From the IMG/VR virus record IMGVR_UViG_3300025137_005045: DNA of 64,000 bases. One strand, 5' to 3'. Made by a program: the position numbers and the translations under genes. The first letter of the stretch is position 1. Every line of letters begins with the position of its first letter. Under the pieces are notes generated by a model that was given only the letters and a program-made list of their open reading frames with translations, had not been told where the DNA came from and ran no database searches. The DNA is from a virus. Lineage: Duplodnaviria > Caudoviricetes. Positions 1 to 64,000 of the stretch are shown here, piece by piece.

Positions 1-345
1 GATCACTTCGCAGAAGTAACACAAGACGTTACAGAAGTTAAAGTAAAGACATCTACGTTTGACGTTAAGGGCCTTACAGTGCTGGATTTTCAACTTGCTA
101 TGTCAATAGACGTTTGGGCAGAACAAAAAGACATTAAACAGACATCTACTGCAGGTAACTTTGGAATGCACGAAGATCAAGGTTTAACAGAAGCACAGTT
201 TGATGAAGCGGCAGGAGAAAAGGATGCTTGCTATCATAAAGTAAAATCAAGATACAAAGTATGGCCTAGTGCATATGCTTCAGGTGCTTTAGTTAAGTGC
301 CGTAAAGTAGGTGCTAAGAATTGGGGCAACAAGAGTAAAAAATAA
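1..345 (+). CDS. 5'-truncated protein: pterin-4a-carbinolamine dehydratase-like domain fused to a basic T4-like virion module
   Basis: Frame is open from base 1: DHFAEV..VKVKTSTFDVKGLTVLDFQLAMSID resembles the PCD core; C-terminal KDACYHKVKSRYKVWPSAYASGALVKCRK..NWG module as recalled from T4-like cyanophage proteins. Confidence 0.6.
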   Translation, partial: DHFAEVTQDVTEVKVKTSTFDVKGLTVLDFQLAMSIDVWAEQKDIKQTSTAGNFGMHEDQGLTEAQFDEAAGEKDACYHKVKSRYKVWPSAYASGALVKCRKVGAKNWGNKSKK

Positions 346-827
346 TGCGTGCCAGTGACTTTATTACAGAACTAAATTGTCAGTATGGTGAATACTACTG
401 TTCTCATGATAAGAAAATGAAGTGTCGTAAAACACCTAAAAAATCAAGAACCGACGAAAAATGTTGGGACGGCTATAAAAAGAAAGGCATGAAGACTATG
501 TTTGGCAAGCGTGTTCCAAACTGTGTTAAGAAAGAAGATAAGACAAACGAAGATCTTAAAGACTGGTTTGGCAAAGGTAAGAAAGGCGGAGCTGGTGGTG
601 GCGGTTGGGACCGTTACAATAGTAAAGGTGAGCGTATAGGTAAGTGTGGAGATGCCAAGAAAGGCGAAGGCAAACCTAAATGTTTATCAAAATCTAAGGC
701 GGCAAGCCTAAGAGCCAAGGGTGGTAAGAAAGCAATAGCACAAGCAGTTAACAGAAAACGCAGAAACGATCCAAACAAAGATAGAAAAGGTTCTGCCAAG
801 AACGTCACAAACAAATACAAAAAATAA
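345..827 (+). CDS. Lys-rich putative internal head protein
   Basis: N-terminal MRASDFITE resembles the T4 capsid-targeting sequence; modules EKCWDGY...NCVK and EDLKDWFGK; very basic. Confidence 0.6.
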   Translation: MRASDFITELNCQYGEYYCSHDKKMKCRKTPKKSRTDEKCWDGYKKKGMKTMFGKRVPNCVKKEDKTNEDLKDWFGKGKKGGAGGGGWDRYNSKGERIGKCGDAKKGEGKPKCLSKSKAASLRAKGGKKAIAQAVNRKRRNDPNKDRKGSAKNVTNKYKK

Positions 828-844
828 ATTTTAGTATTGCCTGA

Positions 845-850
845 TAAATA
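845..850 (+). promoter_or_regulatory. T4-type late promoter box TAAATA (ATAAATACTATT), 5 nt before ATG 856
   Basis: Matches T4 late consensus TATAAATA core; same box at 2404, 4977, 10628, 17576, 25522, 30380, 33570, 34026, 34744, 37032, 40910, 42327, 51900, 62273, 62796 and on the minus strand at 16014 and 19266. Confidence 0.8.
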
Positions 851-855
851 CTATT

Positions 856-1110
856 ATGGCACTTACACTATCATCATCAAACCCAGATCAATCAGCGTTG
901 AATAGACCGACTGATCAATACGATCCTAACGGTATTGCACATGCAACCAATACAACTACACCTGCTGACACTAAAGCAGACCGTGCTACAGCTAAATTAG
1001 CATACGCTCTATTTGTTCAAGATGTTAAAATTGCAGTGGCTGTAGGAGACAGTGCAGGACCATCTGAGTTTCCAGTTGCTGGATCAAATATAGGCTATGC
1101 GGACGATTAG
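856..1110 (+). CDS. small late (probably virion) protein
   Basis: ORF directly behind a late box; Ala/Thr/Asp rich. Confidence 0.65.
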   Translation: MALTLSSSNPDQSALNRPTDQYDPNGIAHATNTTTPADTKADRATAKLAYALFVQDVKIAVAVGDSAGPSEFPVAGSNIGYADD

Positions 1111-1728
1111 ATGTTTAGGCATATTGATGTTCCGTTAATACGTAATCCTAAATGTACTCAAACCGTAGATAATCTTACAGCTAATGAGTTCCGTTATTAC
1201 GATAAAGATGGCTTTGAGCTATGTCAAGCAGAACAACGTTACTACGAAGCGGAAAACCACCCTATAGAGCAACCTATACTTAATCACAGACTGTGGCAAG
1301 AAGAATGGATGACCATTGATCATCCTAGGCTACATCTTGATCATGCCATGATATTACATCGAGCTGATTATCAAGAGTTTGCCCAAGAACAATTAATCAA
1401 AATAAAACAAACTATTCCACAAGCAGACTTATTGTTGCGTACAAAACAGCAATGGGGATTTGACTTTGATCTAGATTATATTTTAGATAGTGGTGAGATA
1501 TTTGAAGTGTTACACATTGAATGTGACTACAATAACTTCACTGAATTTGAAGAAAGATTATATACATTTGAAGATAGTATAGAACGAATAGATTTTGAGG
1601 AAGCCGCAAAATCATTATGGCGTGACAAAGATAAATGGCAACATCTAAAAGCATTCACACAAAACGACTGGAAAGCCGATTATCTCCTAGGTTGGGAAAA
1701 ATCAGAGTACACAGAAAAAGCTCTATAA
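1111..1728 (+). CDS. hypothetical protein
   Basis: 205 aa ORF in operon context. Confidence 0.75.
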   Translation: MFRHIDVPLIRNPKCTQTVDNLTANEFRYYDKDGFELCQAEQRYYEAENHPIEQPILNHRLWQEEWMTIDHPRLHLDHAMILHRADYQEFAQEQLIKIKQTIPQADLLLRTKQQWGFDFDLDYILDSGEIFEVLHIECDYNNFTEFEERLYTFEDSIERIDFEEAAKSLWRDKDKWQHLKAFTQNDWKADYLLGWEKSEYTEKAL

Positions 1729-1762
1729 GTAAGTACAACGATTAATCACTAGGAAATACCCA

Positions 1763-2410
1763 ATGTTTGACGCAACAAAATTAAAATTATATTACGACTA
1801 CAGTCTGAATACTGTCAAAGATGAAGGAGAAGATCCAGTCTTTAATGCGGTCACAGGACAAGTGGTTGATAACTTTATAGCTCCGTTAAACTTAAAAAAA
1901 GACATAGAAATATTAGATATTGGATCTGGTGTTGGATACTTTAGTGATCATATGAAAGACTTAGGATATACTAATATCACAAGTACTACATTTACCGATG
2001 GTGACGCAAAAGCATTAGAATCCAAAGGTTATAAGTATATCAAAACTGATATTAACTTTATTAAACAGCCGGATAGTTTTTATGATTTTATTTTTTGTCG
2101 ACATGCACTAGAACACAGTCCTTTTCCTTATTTCGCTCTATTAGAATATAATAGACTACTTAAAAAAGGCGGACAAATATATGTAGAAATGCCAGAACCT
2201 AAGGGTCCTAGAGGAGCAGATACTTTTCCGCAACACTACAGTGTATTAGGGGCAGTTGCTCTACAGAGCTTGATATCAAGAGCTGGATTTAAAATAGAAT
2301 GGTATCGTAATGCACAAATTCCTATTACTAACAAAGAGACAAAGAAAACTCAACAGGAAACATATAACTGTATATTAGCAAATAAAATAGGTAACATCGA
2401 AGTTAAATAA
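1763..2410 (+). CDS. class I SAM-dependent methyltransferase
   Basis: ILDIGSGVG motif I; YDFIFCRHALEH; LLKKGG. Confidence 0.85.
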   Translation: MFDATKLKLYYDYSLNTVKDEGEDPVFNAVTGQVVDNFIAPLNLKKDIEILDIGSGVGYFSDHMKDLGYTNITSTTFTDGDAKALESKGYKYIKTDINFIKQPDSFYDFIFCRHALEHSPFPYFALLEYNRLLKKGGQIYVEMPEPKGPRGADTFPQHYSVLGAVALQSLISRAGFKIEWYRNAQIPITNKETKKTQQETYNCILANKIGNIEVK

Positions 2411-2414
2411 TAGT

Positions 2415-2618
2415 ATGGATATTAATGATTTAAAAAAATTAGCAGGAGTTACTGATCAACATGGTAATTCAATGGGAGAAAACATAAGCCGAGTAGCCTC
2501 CGAAAAATCTGCATATCAGAGAAAACATAAAATACGACCAGGTACTGAAGAATGGTTTAAGTTATGGTTTGCACAACCTCGTTTAACAGGTGAGAACCCA
2601 ATGCCTAAAAAGAAATAA
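2415..2618 (+). CDS. small late protein
   Basis: TAAATA-N5-ATG; N-terminal DLKKLAG motif. Confidence 0.7.
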   Translation: MDINDLKKLAGVTDQHGNSMGENISRVASEKSAYQRKHKIRPGTEEWFKLWFAQPRLTGENPMPKKK

Positions 2619-3406
2619 TGAAAACGCTGTACAACGAAAAACCTAAAAGATTATTTACATTTGGGTGCAGTTTTACTAAATTTTGGCAGTGGGGAACTTG
2701 GGCAAATATATTAGCATATGATTTAGATATTCCTTTTTATAATTTAGGAAGAGGTGGAGCAGGAAATTCTTACATTGCTAATAGAATTTCTCAAACAGAT
2801 AATGTTTACAAATTTACTAAAGATGATCTGGTATTAGTGTGTTGGTCAACTTATGCAAGAGAAGATAGATGGACGGAACAAGGGTGGACAGGTGATGGTA
2901 ACATATATAATGATGATACATACCCTAAGGAGTTTGTAATGAATTTCTGTTCAGACGAACATTTTCTATTAAAAGATATGTCATTGATTAATCTCATTGA
3001 TGGTTACTTAGAAAATAAAACAAATCATCACATGTTTAGTATTGATAGACTGATACCATTTGGATTAGAAAATTTTATGAAAAAACAGCAAAAGATTTTT
3101 CTTAAGGTTAAAACAAGTTATGCAGATGCAATATATGGTGGTAATTTAATAAATGCCAATACACCCAATGACAAAGATCTTATATCAGCACAGGTAGATA
3201 ATCATCCTACATTATTACAGCATTTAACTTATCTGCAACACATATTTGATAATCCTGTAAGCGAACAAACACAAGAGCATGTTAAAAAAATATATCTTGA
3301 TTGGAAAGAACAAACACTGAATGGTTATAATCCAACTTACGAACGTGATGTGCCTGAGCAATTTTATATTAAACAATCAACTAAGTTGTCAGAGGAAATT
3401 GTATAA
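2618..3406 (+). CDS. SGNH/GDSL-like hydrolase or acyltransferase
   Basis: FTFGCSFT block I, NLGRGGAGN block II, C-terminal DNHP. Confidence 0.55.
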   Translation: MKTLYNEKPKRLFTFGCSFTKFWQWGTWANILAYDLDIPFYNLGRGGAGNSYIANRISQTDNVYKFTKDDLVLVCWSTYAREDRWTEQGWTGDGNIYNDDTYPKEFVMNFCSDEHFLLKDMSLINLIDGYLENKTNHHMFSIDRLIPFGLENFMKKQQKIFLKVKTSYADAIYGGNLINANTPNDKDLISAQVDNHPTLLQHLTYLQHIFDNPVSEQTQEHVKKIYLDWKEQTLNGYNPTYERDVPEQFYIKQSTKLSEEIV

Positions 3407-4974
3407 TGGCTAGCAAATCACTAGACGGCGTTCTTATTAAGAAAGCCCATAAAAAGTCCACATACACTCAAAAACAAGTAAATGAATTTGCACAATGTGC
3501 AGACCCTACCAACGGGGCCAAATACTTTATGCAAAATTTCTTTCACATACAGCATCCTACACGAGGAGGTATCAAATACGAACCATTTGAATATCAAAGT
3601 CGTTTGATAGATGTATATCATAACTATCGTTATTCAATATCAATGATGCCTAGACAAACAGGTAAGTCGACATCAGCCGCAGGATACTTGTTATGGTATG
3701 CCATGTTTGTACCAGATGCAACAATACTAGTCGCCGCACACAAATATGCAGGTGCACAAGAAATCATGCAACGTGTTAGATATGCCTACGAAGCATGCCC
3801 GGATCATATCAGAGCAGGTGCTGTTAGTTATAATAAAGGTAGTATAGAATTTGATAATGGCAGTCGTATAGTGGCACAAACAACAACTGAAAATACTGGT
3901 CGAGGTATGAGTATATCAATGCTGTACTGTGATGAGTTTGCTTTTGTCAGACCTACCATTGCTCGTGAATTTTGGACTTCAATATCTCCTACTCTGGCAA
4001 CTGGCGGTAAAGCAATTATTACATCAACACCTAACTCAGATGAAGATCAATTTGCATTACTATGGAAAGGCGCCAACAAAACAGAGGATACGCACGGTAA
4101 CGAAACAAAACTAGGAGTCAACGGATTTAAACCATTTCGTTCATATTGGAAAGAACACCCCGATAGAGATGATGAATGGGCAGATGAAGAACGTGCTAAA
4201 CTAGGTGAAGAACGTTTTAGACGTGAGATGGATTGTGAATTCATCATCAATGATGAAACACTGATTGCTCCAATACATCTAATGTCATTGGAAGGTGAAG
4301 AACCCTCAGAAAAAACTGGACAAGTACGCTGGTTTGGAACAATACAACCTGATCATTTATATGTGGTAAGTTGGGATCCAAGTTTGGGAACAGGTGGCGA
4401 TTATGCGGCCATGCAAGTATTTGACGCAACAACATTTACACAGGTAGCAGAATGGAAACATAATAAAACAACAATACCTGAACAGGTTAGAATATTTGCT
4501 GACATGATTAAGGTATTAGAAAGTCGTGTAGGTGAACAAAATAATATCTATTACTCAGTGGAAAACAATACCATAGGAGAAGCCGCTTTAATATCTATAG
4601 CAGACTATGGAGAAGATAACATTAAAGGTGTGTTTCTAAGCGAAGATAAAAAAGCTGGTGCAGGCAGACGTTATCGTAAAGGATTTAATACAACAAATAA
4701 AAGCAAATTATCAGCATGTAGTAAATTTAAAACCCTATTGGAGCAAGGTAGATTAAAAGTTAAATCTAGACCTTTAATTAGTGAACTTAAAAACTTTGTA
4801 GCACATGGTACTAGCTATGCGGCCAAACCTGGAGAGCATGACGATCTGGTTATGGCAACAGTGTTAGCAGTCAGGATGTTACAACAGATACAGAATTATC
4901 ATAAGAGTATCGGAGAGTCAATGACAGATCATAGCGATAGCAAAATTGACCCGATGCCGTTTATAATGTTTTAA
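3406..4974 (+). CDS. terL: terminase large subunit (T4 gp17-like)
   Basis: PRQTGKST Walker A, LYCDEFAF Walker B, nuclease motifs WDPSLGTGGDY and HDDLVMA. Confidence 0.95.
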   Translation: MASKSLDGVLIKKAHKKSTYTQKQVNEFAQCADPTNGAKYFMQNFFHIQHPTRGGIKYEPFEYQSRLIDVYHNYRYSISMMPRQTGKSTSAAGYLLWYAMFVPDATILVAAHKYAGAQEIMQRVRYAYEACPDHIRAGAVSYNKGSIEFDNGSRIVAQTTTENTGRGMSISMLYCDEFAFVRPTIAREFWTSISPTLATGGKAIITSTPNSDEDQFALLWKGANKTEDTHGNETKLGVNGFKPFRSYWKEHPDRDDEWADEERAKLGEERFRREMDCEFIINDETLIAPIHLMSLEGEEPSEKTGQVRWFGTIQPDHLYVVSWDPSLGTGGDYAAMQVFDATTFTQVAEWKHNKTTIPEQVRIFADMIKVLESRVGEQNNIYYSVENNTIGEAALISIADYGEDNIKGVFLSEDKKAGAGRRYRKGFNTTNKSKLSACSKFKTLLEQGRLKVKSRPLISELKNFVAHGTSYAAKPGEHDDLVMATVLAVRMLQQIQNYHKSIGESMTDHSDSKIDPMPFIMF

Positions 4975-4987
4975 GATAAATACTGAC

Positions 4988-6697
4988 ATGATATCCACAG
5001 AAAACATTAATCAAAATTTATTTGATCTTTTAACTACTAAGAACTTTGAACTAGTAACCAGAGACAATAAAGGAAAAGAAACTGCTGAACCTAAAAAAGC
5101 AGAATTGTTTAGCTTTGACTATACTGCTGATGATAATAACTATGGTACTGTTGTAGTTACTATTACCGGTGATGGTAACCTAGAAGTATTTTACGGTGAC
5201 ACACTTGGTAAAGGAATGGACCTAGATCATAAAGCAGAATGGTACGACTTTCTTTATCAACTAAGACATTTTGCTAGACGTAACATGTTAGGATTTGATT
5301 TAAAAAATATGAATAAACTAAAATATGCAATGCAGTCAAGAAGCCAGGTAGAAGAATCTAAATACTACGGTTACAAGAATACAAGTTATACCAAACCTAC
5401 TAAAGAAGCAAAACTTAAAATAGTACACTCAAAACCAATTGATGAAGAGGCAGGAGATCAACGTTATAGAAATATAAAAGCTCTATATGTTGAAAATTCA
5501 GATGGTGAACGTTTTAAACTACCTTTCACTAAATTGTTTGCTGGTCGTGCAATGGCAAGACACGTAAGCGAAGGTGGGTCACCACATGATCACTTTGGCC
5601 AATATATTTGTGAATTAGTATCAGATATAGGAGTGCTAGCTAATTTTGTGAGAGCAAGTAGAGGTAAAGAATTTACAGATGCAGGTACAAGCGTTATGGC
5701 AGAGGCCGGTGTTAGACACTATGCTGATCTTAAAAAGAAAGTAAAAAGAATGATAGGTCGTAGAGGATACAAAGAACAGTTTAACGCATTTGACCCAGAA
5801 CAAACACAGGAGCATGTTGAAATCACAGATCAAATACGTGACATGTTTACAGAAACATTACTAGATACCAGAATTGAACAAGCTATTCCGGTACTAAACA
5901 AACTCGAATCAAGGAACTCAGTTATGAAAGAAATTAGCGAATTTAACAATTGGGCAGAGGATATTACTGCACTTGAAGGTTTTGATCCTGATGAATTTGA
6001 CGGTGAAATTAAAATACCAGCAGTAAACCAATTAAGAGGAGAAAGACCAACAACAATTAAATATACTGCTGAAGTAGATAAAGAACAAAACACAGTGCGT
6101 GTAACTAAATGCTCAGACGAAAAGTATAGAGATGAATGCCAAGCAGATGCTGAAGCAGAGTGGGACGCAAGAGATGTTGATATACCAATGGAAGACGCTG
6201 ATCTAGAAGAAGGCAAAATGAAAGACTTACACTATGACTTACAACATTCCTCAGACGAAGAATTTGAAAAGAAATATAAAATGAAAAAATCAGATTGGGA
6301 AGAAGTTAAAACACCAGGACTAGCAATGGATCCAAATAAACCAGCATACATTAGTAAAATGAAAATGGAAGACGAACCAACAGAGGATAAGGACATGGAA
6401 GTATATGAAGGGCCTACAAGAAAAGACTTTCAAATGGTAGCAGACTTGCTTAAAGCAAATCCAGATCAAGATAAGAGAAAAGAATTAGCTAATCATCATG
6501 CTGATATGTTTGCTAAACAAAACCCACGCTTTGATAAAAAAAGATTTCTTAAAGCGGCTGGTATTGATGAAGGCAATGAATTTACTAAAAAATTAGCACA
6601 AGCAAAAGCCTCAGGCGAAGCAGAGTTTGAAGTAAATGGTAAAAAATATGAAGTACGAGAAGATGAATTAAAAGCAATACTTAGGTTGGCTAGATAG
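4988..6697 (+). CDS. putative head core/scaffold-like modular protein
   Basis: Late box 5 nt upstream; follows terL; acidic C-half of short modules bounded by hydrophobic-X-E sites. Confidence 0.55.
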   Translation: MISTENINQNLFDLLTTKNFELVTRDNKGKETAEPKKAELFSFDYTADDNNYGTVVVTITGDGNLEVFYGDTLGKGMDLDHKAEWYDFLYQLRHFARRNMLGFDLKNMNKLKYAMQSRSQVEESKYYGYKNTSYTKPTKEAKLKIVHSKPIDEEAGDQRYRNIKALYVENSDGERFKLPFTKLFAGRAMARHVSEGGSPHDHFGQYICELVSDIGVLANFVRASRGKEFTDAGTSVMAEAGVRHYADLKKKVKRMIGRRGYKEQFNAFDPEQTQEHVEITDQIRDMFTETLLDTRIEQAIPVLNKLESRNSVMKEISEFNNWAEDITALEGFDPDEFDGEIKIPAVNQLRGERPTTIKYTAEVDKEQNTVRVTKCSDEKYRDECQADAEAEWDARDVDIPMEDADLEEGKMKDLHYDLQHSSDEEFEKKYKMKKSDWEEVKTPGLAMDPNKPAYISKMKMEDEPTEDKDMEVYEGPTRKDFQMVADLLKANPDQDKRKELANHHADMFAKQNPRFDKKRFLKAAGIDEGNEFTKKLAQAKASGEAEFEVNGKKYEVREDELKAILRLAR

Positions 6698-6721
6698 TTC
6701 CTTAAAAAAGAACTGTAAGGG

Positions 6722-6756
6722 AAGAGTATACTATAGATAAGTTATACTCTTTTTTT
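6722..6756 (+). terminator. intrinsic terminator
   Basis: AAGAGTATA/TATACTCTT stem followed by T-run. Confidence 0.75.
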
Positions 6757-6787
6757 ACGACTTTGGTAAAATATACTAATATAACTA

Positions 6788-6816
6788 TTGCAAAGCTAAA
6801 TAAAGTATCATATAAT
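6788..6816 (+). promoter_or_regulatory. sigma70-type promoter with nested late box
   Basis: TTGCAA-N17-TATAAT with TAAATA inside the spacer. Confidence 0.7.
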
Positions 6817-6883
6817 ATAACTGTTGTATGATTTATACACATTAAAAACTAAACATTATGGCACATTTAAGGAGAAACACATT

Positions 6884-7921
6884 ATGGCATCTTTAGCAGA
6901 AATTCGAGCTAAACTCACACAAGCAGAAGCAAGAACATCAAATAATTCACAAGGTGGTGGCGATAACGCTATCTATCCACACTGGAATATCTCAGAAGGA
7001 GCAACATCTACTTTACGATTTTTACCAGACAGTGATCCAAACAATTCATTCTTTTGGGTAGAACGTAACATGATACGTTTACCATTTAATGGTATTAAAG
7101 GTGAAATGGATACTAAACAAGTACAGGTACAAATTCCATGTATAGAAATGTGGGGTGAGTCATGTCCAATTCTAGCAGAAGTAAGAACTTGGTTCAAAGA
7201 TAGTTCACTAGAAGAAATGGGTCGTAAGTATTGGAAAAAACGTTCTTACATATTCCAAGGCTTTGTAAGAGAGAATCCATTAGCAGATGATAACACACCT
7301 GAAAATCCAATACGTAGATTTGTAATGAGTCCACAAATTTTTAATATTATTAAAACAGCATTAATGGATCCAGAAATGGAAGAGTTACCAACAGACTACT
7401 TGCGTGGTATCGATTTCCGTGTTGTTAAAACACAAAAAGGTGGATATGCTGATTATACAACGTCAACATGGGCACGTAAGGAAACAGCACTTACAGAAGT
7501 AGAACAAGCGGCCATTGAAACACATGGCTTACATAATTTAAATGACTTTCTTCCTAAGAAACCAAGTGAAGTTGAACTTAAAGTTATGAAAGAAATGTTT
7601 GAAGCATCAGTAGATGGTAGACCATATGATGCAGAAAAATTTGGTGCATATTTCCGTCCATATGGAATGCAAGCACCAGCGTCAAGTGGAACCTCAGAAG
7701 CATATAGCACACCGAAAGCTACACCAGCAGTAACTGCCACAGCAGATGTAACTGCTAAAGCAGAAGTAGCACCGGCGCCTGCAACTGAAGCGACACCAGT
7801 AGCTGAAACAGCACCAGCACCAGTAGCTGAAAAAGCACCTGCAACTGAAGCGGCACCTGCGGCATCAGGGTCAAAAGCAGAAGATATACTTGCAATGATC
7901 CGTTCAAGACAGTCGTCTTAA
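6884..7921 (+). CDS. gp32: single-stranded DNA-binding protein, T4 gp32 family
   Basis: LRFLPD, CPIL..VR.W...YWKKRSY, GIDFRVVKTQKGGYADY; start reassigned to ATG 6884 behind AAGGAG; Ala/Pro-rich tail. Confidence 0.9.
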   Translation: MASLAEIRAKLTQAEARTSNNSQGGGDNAIYPHWNISEGATSTLRFLPDSDPNNSFFWVERNMIRLPFNGIKGEMDTKQVQVQIPCIEMWGESCPILAEVRTWFKDSSLEEMGRKYWKKRSYIFQGFVRENPLADDNTPENPIRRFVMSPQIFNIIKTALMDPEMEELPTDYLRGIDFRVVKTQKGGYADYTTSTWARKETALTEVEQAAIETHGLHNLNDFLPKKPSEVELKVMKEMFEASVDGRPYDAEKFGAYFRPYGMQAPASSGTSEAYSTPKATPAVTATADVTAKAEVAPAPATEATPVAETAPAPVAEKAPATEAAPAASGSKAEDILAMIRSRQSS

Positions 7922-7930
7922 TAGATTAGA

Positions 7931-7961
7931 TTATCGAGCGGTGGAAACATCGCTTAGATAA
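7931..7961 (+). terminator. GAAA-capped hairpin (terminator or processing site)
   Basis: TTATC-GAGCG-GTG-GAAA-CAT-CGCTT-AGATAA. Confidence 0.5.
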
Positions 7962-8004
7962 CTACTGATAACGTAATATAAAGATATTGAATTAGGAGAA
8001 AGAG

Positions 8005-9132
8005 ATGGCTAAACCATTTGACGCAAGTAAATTTAGAAAAAGTATTACTAAAAGCATTCCTGGAATGAGTTTAGGTTTCAATGACCCAACAGATTGGATT
8101 TCAACAGGTAATTTTGCTTTAAACTATTTAATTAGTGGAGACTTTAACAAAGGTATTCCGTTAGGCAAGGTAACAGTATTTGCTGGAGAATCTGGAGCAG
8201 GTAAATCATATATTTGTTCAGGCAACATTATTAAAAATGCACAGGAACAAGGAATCTATGTTATCCTGGTTGATAGCGAAAACGCACTAGACGAAAGCTG
8301 GTTACACGCCTTAGGCGTAGATACATCAGATGATAAACTACTTAAATTAAACATGGCCATGATCGATGATGTGGCTAAAACTGTTTCTGAGTTTGTAAAA
8401 GAATACAGAGACATGCCTGAGGAAAATAGACCTAAGGTGTTATTTGTTATTGATAGTTTGGGTATGTTACTAACACCTACAGATGTTAACCAGTTTGAAG
8501 CAGGTGACATGAAAGGTGATATGGGTCGTAAGCCCAAAGCACTAACATCACTTGTGCGTAATACTGTTAACATGATCGGAGCACTTAATATTGGTATTGT
8601 GGCAACTAATCACACATACGCATCACAAGATATGTTTGATCCAGATGATAAGATATCAGGCGGACAAGGTTTTATTTACGCATCCAGTATTGTTGTTGCT
8701 ATGAAAAAACTTAAACTAAAAGAAGATGAGCTAGGTAACAAGATATCAGATGTTAAAGGTATCAGAGCAGGCTGTAAAGTAATGAAAACACGATATGCTA
8801 AACCATTTGAAGGTGTTCAAGTTAAGATTCCCTATTCAACAGGTATGAGTCCTTATAGTGGCCTAGTTGATATGGCAGAAAAAGCAGGCTTACTAGTCAA
8901 AGACGGTAACAGATTACGTTTCGGAGAAGCAGATAGCGAAAACGAAATTAAACAGTTTCGTAAAGCCTGGGAACTAAACGAGAACGGCTGTTTAGATAAA
9001 GTTATGGCTAGTTACGGAAAAGTAGCAGACGATATAAGTATTGAAGAAATGGAAACCATGGATGACACTGCCGTAGAACAGCAAGCACCAGAAGTTGTAG
9101 TTGAAACAAAGATGGCAGAGGAGGAAAAATAA
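8005..9132 (+). CDS. uvsX: RecA-like recombinase UvsX
   Basis: AGESGAGKS Walker A, VIDSLGML, TNHTY, SGGQGFIYASS; gp32 and uvsY neighbours. Confidence 0.93.
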   Translation: MAKPFDASKFRKSITKSIPGMSLGFNDPTDWISTGNFALNYLISGDFNKGIPLGKVTVFAGESGAGKSYICSGNIIKNAQEQGIYVILVDSENALDESWLHALGVDTSDDKLLKLNMAMIDDVAKTVSEFVKEYRDMPEENRPKVLFVIDSLGMLLTPTDVNQFEAGDMKGDMGRKPKALTSLVRNTVNMIGALNIGIVATNHTYASQDMFDPDDKISGGQGFIYASSIVVAMKKLKLKEDELGNKISDVKGIRAGCKVMKTRYAKPFEGVQVKIPYSTGMSPYSGLVDMAEKAGLLVKDGNRLRFGEADSENEIKQFRKAWELNENGCLDKVMASYGKVADDISIEEMETMDDTAVEQQAPEVVVETKMAEEEK

Positions 9133-9133
9133 A

Positions 9134-9403
9134 ATGTCTGAACCACTAGTAACAGCCTCTGAAGTGTGGCTAGCAGTTAAAGAACATATCTCAGATGAAG
9201 AACAAGCAGGTATTGATGTTGTTAATGCACTAATTGATAACTTAGGATTTGACGGAGAAGCAATTAAAGCTAGTGAATTAGGTCAAGACGAAGCTATTAA
9301 AAATGCAGTATCAGAATATGTGTTAGACGAGGAAGAAGAAGACGATGGTCTAGATACTTGGGGTGATGAACAGGATGATGAGGACGATGAGGACAACTAC
9401 TAA
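9134..9403 (+). CDS. highly acidic hypothetical protein
   Basis: Start at ATG 9134; tail DEEEEDDGLDTWGDEQDDEDDEDNY. Confidence 0.75.
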   Translation: MSEPLVTASEVWLAVKEHISDEEQAGIDVVNALIDNLGFDGEAIKASELGQDEAIKNAVSEYVLDEEEEDDGLDTWGDEQDDEDDEDNY

Positions 9404-9855
9404 TGTGGTATAATAAAGTAGTTGATAATATTGGTAATTTACCTGATTTCATAATGTACTATCGAAATGAATTAGAAAGTGCCAAGAAAGATGTCAGTAT
9501 CTACGGATATGTGGAAAAGAATCTTAGTGATTTACCAGGAGTAACTGAACATCGATTTCATCAATTGCAAGAAATTGAAGCAGTGCTTAACTTTCTAAAC
9601 ATACAATTACGTAAAATTAGACGTAAGCACTTTCAGAAATATCTAGAAGCATATCAAAGAGCATTAACATCGAGAGATGCCGAAAAGTATGTTGATGGCG
9701 AAGATGAAGTAATTGAATACGAAACACTGATCAATGACATTGCTTTACTTAGAAATCAATGGCTAGGTATAATGAAAGGACTTGAAAGTAAAAACTTTAT
9801 GTTAGGACATGTAGTCAGATTAAGAGCCAGTGGCATGGAAGATATACAACTGTAA
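9403..9855 (+). CDS. uvsY: recombination mediator UvsY
   Basis: Helical protein with YLE.Y.RALTSRDAEKYVDGE and GIMKGLESK; position after uvsX. Confidence 0.8.
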   Translation: MWYNKVVDNIGNLPDFIMYYRNELESAKKDVSIYGYVEKNLSDLPGVTEHRFHQLQEIEAVLNFLNIQLRKIRRKHFQKYLEAYQRALTSRDAEKYVDGEDEVIEYETLINDIALLRNQWLGIMKGLESKNFMLGHVVRLRASGMEDIQL

Positions 9856-10613
9856 TGTTTGAGACTCCGCAAGAAAGTCATATTCATTCACGTGAAATGT
9901 TGGATGTTATAGAAACCTTTTATGAGTTTATGATATCCGTTAATACTGTTGCTGATATGGGAGGTGGTGCAGGTCTAGATGCTGAATGGTGGGCAACCAG
10001 AGAAACAGATCCAGATGTTGACACGACCGGTAAGGCTCAGCCGTTAAATATTAAAACTTTTGTGATTGATGATCAAGCTAAGTTTGATGTTAAACACAGC
10101 AATGTTACTCATCTAAAATTAGATATGGAAAATACCGGATTAGATAGTGAACAGTATGACGTTATTACTAGCCATAACAGTTTTCAATATGCTCTTAACC
10201 CTATATCCACACTGCGACATTGGTGGGATTTATGCAACCTAAATGGTATGTTAGCACTACAGATTCCCCAAACCACAAATATCAAGTATAATCGCCATGA
10301 CATTTCAAATCCAAATAATGAATATCATCATTATACTCTGGTTAATTTAATTCATATGTTAGCAGTTAGTGGATGGGACTGTAAGTCTGGATTGTTTATT
10401 AAAGATCTACGTGATCCTTGGATCAAAGCAGTAGTTTATAAGGGTGAAGTCAAACCTCAAGATCCTAGAACTACTTCCTGGAGAGATTTAGCTAATTTAG
10501 ATCTGTTACCTGACTCAGCCGTGGAATCAATTAATAAATGGGGATATGTTAAACAACAAGATTTAATATTGCCCTGGTTTTCAGGACACGTAGGATCATA
10601 TAATAATCACTGA
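9855..10613 (+). CDS. SAM-dependent methyltransferase
   Basis: VADMGGGAG; YDVITSHNSFQY. Confidence 0.75.
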   Translation: MFETPQESHIHSREMLDVIETFYEFMISVNTVADMGGGAGLDAEWWATRETDPDVDTTGKAQPLNIKTFVIDDQAKFDVKHSNVTHLKLDMENTGLDSEQYDVITSHNSFQYALNPISTLRHWWDLCNLNGMLALQIPQTTNIKYNRHDISNPNNEYHHYTLVNLIHMLAVSGWDCKSGLFIKDLRDPWIKAVVYKGEVKPQDPRTTSWRDLANLDLLPDSAVESINKWGYVKQQDLILPWFSGHVGSYNNH

Positions 10614-10638
10614 ATAAACTACCCACATAAATAGTGAT

Positions 10639-11358
10639 ATGGACAAAACAGAAACTATACCAATATTCATTGGGTATGATCCAAGAGAAGCAATAGCGTT
10701 TCATACCTGCGTTAATTCAATTATAAGACATGCTACACAACCAGTAAGCATACATCCTCTAGCACTTAATCTGCTATCAGGATATGAGGAAACACACACC
10801 GATGGATCCAATCATTTCATATATTCAAGATTTCTAGTTCCTTACATGGCAGGATTTGTAGGACGAGCTATATTCATTGATGGTGATATGATAGTCAAAG
10901 ATGACATAGCAAAATTATGGAATGAAACGAAAAACTTTGGCTCTTGGGATGTCGCTGTTGTAAAACATGACTATAAGACCAAAATGCCTATTAAATATTT
11001 AGGATCCAAAAACGAAGACTATCCTAGAAAGAACTGGTCCAGCGTAATGCTTTTCAATTGCGGCAATGCACCTTGTAGAAAGTTAACACCTGAATTTATA
11101 CAAAAAGCAAAGGGTTCAGAGTTACATAGATTTGAATGGACAAAAGATGAACGTGTGGAAGAATTACCTAAAGAATGGAATTGGTTAGCAGAAGAATATA
11201 AAGATAATCCAGATGCTAAACTGGTTCACTATACCTTAGGAACACCTTGTTTTCATGAATTTGCTAATACCGGAATGGCCAATGATTGGCATCAAGAAAG
11301 ATTATTCACTGATTATTGTCAACAAAGGATTGATCTATTAGATGATACAGACCACTGA
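10639..11358 (+). CDS. GT-A glycosyltransferase (GT8-like)
   Basis: IFIGYD, FIYSRFLVP, FIDGDM (DXD), NWSSVM, HYTLGTP. Confidence 0.85.
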   Translation: MDKTETIPIFIGYDPREAIAFHTCVNSIIRHATQPVSIHPLALNLLSGYEETHTDGSNHFIYSRFLVPYMAGFVGRAIFIDGDMIVKDDIAKLWNETKNFGSWDVAVVKHDYKTKMPIKYLGSKNEDYPRKNWSSVMLFNCGNAPCRKLTPEFIQKAKGSELHRFEWTKDERVEELPKEWNWLAEEYKDNPDAKLVHYTLGTPCFHEFANTGMANDWHQERLFTDYCQQRIDLLDDTDH

Positions 11359-12220
11359 TATACTTTGTGTTAACAGAGTTGGACACGATAAAGAGCCTAA
11401 AAATAATCACAAGTTAGAAACAACAGCTATGTATAACTTTACTAAAGGTTGTCAAGGTTATCCAACCAGTTGGGACGAAGCTCAAAATTATCATGATAAC
11501 ACAATAATAATATATGGTGCGGCTATGGCTAGAGGAGTCAAACACTGCTGGGCAAACAATATTAACTTCTTCTACATTGACAACGGTTACATAGGCAATG
11601 TATTAAATAATAAACAATTTCATCGTGTAATACAAAATCACGTTCACGATATCAGACCAATAATCGAAAGGCCAAGAGATCGATTGGAAGATGTCATAGG
11701 GTTTTTAGAATGGACGCGAAGTAAAGGTAATCGCAGAGTTAATATAACTAATCCTAAAGATTTCTTAAAACCTAAATCTTTTAAACCAGGTCGTAATATA
11801 CTAGTTGCACCACCTAGCCAAAAAAGTTTTACATTATGGGATATTAATCAGGAAGAGTGGATTGATCAAACAGTTGCTGAAATAAAGAAACATACCGATC
11901 GACCTATTAGGATTAGATTAAAACGTGCCAGAGATGAAAGATTGGTTGAGAATACAATGGAACAAGATCTAGCAGACTGTCATTGTTTGGTTACATATAA
12001 TTCAGTATCTGCATTAGAAGCATTGATAAATGGTAAGCCAGCATTTACATTAGGTCCTAATGCCGCACAACATCTTTGTTATAATGATCTAGCAAAGATA
12101 GAAAATCCATACATACCAAATACCGACGAAGTTGACGCACTGCTAAGACATTTAAGTTACAGTCAGTTTACAAGAAAAGAAATGGCAAGTGGAGACGCCT
12201 GGGACATATTGAATGGCTAA
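11342..12220 (+). CDS. capsule-synthesis (KpsC/KpsS-like, GT-B) protein, paralogue 1
   Basis: YIDNGY, ILVAPPS, VTYNS.SALEA..NGKP, LSYSQFT. Confidence 0.65.
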   Translation: MIQTTDILCVNRVGHDKEPKNNHKLETTAMYNFTKGCQGYPTSWDEAQNYHDNTIIIYGAAMARGVKHCWANNINFFYIDNGYIGNVLNNKQFHRVIQNHVHDIRPIIERPRDRLEDVIGFLEWTRSKGNRRVNITNPKDFLKPKSFKPGRNILVAPPSQKSFTLWDINQEEWIDQTVAEIKKHTDRPIRIRLKRARDERLVENTMEQDLADCHCLVTYNSVSALEALINGKPAFTLGPNAAQHLCYNDLAKIENPYIPNTDEVDALLRHLSYSQFTRKEMASGDAWDILNG

Positions 12221-13367
12221 CTACACAATCATCAATGATGATGAATTAGCTGTTTTTATTGCAGACCTACTCATTATATCCGGTTATAGAAGAGGACCCC
12301 ATTGGCATTTTTGTAACAAGATATATGCCAGTCACTATAATGGTACAAAACCAGTATATAATACATCAAAACATAAAGAAAGAATAGAGAAAGCAGTTAA
12401 ATCAGATTGTGATAGATGGCGAGACAAGATAATAAAAGAAAAAAGAACAAAATGGAAATTTGATAAAAGAAAGTTAGTGCATTTTGTTTTAAAAAATTTA
12501 GAAAAAATATGTAGTATATATGGTCACGGTAATCATCTTAAAGGTAAGCGTTTACTATTATCTAGATATTTAGATAGTCCGTTCGACGGGTATATGAAAC
12601 AATTATCTAATGCAATATACAATAAACCATCATATAGAACAAAAGAAACATACACCAACATAGAAAAAGATTGTTTAATTAGAAATATGCTGGACAATGA
12701 AGTTCTTTTAAAAAATAAAATTGATAACAAGTTTCCTTTTTGGTTTGTAGATAGTGGATATACTAACTTTACTCGAACTTCTGGTGTTAAAATATATCAT
12801 AGACTATGTCGTTCTGACATACATGCTGAAATACCTAAACATATTTTTCCAATGAACAGACTGTTACAGATGATATTCGATAATCGAGGTCTACTAAACG
12901 GATTTAAATTTCCTCGACATTGGAGAACAGGAGGGGATACCATAATAATAATACCCCCAAGTGAGCATATATGTGCAATTGGCGGATTAAATCAAGACTC
13001 TTGGATAAAGGCACAAACTAAAAAATTAACAAAACTTACTGATAAAAAAATAATAGTAAGAACAAAAACTGGTTCTAGAAAAACACGTACTAGCTTATAC
13101 GATGATCTACTAGATGATGAATCTGTGTATTGCGTGGTTGGATATAATTCAAATGCACTGACCGAAGCAGTATGGGCCGGAGTTCCTATAATTACATTAG
13201 GTAAGCACGTAACAAATCCTGTTAGTAGAAATAGTCTAGATAAAATTGATAACTTATATAGAGACGATGTCAGTCAGTGGCTTTGTTATCTAAGTTATAG
13301 TCAGTTTACCAATGAAGAATTGTTAGACGGAACAGCTAAAGAAATTATGGAGACATGGCATGTATGA
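12213..13367 (+). CDS. capsule-synthesis-like protein, paralogue 2
   Basis: FVDSGY, IIIPPS, VGYNSNA..EA..AGVP, LSYSQFT. Confidence 0.65.
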   Translation: MANYTIINDDELAVFIADLLIISGYRRGPHWHFCNKIYASHYNGTKPVYNTSKHKERIEKAVKSDCDRWRDKIIKEKRTKWKFDKRKLVHFVLKNLEKICSIYGHGNHLKGKRLLLSRYLDSPFDGYMKQLSNAIYNKPSYRTKETYTNIEKDCLIRNMLDNEVLLKNKIDNKFPFWFVDSGYTNFTRTSGVKIYHRLCRSDIHAEIPKHIFPMNRLLQMIFDNRGLLNGFKFPRHWRTGGDTIIIIPPSEHICAIGGLNQDSWIKAQTKKLTKLTDKKIIVRTKTGSRKTRTSLYDDLLDDESVYCVVGYNSNALTEAVWAGVPIITLGKHVTNPVSRNSLDKIDNLYRDDVSQWLCYLSYSQFTNEELLDGTAKEIMETWHV

Positions 13368-14268
13368 TGTAGTAGTCTATCTCTCAAGTTTACCTAGAAT
13401 AGCAGACCATGATCGTAAAGCACAAATATTAAAGGCATTTGCTGAAGGATGTCAGCGTGCTGGTGCGAATGTATTTGTTCAAACTGAATGTAAAGTAATT
13501 CCTGCACGACTAGGTGTATTCATTGGATGGTATGGACAAACATTCTCAGGACCCCATATTCATTTACGTAAAGCAGTGATAGATTGGGCACGTGACAATA
13601 AACAGCATTGCATGCCCATAGACGGATCCTGTTTTAAGTTTGCTGACCCTGAAAGCATGTATGTGCGATATAGTCTAGATGGTGTTTATTATAACGAAAA
13701 TGAGTATGCTAATAAAGGCAGTATTAGTACCAAATGGAATCAAATTAGATATGATCTACGCCTTCAAGGAATGAAACCATGGAAGACACCTGGACAGGGC
13801 AGTCATATATTAATATGCTTACAGCGTGATGGTGGCTGGAATATGAAAGGTACTAATTTGGACGAATGGTTGGCTAACACAGTTACCAACATTAGAAAAT
13901 ATACAGCTATGCCAATACTAATCAGGCCTCATCCAAAACGTAAATATAATTTACAAGGGTATGCTTCTCAACCTAATGTATTTGAAAGCGTGAAAGAAAG
14001 CACATTAGATCAAGATCTAGCAGGAGCTCACGCTAGTGTATTTTATAATAGTTCAAGTGCGGTCGCTAGTATACTGCAAGGAGTACCGGCATTTGTATCA
14101 GATGAGGATGCAGTAACTTGGGAAGTATCCAATCATAACTTAAAAAAAATACTAACACCTGATTATCCTGAGCGTAGTCAATGGTTGTATGATTTAGCTT
14201 CGTGCCATTGGAGTGATGAAGAATCCAAACAAGGACTGATCTGGAAACACTTTAAATCTTACTTGTAA
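13360..14268 (+). CDS. capsule-synthesis-like protein, paralogue 3
   Basis: ILICLQ, IRPHP, FYNSSSAV..IL.GVP. Confidence 0.65.
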   Translation: MYDVVVYLSSLPRIADHDRKAQILKAFAEGCQRAGANVFVQTECKVIPARLGVFIGWYGQTFSGPHIHLRKAVIDWARDNKQHCMPIDGSCFKFADPESMYVRYSLDGVYYNENEYANKGSISTKWNQIRYDLRLQGMKPWKTPGQGSHILICLQRDGGWNMKGTNLDEWLANTVTNIRKYTAMPILIRPHPKRKYNLQGYASQPNVFESVKESTLDQDLAGAHASVFYNSSSAVASILQGVPAFVSDEDAVTWEVSNHNLKKILTPDYPERSQWLYDLASCHWSDEESKQGLIWKHFKSYL

Positions 14269-14501
14269 GATCCAGCTATCTCCATTAGTTTTTCATGTGT
14301 ATGACAACCCGAATAACTGATGTATATTTCGGAATTTTGTAAACCTTTCATTAGATCAACTTGATGTAAATATGTGGTTAACAAGGCATGTATGTGACAG
14401 GTGTATTCAGTTTCAAAATCTAAAATAATTGAATTAGGCGTACATTCGTTGCTTAGGCTAATGCAAGTGCCTAATACATATCCCCAGAGTTCTATACCCA
14501 T
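14259..14501 (-). CDS. hypothetical protein
   Basis: 80 aa ORF overlapping the end of the FkbM-like gene on the same strand. Confidence 0.5.
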   Translation of the reverse strand: MGIELWGYVLGTCISLSNECTPNSIILDFETEYTCHIHALLTTYLHQVDLMKGLQNSEIYISYSGCHTHEKLMEIAGSYK

Positions 14502-15139
14502 CCCATAACGATGTCATTACGAACACGACACAGTTCTTGAGCACCCCATCTGGTTAAATGTCCTAACGCTTCATAATCGTAATCAAACCCTACATCATCA
14601 TGTCCTTTTTGTTCAATGACCATTATGGGTTTATATTTTTTAAATGTTTCTATACCACCTAACAGAATATTTTCTTCATATCCTTCGCAATCTATTTTGC
14701 AATAGTCAAATTTAGGTAAATCTAAATCATCCAGTCTAAACATATCTATTGTGCCGTCGCCCATTGAGTTAACATCTACATGACTGTGTCCTGTATTCTC
14801 AGGAGTAATGATCATGTTAATTTTTGTTGTTTCATTACCTAACGCATGAGAACGCATATCAACCTTGGTCATGGCAACATTCTTTTTATAGCACTCACGA
14901 AAGTCATTGACAGGTTCAAATGCTATTACCTTATCAAATTGTTCAGCCATGTCTCGACTCCATAAGCCTACATTGGCTCCTATATCCAACGCTAGACCTT
15001 TGTGTTGCACAAACTCAAAGCTCTTACTTCTAACGGGTTCTTGATAAACTGCACCTCCGCCTCTTTTAATATTTTTAGTTAACATTCTGGCAAAATGAGT
15101 ATCGTAGTCTGGGAACCACCAACCGTGTTCCTGATACAT
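14492..15139 (-). CDS. FkbM-family methyltransferase
   Basis: ALDIGANVG, AFEP, KIDCEGYE; start placed at ATG 15139 (TAATG coupling). Confidence 0.85.
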   Translation of the reverse strand: MYQEHGWWFPDYDTHFARMLTKNIKRGGGAVYQEPVRSKSFEFVQHKGLALDIGANVGLWSRDMAEQFDKVIAFEPVNDFRECYKKNVAMTKVDMRSHALGNETTKINMIITPENTGHSHVDVNSMGDGTIDMFRLDDLDLPKFDYCKIDCEGYEENILLGGIETFKKYKPIMVIEQKGHDDVGFDYDYEALGHLTRWGAQELCRVRNDIVMGWV

Positions 15140-15963
15140 TAAGGTTTCTCCCTTAAATTTGACCAATAAGGATGATCAGTATGCACGCCTTGATCTCTTT
15201 TATTACTGTGTCCTAAATCTTTACGTTTACCTTTGACATGATCTAGATACTGACCAAGGGCACTGTTAACAAAAGGATGTCCTGCAAAGCCTTTATTGTC
15301 AGGACTAGGATTTAAATTATAAAAAATATTGTCTGGATTCTGTCTATATTGTTTCCAAATAGTACTCCAAACGTAACTGTCGTGATATTCTTTTAAATCA
15401 AAAAGTTTATCTTCTGTATATTGCGAAACAAATTCGTTAATAAACAATCTGGTGTTAGGATGTCTTAAATTATACCCTACCCAACCACATTCTGGATGAT
15501 ATTTTTCGCCTCTACCTAGATATGTAATCATAGCATCGACAGGAGATACTGATCTCATAAATTCTACAGGAACAGGTGTGTGAGTAAGTGTGTCAGCATC
15601 GCACCATACTATCCAATCAGTTTCTGTTTTAATAGTTTTTACTGCTAGCTGTGTGGAAAATACTTTATAACAAAATCGAACAGCGTCCCATTTAAATTGT
15701 TTACGTGGATCCTGTGTTTTAACATCTTTACCGTGTGCTCGAAGATTATTTTTGTGTCGTTCAACAAACTCTCTACATTCTTTACTTTCGGCAAGTAAAT
15801 CAACTATCTTAACATTTGGTTTAGTAGTTTTAGGAGAACAGTTTTCGGTATACACAACAAGATCAATTTGATTAGGCCAATACTTTTCAAAAGTATCAAT
15901 CATTCTTTGACCATATTGTTTCATACCTTCTTTGTGAAATGTGGTAATCAGAGTATATTTCAA
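15139..15963 (-). CDS. GT-A glycosyltransferase
   Basis: AVRFCYKV, WCDADT (DXD), HPECGWVGYN, YHDSYVW, DHVKG; TTG start with AAGG. Confidence 0.75.
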   Translation of the reverse strand: MKYTLITTFHKEGMKQYGQRMIDTFEKYWPNQIDLVVYTENCSPKTTKPNVKIVDLLAESKECREFVERHKNNLRAHGKDVKTQDPRKQFKWDAVRFCYKVFSTQLAVKTIKTETDWIVWCDADTLTHTPVPVEFMRSVSPVDAMITYLGRGEKYHPECGWVGYNLRHPNTRLFINEFVSQYTEDKLFDLKEYHDSYVWSTIWKQYRQNPDNIFYNLNPSPDNKGFAGHPFVNSALGQYLDHVKGKRKDLGHSNKRDQGVHTDHPYWSNLREKP

Positions 15964-16023
15964 TTTTTTATACCTTGTTTATATATTTGGATACATATTA
16001 TTATATTAGCATATATTTATTCA

Positions 16024-16842
16024 ATGAAAACACTGACACATTTTTCTGCGTACACTTCACTAAACTCAAAGCCAGTTATGAGTGCTTTTTTGGAAAGTGC
16101 AAGTAAAAAATTTAAAGTATCTGAAGGCGATATGTCTGCAGACTGTGCTGTCATATGGTCATGTTTATGGGCAGGACGTATGGCTCCTAACAAACAAATA
16201 TATGAACACTTCCGAAGTCAAGGTAAGCCTGTAATAATAATTGAAGTGGGTGCTCTTAAACGAAATATCTCCTGGAAAATTTCAGTTAACAACATTACAA
16301 ATCAAGGATATTATGGGCATACTGAAAACTTAGATTGGGATCGTCCTAAACTGTTGGGTATTCAACTTAAAGAACAGACCGGAAACAACGGAAAAATATT
16401 AATAGCGGCACAGCATCATAAAAGCCATCAACTAGCTAACTTAAACAGTCAGGAAGATTGGATCATACAGCAGATTAAAACAATACAAGATCAAACAGAT
16501 AGAGATATAGTGGTTCGAAGTCATCCTAGATCACCCTTAGACATACCTAGTCAGCGACCTCGCAAGCTGGAAGGAACATATGATGACTTTGATTTTGATA
16601 GCAAATATTATTGTGTGGTTAACTATTCAAGTGGTCCGGGCATACAGGCCGCCATTATGGGAACACCAGTAATAACTAGTGAATACAGTCTAGCACATCC
16701 AATAAGTAATAACATTAATCGAATACGTCGACTAAAAAATAAAGCTACGGATCAATGGCTAACAGAAATAGCACATACCGAGTATCTGGTAGAAGAGATA
16801 GCTGACGGTCGTTGGATATCAAGATTGGAACCCACATTGTGA
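16024..16842 (+). CDS. capsule-synthesis-like protein, paralogue 4
   Basis: IEVG, ILIAAQH, VRSHPR, VNYSSGP..QA.IMGTP; start ATG 16024. Confidence 0.65.
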   Translation: MKTLTHFSAYTSLNSKPVMSAFLESASKKFKVSEGDMSADCAVIWSCLWAGRMAPNKQIYEHFRSQGKPVIIIEVGALKRNISWKISVNNITNQGYYGHTENLDWDRPKLLGIQLKEQTGNNGKILIAAQHHKSHQLANLNSQEDWIIQQIKTIQDQTDRDIVVRSHPRSPLDIPSQRPRKLEGTYDDFDFDSKYYCVVNYSSGPGIQAAIMGTPVITSEYSLAHPISNNINRIRRLKNKATDQWLTEIAHTEYLVEEIADGRWISRLEPTL

Positions 16843-17582
16843 AACAGATAGACGACTACATGAAAGATGGTATAGACTGCGGGTGCGTATTGCACGGGGA
16901 GTATTATACTTTAGAATATGCTAAAAAGTTAGAAGCTGGACTACGTAGAAATTTTAGCTGTCCTGTACGTTTTCATATATGGACTGAGAAAGCCAGAGAA
17001 GTTCCTAAAAGATGGCACAAGCACGCTCTTAAAGATCTAGGAGTTAAAGGACCAAAGAAAAGTTGGTGGTACAAGGTACAATTATTTAGAAACAAAGCCT
17101 TTCAAGGTAGACTGTTTTATTTTGATCTAGACATCGTATTAACTGGTAATTTAGACTGGATGCTGAGATTAGGTAAGGAACAGTTCTGGGCTGTCAGAGA
17201 TTTTCGCTATCTTTGGAAGAAAAACAAATGGAGTATAAATAGTAGCGTAATGATTTTTAATACTGATGAATATTCAGGTTTATGGAAAACATTTAAACGT
17301 AATCATCATGCTATTATGACACAATATAATGGTGATCAGGATTATGTTGATAATGAAGTACCAGAAAGTAAAAAACGTTGGTTAGATCAAAATCAAGTAA
17401 AAAGCTACAGATGGGAAGTGATGGATGGCGGGATGGATTTTGCCTATCGTAACTACCCAAGAAGAGGTGAGGATCGAAGCCATATTTTTAAAAATTTAAG
17501 TATAATCGTATTTCATGGTATACCAAATCCACATGAAATTGATGATGAACAAGTCCTAAGCCATTGGCGAGTGGATAAATAA
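16812..17582 (+). CDS. GT8-like glycosyltransferase
   Basis: WWYKVQLF, YFDLDIV, NSSVM, GDQDY, VFHG.PNPH; exact start uncertain. Confidence 0.8.
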   Translation: MDIKIGTHIVKQIDDYMKDGIDCGCVLHGEYYTLEYAKKLEAGLRRNFSCPVRFHIWTEKAREVPKRWHKHALKDLGVKGPKKSWWYKVQLFRNKAFQGRLFYFDLDIVLTGNLDWMLRLGKEQFWAVRDFRYLWKKNKWSINSSVMIFNTDEYSGLWKTFKRNHHAIMTQYNGDQDYVDNEVPESKKRWLDQNQVKSYRWEVMDGGMDFAYRNYPRRGEDRSHIFKNLSIIVFHGIPNPHEIDDEQVLSHWRVDK

Positions 17583-17606
17583 CAGTAACAATTGGAGATA
17601 TAGTAC

Positions 17607-18251
17607 ATGGCTAACAGAACATTTAAGGTATACGGACAAGCATATGCGGCATCAGGGGATGTAACTGCGGTTTTATCCGTGGGTGGCGTAGAAGTATTCA
17701 ACGGAGCAGTCAATGACTCCTCTACAGTGAGAAACGGACAACCAACAACATCAAATCATTTATTTACATTCACACTGGATGAAGCAACAACAGGTGGAAT
17801 GGCATATTCACTAACAGCAACGGGCGGTGAACTTTGTCTAGGACAAACAGAGTATAATGGTATTCCTAATCTGACTATATCTAAGGATTGGTTTGACACA
17901 AATGTGCCTGATGACACTGCTGTAACAGCAGAGGCACAAACACATATAGCAGACACTTTAGGTGAAAGTGCTTTAGGTAGCGATCTTTATAATGCACTTA
18001 AAGCTGGAACCGTTACGAATGCCACTGATGAACAGCATGCAAAAATATTAGCTGAAAATACAATAGCAACTGATTTTACAGTGTATGGCGAATCTAACGA
18101 CACCAGAGCAAACGGTCAAATTGACGGATCGACAATGGCAGAGTGGAATGACGACGCAGTTAATAAAGCTAATTGGCCAGTTTTGGAAGACGGTCAGGTA
18201 TTTACTTGTACATGGAATTTAGATCCAACAACAACAGATCCAAATGCTTAA
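17607..18251 (+). CDS. late structural protein
   Basis: Late box at 17576 plus GGAG; followed by terminator; Thr/Asp/Gly rich. Confidence 0.6.
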   Translation: MANRTFKVYGQAYAASGDVTAVLSVGGVEVFNGAVNDSSTVRNGQPTTSNHLFTFTLDEATTGGMAYSLTATGGELCLGQTEYNGIPNLTISKDWFDTNVPDDTAVTAEAQTHIADTLGESALGSDLYNALKAGTVTNATDEQHAKILAENTIATDFTVYGESNDTRANGQIDGSTMAEWNDDAVNKANWPVLEDGQVFTCTWNLDPTTTDPNA

Positions 18252-18263
18252 TTAATTTAACAC

Positions 18264-18295
18264 AAACAACCCCACACTAAGTGGGGTTTTTGTTG
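18264..18295. terminator. probably bidirectional terminator between convergent genes
   Basis: AACCCCAC/GTGGGGTT stem with flanking A and T runs. Confidence 0.75.
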
Positions 18296-19260
18296 ACTAA
18301 TGTTTCTAGATAAAATTGTTTGTTGTATAAGCTAATTGCCTGAGCTTGTTCAAACACTGTTTGATATTCATCAGTAGGCAGTGATAGAATACTGTTGATA
18401 GTTTCTTGCATTGCTCGCCATCGTTGTGGTCCTGTGTGTCTATCATATGTTTCATCCCAACACGAACTCCACGTTTTAAATCCTATCTGTCTTAGGTTAT
18501 TTAAATAATCTTTTGATCCGTATATTATCATGGGTTTACAACCAAGCAACGGTCGAGTAGTTTTTTCTGTAGAAAAAAATGTAGTGCCCATGGTCCAGGT
18601 TTCTACTACTATCTCAATATCAAAGTTTTTATAGTAATTTAAAAGATTAAATTGTGGAGTTAGGTATTCTTCCCCCTCGGTCCAATCTTTAATAATATAT
18701 TGATCAAGCATTTTTACTCCATCTATACTAGTAATGTCAATATTTTTACACCAGTTATCAAAATTTTCTGTATCAGTTACCCATTGATCATATGCAGTCT
18801 TGTCTAGAATATCAAAATCATATGAAGGATAGTCTTGAGAACTTAATAAACAATCTTTATTTCGCAACCAGTACAGTATGCTTAGTCTTGGAATATTCTT
18901 TCTTCCAATAAAACAACCCAGTCGATTGTGGCTGTTCAGACTAATAGGAGTTATTGGAAATTGTTTATATTTTCTAGCACCATCAGCCCAAAAATGATTA
19001 AGGGTTCGCCACTTGTTGATATTAGTATACAAGTTGGTATTTTCTATAACATTCTCAGATTGTATTCTAATAGTGTAAGGATCTCTCTTGCTTTTTCTAA
19101 CATGTTCGTCTAATATTTTAATAACATTACAATGGAATAAGCTAGGTCCCTCGTCTGTGACCAGTAGCACAGTTTCATCTAGATTATCCTCTAAGAATCT
19201 AATTAGGTCATTTGAATTTAGAAGACATTCGTCATATACGGATATTTTAAATTGTTTCAT
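18277..19260 (-). CDS. glycosyltransferase-like accessory protein (EKT.RP...GFKT family)
   Basis: VETW...FSTEKTTRP..KPMIIYG...GFKTW..DETYD; shares this motif with 24143..25162. Confidence 0.5.
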   Translation of the reverse strand: MKQFKISVYDECLLNSNDLIRFLEDNLDETVLLVTDEGPSLFHCNVIKILDEHVRKSKRDPYTIRIQSENVIENTNLYTNINKWRTLNHFWADGARKYKQFPITPISLNSHNRLGCFIGRKNIPRLSILYWLRNKDCLLSSQDYPSYDFDILDKTAYDQWVTDTENFDNWCKNIDITSIDGVKMLDQYIIKDWTEGEEYLTPQFNLLNYYKNFDIEIVVETWTMGTTFFSTEKTTRPLLGCKPMIIYGSKDYLNNLRQIGFKTWSSCWDETYDRHTGPQRWRAMQETINSILSLPTDEYQTVFEQAQAISLYNKQFYLETLVNKNPT

Positions 19261-19285
19261 GCAACTATTTACTAATATATTTTGG

Positions 19286-19314
19286 TTGACCGAAAAATTA
19301 TTTTTTGTTATAAT
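19286..19314 (+). promoter_or_regulatory. sigma70 early promoter
   Basis: TTGACC-N17-TATAAT; ATG at 19321. Confidence 0.85.
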
Positions 19315-19320
19315 GTTTAC

Positions 19321-19509
19321 ATGAAATATAATTATAACTTAGAAAAAGTTAGTGCTGATTTGTATGATGATATAGATCAACTAGCTCTAGACACATCCGG
19401 ATTATTTGAGCAAAAGTTACAAGAGCTAGGTATAGTGTTACCGGACGATCAGCTTGAACAACTATATGATTTAATGAGAAATTTAGCATTAAATTCGGTT
19501 GACCAATAA
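19321..19509 (+). CDS. small early protein (likely leaderless)
   Basis: ATG 6 nt after the -10 box. Confidence 0.65.
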   Translation: MKYNYNLEKVSADLYDDIDQLALDTSGLFEQKLQELGIVLPDDQLEQLYDLMRNLALNSVDQ

Positions 19510-19527
19510 TTCCAAAACTGCTATAAT
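19499..19527 (+). promoter_or_regulatory. sigma70 early promoter
   Basis: TTGACC-N17-TATAAT. Confidence 0.85.
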
Positions 19528-19565
19528 AGTATTTGAAAGTTAGGAATTAATCATTTACGGGGGTA

Positions 19566-20378
19566 ATGAACATGGTAGCAACTGCAATTAAATTCAAAAA
19601 AGAAACAGATGATCAAGTCATTGATCGTATTGGTAAACGTTTTACTATACTAGATGACATGACCAAGGCCGCAATCAGAGGTGATGTTAGAGCAATGATT
19701 GTTGTAGGGCCTCCAGGAGTTGGTAAATCATATGGTGTTGAAAAACAATTAGAAAAAGCTAGCATGTTTACAGAAGTTGCATCAAGACCTAAACAGTATG
19801 ATGTTGTTAAAGGTGCTATGAGTGCAATTGGTTTATATTGCAAACTATTTAACTACAAAGAAAAAGACAATGTACTAGTATTTGATGATTGTGATTCAAT
19901 ATTACAAGATGAGTTATCATTGAACATTTTGAAAGCGGCATTGGATTCAAAGAAAACAAGAAAGATTTGTTGGAATACTGATAGTTATAAATTACGTAAC
20001 GAAGGTGTACCTGATACCTTTAACTTTGCAGGATCAGCAATTTTTATTACTAACATTAAATTTGAAAATGTTAAAAGTAAAAAATTACAAGATCACCTAG
20101 AAGCTGTACAATCAAGATGTCACTATTTAGATCTTACACTTGATACTAGCCGCGATAAACTATTACGTATCAAACAAATTGCTGGTACTGGTGCTTTGTT
20201 TCAGGACTATGACTTTAACGGACATCAAATTCAAGAAATGTTAGACTTTATGGATGATAATCAGAACATGCTAAATGAACTTAGTTTACGTATGGCACTT
20301 AAAATTGCTGACTTAAGAAAAGTTTCATCAAACAACTGGCAAGAGCTTGCAAAAGCAACTGTGATGAAAAGAAGATAA
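19566..20378 (+). CDS. AAA+ ATPase
   Basis: GPPGVGKS, VLVFDDCD, IFITN sensor 1, SRC arginine finger. Confidence 0.85.
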   Translation: MNMVATAIKFKKETDDQVIDRIGKRFTILDDMTKAAIRGDVRAMIVVGPPGVGKSYGVEKQLEKASMFTEVASRPKQYDVVKGAMSAIGLYCKLFNYKEKDNVLVFDDCDSILQDELSLNILKAALDSKKTRKICWNTDSYKLRNEGVPDTFNFAGSAIFITNIKFENVKSKKLQDHLEAVQSRCHYLDLTLDTSRDKLLRIKQIAGTGALFQDYDFNGHQIQEMLDFMDDNQNMLNELSLRMALKIADLRKVSSNNWQELAKATVMKRR

Positions 20379-20413
20379 TTTAATCTTTTTTGTTCGTAAA
20401 AGGGTGTTGTTGG

Positions 20414-20442
20414 TTGACACCCTTTCTCCTTTTATATATACT
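20414..20442 (+). promoter_or_regulatory. sigma70 promoter overlapping a hairpin (20399-20425)
   Basis: TTGACA-N17-TATACT; ATG at 20450. Confidence 0.75.
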
Positions 20443-20449
20443 GTATATT

Positions 20450-21907
20450 ATGAAGCAAGCCTTATTACATATTAAAGATGAAGTCAACGTAAAAATTGAG
20501 GGTCTTGATCTTGACGTTCGCAAAAAATTAGTTGACATGTTCAAATTTGAAATACCCGGAGCTCGATATATGCCAGCTGTTAGACTAGGCAGATGGGATG
20601 GCAAAGTTGGTTATTTTCAACTTGGAGGTAGTACCTACATTAATTTGTTAGATGAGATATTACCGGTGCTTGAACAATATAACTATGATGTTGATCTTGA
20701 GGATTACAGAGACTACGAAAGAAGTTTTGCGTTTACTGAGGTCAAGGAAGATAGTTACAGCCACTTAAAATGGCCTCCAGGACATCCTGTAGCAGGACAA
20801 CCAATCATGTTACGAGATTATCAGGTTGAGATAGTTAATAAGTTTATGTCAAATCCACAATGCTTACAAGAAATAGCAACAGGTGCCGGCAAAACATTAA
20901 TAACAGCAGTGCTGAGTCACAATTGCGAACAACATGGTCGCACAATAGTTATTGTTCCAAACAAGAGTTTAGTCACACAAACAGAAGCTGATTATGTCAA
21001 TATGGGATTAGACGTTGGTGTGTACTTTGGTGATCGTAAAGAGTTTGGAAAGACACATACAATTTGTACTTGGCAAAGCCTAAACATTTTACTTAAAGGA
21101 TCCAGAGCACATGCTGTAGATATCACCATCGACGAGTTTCTACAGGATGTTGTTTGTGTCATGGTTGACGAAGTACACATGGCCAAAGCAGACGCATTGA
21201 AAACTTTATTGACGGGTGTCATGTCACAAGTACCTATCCGTTGGGGACTGACTGGAACAGTTCCTAAAGAAGCATATGAACGTATGAGCTTGCGTTGTTC
21301 TATAGGTGATGTAATAGGTAAACTGTCAGCTAACGAATTACAACAGGACGGAGTGCTTGCCAATTGTCATGTAAACGTGGTACAGTTAGTGGATCATGCT
21401 GAATATACATCATACCAGGATGAACTAAAATATCTATTAGAAACACAGGATCGAATGAAGTACATGGCGAATCTGATTACTAAAATTAGAACAAGTGGTA
21501 ATACTCTGGTACTGGTAGACAGAATTGCTCCTGGACAGGCCTTAACTGAACTAATTACAGATGCAGTGTTTGTATCCGGAGCCACCAAAGCACAAGCCAG
21601 AAAGGATGAATATGATGAAATTGCAACAACGGACAGTAAGGTTATTATTGCCACTTATGGTGTTGCCGCTGTTGGTATTAACATTCCTCGTATCTTTAAT
21701 CTTGTTCTTGTTGAGCCTGGGAAAAGTTTTGTTCGTGTTATTCAGTCGATTGGCCGAGGTATTAGAAAAGCTGAAGACAAAGATTTTGTTCAAATTTGGG
21801 ATATAACATCCACATGCAAATTTGCCAAGCGACATCTAACAAAACGTAAAGCATTTTATAAAGAAGCAAATTATCCATTTGAAGTTGAAAAAATTGAATG
21901 GAAATAG
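20450..21907 (+). CDS. uvsW: SF2 helicase UvsW
   Basis: LRDYQ, ATGAGKT, VDEVH, GLTGT, QSIGRGIR; start reassigned to 20450. Confidence 0.92.
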   Translation: MKQALLHIKDEVNVKIEGLDLDVRKKLVDMFKFEIPGARYMPAVRLGRWDGKVGYFQLGGSTYINLLDEILPVLEQYNYDVDLEDYRDYERSFAFTEVKEDSYSHLKWPPGHPVAGQPIMLRDYQVEIVNKFMSNPQCLQEIATGAGKTLITAVLSHNCEQHGRTIVIVPNKSLVTQTEADYVNMGLDVGVYFGDRKEFGKTHTICTWQSLNILLKGSRAHAVDITIDEFLQDVVCVMVDEVHMAKADALKTLLTGVMSQVPIRWGLTGTVPKEAYERMSLRCSIGDVIGKLSANELQQDGVLANCHVNVVQLVDHAEYTSYQDELKYLLETQDRMKYMANLITKIRTSGNTLVLVDRIAPGQALTELITDAVFVSGATKAQARKDEYDEIATTDSKVIIATYGVAAVGINIPRIFNLVLVEPGKSFVRVIQSIGRGIRKAEDKDFVQIWDITSTCKFAKRHLTKRKAFYKEANYPFEVEKIEWK

Positions 21908-21910
21908 TTC

Positions 21911-21940
21911 TTGACAGACACACCTACAGTAACTTATAAT
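21911..21940 (+). promoter_or_regulatory. sigma70 promoter
   Basis: TTGACA-N18-TATAAT. Confidence 0.8.
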
Positions 21941-21949
21941 AAGGGTAAT

Positions 21950-22450
21950 ATGCAAATACTTACATTAGAAAATACAAAGTACGACTTGGCTACACTTCCT
22001 GATGAAATAGATGATATGCGTTTTAGCATACTGGATAACAGTGATCCAGGAAATCCAGATTATCATTGGATACCGTTAATCTTTTTAGAAAGTTTTAATT
22101 CACCAGCATTGGTATTAAAGATAGGTAATAATACTATTAAAATGCCTGTGGATTGGCAAATATTAATTGGCGAACCTGATGTCGGAGATTTAGAAGTATT
22201 ACCGTTAACATCAATTAATGATAGAGGATTTAGAGCATTTCAATTTAATAGTTTAACTGACTTTAGACCAAGTTTCTTGGATATAGAAATTGTAGATGTC
22301 TATCAAGATGTTTCGTGGTATAGCCCTAAACTTAAAAATGGACAGTTACTAGCAGTACCTTTAGAGGACGGACCTACTCCTAAATGTTGTTATTTTGTTA
22401 AGGATATAAGCCGTAATTGTGAAATAGTTAATTATACGTTATCATTCTAA
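21950..22450 (+). CDS. hypothetical beta-rich protein in replication cluster
   Basis: Start ATG 21950 behind AAGGG; the track's TTG start is the -35 box. Confidence 0.75.
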   Translation: MQILTLENTKYDLATLPDEIDDMRFSILDNSDPGNPDYHWIPLIFLESFNSPALVLKIGNNTIKMPVDWQILIGEPDVGDLEVLPLTSINDRGFRAFQFNSLTDFRPSFLDIEIVDVYQDVSWYSPKLKNGQLLAVPLEDGPTPKCCYFVKDISRNCEIVNYTLSF

Positions 22451-22926
22451 TGGCAAATACAAATTCACCTTTATATATCGGTAATGAGATGGCGGCCTTT
22501 GATCGCAAGGACAGGGACTACTATGACAAGTTCACTGATGAGGAAAAGAAACAGTTTTCAACATATTTGATGTTGCGTTATGGAGCGTCAGTAGGTGGTA
22601 ATAGAGATCTGCAGGCATACTATCTAATGGCCACAAACAAATATGTTAACAAATACTTCTTTGATCTAAACAAGCATACAAAGTTACAATGGTTAATGTG
22701 TACAGCAGTTAGTCCTAATATGGGCAAACAGTTTCACTATTGGCAAGCGGCCAAAAAGAAAGAGGGCAAGTCGACTAACAAAATAAGAAAAGTAGTAGCT
22801 GAATTATTTCCAAACATGAAGTCAGATGAGATGGATATGTTTTTGGAAATGAATACTCAAAAAGAAATTAAACAATATTGTAAAGAACTAGGATGGGATG
22901 ACAAGCGAATTAAAGCAGACTTTTAA
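22450..22926 (+). CDS. clamp-loader small subunit-like (T4 gp62-like)
   Basis: Y.MLRY, LQWL....GKQFH.W..KKK pattern and helical C-terminus; replication context. Confidence 0.45.
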   Translation: MANTNSPLYIGNEMAAFDRKDRDYYDKFTDEEKKQFSTYLMLRYGASVGGNRDLQAYYLMATNKYVNKYFFDLNKHTKLQWLMCTAVSPNMGKQFHYWQAAKKKEGKSTNKIRKVVAELFPNMKSDEMDMFLEMNTQKEIKQYCKELGWDDKRIKADF

Positions 22927-23590
22927 ATGTAAATATTGTGGGCGTGAATTCCGTAAGGAGACCACACTGGCCGTACATGTCTGTGAGCAAAAGAAACGTT
23001 TTCAACATAAAAATGATCCACCAAGTCGTATGGCATTTCAGAGTTATTTAAAGTTTTATGAAACAAGTCAGGGATCTGCAAAGTCAAAAACATTTGATGA
23101 CTTTGCTACATCAGCATACTATAAAGCGTTTATTAAGTTTGCTAACTATTGCGTTAATGCTCGTGTAATTAATACTGTTAGGTTCACTGAATGGTTATTA
23201 AAAAATAACAAGCGTATAGACTATTGGGGCAGTGATAAACTTTATGATGAATTTTTAAAGGAATATATCTTTAGAGAAAATGCCACAGACGCATTAACCA
23301 GAGCATTAGAAACATCAATGGATTGGGCAGAAGAAGTTAAATCGCCAAGCGAAGACTTCTTGCGTTATGGTAACTGCAATAAACTATGTCATTACATTGT
23401 TACTGGTAGAATAACAGGTTGGATAATATTTAATTGTCCCTCAGGTCACGAGCTGTTAGAAAGTTTAAATCAAGAACAGTTGGCTATAGTGTATGAACTT
23501 ATTAATCCTGATCGTTGGTCAAAAATATTACGTGACTATCCAGGTGACACAGAATATGTTAAGGAAATGTTAAAACAAGCAGGATGGTAA
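22898..23590 (+). CDS. C2H2-type zinc-finger protein
   Basis: FKCKYCGREF...LAVHVC. Confidence 0.65.
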   Translation: MTSELKQTFKCKYCGREFRKETTLAVHVCEQKKRFQHKNDPPSRMAFQSYLKFYETSQGSAKSKTFDDFATSAYYKAFIKFANYCVNARVINTVRFTEWLLKNNKRIDYWGSDKLYDEFLKEYIFRENATDALTRALETSMDWAEEVKSPSEDFLRYGNCNKLCHYIVTGRITGWIIFNCPSGHELLESLNQEQLAIVYELINPDRWSKILRDYPGDTEYVKEMLKQAGW

Positions 23591-24171
23591 AATTTAATAC
23601 AGACGTTGATATTGACTTCGCTGATCGCGATGATATACTTAAATTAATTAAGCATACTTCTGCAATGCAGAATAATGATCAAGGTATACGTAAGCATAAT
23701 TCAGGTGTGTACGTAACAGACATTCCTTATAATCCATTGACAGACACAGCCTCAATTGATTATCAATCAGCAGAAGAACGTGGTTACTTTAAAATCGACT
23801 TTCTTAATGTCAATGTTTATAAGTTAATTAAAGATCAGGCACATTACGATCAATTGATGGCCCGTGATGTTCCGTGGGCAAGATTACAGGAACGTGAGTT
23901 CTTTGAACAGATAATACACATTGGTAATCATTATGATCTGGTAGGTGATTTAGCACTAGATACAATACCACGCATGGCAATGTTTCTGGCACTTATACGT
24001 CCAGCAAAACGACACTTGGTAGGAAAGACATGGGCAGATATAAGTAAGGATATATGGACAAAAACAGATGACCAATACTTCTTTAAGAAGTCACATGCTG
24101 TTAGCTATGCCTTGTTGGTAACATTACATATGAAACTACTAGATGAAAATTTACATACACGAGAGCAGTAA
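23584..24171 (+). CDS. miniature DNA polymerase III alpha (DnaE) catalytic-core homologue
   Basis: DVDIDF, RKHNSGVYV, YFKIDFL, LALIRP, FKKSHAVSY parallel the DnaE motifs in order. Confidence 0.8.
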   Translation: MVKFNTDVDIDFADRDDILKLIKHTSAMQNNDQGIRKHNSGVYVTDIPYNPLTDTASIDYQSAEERGYFKIDFLNVNVYKLIKDQAHYDQLMARDVPWARLQEREFFEQIIHIGNHYDLVGDLALDTIPRMAMFLALIRPAKRHLVGKTWADISKDIWTKTDDQYFFKKSHAVSYALLVTLHMKLLDENLHTREQ

Positions 24172-25162
24172 ACTTAAAGACTTTTACAATCGAGCTGATC
24201 ATTACTCAACAGCAGAGCTACCTACCCTTCCTAAAGACGCAATAAAAATAATACCAGTAGCTACCTACTGTGAAGACAGTGATGCACATATAGATTATAT
24301 CAAGAACACTAATGATCATATTGTATTAGAAAACTGCATAGAGGGGTCTAGCACGCTTATCAGACACCTCGACAATGACGGTTTGTTAAAGCTAGCATTA
24401 GATAAAAAGTTTAGCATTATTTGTTCAGGTGAAATGCCAGAACAAATGAATTCGTTAAACATTGAATACATGATGTGGCTGACCGGTAACGTTAATCAAG
24501 ACAATCGAAATATTATGATACGTTATATTGATCGTCCGTACACATTTTTATTTCTCAATAATAGAGTAAGAACCCATCGAGCTAAATTAATTAGAGATCT
24601 GTATCGCAAGGAATTGTTAGACAAGGCATTATGGTCTAACATTAATATGGGTAATGACGATGCACCATTCAGTAAAAAATTACCAAAAAAGTATGGTCCT
24701 TATTCAGGAAAGGATTTAATTGATTGGGATAAGTGGGCGGCGGGACCAGCCATCGTTAATCAGTACTCTGACACGTACTTCTCGGTATTTGCTGAAAGTA
24801 CAGTATTACATAGATATTCTTTAATAACTGAAAAATCATGGAAACCAATTATTACTGGACATCCATTCTTAGCACTAGCAAGTGCCAATCATTATAAGAG
24901 GCTGAAAGAATTAGGATTTAAAACATTTAGCGGTATCATTAAGGAAGACTTTGCAAGTCTAAATAGATGGGAAGACAGAAGAGCTTGGTTAGTAACTGAA
25001 ATTGAAAGGTTATTAAGTTTAGATCTTGATCAATTCACAAGAGATTGCCAACCCGTTTTAGATCATAATATTGAACATTTTTGGAAGTTATGGGATAGTT
25101 ACTCTGCAAACACTAGCGATCAGATTGATCTATTTCTTAGTCAATTCGCCGAACAAGTGTGA
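24143..25162 (+). CDS. glycosyltransferase-like accessory protein
   Basis: AEST...ITEKSWKPI..HPF...GFKTF. Confidence 0.5.
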   Translation: MKIYIHESSKLKDFYNRADHYSTAELPTLPKDAIKIIPVATYCEDSDAHIDYIKNTNDHIVLENCIEGSSTLIRHLDNDGLLKLALDKKFSIICSGEMPEQMNSLNIEYMMWLTGNVNQDNRNIMIRYIDRPYTFLFLNNRVRTHRAKLIRDLYRKELLDKALWSNINMGNDDAPFSKKLPKKYGPYSGKDLIDWDKWAAGPAIVNQYSDTYFSVFAESTVLHRYSLITEKSWKPIITGHPFLALASANHYKRLKELGFKTFSGIIKEDFASLNRWEDRRAWLVTEIERLLSLDLDQFTRDCQPVLDHNIEHFWKLWDSYSANTSDQIDLFLSQFAEQV

Positions 25163-25514
25163 TTGATTTTTTCTTAGTGCGTTTCTTAGACAAATCGCTT
25201 AGACTGATTGTTGGACCTAACAGTATTTCTAAATCTTTATTAATAAATGTTTGTAGATATGGTTTAAATTGTGCCCATTCTTCTCTTAGGAATATATTGA
25301 TTGGTATTGAACGATTTGATTCCCACCACCAAACGTTAGCAAGATCTAAAAACTTTTGTTTTAATTCTACATCTACGATGCGGCCAAAATCGTATAGAGT
25401 GGTAACAGTACTGTCACGATTTTGCACAATACCAACGTATTCGGCACTGGCGTATCTGACTACTGTAACAAATGGATACTTGTCTGATAATTCTTTAAAG
25501 AATTCATTGCTCAT
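25137..25514 (-). CDS. hypothetical protein
   Basis: 125 aa with YPFVTVVRY..EYVGIVQN and WWWESNRSIPINIFL. Confidence 0.75.
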   Translation of the reverse strand: MSNEFFKELSDKYPFVTVVRYASAEYVGIVQNRDSTVTTLYDFGRIVDVELKQKFLDLANVWWWESNRSIPINIFLREEWAQFKPYLQTFINKDLEILLGPTISLSDLSKKRTKKKSITLVRRID

Positions 25515-25533
25515 TGATCGATAAATACTCTAT

Positions 25534-26289
25534 ATGTTTACAACTCAAGTCTATTTATATAAGCAAAAACACCAAGTGGTATTAAGAGATACCACAACGG
25601 CTCTAACATCAATGAGGTATAATCCCGTGTACGCAAAAAATTTAAAATTACACAGAGGCACAGATAATGTCTTAGTGTTTACATTTGTTAATCAGGACCA
25701 AAAACCTGTTAATAATTCCACAGCAACCTTTACATTCAGATTAATCAATAGAGAAGGCAGTGACGTACTTCTTGCTAAAACAATGACTGCTATTGATGCT
25801 ACTAAAGGTACTGCTTCAATTACTGTCACTGAACAAGAATTAGATGCAGTAAGCACACAACGAGCACACTACACAATTGAACGTAGTCTTTCGACCAGTG
25901 ATCTTTATGACGCTGTGTTTGTAGATGATCATTTGGGAGGTAGAGGCGTTGTTGAAATTGTTGATTCTGTTATGCCAACACATACCGAAAGCACCTCGAT
26001 TACAATTCCAGCCTTCTTTGATGATGAAGGTGTTACTACCCATTACTCAAGTGAATGGCATGGAACCAATGATGTTCAAACTCTACAATATAAACCTAGT
26101 GCATTTACAGGTAAGATACAAGTAGAAGGTGCAACAGCAGACGACAATTTAAGATATAATCTAGGAACTGAACTTTCTTTAACATCATCTAGTACAACCG
26201 GATATATAACTATATCGGGCTACCATCCTTTTTTAAGATTACGCATTGAAGAAACAAGTGGTAGCATATCTGAAATAAAAATTAGATAG
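25534..26289 (+). CDS. late structural protein (beta-rich)
   Basis: Late box 6 nt upstream; Thr-rich. Confidence 0.6.
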   Translation: MFTTQVYLYKQKHQVVLRDTTTALTSMRYNPVYAKNLKLHRGTDNVLVFTFVNQDQKPVNNSTATFTFRLINREGSDVLLAKTMTAIDATKGTASITVTEQELDAVSTQRAHYTIERSLSTSDLYDAVFVDDHLGGRGVVEIVDSVMPTHTESTSITIPAFFDDEGVTTHYSSEWHGTNDVQTLQYKPSAFTGKIQVEGATADDNLRYNLGTELSLTSSSTTGYITISGYHPFLRLRIEETSGSISEIKIR

Positions 26290-26296
26290 GTACTGT

Positions 26297-27028
26297 TTGA
26301 ACAAAATCAAAAAAATCGTTGGATTCGGTGATAGCTGGATTTACGGTGATGAGCTATTAGATCCCAAATTAGTTGAGCAAGATCAAGAAGCACATTCTTG
26401 CTGGTCTCAGAATGTAGACTATAGAGAAACTAACTGTTTCCTAGGTCTGTTAGGTCAAAATTATGATGTTCCTGTTGAGAATTTTGGAATACCAGGAGGT
26501 AGCTTACAAAGTGCTATGTGGACTTTTCTTTGGTGGCTACGTCACGAATCAAATCCAGAAGAATGTTTAGTACTACACGGTACAACAGACAACGACCGTT
26601 TTAGTCTATTTGATCCCAAACACAAGCATTATTCAAACGACCCTATTTGGAACAAATTCATACATTCAGCGTGGATAGAATATGGTAGCAGTGTTGTTCC
26701 AGACCACTTCCGAGATGTCGGTAAAAATTTAATTGCATATAGCGACTGTGAAGACCTACGTCAATATAATTATGAGCAAGCTGTTGGATTATTTGATGGT
26801 AAGAGTGCCAGACTAAACATACCAATGCTACAATTTCATATTATGCCACCGATAACTCCTATAGATGTTCCTACATTATTATGGCCCGAGCGTAATTATT
26901 GTAGTTGGATAGTAAGACATCCTGAGAAAGAATTAGTTACATGTCCAGGCGGGCACCCCAATGAAATTGGACACCAAATGATATCAAAACAGTTGATTCC
27001 GGAGATAGATTCTGTTATACTAACTTGA
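26297..27028 (+). CDS. SGNH-like hydrolase or acyltransferase
   Basis: GFGDSW block I, NFGIPGGS block II, GGHPNEIGH. Confidence 0.6.
   Translation: MNKIKKIVGFGDSWIYGDELLDPKLVEQDQEAHSCWSQNVDYRETNCFLGLLGQNYDVPVENFGIPGGSLQSAMWTFLWWLRHESNPEECLVLHGTTDNDRFSLFDPKHKHYSNDPIWNKFIHSAWIEYGSSVVPDHFRDVGKNLIAYSDCEDLRQYNYEQAVGLFDGKSARLNIPMLQFHIMPPITPIDVPTLLWPERNYCSWIVRHPEKELVTCPGGHPNEIGHQMISKQLIPEIDSVILT
26993..27021 (+). promoter_or_regulatory. sigma70 promoter for primase
   Basis: TTGATT-N17-TATACT; ATG at 27028. Confidence 0.6.
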
Positions 27029-28005
27029 TGTTAGATATCTTATCTGTTATACCAGGCAAGCACAAACAAACTTCAAGTGGTTGGGTTTCTTTCAATGCGG
27101 TCTGTTGTCAGCATAACGGAGAAAGGGCAGATAAAAGAAAGCGTGGTGGTATAAAGACCGATGGTAAAAACTGGAGTTATCACTGTTTCAATTGTGGATA
27201 TAAAGCAAGTTTTAAATTAGGACGTACACTGTCGTTTAAAACCCGTAAGCTGTTATCTTGGATGGGTGTTGATCAAAATACTATTTCTGCTCTTAACTTA
27301 GAAAGTCTAAGACATAAAGATATTAGTCAACTAGCAGAGGATAGAACACAACCAAAACTTACCAAGGTAACATTTAATAAATTGGAATTACCTAAAGAAT
27401 TGAGATTGATAGAAGAGTCTGATCAACAGTATGTTGATTATCTAGAGTCCAGAGCAGTTGATCCTGGAGATTATCCATATATGATAAGTCCAGATCAAAA
27501 AGGTAGACAAGCAGAGCGTATTGTTATACCATATACATATAATGAAGTAATAGTTGGTTGGTCAGCCAGATACTTGGATGACAGGCAACCAAAGTTTATC
27601 AATGAACAGCAACCAGGTTATGTGTTTGGTACTGATTTACAACAAGATTATTGGACACAATCTATAGTTGTTGAAGGTATATTTGATGCACTCAGTTTGA
27701 ACTGTTTAGCTGTATTACATAATGATATTAATGCAAAGCAAGCACAAGTAATTACTAGCTTGCGTAAAGATATAACAGTGGTACCAGATCAAGATGAAGC
27801 AGGACTAAAACTTGTTGATCGTGCAGTTGAATTAGGATGGGCAGTTTCAATACCTAGATGGCATCCTGAAGTTAAAGATGTAAATGACGCAGTAAAACGT
27901 TATGGTAGATTAGGAACTCTGATAACTATTATGAATAGCAGAGAAACTAGTAAAATTAAAATTGAACTTATGAGGAAGAAACTTGTTAAAAGAATACGGA
28001 ACTGA
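27028..28005 (+). CDS. DnaG-type DNA primase
   Basis: Zn-binding CC..H...YHCFNCG; TOPRIM VVEGIFDA, PDQD, KDVND. Confidence 0.9.
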   Translation: MLDILSVIPGKHKQTSSGWVSFNAVCCQHNGERADKRKRGGIKTDGKNWSYHCFNCGYKASFKLGRTLSFKTRKLLSWMGVDQNTISALNLESLRHKDISQLAEDRTQPKLTKVTFNKLELPKELRLIEESDQQYVDYLESRAVDPGDYPYMISPDQKGRQAERIVIPYTYNEVIVGWSARYLDDRQPKFINEQQPGYVFGTDLQQDYWTQSIVVEGIFDALSLNCLAVLHNDINAKQAQVITSLRKDITVVPDQDEAGLKLVDRAVELGWAVSIPRWHPEVKDVNDAVKRYGRLGTLITIMNSRETSKIKIELMRKKLVKRIRN

Positions 28006-29386
28006 TATACAAAGACTATTTCTTGAAATGATGTTGCAGGATGCACAGAGTTATACTCGTGTACAAAATATCTTTAATCCAGAAAACTTTGATCGTAGCT
28101 TACAAGAATGTGCTAAATTTATTAAAGATCATGCTGACAAACATAACACAATGCCAGACATGAAGCAGGTTTCCGCAGTTACTAATATTCAATTAACATC
28201 AATACCCGAAGCCAAAGACGGACATTTTGATTGGTTCTTAGAAGAGTTTGAAGGTTTTACACGCAGGCAAGAACTTGAACGTGCAATCTTAAAGTCAGCT
28301 GACTTGTTAGAGAAAGGTGATTATGGACCGGTAGAAAAAATAGTTAAAGATGCAGTACAAATTAGTTTAACTAAAGACATGGGAACAGATTACTTTTTAG
28401 ATCCTAAAACCAGACTAATGGAAATTAAGTCCAGTAACGGACAAGTATCAACAGGTTGGCCAATGTTAGATAGATTGTTGTATGGCGGATTTAATAGAGG
28501 TGAACTACAGATATGGGCAGGCGGATCTGGTTCTGGTAAAAGTTTGTTTATGCAGAATATGGCAGTAAACTGGGCAATGCAAGGCATGAATGGTTGTTAT
28601 TTAACATTGGAATTAAGTGAAGGCTTGTGTGCCATGCGTATGGATAGTATGATGACAAACACTGCATCAAAAGAAATATTCAAAGATATCGATAACGTTG
28701 AAATGAAAGTTAAACTTGCAGGTAAAAAAGCAGGACACTTACGTATCAAATATATGCCAGCACAGTCAACAGTAAATGATATCAGAGCATACATGAAAGA
28801 ATTAGAAATACAAACTGGACATAAGCCAGACTTTCTATGCGTTGATTACTTAGATTTGTTAATGCCCGTGAGTGCTAAAGTTTCACCAAATGATTTGTTT
28901 GTTAAAGACAAGTATGTGAGTGAAGAATTACGTAACCTGGCAAAAGAATTAGATATCATATTTGTAACAGCATCGCAATTGAATAGGGGTGCAGTGGAAG
29001 AAGTAGAGTTTGATCACAGTCACATTGCAGGTGGATTGAGTAAAATTAATACTGCTGATAATGTGTTTGGTATATTTACAAGTCGTGCAATGCGAGAACG
29101 TGGAAGATATCAAATACAGTTAATGAAAACTAGATCAAGTTCAGGTGTAGGGCAAAAAGTAGATCTAGAGTTTAATTTAGATACACTACGTATTACAGAC
29201 CTAGGCGAAGAAGGACAAAGTGATTACAATAGACCATCACCAAGTGGTAGTAAAATTATGGACTCAGCAAAATCTACTACTAGCACAGTATCTGATGGAC
29301 AAGTACAAAAAGAAGATGGTAAAGTAACAGCTGATATACAAAGCAGTAAACTAAAAAGTCTATTAAGTCAAATTAAAACTCAGTAA
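27983..29386 (+). CDS. replicative helicase (DnaB/gp41 family)
   Basis: GGSGSGKS, VDYLDL, TASQLNR. Confidence 0.92.
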   Translation: MLKEYGTDIQRLFLEMMLQDAQSYTRVQNIFNPENFDRSLQECAKFIKDHADKHNTMPDMKQVSAVTNIQLTSIPEAKDGHFDWFLEEFEGFTRRQELERAILKSADLLEKGDYGPVEKIVKDAVQISLTKDMGTDYFLDPKTRLMEIKSSNGQVSTGWPMLDRLLYGGFNRGELQIWAGGSGSGKSLFMQNMAVNWAMQGMNGCYLTLELSEGLCAMRMDSMMTNTASKEIFKDIDNVEMKVKLAGKKAGHLRIKYMPAQSTVNDIRAYMKELEIQTGHKPDFLCVDYLDLLMPVSAKVSPNDLFVKDKYVSEELRNLAKELDIIFVTASQLNRGAVEEVEFDHSHIAGGLSKINTADNVFGIFTSRAMRERGRYQIQLMKTRSSSGVGQKVDLEFNLDTLRITDLGEEGQSDYNRPSPSGSKIMDSAKSTTSTVSDGQVQKEDGKVTADIQSSKLKSLLSQIKTQ

Positions 29387-30379
29387 ATGATTTCTTATCA
29401 TGATATAAAACATATCCACTTAGAAATATCTAGTTTATGTAATGCCCGATGTCCACTATGCCCTCGTAACTTTCACGGCTATCCCTATAATGATGGATAC
29501 ATAGAAAGAAACCTCACACTTGAAGATGTTAAAAAGATATTTGAACCCAACTTTGTGAAACAGTTAACGGGAGTAATGATCAATGGTAACTTTGGAGACT
29601 GTGTTATGAATACAGAAACTCCAGACATCATTGAATATTTTAAAACATACAGTCCTAATATTAAAATAGATATAAACACCAATGGTGGTGCACGCTCTAA
29701 ACAGTTTTGGCAACGGTTAGCTAAACTAGATGTTCGAGTATTTTTTGCATTGGACGGATTATCCGATACACATTCTATATATAGGCAAGACACGGTATAT
29801 GAAACAGTAATAAAGAATGCACAAACATTTATCAACGCAGGCGGTAATGCTATTTGGAAAATGATTCCTTTTGATCATAATCAACATCAAATTAAAGAAT
29901 GTCAAGCACTAAGTAAAGAACTTGGATTCAGTAACTTCATGTTAACAGACCAAGGTAGAGACAATGGAGTTGCAGTTGACAAAAAAGGCAAGGTTATTAA
30001 CGTAATAGGTAAGCCTGAGGTTATTAACTTTGATCAGCTATTAGAATCTAAAAAGACAGATGAGATATTATTAGAAGATCTTAATCCTGTGATCAAAAAC
30101 ATAACCTGTGAAGTAAAGAAAAGTAAATCAATATATGTAACAAGTACAGGAGAAGTATATCCGTGTTGTTATACTGGCTTTTATCCTAGAACATATGGTC
30201 ATGGACAATACTATCAAGTAGTTAATCAACAGTTAAAGGACATCATTGAACCTAACAATGCGTTAGAAACTTCTTTACAAGAAAGTATTAGTTGGTTTAA
30301 TAGTGTTGAGGAAAGTTGGAGTAATAAAGATTTCAACAATGGCCGTTTAGTTATCTGTAACGATGTTTGCGGTTCCTGA
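29387..30379 (+). CDS. radical SAM protein with twitch/SPASM-like C-terminus
   Basis: CNARCPLC (CX3CX2C), NTNGG, ALDG, VYPCC, C-terminal C..VC. Confidence 0.88.
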   Translation: MISYHDIKHIHLEISSLCNARCPLCPRNFHGYPYNDGYIERNLTLEDVKKIFEPNFVKQLTGVMINGNFGDCVMNTETPDIIEYFKTYSPNIKIDINTNGGARSKQFWQRLAKLDVRVFFALDGLSDTHSIYRQDTVYETVIKNAQTFINAGGNAIWKMIPFDHNQHQIKECQALSKELGFSNFMLTDQGRDNGVAVDKKGKVINVIGKPEVINFDQLLESKKTDEILLEDLNPVIKNITCEVKKSKSIYVTSTGEVYPCCYTGFYPRTYGHGQYYQVVNQQLKDIIEPNNALETSLQESISWFNSVEESWSNKDFNNGRLVICNDVCGS

Positions 30380-30410
30380 TAAATATACAGACTAGAGAGA
30401 ATAATAACCT

Positions 30411-30656
30411 ATGCAAAAAAAGACTAGAAGTATATTAGACGAACTAAATGACTTGCACATTCCAAAAGATAAAACACATCTTGTTGAAAGTCGTGCCAGT
30501 AATATTATCCAGTCGGCAATTAATCTATTTGAACAGATTGATAAAGCATATGACAGAGAGCAGGCAGACGACCTTCAGCGTAAATTCGTCAATGCCATTA
30601 AAACCAGAGATCCAAAAAAGTTTTATAGATCAGTGAGACGTAAAGATGAAGATTAA
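30411..30656 (+). CDS. small late protein
   Basis: Late box at 30380. Confidence 0.7.
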   Translation: MQKKTRSILDELNDLHIPKDKTHLVESRASNIIQSAINLFEQIDKAYDREQADDLQRKFVNAIKTRDPKKFYRSVRRKDED

Positions 30657-31185
30657 TGAAATAATAAATGAAGGTATACTCGATCGACTACTTGGAAGAA
30701 ATACACAAGATAGAGAGCAAGCTATAAATGCCCAAGCAATGGTAGGAGCATCGAAAATAGCCGCAAGAGCATGGGGCAAGTACAAACAAAATTTAGAACG
30801 TATCAATAATTACAATCCAGTACCAAAAGCAATGCTTAACGATAAATTAATAAAATGGATAGACGATAATCTATTAGGATCTTATTCCTTAGCCAACGGA
30901 GGAAATGTCCTGAATACGGTTGTTAAAAGAATGTCCAGTAATATAATGAGTAATCCCGAACAAACAGAAGATTCATTCAAACAAATATTAACTGTTGCAG
31001 GTAAAGTCGCATTGGATCCTACAGCAGGTGCCTCAAGCGGAGGAGGATTTGATCCAAAAAGACAGGATATTTGTCGTGACCAACCAACAACGGTAAAAGG
31101 CGACACAATATATGTATGCGGTGAGCCAATTAAAGATGGCGAGCCTGGATACAAAGAACTTGCTAATAAGTTGGGCATAAAATGA
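30646..31185 (+). CDS. putative internal head protein
   Basis: MKINEIINEG capsid-targeting-like N-terminus. Confidence 0.6.
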   Translation: MKINEIINEGILDRLLGRNTQDREQAINAQAMVGASKIAARAWGKYKQNLERINNYNPVPKAMLNDKLIKWIDDNLLGSYSLANGGNVLNTVVKRMSSNIMSNPEQTEDSFKQILTVAGKVALDPTAGASSGGGFDPKRQDICRDQPTTVKGDTIYVCGEPIKDGEPGYKELANKLGIK

Positions 31186-32987
31186 TAATACTTGAGGGCG
31201 GTAACGTATTCAAAGACGAAAACAAACAACCGTTAACGCAACGTATCAATCTTGCTGACATTAAGCCAACAATACAACAATTAGAAAAACTTACTGGATT
31301 ATCCTTGCAAGATAACATGTTAGGTAGTACAGGTAATAAAGCAACCAGTGGTGATTTAGATCTATCAGTTGATGTTACAAAAACTTCAAAAGAACAACTA
31401 ATACAAACACTCAAGGCCAAAGGCGTGGATGACAAAGATATCGCTAAGTCGGGCGACAGTGTTCATTACAAAGCACCTATAAAAGGTGATCCCAACAATG
31501 GTTATGTACAAGCAGACTTTATGTTTGGTAATCCAGACTGGCAAAAGTTTAGTTTAAATGTTGTTGGAAACAGCGAATTTAAAGGAGTGCATAGACATAT
31601 CCTATTAGCAAGTATTGCCAAAGCAAGAGGACTTAAATGGAGTTATAAAAATGGTCTGTTGGTTAGAGACAGTAACAGATTGTTATCAGTTGATCCAGAC
31701 GAAATTGCTAAAATATTAATTGGTGGAACACGTAAAGATTTAAATTCAGTTGAATCAATAATTGCTAAAGTCAAACAAGATCCTGAATACGAAACACTAG
31801 TGGCAGATGCAAAGGAAACATTTGAAAAAGATGGATTGGTATTAGAAGATGCCAATGATGCAAACTTTTTAGCACGTTTAAGAGATCGTATTGTTAATCA
31901 AGGTATGCAAGTAATTATAGAAGCGGCTCGTATAGAACATCCTGAAGATATGATATTTGATGGTGCCAGCCAAGGTGCACTTAAAGCTATTGCTACCCTC
32001 AGATCATTACCCAAGCAAGCTGAAGACATCACAATTAAATGGGACGGAAAACCTGCGATTGTTTTTGGACGTAATCCACAAGGACAGTTTGTGTTAACAG
32101 ACAAGTCAGGATTCACTGCTAAAGGTTATAATGGATTAGCAACAAGCTCAACACAATTAGAAAAGATAATGCAACAACGTGGTGGCGAACGAGGTGATCT
32201 TGTTAACATGTATAAAACTATATGGCCTGCACTAGAAGCACAAACACCAAAAGGTATGAAAGGTTATCTTATGGGTGACTTGCTATATGTAGGTACACCA
32301 AAAGAAAGCAACGGTAGGTATACCTTTACTCCAAACACGGTTTCATATGCAATAGACAAAAGCACAGATCTAGGTGATCAGATAGGTAACAGTGTGGCCG
32401 CATTAGCAGTACACACATTCAAAAGAAGTCCTGAAGATGCAGGACAACCATTCAGCGATATTGCACAACTAGGACAAGGTCAAGTATTAATACTAGGTCC
32501 TAAAATGTCACAAACACCAACAGTTGATGTTCCAGAAGCACAATTGAGTGAACTTGAATCAACAATAAGAAAGAACTCAGATAAAATTGATGTGTTGTTT
32601 AATCCAGCAAGCCTACGTGAGTATCAACTTTCTAACTTGCCGGCACTAATGAAACAGTACGGTAATCAAAAAGTTCGACAGGGTAACTTTAGTAACATGG
32701 CAGAAGGCTTCTTGGAATTTGCGTCAACTAAAGTAACTCCTCAGAAATTGGAAAGATTAACTGAATTTTCCACAGACAATGCTCGTGCATTAGAACTAAC
32801 GTTTACATTGTTTAGAATGATAGGTGCTATTAAAACTAAAATTGTTAGACAACTGGACAGTGCCAGTTCAGGTGTAGAAGCAAGTATAGATGGCGAACCA
32901 GGACATGAAGGATATGTTACTAGTGGTATTAAACTTGTGGATAGATTACGATTTTCAAAATCAAACTTTGCAAAGAATTTACAATAA
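31182..32987 (+). CDS. Pol-beta nucleotidyltransferase fused to ligase-type (KxDG) nucleotidyltransferase
   Basis: GSTG...GDLDLSVD plus VQADF; KWDGKP motif I, HEGYV motif IV, KLVDR motif V. Confidence 0.7.
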   Translation: MIILEGGNVFKDENKQPLTQRINLADIKPTIQQLEKLTGLSLQDNMLGSTGNKATSGDLDLSVDVTKTSKEQLIQTLKAKGVDDKDIAKSGDSVHYKAPIKGDPNNGYVQADFMFGNPDWQKFSLNVVGNSEFKGVHRHILLASIAKARGLKWSYKNGLLVRDSNRLLSVDPDEIAKILIGGTRKDLNSVESIIAKVKQDPEYETLVADAKETFEKDGLVLEDANDANFLARLRDRIVNQGMQVIIEAARIEHPEDMIFDGASQGALKAIATLRSLPKQAEDITIKWDGKPAIVFGRNPQGQFVLTDKSGFTAKGYNGLATSSTQLEKIMQQRGGERGDLVNMYKTIWPALEAQTPKGMKGYLMGDLLYVGTPKESNGRYTFTPNTVSYAIDKSTDLGDQIGNSVAALAVHTFKRSPEDAGQPFSDIAQLGQGQVLILGPKMSQTPTVDVPEAQLSELESTIRKNSDKIDVLFNPASLREYQLSNLPALMKQYGNQKVRQGNFSNMAEGFLEFASTKVTPQKLERLTEFSTDNARALELTFTLFRMIGAIKTKIVRQLDSASSGVEASIDGEPGHEGYVTSGIKLVDRLRFSKSNFAKNLQ

Positions 32988-33553
32988 TGGAATTTATTAA
33001 AGACATAACAGAATCAAGAATGTATCGTAGACTAGGACAGCTCACAGGCAAAAATGTCAATGATCTAGCTAGTCAAACATTTACACATCTATTGATGTTA
33101 AGATCATTGTACGATTTAGATAAGCCCAAGGCAGTTAAATATGCCAAAGAAATAGTAAACAATCTAAACTTCAATGGTTTTAGGGCAAGCATGCCGGATT
33201 TATATAACATGTTGGTCATGATCATAGAACAGAAAAAGTACGGTGACAGGCTGTTTAACAATTGGGAAGTAACTGTTCCTGAAATGCGTATCAAACGTGT
33301 GTTTAGAGCTATGGCACAGGGGGAACTAGATTCCAATGACTTTGCACAACTAATGTTAATCCTACAACGCAAGTTTCCAAAAATAGACGGTGACCAAATG
33401 CGTATGCGTAGAATGGTACAGGATAGTACAAAATCTACAGCATCTGATCGTAAATGGATGCACAAACGCCTTATACAGATGTCAAGAAGGATAGTTAATT
33501 CAGACTTACATCAGCTATATCAACAGGTTAGTGGAGTAAAACTAGACACATAA
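32987..33553 (+). CDS. putative internal head protein
   Basis: MEFIKDITES N-terminus. Confidence 0.6.
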   Translation: MEFIKDITESRMYRRLGQLTGKNVNDLASQTFTHLLMLRSLYDLDKPKAVKYAKEIVNNLNFNGFRASMPDLYNMLVMIIEQKKYGDRLFNNWEVTVPEMRIKRVFRAMAQGELDSNDFAQLMLILQRKFPKIDGDQMRMRRMVQDSTKSTASDRKWMHKRLIQMSRRIVNSDLHQLYQQVSGVKLDT

Positions 33554-33620
33554 TTTTGGTATTTTTGACTAAATAAGTGCAGGGAAGAAACAAATTCCCA
33601 CTTATTAGGAGAAACATATT

Positions 33621-33968
33621 ATGGCAGTAGTAACTAGAGTACATCCAGTAACATCAGCGATTGGTGTTGAAACAGCAGGTAACTTGCAGTTTTTCACTGT
33701 AACATACCCAAGTGCAGTAAACACTAAAACTGGTCCTGAGTCAACACAAGAAGCAGTTAAAAGAGCCATTGGCGATCTTGCAACAATTATTGCAATTGGA
33801 ACCTTAGGTAACTCAAACACAGAGCAAACATTTGCTGTTGAAGCAATTGGTGGCGATAATGTTACAGCGACATTACTTGATGCGGCATTTGATGCATTAG
33901 GTACAGTAGATTCAATTAACTGTGCTAACGTAACAACAACACTTAAAGATTTATACATATCCGTATAA
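33621..33968 (+). CDS. small, probably abundant structural protein
   Basis: Own late box, strong TAGGAG SD, own terminator. Confidence 0.65.
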   Translation: MAVVTRVHPVTSAIGVETAGNLQFFTVTYPSAVNTKTGPESTQEAVKRAIGDLATIIAIGTLGNSNTEQTFAVEAIGGDNVTATLLDAAFDALGTVDSINCANVTTTLKDLYISV

Positions 33969-33990
33969 GTTAGTATAAGTTTTATTAAAG

Positions 33991-34020
33991 AACCCTACTT
34001 TTTAAGTGGGGTTTTTTATT
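33991..34020 (+). terminator. intrinsic terminator
   Basis: AACCCTACTT/AAGTGGGGTT stem plus T-run. Confidence 0.8.
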
Positions 34021-34036
34021 GGTGGTAAATATCTAT

Positions 34037-34312
34037 ATGAAACAACAAGACTTAATGCAACAAGATATGTTTGACGACTCTACCCAATGGATATATGAAT
34101 CACCTGATCAAGGTAAGACTGTGTATCGTAGAAAACTTGGGTCTGAGCCTGGTGATCGTGAAAGAATATCCACTGGCACTTTCGATAATGATTTTGACTA
34201 TGCTCATTTTGTTTATAGACAGGATTGGGACGAGCTAGCAGGAAAACACCCGGGCATTAAGGAATATCTCGACAAGCTAAGAATGTTAATAGCACTAGTA
34301 GATGAAAAATGA
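34037..34312 (+). CDS. hypothetical late protein
   Basis: TAAATA-N5-ATG 34037; WIYESPD.G.TVYRR. Confidence 0.7.
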   Translation: MKQQDLMQQDMFDDSTQWIYESPDQGKTVYRRKLGSEPGDRERISTGTFDNDFDYAHFVYRQDWDELAGKHPGIKEYLDKLRMLIALVDEK

Positions 34313-34737
34313 TAGTCTGCTGGACATTAGCTGATATCACATCAACAGGATATACTCGTAGGCCTAGCAATATCAAAGAATCTAAAAAACGTAATCAACA
34401 ACGTAACTACGAAACATTTTTACAGTTGATATCGATGCGTAATCAACCAACGGTTGTAATCGAACCTACAATGATGAATGATAGAGATATTACAGTAATG
34501 CCATTTGGTAAATCATATTTTCAGGACCTAGGATTCAAATATAATGTATGGATGTTTGCATTTGAGTGCGAACAAGAAACTGTATTTTCAAACGCAAGTA
34601 GTCAACTTGGCATGTTATTAGACGACTTTGACGGTGTTCCTATCATAACAGACCTAGATGAAAATGCTAAAATATCTAATACAATCAACACTATAGGTGA
34701 AAAGTGTAATACCTTTTTCCTACACCAAAACCAATAG
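34309..34737 (+). CDS. hypothetical protein
   Basis: 142 aa ORF coupled to the previous gene. Confidence 0.7.
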   Translation: MIVCWTLADITSTGYTRRPSNIKESKKRNQQRNYETFLQLISMRNQPTVVIEPTMMNDRDITVMPFGKSYFQDLGFKYNVWMFAFECEQETVFSNASSQLGMLLDDFDGVPIITDLDENAKISNTINTIGEKCNTFFLHQNQ

Positions 34738-34850
34738 AAGTGATAAATAAACGCAAAGCATCACAGAACGAACACACACACTAGGCACATTAAGGCTCAT
34801 TACAAACACACTAGTTTCAGTGATAAAAACCTATTGACGGAATTTATAAA

Positions 34851-35129
34851 ATGAGTGCTGTGAAAATCGAAAAACGAAACCTAGAAGCCCACGTGGAATT
34901 GTGTGCAGAGAGGTATGACGCATTGGAAGAAAAACTAGACGCGGTTGAAAAGAAAGTAGGCGCCCTTGAAACAGTTGTTCATGAGATCAAAGCAATGATC
35001 ACACATAACAATAGTTCACGACAAAAACAATTGATCAAATATAGTGTAACTATAATTGGATCTTTACTCGTATTAGTAGGATGGATGGTGGTGCACTTTA
35101 TGGTCCCATACATTTTTACAACAGTATAA
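34851..35129 (+). CDS. coiled-coil protein with C-terminal TM helix (holin/XhlA-like architecture)
   Basis: LEAHVELCAERY heptads followed by a hydrophobic helix. Confidence 0.5.
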   Translation: MSAVKIEKRNLEAHVELCAERYDALEEKLDAVEKKVGALETVVHEIKAMITHNNSSRQKQLIKYSVTIIGSLLVLVGWMVVHFMVPYIFTTV

Positions 35130-35131
35130 CT

Positions 35132-35602
35132 ATGTCTGCGGCGAGCCCAACATTTAAGAAATTTAATACACTCGCTCAGCAGAGTCTAGCATCAATATCT
35201 AAAAATATAATCGTAAAAAAACAAAACACCTATGAAGTATTTGGAAAATTTCAAATACGTAAACAAGAAGATGGCTTTGTTGTTTTTCATAATGACAAAC
35301 AAATTAACACTTTTTATTCTTCACGTAACGCACTTAGCTATTGTATATTCGAAAAAAACTTTAAGTACAATGAATCTAAATTACTAGAAAGATTGGACAG
35401 CAGATTACAGTCAAAATTATTTGATATTGAAGTAGCAAAAAATACTTTAACCAATTCAAAAGATAGTTTTAAGAAATTTAACGCATTGGCTAGAGTTGAG
35501 TTATATATAGATGAAACAAAAATTATTAAAGAACAAATTAACGAAGTAGTCGAGAAGGCTAAATACTTCCAACAAAGGGAATTAGACAATGAAGTTAACT
35601 GA
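35132..35602 (+). CDS. hypothetical protein
   Basis: Start ATG 35132. Confidence 0.65.
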   Translation: MSAASPTFKKFNTLAQQSLASISKNIIVKKQNTYEVFGKFQIRKQEDGFVVFHNDKQINTFYSSRNALSYCIFEKNFKYNESKLLERLDSRLQSKLFDIEVAKNTLTNSKDSFKKFNALARVELYIDETKIIKEQINEVVEKAKYFQQRELDNEVN

Positions 35603-36629
35603 TATACAACCAAAAACAGACGCTAAATTTATTAGCCGAGTAATTAATAATTACTTTGCTTCAAAAGTAGATGTTCCTGCATTGAAAGAAGGCAATGCTC
35701 GTACAATGCTTACCAAAGTAAAAGCGTTAATTAACGAAACTAAAAGCACACATAAGTTCCATACCAGTGAGAAAAGCCCAGCTTATCTACAATTGCTTTT
35801 GATGGAACAAGCATTACAATCTCAATTAAAAGAGTATGGTGCTGATAGTTCAAGATATCAGAGCGGAACTGCATATACAAGCCCTACATCATCGGTAATG
35901 GCTGACATTAAACCCGAGGATGACAAAGAAGATGACATGGAAGAAGATGTTAAAGAGGCTGAAATGCCTATGCCACAAGACTTTGTACCAGAACCTGTAG
36001 TAGCACAAACAATCAAAGATCTAGGACCTGGATTAGATCCAATGGCCAATGGCTTTTATGACCTAGCATACGGAAAACTGCTTAGTAATTATCTAGCACA
36101 GGAAACTCCAGAAATTAAGAAAAAATTTCAAATAAGCTGGAATTTAGCTTGGGCAAAACAAATGAGAGAGCTGTACAGTAGGGAGTACGGTGGATATCAA
36201 AAAAGACCAGTTAAAGAAGATAAGTTAACTGAAAGTGAAGTAGAAACAGCACAGGTTGTTTTAGCGGCACAGGACATGGTTGATAAAATTGCAGGTTGGA
36301 CGGAAGATGTTGCAGATATGCAATACAAAGATTTACCTGGTCTTGTTGAAATGATGCGTAATGAAGTTGGTGTCAATGAAGCACAAGCATTCTTAGATGC
36401 ACAAACAGCAACATTAACAACACTATTAGACTCATTGGAACAAGCAAAAACAGAAGCAACAACAGCTATGGCTCCTTTAACAGGTGAACAAGCAGTTGAT
36501 CCAAGCGAATTTAGTAAAGAGCCAGATCTAGATGCCGGTGTTGACAATGATACTCCACCTGACGTGGATAGTGACGGTGATATCACGGAACCAGATCTAG
36601 AACCAGATCTTGGCAGAGAAAGAAGATAA
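35589..36629 (+). CDS. putative prohead core/scaffold-like protein
   Basis: Repeated LKE/VKE/LTE sites, acidic linkers, helical. Confidence 0.5.
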   Translation: MKLTDIQPKTDAKFISRVINNYFASKVDVPALKEGNARTMLTKVKALINETKSTHKFHTSEKSPAYLQLLLMEQALQSQLKEYGADSSRYQSGTAYTSPTSSVMADIKPEDDKEDDMEEDVKEAEMPMPQDFVPEPVVAQTIKDLGPGLDPMANGFYDLAYGKLLSNYLAQETPEIKKKFQISWNLAWAKQMRELYSREYGGYQKRPVKEDKLTESEVETAQVVLAAQDMVDKIAGWTEDVADMQYKDLPGLVEMMRNEVGVNEAQAFLDAQTATLTTLLDSLEQAKTEATTAMAPLTGEQAVDPSEFSKEPDLDAGVDNDTPPDVDSDGDITEPDLEPDLGRERR

Positions 36630-36950
36630 ATGAAACTGTTTGAGGTCAACGGACAAGCATTAGAATTGGCCGCAATAATACAATATCTAATAGGTAAGAG
36701 TGACGAGCTAAAAACTAAACCTCAAATTAAAACAGATACATTTATTGATATGGCAAGACAGGCAGGTATAAACATATCACTTGATAATTTACAAGCATTA
36801 TCAACTCAAAATCCTTTGAAAAACATGATTACTCAGATAAATCAAGACACAATTGAATTTGGTATCTCGAACGATTTAAAAATGCCAGTTGATAAAGCAA
36901 GAGATGTTGTTAAAAAAATGGCAAAAAGATCCTTAGGTAAAAGAACTTAG
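36630..36950 (+). CDS. small putative head protein
   Basis: MKLFEV N-terminus. Confidence 0.6.
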   Translation: MKLFEVNGQALELAAIIQYLIGKSDELKTKPQIKTDTFIDMARQAGINISLDNLQALSTQNPLKNMITQINQDTIEFGISNDLKMPVDKARDVVKKMAKRSLGKRT

Positions 36951-36971
36951 ATAACTATTAACATGCTCTAC

Positions 36972-37005
36972 AAAAGCTCATACTCTAGCCAGAATGAGCT
37001 TTTTT
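36972..37005 (+). terminator. hairpin/terminator
   Basis: AAAAGCTCAT/ATGAGCTTTT stem with T-run. Confidence 0.65.
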
Positions 37006-37017
37006 AACCTCTCTGGG

Positions 37018-37046
37018 TTGACATCACCCGCTAAATAACGTAGTAT
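37018..37046 (+). promoter_or_regulatory. sigma70 promoter with nested late box for the isc genes
   Basis: TTGACA-N17-TAGTAT with TAAATA at 37032-37037. Confidence 0.65.
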
Positions 37047-37098
37047 ACAATTAATTATACAAGGAGTAATTGTCATAATAACAAATGAAAAACAAGTA

Positions 37099-38301
37099 AT
37101 GCCAATTTATATGGATTATTCTTCAACTACTCCTGTAGACCCTAGAGTGGCAGAAAAGATGATTCCATTTATTACTGAAGATTTTGGTAATCCAGCATCG
37201 CGAAGTCACCCATATGGTTGGACAGCTGACAAAGCTGTTGAGTCAGCAAGAAAGGAAGTTGCAAAGTTAGTGAATGCAGATGCCAGAGAAATTGTTTGGA
37301 CCTCAGGTGCCACTGAATCAAATAACTTAGCAATTAAAGGGGCGGGGAATTTTTATTCGGCTAAAGGTAAACATATTATTACCCTAGCCACCGAGCACAA
37401 AGCAGTAATTGATGCAGTAAGGGAAATGGAGCGTATTGGATATGAAGCAACATTTCTTACCCCTGAGCCAAATGGTTTGGTCGATATCGAAAAATTTAAA
37501 GATGCAATTAGACCAGATACAGTTCTGGCATCAGTAATGATGGTTAATAATGAGATTGGAGTGATTCAAGATATTGATGCACTTGGTAAGGTATGTAGAG
37601 CAGAAAAAATTATTTTTCATGTAGATGCCGCTCAGGCTACTGGAAAAGTAGAGATTGATCTTGAAAAATTACCGGTTGACCTTATGAGTTTTTCAGCCCA
37701 TAAAACGTACGGTCCAAAAGGTGTAGGTGCTTTATACGTAAGACGTAAACCAAGAATTAGAATACAAGCTCAAATACACGGAGGTGGTCACGAAAGAGGT
37801 ATGCGTTCAGGTACGTTAGCCACCCATCAGATTGTTGGTATGGGAGAAGCTTTTAGGATTGCCAGAGAAGAAATGCAAGAAGAGAATGCTCGTATAAAAA
37901 AGTTACAATTACGTCTTTTATCTGGGCTAACAGTCATTGACGAAACTTACGTTAACGGAGATTTAACAAATAGAGTTCCTCATAATTTAAATATTAGTTT
38001 CAACTACGTTGAGGGTGAATCATTGATTATGGCAATTAAAGGTATTGCAGTATCCAGTGGTTCTGCTTGTACATCAGCCAGCCTTGAGCCAAGTTATGTA
38101 TTAAGGGCATTAGGAAGAAATGATGAATTAGCTCATAGCTCAATAAGATTTTCTATTGGTCGTTACACAAAAGAAGAGGATATTGACTATACGATAAAAT
38201 TATTCAAAGAAAAGATTGGGAAATTAAGGGAACTATCCCCTCTTTGGGAAATGTTTCAAGATGGTGTTGACATAGAAAAAATCGAATGGGAAACACATTA
38301 A
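37099..38301 (+). CDS. iscS: cysteine desulfurase IscS
   Basis: [26 protein letters not shown] (PLP Lys), SSGSACTS (catalytic Cys). Confidence 0.97.
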
Positions 38302-38321
38302 AATTTTAGGAGAAGTTAATT

Positions 38322-38711
38322 ATGGCTTATAGCGATAAAGTATTAGATCATTATGAGAATCCTCGTAATGTAGGATCGTTAGACAAAACCGATCCGTCAG
38401 TGGGAACTGGCATGGTAGGTGCTCCTGCTTGTGGTGATGTAATGAAGTTACAAATACAGGTAGAGGAAGGCATGATTAAGGATGCTAAGTTTAAAACATA
38501 TGGCTGTGGCTCAGCAATAGCAAGTTCAAGCCTAGTAACAGAAATGCTTAAAGGCATGCACATAAACGATGCACATGAAATTAAAAACTCAGCAATCGCA
38601 GAAGAACTAGCACTACCTCCAGTAAAGATACATTGCTCTGTGCTAGCAGAAGATGCTATTAAATCAGCGATAGCAGATTACAAAAAGAAAAATGATGAGC
38701 CAACCAGTTGA
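38322..38711 (+). CDS. iscU: Fe-S scaffold IscU
   Basis: YSDKVLDHYENPRN, GAPACGD, GCGSA, LPPVKIHC. Confidence 0.97.
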   Translation: MAYSDKVLDHYENPRNVGSLDKTDPSVGTGMVGAPACGDVMKLQIQVEEGMIKDAKFKTYGCGSAIASSSLVTEMLKGMHINDAHEIKNSAIAEELALPPVKIHCSVLAEDAIKSAIADYKKKNDEPTS

Positions 38712-38871
38712 AACACCTTGTATGGCAATATGCAGAACAGAAAATGACGTTTGTATTGGATGTGGAAGAACAACAGAAGAAATTGAAAAATGGCTCGACT
38801 ACACGGACAATGAACGTAAAATCGTAATGGAAAGATTAGAATCATCATTTGATGACCTAGACCTATTTTGA
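38692..38871 (+). CDS. DUF1289-like small Cys-rich protein (missed by the ORF track)
   Basis: 59 aa: TPCMAICRTENDVCIGCGRTTEEIEKW. Confidence 0.8.
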   Translation: MMSQPVETPCMAICRTENDVCIGCGRTTEEIEKWLDYTDNERKIVMERLESSFDDLDLF

Positions 38872-40937
38872 TGCAAAAGAAAAATATCTATTTGTGGTCG
38901 AATGGGATAACCGGTAAGGTATTACCCATACTATGGTTTTCTGCAAAAACATACTACGAAGAATATGGAAATAAAATAGATCAATGGCTCTGGCACGAAC
39001 CTTTTATACACGAATGGTCAGATGAAAAACTATTTGCATATCTCAAAGACAATCCCCCTGCAATTTTTGGTTTTTCTGTATATGTTTGGAGTTACAGTAA
39101 AATAGAAAAATTGTCAAAAAAAATATCAGAGCTATATCCTGATTGTTTAATAATATGGGGAGGTCCTCAAATTTCTATCAAATATGAGAATGATTTCTTT
39201 ACTAAACATCCAGAAGTTAAGATTGTTGTACCAAGTGATGTTTATGGTGAAGCTATATTATGTCATATACTTGATAAATTTAATAACGGTAAAGTAAAAG
39301 AAGTAGACATTCCTGAAATTTATTATCAAAGAAGTGGAATGAAATTAAAGTCTAAAATACCATTTATTAAAAAAGATTTTGTATGGCCTACTAATATATT
39401 TAAAGCACAAAAAGATTATTTTCACAGTGATATGGCTAATAGTTTAGCTATATACGAATCAACTCGAGGATGTCCTTACCGATGTAGCTATTGTGATTGG
39501 GGAGGCGGAACATTTACTAAAACAATTAAAAAACCATTAGAAACAGTTTTCTCTGAGTTAGAGTTTCTTGCTGAACAAAAAGTAGAATGGTTTTATTTTG
39601 CTGATGCAAATTTTGGTATCTTTAAGGATAGAGATTTGCAGATAATAGAATATGTAGCAAAGTTAAAAGAAAGATTCGGCTATCCTCAAATAGTAAACGT
39701 TGAAAATGCTAAAAATAATTTAGAAAGAGTATTACAAATACAAGAAATATTAATAAAAAATAAATTAGCACCTTTTTATAAAATATCAATACAAAGTGTA
39801 CATGACGATGTTAAAAAAAATATTGAAAGAGTAGATATTCCATTTGAGGAACAGTACGAAAAAGTTAAAGAACTACAAAATAAGTATGATGCACCGATCT
39901 TAATTGAAACTATTTTAGGATTACCGGGAGACAGCTATAAAAAAACTTTAGAAACTATCGAAGTACTTGAAACTAAAGAAATTGGTAGCTTTAGGCCTGC
40001 GATATGGAATTTACTCCCAGAAGCTCCTGCATATGATCCTGTAGAAAGAAAAAAATGGGGGATTAAAACTAAATGGCTTAAGATAATAACTCATCCTTTT
40101 AGATTAAAAGAAAATAAAAATATCGAAGGAGTAACAGCAACATTTTGGGATAATGACGTATTACTTGAAAATGTTATAGAGACTAAATCTTATGATCGTG
40201 TTGAGTGGTGCGACATGTTTGTATTAACTATAATTAGCGGAACATCAAAATCAATTGGTTTATCTAAATTAGTTAAATATCTCAACGAGGAAGAAAATAT
40301 TCCTATTGTAGAATTTTATAATAGCTTTTATCAAAATTTAGTTAAGAAGAAAAAATTCCTTAATAAAGAGTTAAACGAACGTATAGCCGGACTTCCTACG
40401 ATGCTGTATGACTTAGTTGATCCTGATAGCCCATCTACAGATTTTGATATTAATATAGGTGACTTTTTTCCAGGTTATCTATCACCTAATTTATTTTTTA
40501 TCTTTTCAGTAATGTTACACCCTAGTCAGTTTTATAAATCCATAGAGATGTTAATGTTACCTAGAGTTAAGGATAAGGAAAAATTGCGTGATTTAACAAA
40601 CTATTTAATTAACTCTTTTATTGATATTGACTTTGATCCTAAATTTGGTAGAAAATTTAATACTCAATATAATTGGTTTGAGTACTTTGAGAACGACAAA
40701 TACCAACTTACACCATCACGATACACCTTTAAGGTGTTAGATAAACATCTTAAGTTTGTAGGTAGTATTGATTCTGAGTTTAGTGATTATCCTGAGATTG
40801 ATGATTATAATCAGAAAGTGATTCAATTCTTTTATCATAGAGCCTATAATATGCCTAGGCCAAAGTTTACCAATAATTTAGAACTAGTAAATGATCTTAA
40901 TACAAGTGCTAAATATCATTATGATCTCGTTAACTAA
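38871..40937 (+). CDS. B12-binding-domain radical SAM enzyme (class B-like)
   Basis: FGFSVYVW, WGGPQ, GE; RGCPYRCSYC; DANFG; LGLPG. Confidence 0.88.
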   Translation: MQKKNIYLWSNGITGKVLPILWFSAKTYYEEYGNKIDQWLWHEPFIHEWSDEKLFAYLKDNPPAIFGFSVYVWSYSKIEKLSKKISELYPDCLIIWGGPQISIKYENDFFTKHPEVKIVVPSDVYGEAILCHILDKFNNGKVKEVDIPEIYYQRSGMKLKSKIPFIKKDFVWPTNIFKAQKDYFHSDMANSLAIYESTRGCPYRCSYCDWGGGTFTKTIKKPLETVFSELEFLAEQKVEWFYFADANFGIFKDRDLQIIEYVAKLKERFGYPQIVNVENAKNNLERVLQIQEILIKNKLAPFYKISIQSVHDDVKKNIERVDIPFEEQYEKVKELQNKYDAPILIETILGLPGDSYKKTLETIEVLETKEIGSFRPAIWNLLPEAPAYDPVERKKWGIKTKWLKIITHPFRLKENKNIEGVTATFWDNDVLLENVIETKSYDRVEWCDMFVLTIISGTSKSIGLSKLVKYLNEEENIPIVEFYNSFYQNLVKKKKFLNKELNERIAGLPTMLYDLVDPDSPSTDFDINIGDFFPGYLSPNLFFIFSVMLHPSQFYKSIEMLMLPRVKDKEKLRDLTNYLINSFIDIDFDPKFGRKFNTQYNWFEYFENDKYQLTPSRYTFKVLDKHLKFVGSIDSEFSDYPEIDDYNQKVIQFFYHRAYNMPRPKFTNNLELVNDLNTSAKYHYDLVN

Positions 40938-41241
40938 CACAGCCGCTAAAAAAGCAGGCGCCGCAATAGCAAGCAGAAAAAATACTGTAGGTCTTCGTAT
41001 AGGAGTCACAACCACAGGCTGTTCAGGCATGGCCTATGTATTAGAATTTGTTGAAAACATATTACCAGAAGATAATACGTACACTGATAAAGGTGTTACA
41101 CTAGTAATAGACAAGAAAAATTTAACATATCTAGATGGTCTAGAATTAGATTATCAGAAAAAAGGATTAAATGAAGGATTTGAATTTATCAACCCAAACG
41201 AATCAGCAAGATGTGGCTGTGGAGAATCATTTACGGTCTAG
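40921..41241 (+). CDS. iscA: A-type Fe-S carrier IscA
   Basis: MISLT, GCSGMAY, CGCGESF; start at ATG 40921 behind TAAATA. Confidence 0.95.
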   Translation: MISLTNTAAKKAGAAIASRKNTVGLRIGVTTTGCSGMAYVLEFVENILPEDNTYTDKGVTLVIDKKNLTYLDGLELDYQKKGLNEGFEFINPNESARCGCGESFTV

Positions 41242-41279
41242 GGTTGGACACATACACGTACCGAAGGCTGATGGAATAA

Positions 41280-41963
41280 ATGATAACAAACAAATTTGAT
41301 TATAAAAAATTAAAAAGAACAACAACAGAACATCAAAGATTATATCAATGTCCAGATGGTAATGCAGTTCCCAGTGTTACAACAATCCTAGACAAAACTA
41401 AATCAGCAGAAAAAAAGGCAGGACTAGCACGTTGGCGTAAGAGTGTAGGTGAAGCTAAGGCAACAGCAATTGTAACAGAAGCCGCTAATCGTGGAACACG
41501 AATGCACACCTACTTGGAAAAGTATGTGCTAGGCGAAGAATTAAAGGAGTCAGTATCAAATCCATATGCTCAGCAGAGTTTAGACATGGCTAAAATAGTT
41601 GTCGAAGAGGGTCTGTGTAATGTGGATGAGTATTGGGGAACTGAAGTTGCTTTATATTTTCCAAAAATATATGCAGGAACAACTGATCTGGTAGGTGTAC
41701 ACCGAGGTGATAACGCAATACTTGACTTTAAACAAACCAACAAGCCCAAGAAGCGTGAATGGATCGAAGACTACTTTCTACAACTTGCGGCCTATGCAGA
41801 AGCACATAATGAAGTACATGGTACAAATATACGTAAAGGTGTTGTGTTAATGTGTTCAAAAGATTACAAATATCAAGAATTCATAAGTGAAGGCACTGAG
41901 TGGGACATGTGGGTTGACTTATGGTGGAAACGTGTTGAACAATATTATAAACAACATAGATAA
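41280..41963 (+). CDS. PD-(D/E)XK exonuclease
   Basis: PSVTTIL, RGTRMH, YAGTTD, ILDFKQ, QLAAY. Confidence 0.85.
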   Translation: MITNKFDYKKLKRTTTEHQRLYQCPDGNAVPSVTTILDKTKSAEKKAGLARWRKSVGEAKATAIVTEAANRGTRMHTYLEKYVLGEELKESVSNPYAQQSLDMAKIVVEEGLCNVDEYWGTEVALYFPKIYAGTTDLVGVHRGDNAILDFKQTNKPKKREWIEDYFLQLAAYAEAHNEVHGTNIRKGVVLMCSKDYKYQEFISEGTEWDMWVDLWWKRVEQYYKQHR

Positions 41964-42325
41964 TGGAAACTAATCTACTATTTGCACTAGTAATAAAACA
42001 TGTTATATGTGACTTAGGACTACAGAGCCAATTTCTTTGGGGTAAAACACAAAACAAGAAATATTATTTTGGTTGCCATTTACATTATTTCCATCATGGC
42101 TTAGGCACATTAATAGTTGGATTATTTTTTGTTGATCCTCTACTAGCATTAGCATTGTCACTGGTTGATTATGTGGCACATTGGAACATTGATTATTCCA
42201 AACACAGAATCAATAAGGCTTTGTGTGTTACACACAAAGATCTGATGTATTGGTGGATTGCTTCAATTGATCAAGCCCTACATTTCTTAACTTACTATCT
42301 TCTTGTTCTCTATGTTAGTTCCTAG
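41963..42325 (+). CDS. DUF3307-like membrane protein
   Basis: KHVICD.GLQ, HG, HWNID, DQALH. Confidence 0.75.
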   Translation: METNLLFALVIKHVICDLGLQSQFLWGKTQNKKYYFGCHLHYFHHGLGTLIVGLFFVDPLLALALSLVDYVAHWNIDYSKHRINKALCVTHKDLMYWWIASIDQALHFLTYYLLVLYVSS

Positions 42326-42360
42326 ATAAATATACTGATAACAACGGAATATTATAAAAA

Positions 42361-43938
42361 ATGGCTACAGTACAAATTTCACGAATACAACATAGACAAG
42401 GTCTATCAGAAAATTTACCTCAATTATCAGGTGGTGAACTTGGATGGAGTGTAGATACCAGACAACTATATATTGGGAATGGTACACTAGCAAATGGTGC
42501 ACCAGTAGTTGGTAACACAGAGATACTGACTCAATTCTCAGATATTGTTTCACTAGCAGACACATATACATTTAAAGGTAAGTCAGCAGGATACACAGTT
42601 AAAACAGGAGAATTAACAAGCACTCCTGTAACAAGAACACTACAAGGTAAGTTAGATGATTTTGTATCAGTTAAAGACTTTGGTGCTGTGGGTGACGGAG
42701 TCACAAATGATACAGCCGCGATCAATAGAGCATTATTTGAACTATTTTGTCGTGAAGTGAATGCAGAAGTACGTAGAAGTTTATATTTTCCAGCAGGTAA
42801 TTATTTAATTAACGATACCTTATTAATTCCGCCCTATGCTAAAATGTGGGGAGAAGGTATGAATTCAAGTATTATTAAATTAGACGTTGACCCATCGTCA
42901 ACTATTCCATCTTACCTTGCTAGAACAACAGACAGTTTACAACAAACAGGAAGTAACATTGGTACCAACTCAGCAACGACTCCTAGAAATGTTGAAATTT
43001 CAGCAATGACATTTGAAGCATTAGAAATTACAGATATATTTTTAGTAGAATCAATTGATCAAATGTATTTTGACTCAGTTGGCTTTTTAGGACCATTAAC
43101 AAGTTCAGATTTAAATGTGGCAACTGATGATGCTAGCTGTGTTAGAGCTAATGGAACTAGTGTAAACATTCCTCGTGCTGTAACATTTGATAAATGTGCA
43201 TTTACTAATATGACATACGCATTTAAAATCAATGAACGTTGTCAGGGTTGGACTGTAAGTAATTCAAAATTTGAAACACTGTACAATGGAATTAATTTAG
43301 GTGAGGCACTAGTAGATGGTGGACCTATAGGATTTAGAGCTGTTCACAACTTCTTTAATCAGATTTATAGTTCTGCTATTATATATGATTTAGTTAGCAA
43401 ATGTATTACTGCTCAGAATATCTTCTTAGAAGATTGTGGTAAACAATTTGGTGCAAGCCCGCAGGTTCCAGTAATTGATTTTAACACTGATAATAATGTA
43501 TCTGTTGGTGATATGTTTGAACGTGTTGATGCAGATAGTTTAACACATGCAAGAATTGATGTAGGAACAACTACTTCAATAGCATTTGATAATACCAAAC
43601 AACTTCAGCTAGGTAGTTTTGTTCGTGAAAGCGGAGAAACTGCTACTCTGGCTAATAACAAATCTGCCGCGACTACTGTATTCACAGTGGACCTAGGTGA
43701 CATAACAGCATGGAGCATGGATTATACTATTAAGAGAGGCTCAACTATAAGACATGGAAAAATAAGAGTACGAAATACTGGCACTCCAGTAGTTGATGAT
43801 GAGTTTGTTGAAGATGCTACTACCGGTGTTACCTTGTCAGTGGCAAATACCACAGGCACAACATATGCCTTACAGTTTAAAACAACCAACACAGGTGCAG
43901 ATGCTACTATAACTTACAGCTTAACTCAGTTAGGCTAG
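42361..43938 (+). CDS. tail/baseplate fibre-like protein with pectate-lyase-type beta-helix
   Basis: LPQL..GELGW..DT..LYIGNG; SVKDFGAVGDGVTNDTAAI; LYFPAG.Y. Confidence 0.8.
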   Translation: MATVQISRIQHRQGLSENLPQLSGGELGWSVDTRQLYIGNGTLANGAPVVGNTEILTQFSDIVSLADTYTFKGKSAGYTVKTGELTSTPVTRTLQGKLDDFVSVKDFGAVGDGVTNDTAAINRALFELFCREVNAEVRRSLYFPAGNYLINDTLLIPPYAKMWGEGMNSSIIKLDVDPSSTIPSYLARTTDSLQQTGSNIGTNSATTPRNVEISAMTFEALEITDIFLVESIDQMYFDSVGFLGPLTSSDLNVATDDASCVRANGTSVNIPRAVTFDKCAFTNMTYAFKINERCQGWTVSNSKFETLYNGINLGEALVDGGPIGFRAVHNFFNQIYSSAIIYDLVSKCITAQNIFLEDCGKQFGASPQVPVIDFNTDNNVSVGDMFERVDADSLTHARIDVGTTTSIAFDNTKQLQLGSFVRESGETATLANNKSAATTVFTVDLGDITAWSMDYTIKRGSTIRHGKIRVRNTGTPVVDDEFVEDATTGVTLSVANTTGTTYALQFKTTNTGADATITYSLTQLG

Positions 43939-43939
43939 T

Positions 43940-44377
43940 ATGTGGCCAGTAGGATATGAAGAATGTCTTCAGTCCTGGGTTCAACTCAGAGAAGACTGCA
44001 ATAATAAACCCTTTCAAGAACAACTTAATCAAATAGCAGAATGGTGGGGCCACGCTCCTCGTGTTAAACATGTTATTCATTGGAACGATAAAGAAAACTG
44101 GCCAACTCCCTGGGAACTTTTGGTAGATAATTCGTATGATGATCTTGCTATAGCCTTAGGAATGTCATATACTATACTAATGTTAGATAATGTAAACGCC
44201 ACAGTTGAAATAGCCCAAGCAAAGGACGGTACAGCAAGTGACTTTTATATAGCCCTGGTCGACGATCGAAAATATATACTTAATTATGACCCGTGGTTAG
44301 CAGTAAATAGCGAACAAACAGATTTTACAATATTAAATACCGTTGACAGTGGTCAACTTTTAAAAAAAATAGGATAA
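43940..44377 (+). CDS. hypothetical protein
   Basis: 145 aa ORF directly before nrdA. Confidence 0.7.
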   Translation: MWPVGYEECLQSWVQLREDCNNKPFQEQLNQIAEWWGHAPRVKHVIHWNDKENWPTPWELLVDNSYDDLAIALGMSYTILMLDNVNATVEIAQAKDGTASDFYIALVDDRKYILNYDPWLAVNSEQTDFTILNTVDSGQLLKKIG

Positions 44378-44379
44378 AG

Positions 44380-46662
44380 ATGGCAGAGATTATAGTTACT
44401 AAAAGGAATGGCGAAAAAGAACCTTTAGATATTGAAAAACTACATAAGGTAGTAATGTGGGCATGTGAAGGTATAACAGGTGTATCAGCTAGTGAGGTTG
44501 AAATCAAAAGTCATTTGCAGTTTTATAACGGTATTAAAACAAGTGACATACAGGAAACAGTTATTAAAAGTGCGGCAGACCTAATAACAGAGGACACACC
44601 TAACTATCAACATGTGGCTGGTAGACTGATCAGCTATCATATCCGCAAAGATGTTTACGCTCAATTTGAACCGTGGCATATTACAAAGTTAATTAAACAC
44701 AATATAGAACTTGGATTATACGACCCTCATTTATTAGAAGATTACACTGAAGATGAGTGGGAGCAAATTAATTCATACACCAAACATAATCGAGATGAAA
44801 TGTTATCCTACGTTGCTATGGAACAGTTTCGTGGCAAGTATCTAGTACAAAATAGAGTTACAGGTGAAATATACGAAAGTCCACAAATGACATATATGTT
44901 GATTGCGGCAACATTATTTTCAAGTTACGGAAAAAGCACACGACTACAATATGTTAAAGATTACTATGATGCAATATCAACACATCAAATAAGTTTACCT
45001 ACTCCTGTTATGGCCGGAGTAAGAACTAGCCAAAGACAATTTAGTTCATGCGTACTAATTGAAACAGATGATAGTTTAGATTCAATAAATGCTACATCAT
45101 CAAGTATTGTCAGATACGTATCGCAGAAAGCAGGTATAGGTATTAATGCTGGACGTATTCGTGCTATTAAGAGTCCAATTAGAAAAGGTGATGCTTATCA
45201 TACAGGCGTTATTCCTTTTTATAAACTATTTCAAGCGGCCACACGATCATGTTCACAAGGTGGTGTTAGAAACGGTGCGGCAACATTATACTATCCGATT
45301 TGGCATTTAGAAGTAGAAGACCTATTGGTACTTAAAAATAATAAAGGTACAGACGATAATCGTGTTAGACATATGGACTATGGTGTCCAGTTTAATAAAC
45401 TAATGTATGAGAGACTGTTGTCAGGAGGAGATATAACTTTATTCTCGCCACATGATGTACCAGGTATGTATGATGCGTTCTTTCAGGATCAGGACAAGTT
45501 TAAAGAACTTTATGAAACAGCAGAACGTAACACTCGTATACGTAAAAAAACAATTAAAGCAATGGATCTATTTGGACAATTTGTACAAGAGCGTAAAGAT
45601 ACAGGTAGAATATATTTACAAAATGTTGATCATGCTAACACACATAGCTCATTTGATCAAACAGTAGCACCAATTAAACAATCAAACCTATGTTGTGAGA
45701 TTGATTTACCGACAAAGGCTTTGAATGATATCAATGATCCAGAAGGTGAAATAGCTCTTTGTACGCTTTCAGCTATTAATTGGGGTGTGTTCAAACAGCC
45801 CGAAGACATGGAAAAGGCGTGCGGGCTTGCTGTGCGAGGATTAGACGCCCTTTTAACCTATCAGAACTATCCAGTATTAGCGGCCAGAACGAGTACAGAA
45901 AATAGAAGACCATTAGGTATTGGTATTATTAACTTTGCTTATTGGCTAGCAAAAAATGACTTAACATACACAGGAGAAGAAGCATTGCCCGAAGTTGATC
46001 GTTGGACTCAGCATTGGTCGTATTATTTGATTAAAGCAAGTGCAGATCTGGCAGAAGAGTATGGTGCATGTCCTAAGTCAAATGAAACAAAGTATCATGA
46101 AGGCATACTACCAATTGATACATATAAAAAAGAAGTCGATGAAATAGTTCCACATAAAGATCATGTTGATTGGGAAGGATTAAGAAAACAACTTAAACAA
46201 ACAGGTATACGTAATTCAACATTGATGGCACTCATGCCTGCTGAAACATCGGCACAAATTAGTAACTCAACAAACGGGATTGAACCTCCTAGAAGTTACA
46301 TTAGTATTAAGCAAAGTAAACACGGTGCATTAACACAGGTAGTGCCTGAATTTAGACGTCTTAAAAATAAGTACGAACTGCTATGGGATCAAAAAAGTCC
46401 AGAGGGTTATCTAAAAATTATGGCCATTCTCCAGAAGTATATTGATCAAGGAATTTCGGTAAATACTTCTTACAATCCACAGCATTATGAAGATGACAAA
46501 GTACCAATGAGTGACTTGCTCAAACATATTATTATGTTTTATAAGTATGGCGGAAAGCAGTTATACTACAATAACACATACGATGGTCAAGGTGAAATTG
46601 ATGTTGATCGAGACATAAAAGATAGCGTTGAAGATGACGACTGCGATAGCTGTAAAATTTAA
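44380..46662 (+). CDS. nrdA: ribonucleotide reductase class Ia alpha
   Basis: ATP cone VTKRNG; FSSC, SNLCCEI, MPAETS, YY, C-terminal CDSC. Confidence 0.97.
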   Translation: MAEIIVTKRNGEKEPLDIEKLHKVVMWACEGITGVSASEVEIKSHLQFYNGIKTSDIQETVIKSAADLITEDTPNYQHVAGRLISYHIRKDVYAQFEPWHITKLIKHNIELGLYDPHLLEDYTEDEWEQINSYTKHNRDEMLSYVAMEQFRGKYLVQNRVTGEIYESPQMTYMLIAATLFSSYGKSTRLQYVKDYYDAISTHQISLPTPVMAGVRTSQRQFSSCVLIETDDSLDSINATSSSIVRYVSQKAGIGINAGRIRAIKSPIRKGDAYHTGVIPFYKLFQAATRSCSQGGVRNGAATLYYPIWHLEVEDLLVLKNNKGTDDNRVRHMDYGVQFNKLMYERLLSGGDITLFSPHDVPGMYDAFFQDQDKFKELYETAERNTRIRKKTIKAMDLFGQFVQERKDTGRIYLQNVDHANTHSSFDQTVAPIKQSNLCCEIDLPTKALNDINDPEGEIALCTLSAINWGVFKQPEDMEKACGLAVRGLDALLTYQNYPVLAARTSTENRRPLGIGIINFAYWLAKNDLTYTGEEALPEVDRWTQHWSYYLIKASADLAEEYGACPKSNETKYHEGILPIDTYKKEVDEIVPHKDHVDWEGLRKQLKQTGIRNSTLMALMPAETSAQISNSTNGIEPPRSYISIKQSKHGALTQVVPEFRRLKNKYELLWDQKSPEGYLKIMAILQKYIDQGISVNTSYNPQHYEDDKVPMSDLLKHIIMFYKYGGKQLYYNNTYDGQGEIDVDRDIKDSVEDDDCDSCKI

Positions 46663-46684
46663 TTAACTAAAAAGAAAATATCAT

Positions 46685-47809
46685 ATGAGCGTATTAAACA
46701 AACATAAAAAAGACCACACAAAATCTTTAGCCTTCTTAGACCCACATGGTGGGAATGGTATACAACGATACGACGTTGTTAAATATAGACAATTTGAAAA
46801 ACTAACAGACACTCAATTAGGTTTCTTTTGGCGACCTGAAGAAGTTGATGTTATGCGTGACTCAAAAGACTTTAAAGATCTAACGCCATATGAACAACAT
46901 ATTTTTACAAGTAACTTAAAAAGACAAATTGTACTCGATTCGGTACAAGGACGTTCACCTAATTTAGCTTTGTTACCTTTAGTGACCATACCTGAGATTG
47001 AAACCTGGATCGAAACATGGGCGTTCAACGAAACTATTCATTCACGTTCATATACGCATATCATTAGAAACGTATTTCCAGATCCATCAAAAGTATTTGA
47101 CGAATTAATGAATATTGAAGAAATTGCAAACTGCGGTACTGACATTGCAAAATATTATGATGATCTTATTCAATATCAAACAATGTATTTCTATCTAGGT
47201 GAGGGCGAGCACGTAGTTAATGGTGAAAAAGTCGTAGTTGATAGTTATGAATTAAAAAAGCGTTTATGGTTATGTATCAATTCAGTAAACGTGTTAGAAG
47301 GTATTCGTTTTTATGTTTCGTTTGCTTGTTCATGGGCATTTGCTGAACTTAAGAAAATGGAAGGTAATGCTAAAATTATTAAACTAATTGCACGTGATGA
47401 AAATGTTCACTTGGCATCAAGTCAACACTTACTAAAAATGTTACCAAAAGATGACAAAGATTATATTAAGATTAAAAAAGAATGTGAGCCTGAAGTGATT
47501 GGTATGTTTAAATCAGCAGTGGATCAAGAAGAGGCATGGGCAAAGTATTTGTTCCAAAACGGGTCAATGATTGGACTTAATGAAACTTTATTGTGTAACT
47601 ATATTGAGTGGATTGCCAACAAGCGTATGTCAACACTAGGTTTAGAGTCACCTTACAAAGGAGGATCAAATCCTCTACCTTGGACACAGAAATGGATAGC
47701 AGGAGGTGATGTGCAAGTGGCACCACAGGAAACAGAAATATCAAGTTATACAATTGGTGCAGTCAAGCAAGATGTAACAGAGGACACATTTAAAGGAATT
47801 AGTTTATAA
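46685..47809 (+). CDS. nrdB: ribonucleotide reductase class Ia beta
   Basis: FFWRPEE, LDSVQGR, ETIHSRSY, EGIRF, RDENVH. Confidence 0.97.
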   Translation: MSVLNKHKKDHTKSLAFLDPHGGNGIQRYDVVKYRQFEKLTDTQLGFFWRPEEVDVMRDSKDFKDLTPYEQHIFTSNLKRQIVLDSVQGRSPNLALLPLVTIPEIETWIETWAFNETIHSRSYTHIIRNVFPDPSKVFDELMNIEEIANCGTDIAKYYDDLIQYQTMYFYLGEGEHVVNGEKVVVDSYELKKRLWLCINSVNVLEGIRFYVSFACSWAFAELKKMEGNAKIIKLIARDENVHLASSQHLLKMLPKDDKDYIKIKKECEPEVIGMFKSAVDQEEAWAKYLFQNGSMIGLNETLLCNYIEWIANKRMSTLGLESPYKGGSNPLPWTQKWIAGGDVQVAPQETEISSYTIGAVKQDVTEDTFKGISL

Positions 47810-48054
47810 TGTTAACAGTGTATTCAAAAAAAAATTGCCCTTTTTGCGATCAAGCAAAGGCACTTTTAGAACGCAAAGGTATAGAACATCGCGTAGTTAA
47901 AATTGATGAAAATCCAGAAGCACGTGATTTTTTATTAGGACAAGGATTTAAATCAGTACCTCAAATCTTTTCAGAGACAGAATTATTTGTTGAAGGTGGT
48001 TATCAAGGGTTAAGTAAGTTAACAGATGAAGAGTTAACTACTAAACTAGGATAA
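47809..48054 (+). CDS. glutaredoxin
   Basis: CPFC active site, SVPQIF. Confidence 0.92.
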   Translation: MLTVYSKKNCPFCDQAKALLERKGIEHRVVKIDENPEARDFLLGQGFKSVPQIFSETELFVEGGYQGLSKLTDEELTTKLG

Positions 48055-48057
48055 TTA

Positions 48058-48360
48058 ATGGACATAAACACAGATCAAATATATACATTCAAATTAAATT
48101 CAGGCGAAGAAATGGTAACAAAAGTAATGGAAGTTACAGATACACATTACCTCGTTGACCAACCTGTATCAATAGCCCCTGGACAACAGGGCATGCAGAT
48201 GATCCCAAGTGCATTTACCATGGAATTGAAAAAACCTGTGAAACTAAATATTAGTGCAGTAACAATGGTTTTTGAAACAAATGAAGAGGTGATCAACAGC
48301 TACAAAACAGCGACAACAGGCGTTGTTAGACCACCAGAAAAGAAAATTTTAACGGGATAG
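48058..48360 (+). CDS. hypothetical small beta-barrel protein
   Basis: KLNSGEEM; C-terminal Y...TTG...P. Confidence 0.7.
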   Translation: MDINTDQIYTFKLNSGEEMVTKVMEVTDTHYLVDQPVSIAPGQQGMQMIPSAFTMELKKPVKLNISAVTMVFETNEEVINSYKTATTGVVRPPEKKILTG

Positions 48361-48364
48361 ACAT

Positions 48365-48652
48365 ATGCCAGGAGTAGTACGCAGAGGTGATGTTAATGGA
48401 GCAGGCGGAGTTGCTATCGGAGCAAGCTCTGATGTTATTGTTAATGGCAGAGGTGTTGTATTTCCAGGTAGTCCTGTAACTCCTCATCCATGTTGCGGTG
48501 CTAAAGGTTGCGATATGCACTGTGCGGCCACTGTGGCAGGACCAGGCAGTTTTTCAGTAATAGCCAATGGTAGACCAATAATACGGCAAGGTGATTCAGA
48601 CACTTGCGGTCACTCTAGAGCTAGTTCTAGCTCAGACGTAATCTGTGGGTAA
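48365..48652 (+). CDS. PAAR-domain spike tip protein
   Basis: VRRGD, TPH.CC, GSFSVIANGRP, CGH. Confidence 0.88.
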   Translation: MPGVVRRGDVNGAGGVAIGASSDVIVNGRGVVFPGSPVTPHPCCGAKGCDMHCAATVAGPGSFSVIANGRPIIRQGDSDTCGHSRASSSSDVICG

Positions 48653-48658
48653 TTAAAA

Positions 48659-49717
48659 ATGGCATGCGGAGGAGCACTTACAGGTATGTTAATGACAGCA
48701 GGCGCAAGTTTGCTGAATGGTACGGGTTCTGGACTAACAAGAAGTTTAGGACTTGATGATGCTGTCACAAAAGCAACTGGAAGTTTTCCTGGCTTTGGCA
48801 CAATAACAGAAGCCATAAGTGCCGCTGGTGGAGAAGGTGGAGCTAATTTAATTAGTATGGGAGGATTAACATTCCCAGGTGTAGGCAATGCAGTGCCCGG
48901 TGGTTTTCAAAGTATCTTAGGTGATAACTTTAGCATGACAGGTCTTATTAACTCAACAGCAGATGCGATAATGGGTGCTGACCTAGGTGTCTTTACTCAA
49001 CATTTTAATGCCGCTGATGGTCTAGTTGCTGGCTCAAATCAATTTATAACTTCATTAGCAAGTTTTGCCGGCGAAACATTTAGTTCATATAGCCAAAACA
49101 GTTTAATGACTGGTGCATTAGCAGACGTTAACAAAGCCCTACCATCATTTGCCACTGACATGCTTAATGTTGGTAATATTGTAGATCTAGGAAATCTAAA
49201 CAACTTAGGAAATCCTTTAAGTTTAGTTAAAAATTTAAGCCAACAGGCGGGCGGACTTGCTGTTCTAAATAAAAGTTTATTAAATGCAGGTATTGATCCT
49301 AGCTCGCTTAACACACTAATTAATTCAACTGATGTTGGAGCATTAACTGGTTCCAGCTTAGGTGACGCATTAGGAACAGGTGGACTAGTAGAGTTTGCAG
49401 GTACCAGAAATGCACAAGATTTATTAAGTGGCGGAAGTACTAATTATGCGACATTAGGTCGCCCCCCAGCTAACACAGGATTAATGAGTGCTGTATACAA
49501 TGCAATGTCCAATGTTAAAGGAGATGACCTAGCACAGGTACAAGCAATATTAGGTAGTAATGTATCAGGACTAACTACCATGCAAGATATGTTAGATCCT
49601 ACCAAGATAATGCCAAACAGTTTCCCTAGTTTAACTTCAATTCCAAGTGCTGGATTTGAAGCAGGACAAAATCAACAAGCATTGGCCGCAAGTTCATTAA
49701 GCAGGGTTTACATATAA
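48659..49717 (+). CDS. Gly/Ala/Leu-rich baseplate-region protein
   Basis: Follows PAAR; low-complexity LGNLNNLGNP. Confidence 0.55.
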   Translation: MACGGALTGMLMTAGASLLNGTGSGLTRSLGLDDAVTKATGSFPGFGTITEAISAAGGEGGANLISMGGLTFPGVGNAVPGGFQSILGDNFSMTGLINSTADAIMGADLGVFTQHFNAADGLVAGSNQFITSLASFAGETFSSYSQNSLMTGALADVNKALPSFATDMLNVGNIVDLGNLNNLGNPLSLVKNLSQQAGGLAVLNKSLLNAGIDPSSLNTLINSTDVGALTGSSLGDALGTGGLVEFAGTRNAQDLLSGGSTNYATLGRPPANTGLMSAVYNAMSNVKGDDLAQVQAILGSNVSGLTTMQDMLDPTKIMPNSFPSLTSIPSAGFEAGQNQQALAASSLSRVYI

Positions 49718-50766
49718 TGACAACACTGAACGAAAAATTTAACGGACTGGGTAATAAATTATATACAGCGTTACCAGAAGATATTGCAGACGCCAACAAA
49801 GCATTAGCAAGATCATTGGGACAAATTAAAAATGTTTTTGATCTAACAACTGCTCAGATAGGAACGGTAGCCGGAAGTCTTGAAACAACCAAAGATTTAA
49901 GTTTAATTAAAGATGGAGGCGGGTTAGATCAGGATGTGATTGATTTTTATAATAGTACCATCGCAACAGGAAGTGGTCAAAATGGTGAACTATTATTAAC
50001 TGATGTTATTGGTACAGCCGCTGGTTGGGTGCATACAGATGAGCTTAATGCAGAAGCTGACAGATTAGCAACTCTTAATGCGTTAGGAGAACTTGATAAT
50101 TTGCAAGCACATCCAACACCAAAAGAATTTGATAGTGCTGGTAACGGATTATACACAGTATTAAATTATCATTGGGTACATAATGCTTATTATACACCAT
50201 TTTTGTCTAATCCTCTTGATCCGGAATCATTAGTTCCGCAATGGACAATTCCGTCGAAAATAACTTTGACTGCTAGTAAAGCTGGAACGTATTCAAGTAA
50301 ACTTGCATTAAGCAATGCCGTTGTTGAATTAGCCAATACTGAAATAGAAAGAATAGCAAACGCATATCCATTACAAGCAGGACAAAGTGTTACTGCATTT
50401 ACAAATATGGGTAATCAAATGGTACGAGAAAAAACAAATCAAGCGGCCGCAGGAATATCTCCAACTGAAACACAAACAGGAACAAAAACATCAGTACAAG
50501 GATTAATCAGTAACTTACACAGCATAGGGCAGGATACCAGTTTAGGTGGCAGTGCCTATGTGTTAGAAAAACTTGCTGATACACGTATTAAAGGTGGACA
50601 AGCTGTGATAGCAAGTATGAGAGAAGGCAGAAATATTCAAAAACTAGCAGAAGTTGGAATATCTACATCATTATTTGCAAACTCGACTCCTAGAACAACC
50701 GAACAGGCTACCTTGCTAACATCAACGTTCACTGTTGACGAAGCAAAAAATGATGCACCTCAATAA
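49717..50766 (+). CDS. baseplate-region protein
   Basis: Coupled to the previous gene; ends GQAVIASMREGRN. Confidence 0.55.
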   Translation: MTTLNEKFNGLGNKLYTALPEDIADANKALARSLGQIKNVFDLTTAQIGTVAGSLETTKDLSLIKDGGGLDQDVIDFYNSTIATGSGQNGELLLTDVIGTAAGWVHTDELNAEADRLATLNALGELDNLQAHPTPKEFDSAGNGLYTVLNYHWVHNAYYTPFLSNPLDPESLVPQWTIPSKITLTASKAGTYSSKLALSNAVVELANTEIERIANAYPLQAGQSVTAFTNMGNQMVREKTNQAAAGISPTETQTGTKTSVQGLISNLHSIGQDTSLGGSAYVLEKLADTRIKGGQAVIASMREGRNIQKLAEVGISTSLFANSTPRTTEQATLLTSTFTVDEAKNDAPQ

Positions 50767-50770
50767 ATCA

Positions 50771-50798
50771 TTGACAATGATTATACAGACTGTATAAT
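50771..50798 (+). promoter_or_regulatory. sigma70 promoter
   Basis: TTGACA-N16-TATAAT; ATG at 50805. Confidence 0.75.
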
Positions 50799-50804
50799 TA
50801 TTTT

Positions 50805-51236
50805 ATGAAATACTTTTCTTACGCTCTAACTGCAAACGAATCGACCATGATAGATATCTGTCCAAAAGCAGTCCGTTTTGGCCCTAGCACATTATACAGT
50901 CACGAATTACGTTTTGCAAAAACAGCAGATATCATACAAAATATTAATTCAACTGTTGAAGGTGTGTTATGGGAAGTACCTGAAGAATATATAGACATGA
51001 TTACTATTATAGAAAATCACGAAGATAAAAAACAAGTGTTAGTGTCCGATGGGAAAGACACAATTAGAGCATGGACATCAAAGAGGAAACTGTATGTTCC
51101 ACCAGGTCCGCCCACATGGAGTTATTGGGAACGGATTGAAAATTCTTATGATCAACAAGGATTGCCAACTTTACAAATAATACATGCAATAGATCAACTG
51201 GACAACTATTATAATACAGGTTTTAAATTTGAATAA
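50805..51236 (+). CDS. gamma-glutamylcyclotransferase-like protein (divergent)
   Basis: YFSY...M...CP.A...L...LRF...ADI....VEGVLW. Confidence 0.6.
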   Translation: MKYFSYALTANESTMIDICPKAVRFGPSTLYSHELRFAKTADIIQNINSTVEGVLWEVPEEYIDMITIIENHEDKKQVLVSDGKDTIRAWTSKRKLYVPPGPPTWSYWERIENSYDQQGLPTLQIIHAIDQLDNYYNTGFKFE

Positions 51237-51864
51237 AGAACTCAGTGATAATTTACTAGGACTAGGTAATAATTATACCGGAGGTATGATATCACCAGAC
51301 TGTAAGTCGTTTTACGTAAACATACCTAAGAATGCCTCGTCATTTATTAATCCATGGCTGTGGGAGAATGATTGGGAATTTTCAAAAGGCAATGATCAAA
51401 TTAGCGAAGTGTTAATAGTACTTCGTGATCCTGTAGAACGTTTTATATCTGGCTTCACCCAATATATACAAGGTAATATTTTATTTACAACATTTGATTA
51501 TGGAGCACCTACCCTGACTATAGAAAAGCTAAATGAATATTGGCCTATGGTTGAACGATTTATGGGAGATCAAGTTGTATGGTTTGATGATCATACCTGG
51601 TTTCAAAATTATTATGTTAAAGACGTATTTCCTAACATACCGAGACGTTATTTTTGGATCGACGATCAGTTGAATAATAATCTTAAGCAGGCATATAATT
51701 TAAATGATCCTGCTAATGCAGATATAAATGCTAGTCGAGGAATAGGATTAGAAATAAAACAATTAATTAGAAATAGCTTACGTAATCCAGTAATATTAGC
51801 ACAGGTTAAACGAATATTACAACCAGATTATGATCTTATAAGTCAAGCTGGGTTGACCAAATAA
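51229..51864 (+). CDS. sulfotransferase-like protein
   Basis: IPKNASS, LRDPVERFISG, DDHT..Q. Confidence 0.65.
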   Translation: MNKELSDNLLGLGNNYTGGMISPDCKSFYVNIPKNASSFINPWLWENDWEFSKGNDQISEVLIVLRDPVERFISGFTQYIQGNILFTTFDYGAPTLTIEKLNEYWPMVERFMGDQVVWFDDHTWFQNYYVKDVFPNIPRRYFWIDDQLNNNLKQAYNLNDPANADINASRGIGLEIKQLIRNSLRNPVILAQVKRILQPDYDLISQAGLTK

Positions 51865-51881
51865 TTAAAATACGTTATAAT
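51853..51881 (+). promoter_or_regulatory. sigma70 promoter
   Basis: TTGACC-N17-TATAAT. Confidence 0.85.
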
Positions 51882-51930
51882 AGTAACACTTTGAAGCAGT
51901 AAATAGTTGAACGAACAGGAGAATAGTTGT

Positions 51931-52542
51931 ATGCAGTTAACAACGAAGGTACTATACGCAACACTAGTTATGTTATTGATATTTGGCATTAATTATCAAG
52001 TATCACAAGACGCTGAATCAGGAAACATCATTGCAGAACTTAAACAACAGCAACAAAAGATAGAACATCAAGAGCAAAAACGAATAATAGCTCAATTAGA
52101 ACGTGAGGATCGTTGGATGAAAGAGATAGGATGTCTAGCTCGCAATGTATATTATGAAGCACGTGGTGAAAGCCTACAAGGGCAAAAAGCAGTGGCACTA
52201 GTTACTTTAAACAGAGTTGAAAATCCAATGTTCCCTAACACAATCTGCAAAGTTGTTAACGAACGTAAAGTAGTTAAAGGTGTAACCAAATGCCAATTCT
52301 CCTGGCGATGTCAAGGTCACGCAAATCCTAAAAAAGCAGTAAGACAAAGTCATGAAAGCTATCAAGCGGCCATAACTGCTATACTACATTATGATAGCTT
52401 GACAGAAACATTAGTTACAGCAGATACACTATTTTTCCATGCCAAACATGTTAGACCGTTTTGGAGGAAAGTTAAACAACGACTGGCACAGATTGACAAT
52501 CATATATTCTACGAACAACGTCCAGGAGACCGACGTAGATAA
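51931..52542 (+). CDS. SleB-like cell wall hydrolase with N-terminal membrane anchor
   Basis: CLARNVYYEARGE, TLNRV, CQFSW, IDNHIFY; start ATG 51931 behind AGGAG. Confidence 0.9.
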   Translation: MQLTTKVLYATLVMLLIFGINYQVSQDAESGNIIAELKQQQQKIEHQEQKRIIAQLEREDRWMKEIGCLARNVYYEARGESLQGQKAVALVTLNRVENPMFPNTICKVVNERKVVKGVTKCQFSWRCQGHANPKKAVRQSHESYQAAITAILHYDSLTETLVTADTLFFHAKHVRPFWRKVKQRLAQIDNHIFYEQRPGDRRR

Positions 52543-52574
52543 TAGTTGTTAAAAAACAACAAAAAATTAACAAC

Positions 52575-52603
52575 AAATACCTCTAAAATAGGGGTATTTT
52601 TTT
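52575..52603 (+). terminator. intrinsic terminator
   Basis: AAATACCTCT/AGGGGTATTT stem plus T-run. Confidence 0.8.
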
Positions 52604-52614
52604 GGTTAAAATGG

Positions 52615-52643
52615 TTGACCATTAATTCAGAATTCGCTATAAT
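52615..52643 (+). promoter_or_regulatory. sigma70 early promoter
   Basis: TTGACC-N17-TATAAT. Confidence 0.85.
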
Positions 52644-52691
52644 TGTATTAAGAAATAAGAAAAACAAGTTAATTATTTAGGGGTAGATAAG

Positions 52692-53159
52692 ATGACATAC
52701 ACAACAGAGAATCCAACACTAGAGTTACTTCAAGAAAAATACAACTCTACTGCACTAAAATTAAACTACAAAGGCGATCCAATTAGAGGCGGATCAGTAA
52801 CTGAAGGTGAATGGCATCGTGATGGCGTTGCTGTATTAGGTGGTACTACAGACTACGGTCCAGCTGGTTCTACTAAACACGAATGGAAACTTGGTAGTAA
52901 AGGTGAAGTTCGTTGGGTAGCATCAAATAACATTCCTCCAACAGACATCTTAGAAATGGCTGTGGTTGATGGCACAATTACTTGGGAAATGTTTGAACGT
53001 ACACAAGAACAAAAAGATATTGAAACTCAAGAGTTTCTTGGTCGTTACAGGGCTCAGCGTGAGAAGTATGGTTACTCAGAAGAAGAGCAAATGGAGATGC
53101 GTGCTGAGTTTGGTGACGAAGAAGTTGTTGACGTGTTTACTGGTAAGGTGATATCATAA
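52692..53159 (+). CDS. early hypothetical protein
   Basis: First gene after a strong promoter; ends VVDVFTG. Confidence 0.75.
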   Translation: MTYTTENPTLELLQEKYNSTALKLNYKGDPIRGGSVTEGEWHRDGVAVLGGTTDYGPAGSTKHEWKLGSKGEVRWVASNNIPPTDILEMAVVDGTITWEMFERTQEQKDIETQEFLGRYRAQREKYGYSEEEQMEMRAEFGDEEVVDVFTGKVIS

Positions 53160-53452
53160 TGGACTTTAATTGGTGGTTACTGATTCCAATAGGAATAGCT
53201 TTGCTGGGTGTTTTGGCACACGGAATATTCCTTGCTATAGTTATTTTCCTTGTTGGTTATGCTGGCGGTGCTTTCTTTTGGGATCATGGTGCAGGAATAT
53301 TATGTGGATTTATTTTACTCACTATGTCGATATGTAATGATCATGCCGGCGGTGGCTCTTATAGCGTAAGAAAACAGCACTGGTGGGATTCAGATCCAGA
53401 CAAAGCTGGCGGTAAGATAGAAACATTTGATATTGATATAAGGAAGAAATAA
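53159..53452 (+). CDS. small membrane protein
   Basis: 2-3 hydrophobic helices. Confidence 0.65.
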   Translation: MDFNWWLLIPIGIALLGVLAHGIFLAIVIFLVGYAGGAFFWDHGAGILCGFILLTMSICNDHAGGGSYSVRKQHWWDSDPDKAGGKIETFDIDIRKK

Positions 53453-53454
53453 TA

Positions 53455-53838
53455 ATGTTACCAACAGTCGGAACAGCAATAACAGTTACAACAGAAAGCC
53501 GTATGCGAAGCGTGTACGGTGACTATGCTTATCAGGAGTTAACTGGTCAAGTGATAGCTAGTCCTAAATGGTTAAAAGCCACAGAGTTTGCCATTGATAA
53601 TCCTGATCACCCTAATGGCTTTTCAGTTATCAATATGAACAATGTTGTAGACATCAGAGATGCTGATGGTCACGAATATAAATTTACCACAGATAATACG
53701 ATTAAAGTTTGGACAGTTACTGGTAGCAAAGGTAACGAATATACTGTAAAATTACAAGATGGAGAATACAGTTGTGAATGTCTAGGCTTTCAATATAGAA
53801 AACATTGTAAACATATAACAAAATGTACATCGGCTTAA
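53455..53838 (+). CDS. SWIM zinc-finger protein
   Basis: GSKGNEYTV...CECLGFQYRKHCKHI. Confidence 0.8.
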   Translation: MLPTVGTAITVTTESRMRSVYGDYAYQELTGQVIASPKWLKATEFAIDNPDHPNGFSVINMNNVVDIRDADGHEYKFTTDNTIKVWTVTGSKGNEYTVKLQDGEYSCECLGFQYRKHCKHITKCTSA

Positions 53839-53840
53839 AA

Positions 53841-55157
53841 ATGAAACCTTGGGAAATAATAAAACTGCTTGAAGCAGACAACAGTAGATTAGCGAAAGAG
53901 AAAATACTTCGTGACGAAGCTGGATGTGCAAATTCAGAATTCTTTTTAGGCGTCCAACTAGCCCTCGATCCACTAATTACATTTGGTGTCAAGAAGGTAG
54001 CAGAACAAAAAGGTCCTGGTGGACCTGGGCTAGAGTGGACCATATTTAAACAGGCAGTGAATGGCTTATGTTCTAGAGAAGTTACAGGCAATGCCGCACA
54101 AGAAGTTTTGCAGGCCCTCATGGAGACCTCTACTGCTGAGCAGTGGAACCTGTGGTATCGACGTATCCTTATTAAGGACTTACGTTGTGGCGTTAGTGAA
54201 AAGACTGTGAATAATGTAGTCAAGAAAGATTACCCCAACTATATTATTCCAGTCTTCACTTGCCAATTAGCACACGATGGTGCTAATCATGAGAAGAAAG
54301 TTGCAGGTAAAAAACAATTAGAAGTTAAACTTGATGGCGTTAGAGTTATTGCTATTTTACATAAGGATAAGCGTCCAGAAGTATTCAGCCGTAATGGTAA
54401 ACAGTTTCATAATTTTGAACACATTGTTGATCAATTAGCACATGTTGTTCAGACTTATGGCATCGGAACAGACATGATATTAGATGGTGAAGTTATGAGC
54501 AGTTCATTTCAGGACTTGATGAAACAAGTCCACCGTAAAACTAATATCCAATCTGACGATGCTACACTACATTGTTTTGATATGATCACTCTTGAAGAGT
54601 TTTTAGGTGGTGGAAGTATTGTTCCACAGTATGTTAGATCAGGACTGGTCAAGGAGTTTGTTAGCAAGCATCAAGAGGAATTACCTAACGTAGCAGTATT
54701 AGATTGGATTGATGTTGACTTGGATACCTCCGAAGGACAAGAGTCGCTTAAACAGGTCAACAAGCAGGCTATAGACGGTGGTTACGAAGGAATAATGATC
54801 AAAGATCCTAAAGCAGGATATGAATGTAAACGTAGTCATAGTTGGTTAAAAATGAAACCGTTCATTGAAGTTACATTGGAAGTAATGGATGTAGAAGAGG
54901 GGACTGGCCGTAATGCTGGTCGATTAGGTGCACTTATTTGTGAAGGAGAGGATGATGGACTTACTATTAGGGTTAATTGCGGTAGTGGCTTTACTGATAT
55001 CGATCGCGATAGTTTTTGGAATAATAGGACAAAGCTCAATGGAAGACTTGTGGAAGTCAGAGCAGACGCAATCACGCAAAACCAAGACAAAACGTACTCG
55101 TTAAGATTTCCTAGATTCAAAGGATTTCGTGGTATGGAACCAGGAGAGAAATTATGA
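53841..55157 (+). CDS. ATP-dependent DNA ligase
   Basis: KLDGVR, LDGEV, EGIMIK, WLKMK, SLRFPRF; start ATG 53841. Confidence 0.95.
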   Translation: MKPWEIIKLLEADNSRLAKEKILRDEAGCANSEFFLGVQLALDPLITFGVKKVAEQKGPGGPGLEWTIFKQAVNGLCSREVTGNAAQEVLQALMETSTAEQWNLWYRRILIKDLRCGVSEKTVNNVVKKDYPNYIIPVFTCQLAHDGANHEKKVAGKKQLEVKLDGVRVIAILHKDKRPEVFSRNGKQFHNFEHIVDQLAHVVQTYGIGTDMILDGEVMSSSFQDLMKQVHRKTNIQSDDATLHCFDMITLEEFLGGGSIVPQYVRSGLVKEFVSKHQEELPNVAVLDWIDVDLDTSEGQESLKQVNKQAIDGGYEGIMIKDPKAGYECKRSHSWLKMKPFIEVTLEVMDVEEGTGRNAGRLGALICEGEDDGLTIRVNCGSGFTDIDRDSFWNNRTKLNGRLVEVRADAITQNQDKTYSLRFPRFKGFRGMEPGEKL

Positions 55158-55369
55158 TACAAGACTTTTTGCTATTTCTAATTGAAAAAGGTACTATGGC
55201 AGAAATGCCATGGTATGTTGATCCTGCAATCATAGTACTATTTCTTATCAGTAATATACTAATGTTTATTCCTAGTTTGAATTATCCTGTGATAAATGAA
55301 ACAGGAGAGGAATGGTATGATAGGTTGGAAAAACAAAGAGATCAACAAAAATGGTTGAGTTTATCGTGA
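55154..55369 (+). CDS. small membrane protein
   Basis: One hydrophobic helix. Confidence 0.55.
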   Translation: MIQDFLLFLIEKGTMAEMPWYVDPAIIVLFLISNILMFIPSLNYPVINETGEEWYDRLEKQRDQQKWLSLS

Positions 55370-55512
55370 GTATACCACAAAAACCTAAACCTTGGCGTCA
55401 GCGAGTGCGTGATTTATTTGAAAAGAACTTACCGTTTGGACACAAAGTAGAACAGGATAAAACTAAAATAATTGACCGTAAACGTAAATATAAAAAGGAC
55501 ATTGACCATTAA
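55351..55512 (+). CDS. 53-aa basic protein, ArfA-like (missed by the ORF track)
   Basis: MVEFIVSIPQKPKPWRQRVRDLFEKNLPFGHKVEQDKTKIIDRKRKYKKDIDH; fills the gap exactly, ends TAA-ATG. Confidence 0.5.
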   Translation: MVEFIVSIPQKPKPWRQRVRDLFEKNLPFGHKVEQDKTKIIDRKRKYKKDIDH

Positions 55513-55530
55513 ATGGATAACGTGTATAAT
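55502..55530 (+). promoter_or_regulatory. sigma70 promoter straddling a gene junction
   Basis: TTGACC-N17-TATAAT. Confidence 0.7.
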
Positions 55531-55842
55531 TGTTCAGTATGTAGCACAGATTTTGATGAATATTCAGAAGGTGGTATAGTAGGTAACTTTGGTATGTTAC
55601 CGGTAGCATTATGTCCAACATGTTTATCTTGTATGTGTGACATGGCAGATCAAATGAGGGAGGATGATGATATGGAAGTAGCACAAGCAGTGGAACAGAT
55701 GTATTCAATAGCAAGAGCAGTTGAAAAAACCGGCGATGGTTATCTGGCAGGAGATATAAAAGAAGTAGCTGATCGCCTTAATAAGAAAACTGGACCCATA
55801 TTAACGGATGATGATATGGACACTATTAAGAGGGCTACGTAA
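55513..55842 (+). CDS. Cys-rich hypothetical protein
   Basis: CSVC...CPTC. Confidence 0.7.
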   Translation: MDNVYNCSVCSTDFDEYSEGGIVGNFGMLPVALCPTCLSCMCDMADQMREDDDMEVAQAVEQMYSIARAVEKTGDGYLAGDIKEVADRLNKKTGPILTDDDMDTIKRAT

Positions 55843-56027
55843 TGTTAACTAAAACTTATGATGTAGTATACTGGGACGAAGGCGGTAAGAAAGAAATTGT
55901 CAATAGTTTTCCTACTCTAGAAGAAGCACAACAGGTATTTTTTAAATGTATGGAAGGCGATAAAGAAGCACAGATCAATGCCAGCTATGACATTGAAGAA
56001 AGCTATGTAGGAGTTCCAGGTTATTAA
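55842..56027 (+). CDS. small hypothetical protein
   Basis: Coupled 61 aa ORF. Confidence 0.6.
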   Translation: MLTKTYDVVYWDEGGKKEIVNSFPTLEEAQQVFFKCMEGDKEAQINASYDIEESYVGVPGY

Positions 56028-56640
56028 TCCTAAAACAATAAACATTGCTAATAGAGATACAGCTACCACACTAACTAATATTTGTAAACTACTCAGAGAC
56101 GCATATAGTCGCAACTGGATAACCAGTCGTGATGGTAACATTAGTTGGCACCCTGAAGATGCTAGTTACTTTTATATTACACCAAGTGGTGTGCGTAAAC
56201 AGGATATGACTCCTGAACTGTTTAAAAAGATTGATATTGATACACTAGAAGAGCTGGATGATAATTTAAATTTTCGCCCAAGCGGAGAAATACATCTACA
56301 TCATAGATTGATTAAACAAACACACCAGGAACAATGCGTAGTTCATCTGCACCCTACTTATATTGTTGCGGCAATGCAGACAATGGAGTTATCTAAATTA
56401 GTCAATGACTATCCTGAGATTAGCAGATATACTCGTGTTGCTGACAATGTAGGCATGGTACCACCTATCAGTGAAGAACTAGCAGAACAATGTATATTAA
56501 AATTAGGCGAAGACAAAGACATTGTTGGTATCAAAGCACACGGTGCTGTCAGTAGAGGAAACACTTTATATGATGCTTATGAACACACAGAGCGTCTTGA
56601 ACATATTTGTAAAATTGTATTGGTAGGGAGAACTGTATGA
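56023..56640 (+). CDS. class II aldolase/adducin-family protein; start uncertain (non-AUG)
   Basis: In-frame upstream ICKLLRDAYSRNWITSRDGNIS...YITPSG precedes the GTG at 56191; EIHLH, VHLHP, HGA metal ligands. Confidence 0.8.
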   Translation: MNPKTINIANRDTATTLTNICKLLRDAYSRNWITSRDGNISWHPEDASYFYITPSGVRKQDMTPELFKKIDIDTLEELDDNLNFRPSGEIHLHHRLIKQTHQEQCVVHLHPTYIVAAMQTMELSKLVNDYPEISRYTRVADNVGMVPPISEELAEQCILKLGEDKDIVGIKAHGAVSRGNTLYDAYEHTERLEHICKIVLVGRTV

Positions 56641-57065
56641 GTATGCACATGGAAGGTCCTGCATTAACTACAACAAGGACTAAAAAATATAAACTTACTA
56701 AAGTTAGACGAGCTCAGTTAAAAGAAGATATGTTTCACTATAACAAGAAACGTAAACGTAACGGTGAAGTTAAAATTACATTCGACGAATACTTAGATTA
56801 TCGTTGTGGTATTGTTACAAAAAGAAAACTGCACCCCAGTGAACAGGGCGAGCTTAGAGCTGATTATTTACAACTACCGCCACATAGACAAAATGAAGTT
56901 AAACACCCTAGCAAGCCAATGGGTGATGGCATAGCTACTAAAAAAGATTCAACACAATATACAGGCACATTAATTAAAGGTATCGCTACAATGCACAAGT
57001 CAAATGCTATTCCTATAATTGATGAAAAACAAGCAAAAGAAGTTTCGTCGATGAGGAGAGGTTAA
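56637..57065 (+). CDS. hypothetical protein of T4-like phages
   Basis: YTG..IKGIATMHKSNA.P C-terminal motif. Confidence 0.75.
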   Translation: MSMHMEGPALTTTRTKKYKLTKVRRAQLKEDMFHYNKKRKRNGEVKITFDEYLDYRCGIVTKRKLHPSEQGELRADYLQLPPHRQNEVKHPSKPMGDGIATKKDSTQYTGTLIKGIATMHKSNAIPIIDEKQAKEVSSMRRG

Positions 57066-57067
57066 CA

Positions 57068-57289
57068 ATGAGTGATATAAAGGTACACTGTACAGACAAA
57101 GGAATGGATGTTGATGGATTTATTTTAAATCATAGACATAAAATGTTTATGGATGTTGCTATTAATACTGTTAAAGTTAAATTTCAGTATGATCCTAAAT
57201 TTAAACAGTATGTTGGTAATATGGCTGGTCTTGAATGGATAGTCAAAGAAGCAGACTTACCGGACGAGTATGACGAATATAAAAGGTAG
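57068..57289 (+). CDS. hypothetical protein
   Basis: 73 aa ORF. Confidence 0.7.
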   Translation: MSDIKVHCTDKGMDVDGFILNHRHKMFMDVAINTVKVKFQYDPKFKQYVGNMAGLEWIVKEADLPDEYDEYKR

Positions 57290-57584
57290 TGTTATTATTA
57301 TTGCATTTTTCTTTCTGCAAGGTTGTACAACCGCAGTAGTTAAATTTCTAGGAATTGGTGGTGCTGTTGAAGGAGCCGCCGGTGCAACTGTTGCAGTTGA
57401 AATAGCAGAAACATTAGACCAAGCAAAAACTATAGGTGATGCAATAAGTTGGGGAAATACAGGAAAAACACTAACGGATCATGCTATCAGTAAGTATACC
57501 GGTAAAGACTGTAGAACATTTAACATACTGAAAGAAAAAGAAATATGTGAGGAAGTAAACAAGGACCAAGATAAAGGAAAATAA
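57270..57584 (+). CDS. putative lipoprotein
   Basis: Hydrophobic N-terminus and lipobox LQGC. Confidence 0.6.
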   Translation: MTNIKGSVIIIAFFFLQGCTTAVVKFLGIGGAVEGAAGATVAVEIAETLDQAKTIGDAISWGNTGKTLTDHAISKYTGKDCRTFNILKEKEICEEVNKDQDKGK

Positions 57585-57585
57585 T

Positions 57586-57885
57586 ATGGGTGAATGGAAA
57601 ACAGATATTAAAGGAGAAGAAATCAATGTCGACGAGATGGCACTTGCTAAAATGCTATATGGTGCGTTGAAAGAGTCTCTTAAAGACAGTGACTTATATT
57701 ACAAAGGAATAAGTCCTGAATACTATTATCTTACAGATAAAGGTAAGGATACATTGATTGCATTTGTTGAACAGATGTCACCTTTGATATTAAAAGCAGA
57801 TGAAGACCATATACGCCAGAGGGCCAAAACAATGACTTTTGACAAACTTTCCAAAGAATCAGATCTTCCACACATTCCCAAATGA
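57586..57885 (+). CDS. hypothetical protein
   Basis: 99 aa ORF. Confidence 0.7.
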   Translation: MGEWKTDIKGEEINVDEMALAKMLYGALKESLKDSDLYYKGISPEYYYLTDKGKDTLIAFVEQMSPLILKADEDHIRQRAKTMTFDKLSKESDLPHIPK

Positions 57886-57935
57886 TTTCATAAACACCAT
57901 GTTACAACCAGCTTAAAAACAGTTAAATACACGTT

Positions 57936-59186
57936 ATGCGAAAACTTACATTTAGCGACAAATATTTAATACCGTGGTTGACTCTATTATCAGGGTTAGC
58001 TATCTCTGTGGTTGCTGTTTGGTATTCAGTTGCAGGACTTGTTGCTATATTTGCCGCCTCTGCTACAGCTATCATTATCATGGGTGTGGTACTGGAAGTA
58101 GGTAAATTAATAACAGCAGTATATCTACATAGATACTGGGATGTAACAGTACCATGGTTGAAAAGATATCTTGCTATAGCAGTCTTATTCTTAATGTTTA
58201 TTACGTCCATGGGAATTTTTGGATTCCTATCAAAAGCACACATTGAACAAACTTCTATGAGTGACGAACAGTCAGCACAAGTAGAAGTTATCGACGAAAA
58301 GATAACACGTTCAGATGCTAAGATTGATAGATGGCAAGATGAAATAGATAGGTTACTCCAAACAGGATCAGCAGGTACCGGAGGAGTATTATTAGAAGTA
58401 GACACTGTTGCTCTTAAAGATCTCAGAATACAAATTAAAACAGAAAAAGATGTTGTACGTACAGAAGCTGACAACCGTATTACGGTTGCTCAAAACAGAC
58501 GAGACAAAGAAGTTGAAGCGGCTAAACCATTACTGGAAGGTTGGGGCGGTCAAGACGATTATAACAAAGCAGTTGAAAAGGCTAAAAACGTTGAGCGTAA
58601 TGAATCAAATATTGCTCGTACAGATCGCGATAAGAAACTTAAAGCAATTGATAAGAAATATGCTAAAGAGATTAATTTATTAAACAAGCGTATTGCAAAT
58701 GCCAGGAAAGGAAATACATCAAAAGCTAAGGGTGCAGATGAACGCATTAAAGAAATTGAACAGAATATTGAAGCTGAACAATTAAAAATAGATTTAGTAC
58801 GTGAGGACAAATTAGTTTATGAGAAAGAGTACCGTAAACTAGAAGCAGAAGTTGGACCTATTAAATATATTGCTGAATTTGTTTACGGCCAAGCAGATAA
58901 AGACATATTAGAAAAAGCAGTGACCTGGGTAATCATACTAATTATATTTGTATTTGATCCATTAGCAGTTGGTCTATTAATTGCTTCACAATACGCATTT
59001 TTATTAGCAAGAGGTGAGGACCTAAGACCTTTTGATTCTAAAAAGGAAACGCCGTCTGTGTTGAAACAAGATGGTAAAACAAAAGTAATTGAAAGAGTAT
59101 ATGAGGTAGAAGCGGAAGTAGATGACACTACCCCCGAAGATATTGAAGTACTTGAAAAACAAGTAAAAGATAAATTGGAGAAATAA
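57936..59186 (+). CDS. membrane protein with long coiled coil
   Basis: Three N-terminal TM helices (LEVGKL), coiled coil, EVGPIKY..IIFVFDPLA TM. Confidence 0.75.
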   Translation: MRKLTFSDKYLIPWLTLLSGLAISVVAVWYSVAGLVAIFAASATAIIIMGVVLEVGKLITAVYLHRYWDVTVPWLKRYLAIAVLFLMFITSMGIFGFLSKAHIEQTSMSDEQSAQVEVIDEKITRSDAKIDRWQDEIDRLLQTGSAGTGGVLLEVDTVALKDLRIQIKTEKDVVRTEADNRITVAQNRRDKEVEAAKPLLEGWGGQDDYNKAVEKAKNVERNESNIARTDRDKKLKAIDKKYAKEINLLNKRIANARKGNTSKAKGADERIKEIEQNIEAEQLKIDLVREDKLVYEKEYRKLEAEVGPIKYIAEFVYGQADKDILEKAVTWVIILIIFVFDPLAVGLLIASQYAFLLARGEDLRPFDSKKETPSVLKQDGKTKVIERVYEVEAEVDDTTPEDIEVLEKQVKDKLEK

Positions 59187-59187
59187 A

Positions 59188-59379
59188 ATGGCAAAACCAC
59201 AAGACGCATTAGATAGTATATGGGACAAATACAGAACATCGTTAAATGCCTTAGCAGATGCCTTAGATGAAAACGAAACATTAAAAGCAGATGCTGACAT
59301 TGACTTTACTACACCATCAGACATAGAAGAACTCGAAAAACGTGTTCAAGCAAAGTTAGTTAATGGAATCGACGAGTAA
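59188..59379 (+). CDS. small chimeric protein
   Basis: N-half resembles the next gene's N-terminus; C-half resembles the previous gene's C-terminus. Confidence 0.7.
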   Translation: MAKPQDALDSIWDKYRTSLNALADALDENETLKADADIDFTTPSDIEELEKRVQAKLVNGIDE

Positions 59380-60064
59380 TAAAGAACAGCTAACTGATAT
59401 TTGGCAGAAGTACAAGACTGCCTTAACAAGACTAGATTGGGCTCTTGACCAATTAGCTAAGAGACCTATTGCTAATTCTGAACCAGTAGTTGCTCAACTT
59501 ACCCCACTACATCCACCATCTCAAACACAAGACACAACTGAATTTTCAGTAACATCTGAACCTACGGATATACGTGACATGAAGCCTGCTGATGTTCATG
59601 CAGTATTCATTGAGGGAACAATGCTAGATGAGTATATGGATATGATTGAATTAATAGAGCGAGGAAATCATATAGAATCAATAGCAGTAACTGCCAGAGG
59701 CAAAAGTAACCCTAAATTACATAGTCCAGAAAGTTTAAATTCTTTATATCCTGGAATACTTAACACTCTTAAACTGGTGGCAGATAACAATGAACCATTT
59801 GAAGCAAATGCTAGTTTTGGATCAAAGTATCCGGCTAATCCAAATAAAGGAGACGTATTTTTAAGGGTAGACCAATTACCAACTAAATTGTTCAAATTCA
59901 ACGGAATCAAGTGGATTGAGCTTGACAAAGATGTCAGTTCAAGTTATGCTTATAATGATGAGTACATAAAATACCTAACTACCATGATAGATAACGGTCA
60001 GTATGATATCGAATTACTTAGTGAGAGTGAACGTGCCGCAATTGATGATTATTTAAAGGATTAA
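59363..60064 (+). CDS. hypothetical protein
   Basis: YPANPNKGDVFLRVD..LFKFNG.KWIE. Confidence 0.7.
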   Translation: MESTSNKEQLTDIWQKYKTALTRLDWALDQLAKRPIANSEPVVAQLTPLHPPSQTQDTTEFSVTSEPTDIRDMKPADVHAVFIEGTMLDEYMDMIELIERGNHIESIAVTARGKSNPKLHSPESLNSLYPGILNTLKLVADNNEPFEANASFGSKYPANPNKGDVFLRVDQLPTKLFKFNGIKWIELDKDVSSSYAYNDEYIKYLTTMIDNGQYDIELLSESERAAIDDYLKD

Positions 60065-60065
60065 T

Positions 60066-60809
60066 ATGGGATGGAAATCTAGAATACCTGATAAACCAGG
60101 ACATGTAAAATTAGCAATAGAGGCAATCGCTAAGGAAGGTTGGACTATCTTAGAAGGAGATAGGGTTCCAGCAAAAGCGTTAATAAAAGGATGTCGAACT
60201 GCTACTGATGACGACATTAGTAAACTTAGTATAACAAATTATCAAAATGCACAGCTTCAAGAAGCTCTTGGTTATGTTAAAAACTTTGACTGTGCCATCG
60301 ACGGTGGTGCTAATTACGGATTTATAGCATATCATCTAAATCATTTTAAACAAACACACGCATTTGAAATGTTCCCTCCAGTTAGAGAGTGTCTAGAAAA
60401 GAATGTTAAACATTTTGGTTTATCAAATATAAAAGTTCATCCTTGTGGGTTGGGCGAAACTGCCAAGAATGTAGCAATGCGATCTAAAGGTACTTTTGGA
60501 AATCATATACACCCCAACGGTGAAGAGGGCGATGGATCAATGAGAGTTATTACAATTGATAGCTTAAATTTAACAGCCTGCGATTTTATTAAATTAGACT
60601 GTGAAGGGTATGAACCTTTTATCATTCAGGGTGCAATCAATACTATAAGTAAATTTAAGCCAGTATTGCTTATGGAACATAAAAAATTAAGTGAATCATA
60701 CTACGGTGTTAAAGATAGAGAAGACCATATTAACTTATTAATAGATATGGGATATAAAATAATTAAACGATATAAAAAAGACATCATCATGGCACCAACA
60801 TGGCAATAG
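60066..60809 (+). CDS. FkbM-family methyltransferase
   Basis: AIDGGANYG, AFE, IKLDCEGYE. Confidence 0.85.
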   Translation: MGWKSRIPDKPGHVKLAIEAIAKEGWTILEGDRVPAKALIKGCRTATDDDISKLSITNYQNAQLQEALGYVKNFDCAIDGGANYGFIAYHLNHFKQTHAFEMFPPVRECLEKNVKHFGLSNIKVHPCGLGETAKNVAMRSKGTFGNHIHPNGEEGDGSMRVITIDSLNLTACDFIKLDCEGYEPFIIQGAINTISKFKPVLLMEHKKLSESYYGVKDREDHINLLIDMGYKIIKRYKKDIIMAPTWQ

Positions 60810-61999
60810 ACGAAAAAATTAAAACATGCAGTTTCTGTGGTAAAACAAAAGAACAATCAAAGAAATTGATTATTGGAGAATCTGCTGGAATCTGTAACGA
60901 GTGTGTAAATTTTTGCCAAGAACTGTTAGGTCAGGATCTTGAAGAATTTGTTAAGTCAGAATTAGATCTTAATCCTATTAAAATTAAAGAACATCTTGAC
61001 AAGCATGTGATTGGTCAAGAAAATGCTAAAATAATGATCAGTGTATCTGTAGCCAATCACTATAAACGTATTGGTAAACAAACTCCTGTAGAAATTGACA
61101 AGGCCAATGTATTACTTTTAGGTCCTACCGGATGTGGTAAAACCATGCTAGCTAAAAGTATAGCAAAATATCTTGATGTTCCATTTGCTATTGCAGATGC
61201 TACAAGTTTAACAGAAGCAGGATATGTAGGAGATGATGCTGAAACTATGATTTCTAGATTGCTACATGCCTCCGGAGGAGATGTTAAAAAAGCAGAACGT
61301 GGTATTATTTTTATTGACGAACTAGATAAAATTACTCGTAAGAGCGAAAGCACAAGTATAACCAGAGATGTATCAGGTGAGGGAGTACAGCAAGCTCTCC
61401 TAAAAATAATAGAAGGTACTAAATGTCGTGTAAATCTAACAGGTAATCGTAAACATCCGTCGGGTGATATTGCAGAAGTAGATACTTCAAACATTTTGTT
61501 TATTGCTGGTGGTGCATTTGTAGGATTAGATGATCTTATTAAAAATAGAATCAGTAATACTGGAATGGGATTTGGGTCCACTCTGACAGATAATAAAGAA
61601 CAAATAGATCTTAATCAAGTATCGCCACAAGACTTACTCAAGTACGGATTAATTCCTGAGCTTGTTGGTCGATTCACTAATGTGGTTGCTCTTAAAGAAT
61701 TAGACGGAAGTCAATTAGCCCAAATATTAACAGACGTTAAAAATAATTTGGTAGATCAATACAAGTATTTGTTTGATTTGGACGGCGTTAAATTAGAAGT
61801 TACGCAAGATGCAGTTCAGGCAGTAGTTAAACGCACACAGACGCTTGAAACAGGTGCTAGAGGCCTACATACAGAACTAGAGCGTACACTTATGTCACAT
61901 ATGTATAACATATCTTCTTACAAAGATCAGGGCATAAAAACAGTGACCATTGATGAGCAACAGGTAAATAAACCAAAGATATTAACTAAAGAGGAATAA
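60800..61999 (+). CDS. clpX: Clp protease ATP-binding subunit ClpX
   Basis: CSFCGK...ICNEC zinc domain, GPTGCGKT, GYVG, RDVSGEGVQ, RKHP, MGF loop, GARGL. Confidence 0.95.
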   Translation: MAIDEKIKTCSFCGKTKEQSKKLIIGESAGICNECVNFCQELLGQDLEEFVKSELDLNPIKIKEHLDKHVIGQENAKIMISVSVANHYKRIGKQTPVEIDKANVLLLGPTGCGKTMLAKSIAKYLDVPFAIADATSLTEAGYVGDDAETMISRLLHASGGDVKKAERGIIFIDELDKITRKSESTSITRDVSGEGVQQALLKIIEGTKCRVNLTGNRKHPSGDIAEVDTSNILFIAGGAFVGLDDLIKNRISNTGMGFGSTLTDNKEQIDLNQVSPQDLLKYGLIPELVGRFTNVVALKELDGSQLAQILTDVKNNLVDQYKYLFDLDGVKLEVTQDAVQAVVKRTQTLETGARGLHTELERTLMSHMYNISSYKDQGIKTVTIDEQQVNKPKILTKEE

Positions 62000-62001
62000 C
62001 A

Positions 62002-62214
62002 TTGACAAAGGTATATCTAAATGATAGAGATACAGTTGAACGTGCATTACGAAAACTAAAAAAGAAACTGTTAACAGCAGATCTTTTAAATGAATTGCGT
62101 GATCGTCAACACTATATAAAACCAACTACTAAACGTAAGTTGAAAAAAGCGGCCGCTAAAAAACGCTGGCAACGCGAGCTAGCAAGCCAAACACTTCCTA
62201 AAAAACTCTACTAA
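62002..62214 (+). CDS. rpsU: 30S ribosomal protein bS21
   Basis: VERALRKLKKK...ELRDRQHYIKP..KRK.KKAAA.KRW; GAGG SD and TTG start. Confidence 0.88.
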   Translation: MTKVYLNDRDTVERALRKLKKKLLTADLLNELRDRQHYIKPTTKRKLKKAAAKKRWQRELASQTLPKKLY

Positions 62215-62281
62215 GTCTTAGCTTAATTTCAAAATAACCAAAATATATTTACAATATAGAGGTTTTCCTGTATAAATACAA

Positions 62282-62346
62282 TTATACGTTGCCGCAATAG
62301 GGACGTATAAATTTAACTTGCTTAATTTAAGGAGATTTATATCATG
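62282..62346 (+). promoter_or_regulatory. structured hsp20 5' UTR with ROSE-like RNA thermometer
   Basis: Hairpin 62282-62310, then CUU(G)CUU pairing with AAGGAG. Confidence 0.6.
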
Positions 62347-62784
62347 ACTAGACTAACGACTCTAGACCTACAACCGTTTTACAGAAACTCTGTTGGAATT
62401 GACAGAATATTTGATTCAATGATTAACAGAATAGAACACTCAAGTTCAACAACTAATTACCCACCATATAATATTATAAAAATTGACGATGACAACTATA
62501 AGATTGAAGTTGCTGTTGCTGGTTTTACCAAAGGCGAGATTGATGTGCAAACACATGACGGCCAATTAATTATTACAGGTGAGAAACAAGATCAAGAACC
62601 TAATGGGGACAACTACTTACACAGTGGTATTAGTAACCGTAAGTTTTTGAGAACGTTTGAACTAAGTGACTATGTAGAAGTAGCTTCGGCGAAAGTTAAA
62701 GACGGTATTCTCACAGTTGATTTAGAACGACATGTTCCTGAATCAATGAAACCAAAGACCATTGATATAAATTATAAATCATAG
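62344..62784 (+). CDS. hsp20: small heat-shock protein (Hsp20/IbpA-like)
   Basis: YPPYNI, IEVAVAGF, YLHSGIS.RKF.R.F, DGIL.VDL. Confidence 0.95.
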   Translation: MTRLTTLDLQPFYRNSVGIDRIFDSMINRIEHSSSTTNYPPYNIIKIDDDNYKIEVAVAGFTKGEIDVQTHDGQLIITGEKQDQEPNGDNYLHSGISNRKFLRTFELSDYVEVASAKVKDGILTVDLERHVPESMKPKTIDINYKS

Positions 62785-62863
62785 TATAATTTATGTAAAT
62801 ACAAACAGCATGGGAAACTCCGTGTTTCCCAAGTTGTTATCATTAATAATATAAAGGATTGCA

Positions 62864-63169
62864 ATGACACAGACACAGGTAAAAAATAAAGTTAAACCAG
62901 ACGTTGTAGTTAAAGAACCTCCAATGTATAAAGTTATCTATGTCAATGACGAAGAGACATCGATGGAGTTTGTTGTGACTAGTCTTGTTGAATATTTTGA
63001 TTATACTGTGCAATTAGCGAATGAGAAAACATTAGAAGTTCATGAAGCCGGAGCGGCATCAGTAGCTGTTCTACCTTACGAAATAGCTGAACAAAAAGGT
63101 ATTGAAGTTACTCTGAGTGCTAGAACAAATGGCTATCCTTTAATGATTAAGATAGAGCCAACCGGTTAA
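62864..63169 (+). CDS. clpS: N-degron adaptor ClpS (divergent pocket)
   Basis: PPMYKVIYVND..T.MEFV, VHEAG.A.V, EIAEQK, YPL. Confidence 0.88.
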   Translation: MTQTQVKNKVKPDVVVKEPPMYKVIYVNDEETSMEFVVTSLVEYFDYTVQLANEKTLEVHEAGAASVAVLPYEIAEQKGIEVTLSARTNGYPLMIKIEPTG

Positions 63170-63945
63170 AGATCAATAATAATTTGTTTAGGATTGTAAG
63201 GTAGTCGATCCCAAGCATCTTCTATATTACGTCTTGGGTTTGAAACAAATCTAATTCCATCAAATACTTCATCTACAGGATTTTGATAGTGACCAAAACA
63301 CCAGGTATCTATTAATTCTTTACTATCAGCAAGTATACATTGATTTAATAACGTGTTACCTAATAAATTAAATCTAACACTTTCCTTACTTGCAGTATCA
63401 TGTATAAGTTGAGGAAGTGGAACCGTGTTAGTAACTATTATAATTTTTTCTACTTCTTCAATGGTTTGTAATCTTTCTATACTAGCACTTAGATATCGCA
63501 CATCACTATATGCTAAGGCATATATATTAGCCAATTCATTAGTATTACATTGCCAATCTTCTTTCAATAATTTTTCTGCTTGTTCATCATTTATCAATGG
63601 ATTAAAATCATAGGTCCACCATCCATTACATGCTACAAATGCAACTCCACTATAAATTGCAACATTATCTTGTAGGAAAACAACATTACCCATTCTACTA
63701 ATTTGTTTTTTGAGTTCTTTATAGCTTTCGTTCATATCGGACAAATGATCACGATGATCCAAACTGCCATCTATATAGAATACGGTTTTATATTGTTTAC
63801 CAAGATGTTTAAGTGTCTCAAGTAGTACGTTTCGATCACGTGAAATGTTACCGGCAACGACACAATATAGACTGGTCGGTTGACCTTCCCAGTTCAAATC
63901 GTATATAATGTTTAAGTCACTTATTAAGTCGAATGTAATTTGCAT
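63166..63945 (-). CDS. calcineurin-like metallophosphoesterase fold, degenerate
   Basis: ISDLN, VAGNI, YIDGSLDH, VTNTVP, WCFGH, FVSNPR occupy the positions of the canonical motifs. Confidence 0.7.
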   Translation of the reverse strand: MQITFDLISDLNIIYDLNWEGQPTSLYCVVAGNISRDRNVLLETLKHLGKQYKTVFYIDGSLDHRDHLSDMNESYKELKKQISRMGNVVFLQDNVAIYSGVAFVACNGWWTYDFNPLINDEQAEKLLKEDWQCNTNELANIYALAYSDVRYLSASIERLQTIEEVEKIIIVTNTVPLPQLIHDTASKESVRFNLLGNTLLNQCILADSKELIDTWCFGHYQNPVDEVFDGIRFVSNPRRNIEDAWDRLPYNPKQIIIDL

Positions 63946-63973
63946 TATAAGTAATTATGCCAGGAGACAACCA

Positions 63974-64000
63974 ATGAATATAGTATTAGAAAATCAAGTA
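63974..64000 (+). CDS. start of next gene (3'-truncated)
   Basis: AGGAG then ATG: MNIVLENQV. Confidence 0.55.

Follow-up and report, generated by a model that had tools for sequence, protein, structure and literature searches.

The plus-strand gene at 55366..55512 of the window, by which the whole analysed stretch of 64,000 nucleotides from the virus record IMGVR_UViG_3300025137_005045 (Duplodnaviria; Caudoviricetes) is meant, is almost certainly a real, conserved protein-coding gene, and the small basic peptide predicted from it quite probably belongs to a DUF7230-like branch of the ArfA superfamily. The preferred reading of its function, to which a probability of roughly 0.55 was assigned, is that of a constitutive, tmRNA-independent, RF2-dependent ribosome-rescue peptide of the ArfA type, the role being deduced from sequence comparisons.

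The source phage and the peptide locus

The source of the DNA is a large uncultured marine myophage with nearly all of its genes on the plus strand. The window has a GC content of 35.7% and carries a T4-type large terminase, helicases and ribonucleotide reductase, and an ATP-dependent DNA ligase gene is located just upstream of the peptide locus. The closest terminases are those of PA5oct-like jumbo phages (55% identity). A close relative of the phage was absent among 50,697 phage records, and the megablast search of phage genomes with the 5-kb region produced no match; relatives of the peptide locus were of marine metagenomic origin, and one was carried by a contig of 153 kb. Within the window, the peptide gene is the sole match to the family HMM (68 bits), and no second copy of this gene, no canonical ArfA, no tRNA and no tmRNA were found.

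Gene boundaries, start codon and conservation

An open frame is present on the plus strand from ATG 55351 to the TAA at 55510–55512, and the 53-residue translation reported in the preliminary description was reproduced from it. Nevertheless, judging from the starts of homologous loci, a 48-residue product translated from GTG 55366 is more likely than the 53-residue one. The most likely coding sequence, called from the starts in homologous loci and from purifying selection, covers 55366..55512 on the plus strand (GTG start, 48 codons, TAA stop as codon 49). Translation was placed, with the qualification that it probably starts there, at GTG 55366 because homologues begin with ATG exactly at this codon in seven loci having another upstream gene (the equivalent codon is also ATG in L012), the GTG shares nucleotides with the TGA that ends the upstream frame (GTGA), an SD-like GGTTGAG lies 7–8 nt 5′ of it (GGTGGAG in L002 and L003), and the five extra N-terminal residues encoded from ATG 55351 occur only in loci with the same overlapping upstream gene and are missing where the upstream gene differs. 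The in-frame upstream ATG and the four codons that follow it (55351..55365, plus strand), which lie within the 3′ end of the upstream frame, are therefore more likely to represent the ribosome-binding region (GGTTGAG) of the GTG start than coding sequence. The resulting 48-residue peptide is strongly basic, with a pI of about 10.2, 15 K+R and 7 D+E.

The upstream frame is a 71-aa hydrophobic small ORF (55154..55369, plus strand), whose TGA forms the overlap mentioned above and whose place is taken by other genes in related phages: in L001 and its kin a 95-aa CxxC/H-rich ORF is located there, and further loci have further genes. The 95-aa ORF of L001 (4711–4998), with its CxxC and H-rich motifs, may be a candidate HNH-type nuclease. 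Downstream, the TAA of the peptide gene directly abuts ATG 55513 of the gene for a 109-aa CxxC...CxxC protein (55513..55842, plus strand), for which no family match was obtained; most close relatives retain this TAA–ATG junction, L003 being an exception. So, the earlier statement that the frame fills the gap between its neighbours exactly is valid at the 3′ end, but not at the 5′ end, where the frame opened by ATG 55351 overlaps the 71-aa ORF by 19 nt.

Several additional features were observed around this junction. A near-consensus sigma-70-like site (TTGACC-17-TATAAT, 11/12) at 55502–55530 on the plus strand covers both the 3′ terminus of the peptide gene and the initial codons of its downstream neighbour; a transcript from it would begin inside that neighbour, and the number of such sites in the region is about that in its shuffles. 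In L001, the counterpart of the 109-aa CxxC protein (5151–5486 there) is split into two ORFs of 56 and 54 aa, after which an extra 186-aa gene is inserted. Further downstream, at 56191–56640 of the window, a class II aldolase/adducin-domain protein is encoded (Pfam 72 bits), with the profile matched only from position 40 in the version translated from the first GTG.

The peptide gene was recognized in 12 related loci (one from IMG/VR and eleven from metagenomes), and six protein homologues of the window peptide showed 73–96% identity to it. Codon-wise comparison of nine loci gave pairwise dN/dS values of 0.06–0.5, with synonymous sites near saturation. These data bear out the earlier view that the ORF is genuine. 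It could be supposed that the frame has no functional product, being either an ORF due to chance or a spacer whose translation links the CxxC gene to the membrane ORF upstream, and the tight coupling at both ends (the GTGA overlap and the TAA–ATG abutment) would fit such an arrangement. This explanation is barely plausible, since purifying selection acts on the amino-acid sequence, the gene sequence is kept beside different upstream genes and once beside a different downstream gene, the family is found in many unrelated contexts, and related phages have the gene either whole or deleted along with its neighbours.

The last point is illustrated by L010–L012, which retain only the first ten codons of the peptide gene. 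A deletion of ~2.2 kb (at about 4016–4090 in these loci, corresponding to window 55395–57590) begins after peptide codon 10, takes the CxxC gene, a 61-aa gene, the class II aldolase-like gene and more, and leaves a stump fused to the homologue of the window gene 57586–57885. This marks the peptide gene as an accessory one that disappears together with its neighbours as a block. The 24-residue “short variant” seen in L010–L012 was considered as a functional form and was rejected, being the stump of this deletion.

The peptide family and its overlap with DUF7230

When the profile of the window clade was compared with 1.84 billion representatives, 20 further short proteins (43–83 aa) were found at E ≤ 1e-3, and the widened family profile collected at least 130 short proteins, with 92 confirmed IMG/VR stretches; scanning of GTDB species genomes with the family pattern revealed no bacterial copies. 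According to these sequence searches, the family is large, almost wholly phage-borne and overlaps Pfam DUF7230. Its plan consists, in the N-terminal half, of a basic N-terminus and a helix ending in L-F, followed by D-x-P-[FY]-G-H-[KR]-V-[EQ], and, in the C-terminal half, of x-D-[KR]-T-K and then R-K-x-K-[HY]-K. Across 50 viral loci, the recurrent neighbours of family members are miscellaneous accessory genes, encoding radical SAM, ferredoxin, class-3 lipase, GNAT and GGACT proteins, and no translation or RNA-repair neighbours were found there.

The DUF7230 profile (PF23876, gathering score 27 bits) is matched on the tail by half of the family members tested (13/26). There is no match for the window peptide itself; its close relatives L001 and L008 score 25.5 bits, below the cut-off, and the more distant P0131 and P0235 score above it (28.9 and 30.3 bits, respectively). 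PF23876 is also present in the precomputed annotation of several family matches. Canonical DUF7230 is represented by the 42-aa peptides L183 and L184, of which L183 matches the profile over its full length with 63.4 bits. In hhalign, L183 was aligned with A5, the profile of 78 family sequences, with a probability of 95.9% (E 5e-9), the alignment being confined to the 22-residue tail; compared with ArfA, L183/L184 gave 29% over the whole length. Canonical DUF7230 members share with the family the tail V-E-R-D-K-T-K-Y followed by R-K-x-K-H-K, whereas they are devoid of the L-F...P-F-G-H block of the window family and have instead the N-terminus K-N-P-V...L, resembling that of alphaproteobacterial-phage ArfAs (Roseobacter phage CRP-212). 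The literature searched contained no mention of DUF7230, nor of a link between DUF7230 and ArfA.

Relationship to ArfA

ArfA (YhdL) is known in E. coli and other beta- and gammaproteobacteria, corresponds to the Pfam family PF03889 and is represented by the PDB structures 5MDV, 5U4I, 5H5U and 5MGP. The preliminary description had likened the window peptide to ArfA by eye and proposed an HMM search against PF03889 as a check. This check failed for the peptide alone: neither the 53-aa nor the 48-aa form matched Pfam ArfA at E ≤ 10 (gathering score 25.5 bits; E. coli ArfA from NC_000913.3, used as a positive control, 89.5 bits). BLASTP of the window peptide against E. coli ArfA gave no match, and the ArfA HMM gave it −0.9 bits, a score not above that of its shuffled versions (p 0.74). 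The alignment of the window clade with 20 enteric ArfAs in hhalign had a probability of 0.9%; note that the bacterial ArfAs gathered from genomes were from Enterobacteriaceae only. The window-clade profile gave only chance-level matches in the PDB (Atu0228, Brat), the Foldseek search of the PDB with the AF2 model gave none, and PHROGs yielded only weak matches, to families without an assigned function. No match was obtained either when the window peptide or the family member P0183 was used in tblastn against phages, these queries being probably masked by the low-complexity filter.

At the level of the family, however, the likeness to ArfA was retained. In the ranking of 177,635 distinct PDB sequences by the A5 profile, the top matches were the ArfA chains 5u4i_w, 5mdv_6 and 5h5u_3, with the ribosomal proteins and all other basic proteins ranked below them, at an E-value of 0.23 that is not significant alone. 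The hhalign probability of the family against enteric ArfA climbed with the addition of family diversity from 0.9% to 7.4% and then to 25.7%, and A5 against a more mixed ArfA set gave 16%. The family HMM scored enteric ArfAs at 6–15.6 bits compared with 0.3 ± 1.6 bits for shuffles (300 of each), and for most of them the real score lay above all 300 shuffles; likewise, of the six divergent phage ArfAs, three exceeded their own shuffles. In the opposite direction, the best family members reached only E 0.14–0.23 with Pfam ArfA. Taken directly, then, the statistics linking the family to ArfA by sequence are marginal (E 0.23; hhalign 16–26%).

The bridge between the two groups came from isolated phages, in which tblastn with E. 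coli ArfA revealed ArfA-like ORFs, seven of them passing PF03889. One of these, the 51-aa protein ATN93434.1 of Pseudoalteromonas phage J2-1, passes both ArfA (41.3 bits, positions 2–44 of 44) and DUF7230 (28.6 bits): it combines an ArfA-typical N-terminal half with exactly the tail of the window family, without KGKGS. In hhalign, it was aligned equally well with the family profile (95.9%, E 6.5e-9) and with the ArfA profile (95.7%, E 8.8e-9). The intermediates as a group carry three kinds of N-terminus. Weaker leads in the same direction were provided by the family member P0241, named ArfA by JGI (Pfam ArfA E 0.23), and by the ESM Atlas, where the nearest neighbours include DUF7230 and ArfA clusters.

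It should be taken into account that the strongest of these links pass through the charged, low-complexity tail of ~20 residues, which may have been exchanged among genes or have arisen by convergence. In that event, the window peptide might be a small basic peptide of unrelated origin that binds nucleic acid or acts in regulation and resembles ArfA by convergence or by the shared charged tail, and DUF7230 would have a different role. The missing direct profile match for the window peptide, the marginal family-level E-values, the very basic composition (pI 10.2) and the Foldseek search without a structural match would all be expected in this case. Such an explanation is nevertheless considered unlikely, because the family-to-ArfA score cannot be put down to composition, as the shuffle control showed, ArfA ranked first among all the PDB sequences compared, the intermediates have the three kinds of N-terminus, and every method gave the same register, in which non-basic positions (L-F, the aromatic residue and V-E) are included.

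Residue and structure mapping on ArfA

The AF2 model of the peptide, moderately confident with a mean pLDDT of 70.8, consists of a helix at residues 10–19, a coil at 20–32 and a helix at 33–47. Three segments could be placed on ArfA. Codons 10–19 (55393..55422, plus strand) encode the first predicted alpha-helix, which, in the model and in the alignments, ends in the nearly invariant L17-F18, aligned with ArfA L19-L20. Codons 24–29 (55435..55452, plus strand) encode F-G-H-K-V-E, where conservation within the family is highest; F24 and H26-K27-V28-E29 fall on ArfA F25 and Q27-E30 in HMMER, hhalign and MAFFT alike, and this is an alignment-based match to the RF2-docking positions of ArfA. Codons 32–43 (55459..55494, plus strand), identified from alignments and family conservation, encode the basic tail, in which R38 is invariant and R38, K39 and K41 are aligned with ArfA R41, K42 and K44; Y42 corresponds to H45, so that the tail ends in K-Y in the window clade and in K-H in most relatives and in ArfA. 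The register of F, VE and RK.K proposed by eye in the preliminary description is the same as that of HMMER and hhalign, although a gap of 2–3 residues is required at KGKGS. The loss of KGKGS noted there was also found: D-K-T-K occupies this place, with a 2–3-residue deletion.

These segments correspond to the parts of ArfA with known contacts in the ribosome. In ArfA, a short helix made up of residues 15–24 lies at the decoding centre, F25 is packed against strands beta4/beta5 of RF2, Q27-E30 make an added strand on RF2 domain II/IV, and the basic C-terminus with the KH motif occupies the mRNA entry channel (PMC8012679). Only 46–48 ArfA residues are ordered, and residues 1–14 become ordered only upon RF2 opening (PMC8012679). 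The window peptide has no counterpart of residues 1–14. Both this loss and the loss of KGKGS are also seen among phage ArfAs that still pass PF03889.

The absence of these two elements raises the question of whether the peptide could bind ribosomes without rescuing them. Its tail would then plug the mRNA channel, perhaps with RF2 docked but unactivated, and would compete with tmRNA-SmpB or host ArfA, with the result that nascent phage or host chains are not ssrA-tagged or that a rescue-dependent host response is blocked. The kept tail and strand positions, together with the missing residues 1–14 and KGKGS loop, would agree with this, as would the behaviour of the ArfA segment that is ordered only when RF2 opens and that of the A18T variant of ArfA, which binds and brings in RF2 but leaves it inactive (PMC8012679). 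ClpX-like matches in the window would also fit a manipulated tagging or proteolysis. On the other hand, the Pfam-passing short phage ArfAs of CRP-212, XM05 and RsoM2USA likewise do not have residues 1–14, so the loss of this segment is common within ArfA proper, and a block of rescue would also trap ribosomes that the phage needs. A non-rescuing binder of this kind is thus rated less likely still than an unrelated peptide. Its extension to much of the phage DUF7230-like family, with these peptides acting as vacant-channel competitors that exclude tmRNA-SmpB and host ArfA, would be a bolder proposal and is considered quite improbable; if true, it would mean that the phage controls the tagging and degradation of stalled chains, or disarms a non-stop or rescue-dependent host defence.

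Comparison with known rescue factors

Returning to the ribosome-rescue reading, the window peptide and ArfA are alike in being small and basic, in the aligned helix ending in two hydrophobic residues, in the aromatic residue at the F25 position, in x-[KR]-V-E at the Q27-E30 strand, in the basic tail R-K-x-K-[H/Y] and in an active length of about 48–55 aa, which for the window peptide is a predicted one. Unlike ArfA, the window peptide does not match PF03889, is 2–3 residues shorter at KGKGS, has KY for KH and has a proline- and lysine-rich N-terminus; its gene has its own stop and is devoid of the RNase III hairpin, the hydrophobic C-terminal extension and the trans-translation control.

Like the window gene, the ArfA homologues of isolated phages (J2-1, Citromicrobium phage RXM gp10, pf16, Arash, CRP-212, XM05 and RsoM2USA) are phage-borne, 40–60 aa long and end at their own stop. 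They differ from the window peptide in that all of them pass PF03889 and all but J2-1 keep K-G-K-G-S. BrfA and ArfT are regarded as having evolved independently. By description, BrfA of Bacillus and ArfT of Francisella, which depend on a release factor for rescue, work on the same principle, in that a very small basic peptide senses the mRNA channel and brings in a release factor; BrfA also has a KH motif (PMC8012679).

In the literature searched, phage ArfA was met only as annotation, and RXM gp10 is a phage ArfA by annotation alone (PMC8953757). Several Pfam-passing ArfAs of isolated phages turned out to be mis-annotated or unannotated, XM05 (L019) among them. Salmonella phage Arash gp99c (L020) is labelled ‘ribosomal protein L2’, the ORFs of pf16 (L017) and RsoM2USA (L021) lie opposite annotated hypothetical genes, and that of CRP-212 (L018) lies over the 3′ end of gp38 in another frame.

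Expression of the peptide and its proposed function

Expression of bacterial arfA depends on a hairpin that renders its mRNA non-stop (PMC8012679). In the peptide gene, the TAA is followed immediately by the next ATG, and the window peptide has no hydrophobic C-terminal extension. The possibility that the ORF contains a hairpin or terminator of the arfA type was considered and ruled out: the terminator scan found no terminator-like site on the plus strand of the peptide region, and the RNA of this region folds worse than its shuffles (z +2.2). With its own TAA and neither hairpin nor terminator, the gene would yield the peptide each time the operon is expressed, free of the tmRNA gating of bacterial arfA. 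The earlier proposal that the gene has its own stop and does not depend on tmRNA failure thus agrees with the present data.

According to the proposed mechanism, translation from GTG 55366 would be coupled to the upstream cistron and would yield the 48-residue basic peptide. Where a host ribosome has run to the 3′ end of a truncated message and stalled, the basic tail of the peptide (codons 32–43) would enter the mRNA entry channel left vacant, and the aromatic-x-H-K-V-E block (codons 24–29) would extend domain II/IV of host RF2 by one strand, in the manner of ArfA F25 and Q27-E30. RF2 would then hydrolyse the peptidyl-tRNA, and the ribosome would be recycled. A compatible RF2 in the host is an assumption of this scheme. 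The benefit for the phage, which we infer together with the ribosome binding and RF2 recruitment from the sequence likeness described above, may be that ribosomes are kept available while mRNAs are cut during infection. The action against defence RNases suggested in the preliminary description would likewise be a putative one.

If the ribosome-rescue reading is true, many marine and other phages would possess a reduced form of a bacterial rescue factor that is constantly switched on. The stalling of ribosomes on mRNAs that are cut or truncated, whether through host shut-off, through RNases of phage or host origin or through RNase-type defences, would then be a bottleneck met regularly during infection, and phages would solve it without the tmRNA tagging route. 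DUF7230 would at the same time gain a testable function. Moreover, the family would represent natural ArfA variants of 40–50 residues in which the KGKGS loop and the first 14 residues are missing, and such variants may be useful to define the minimal needs for RF2 recruitment and activation.
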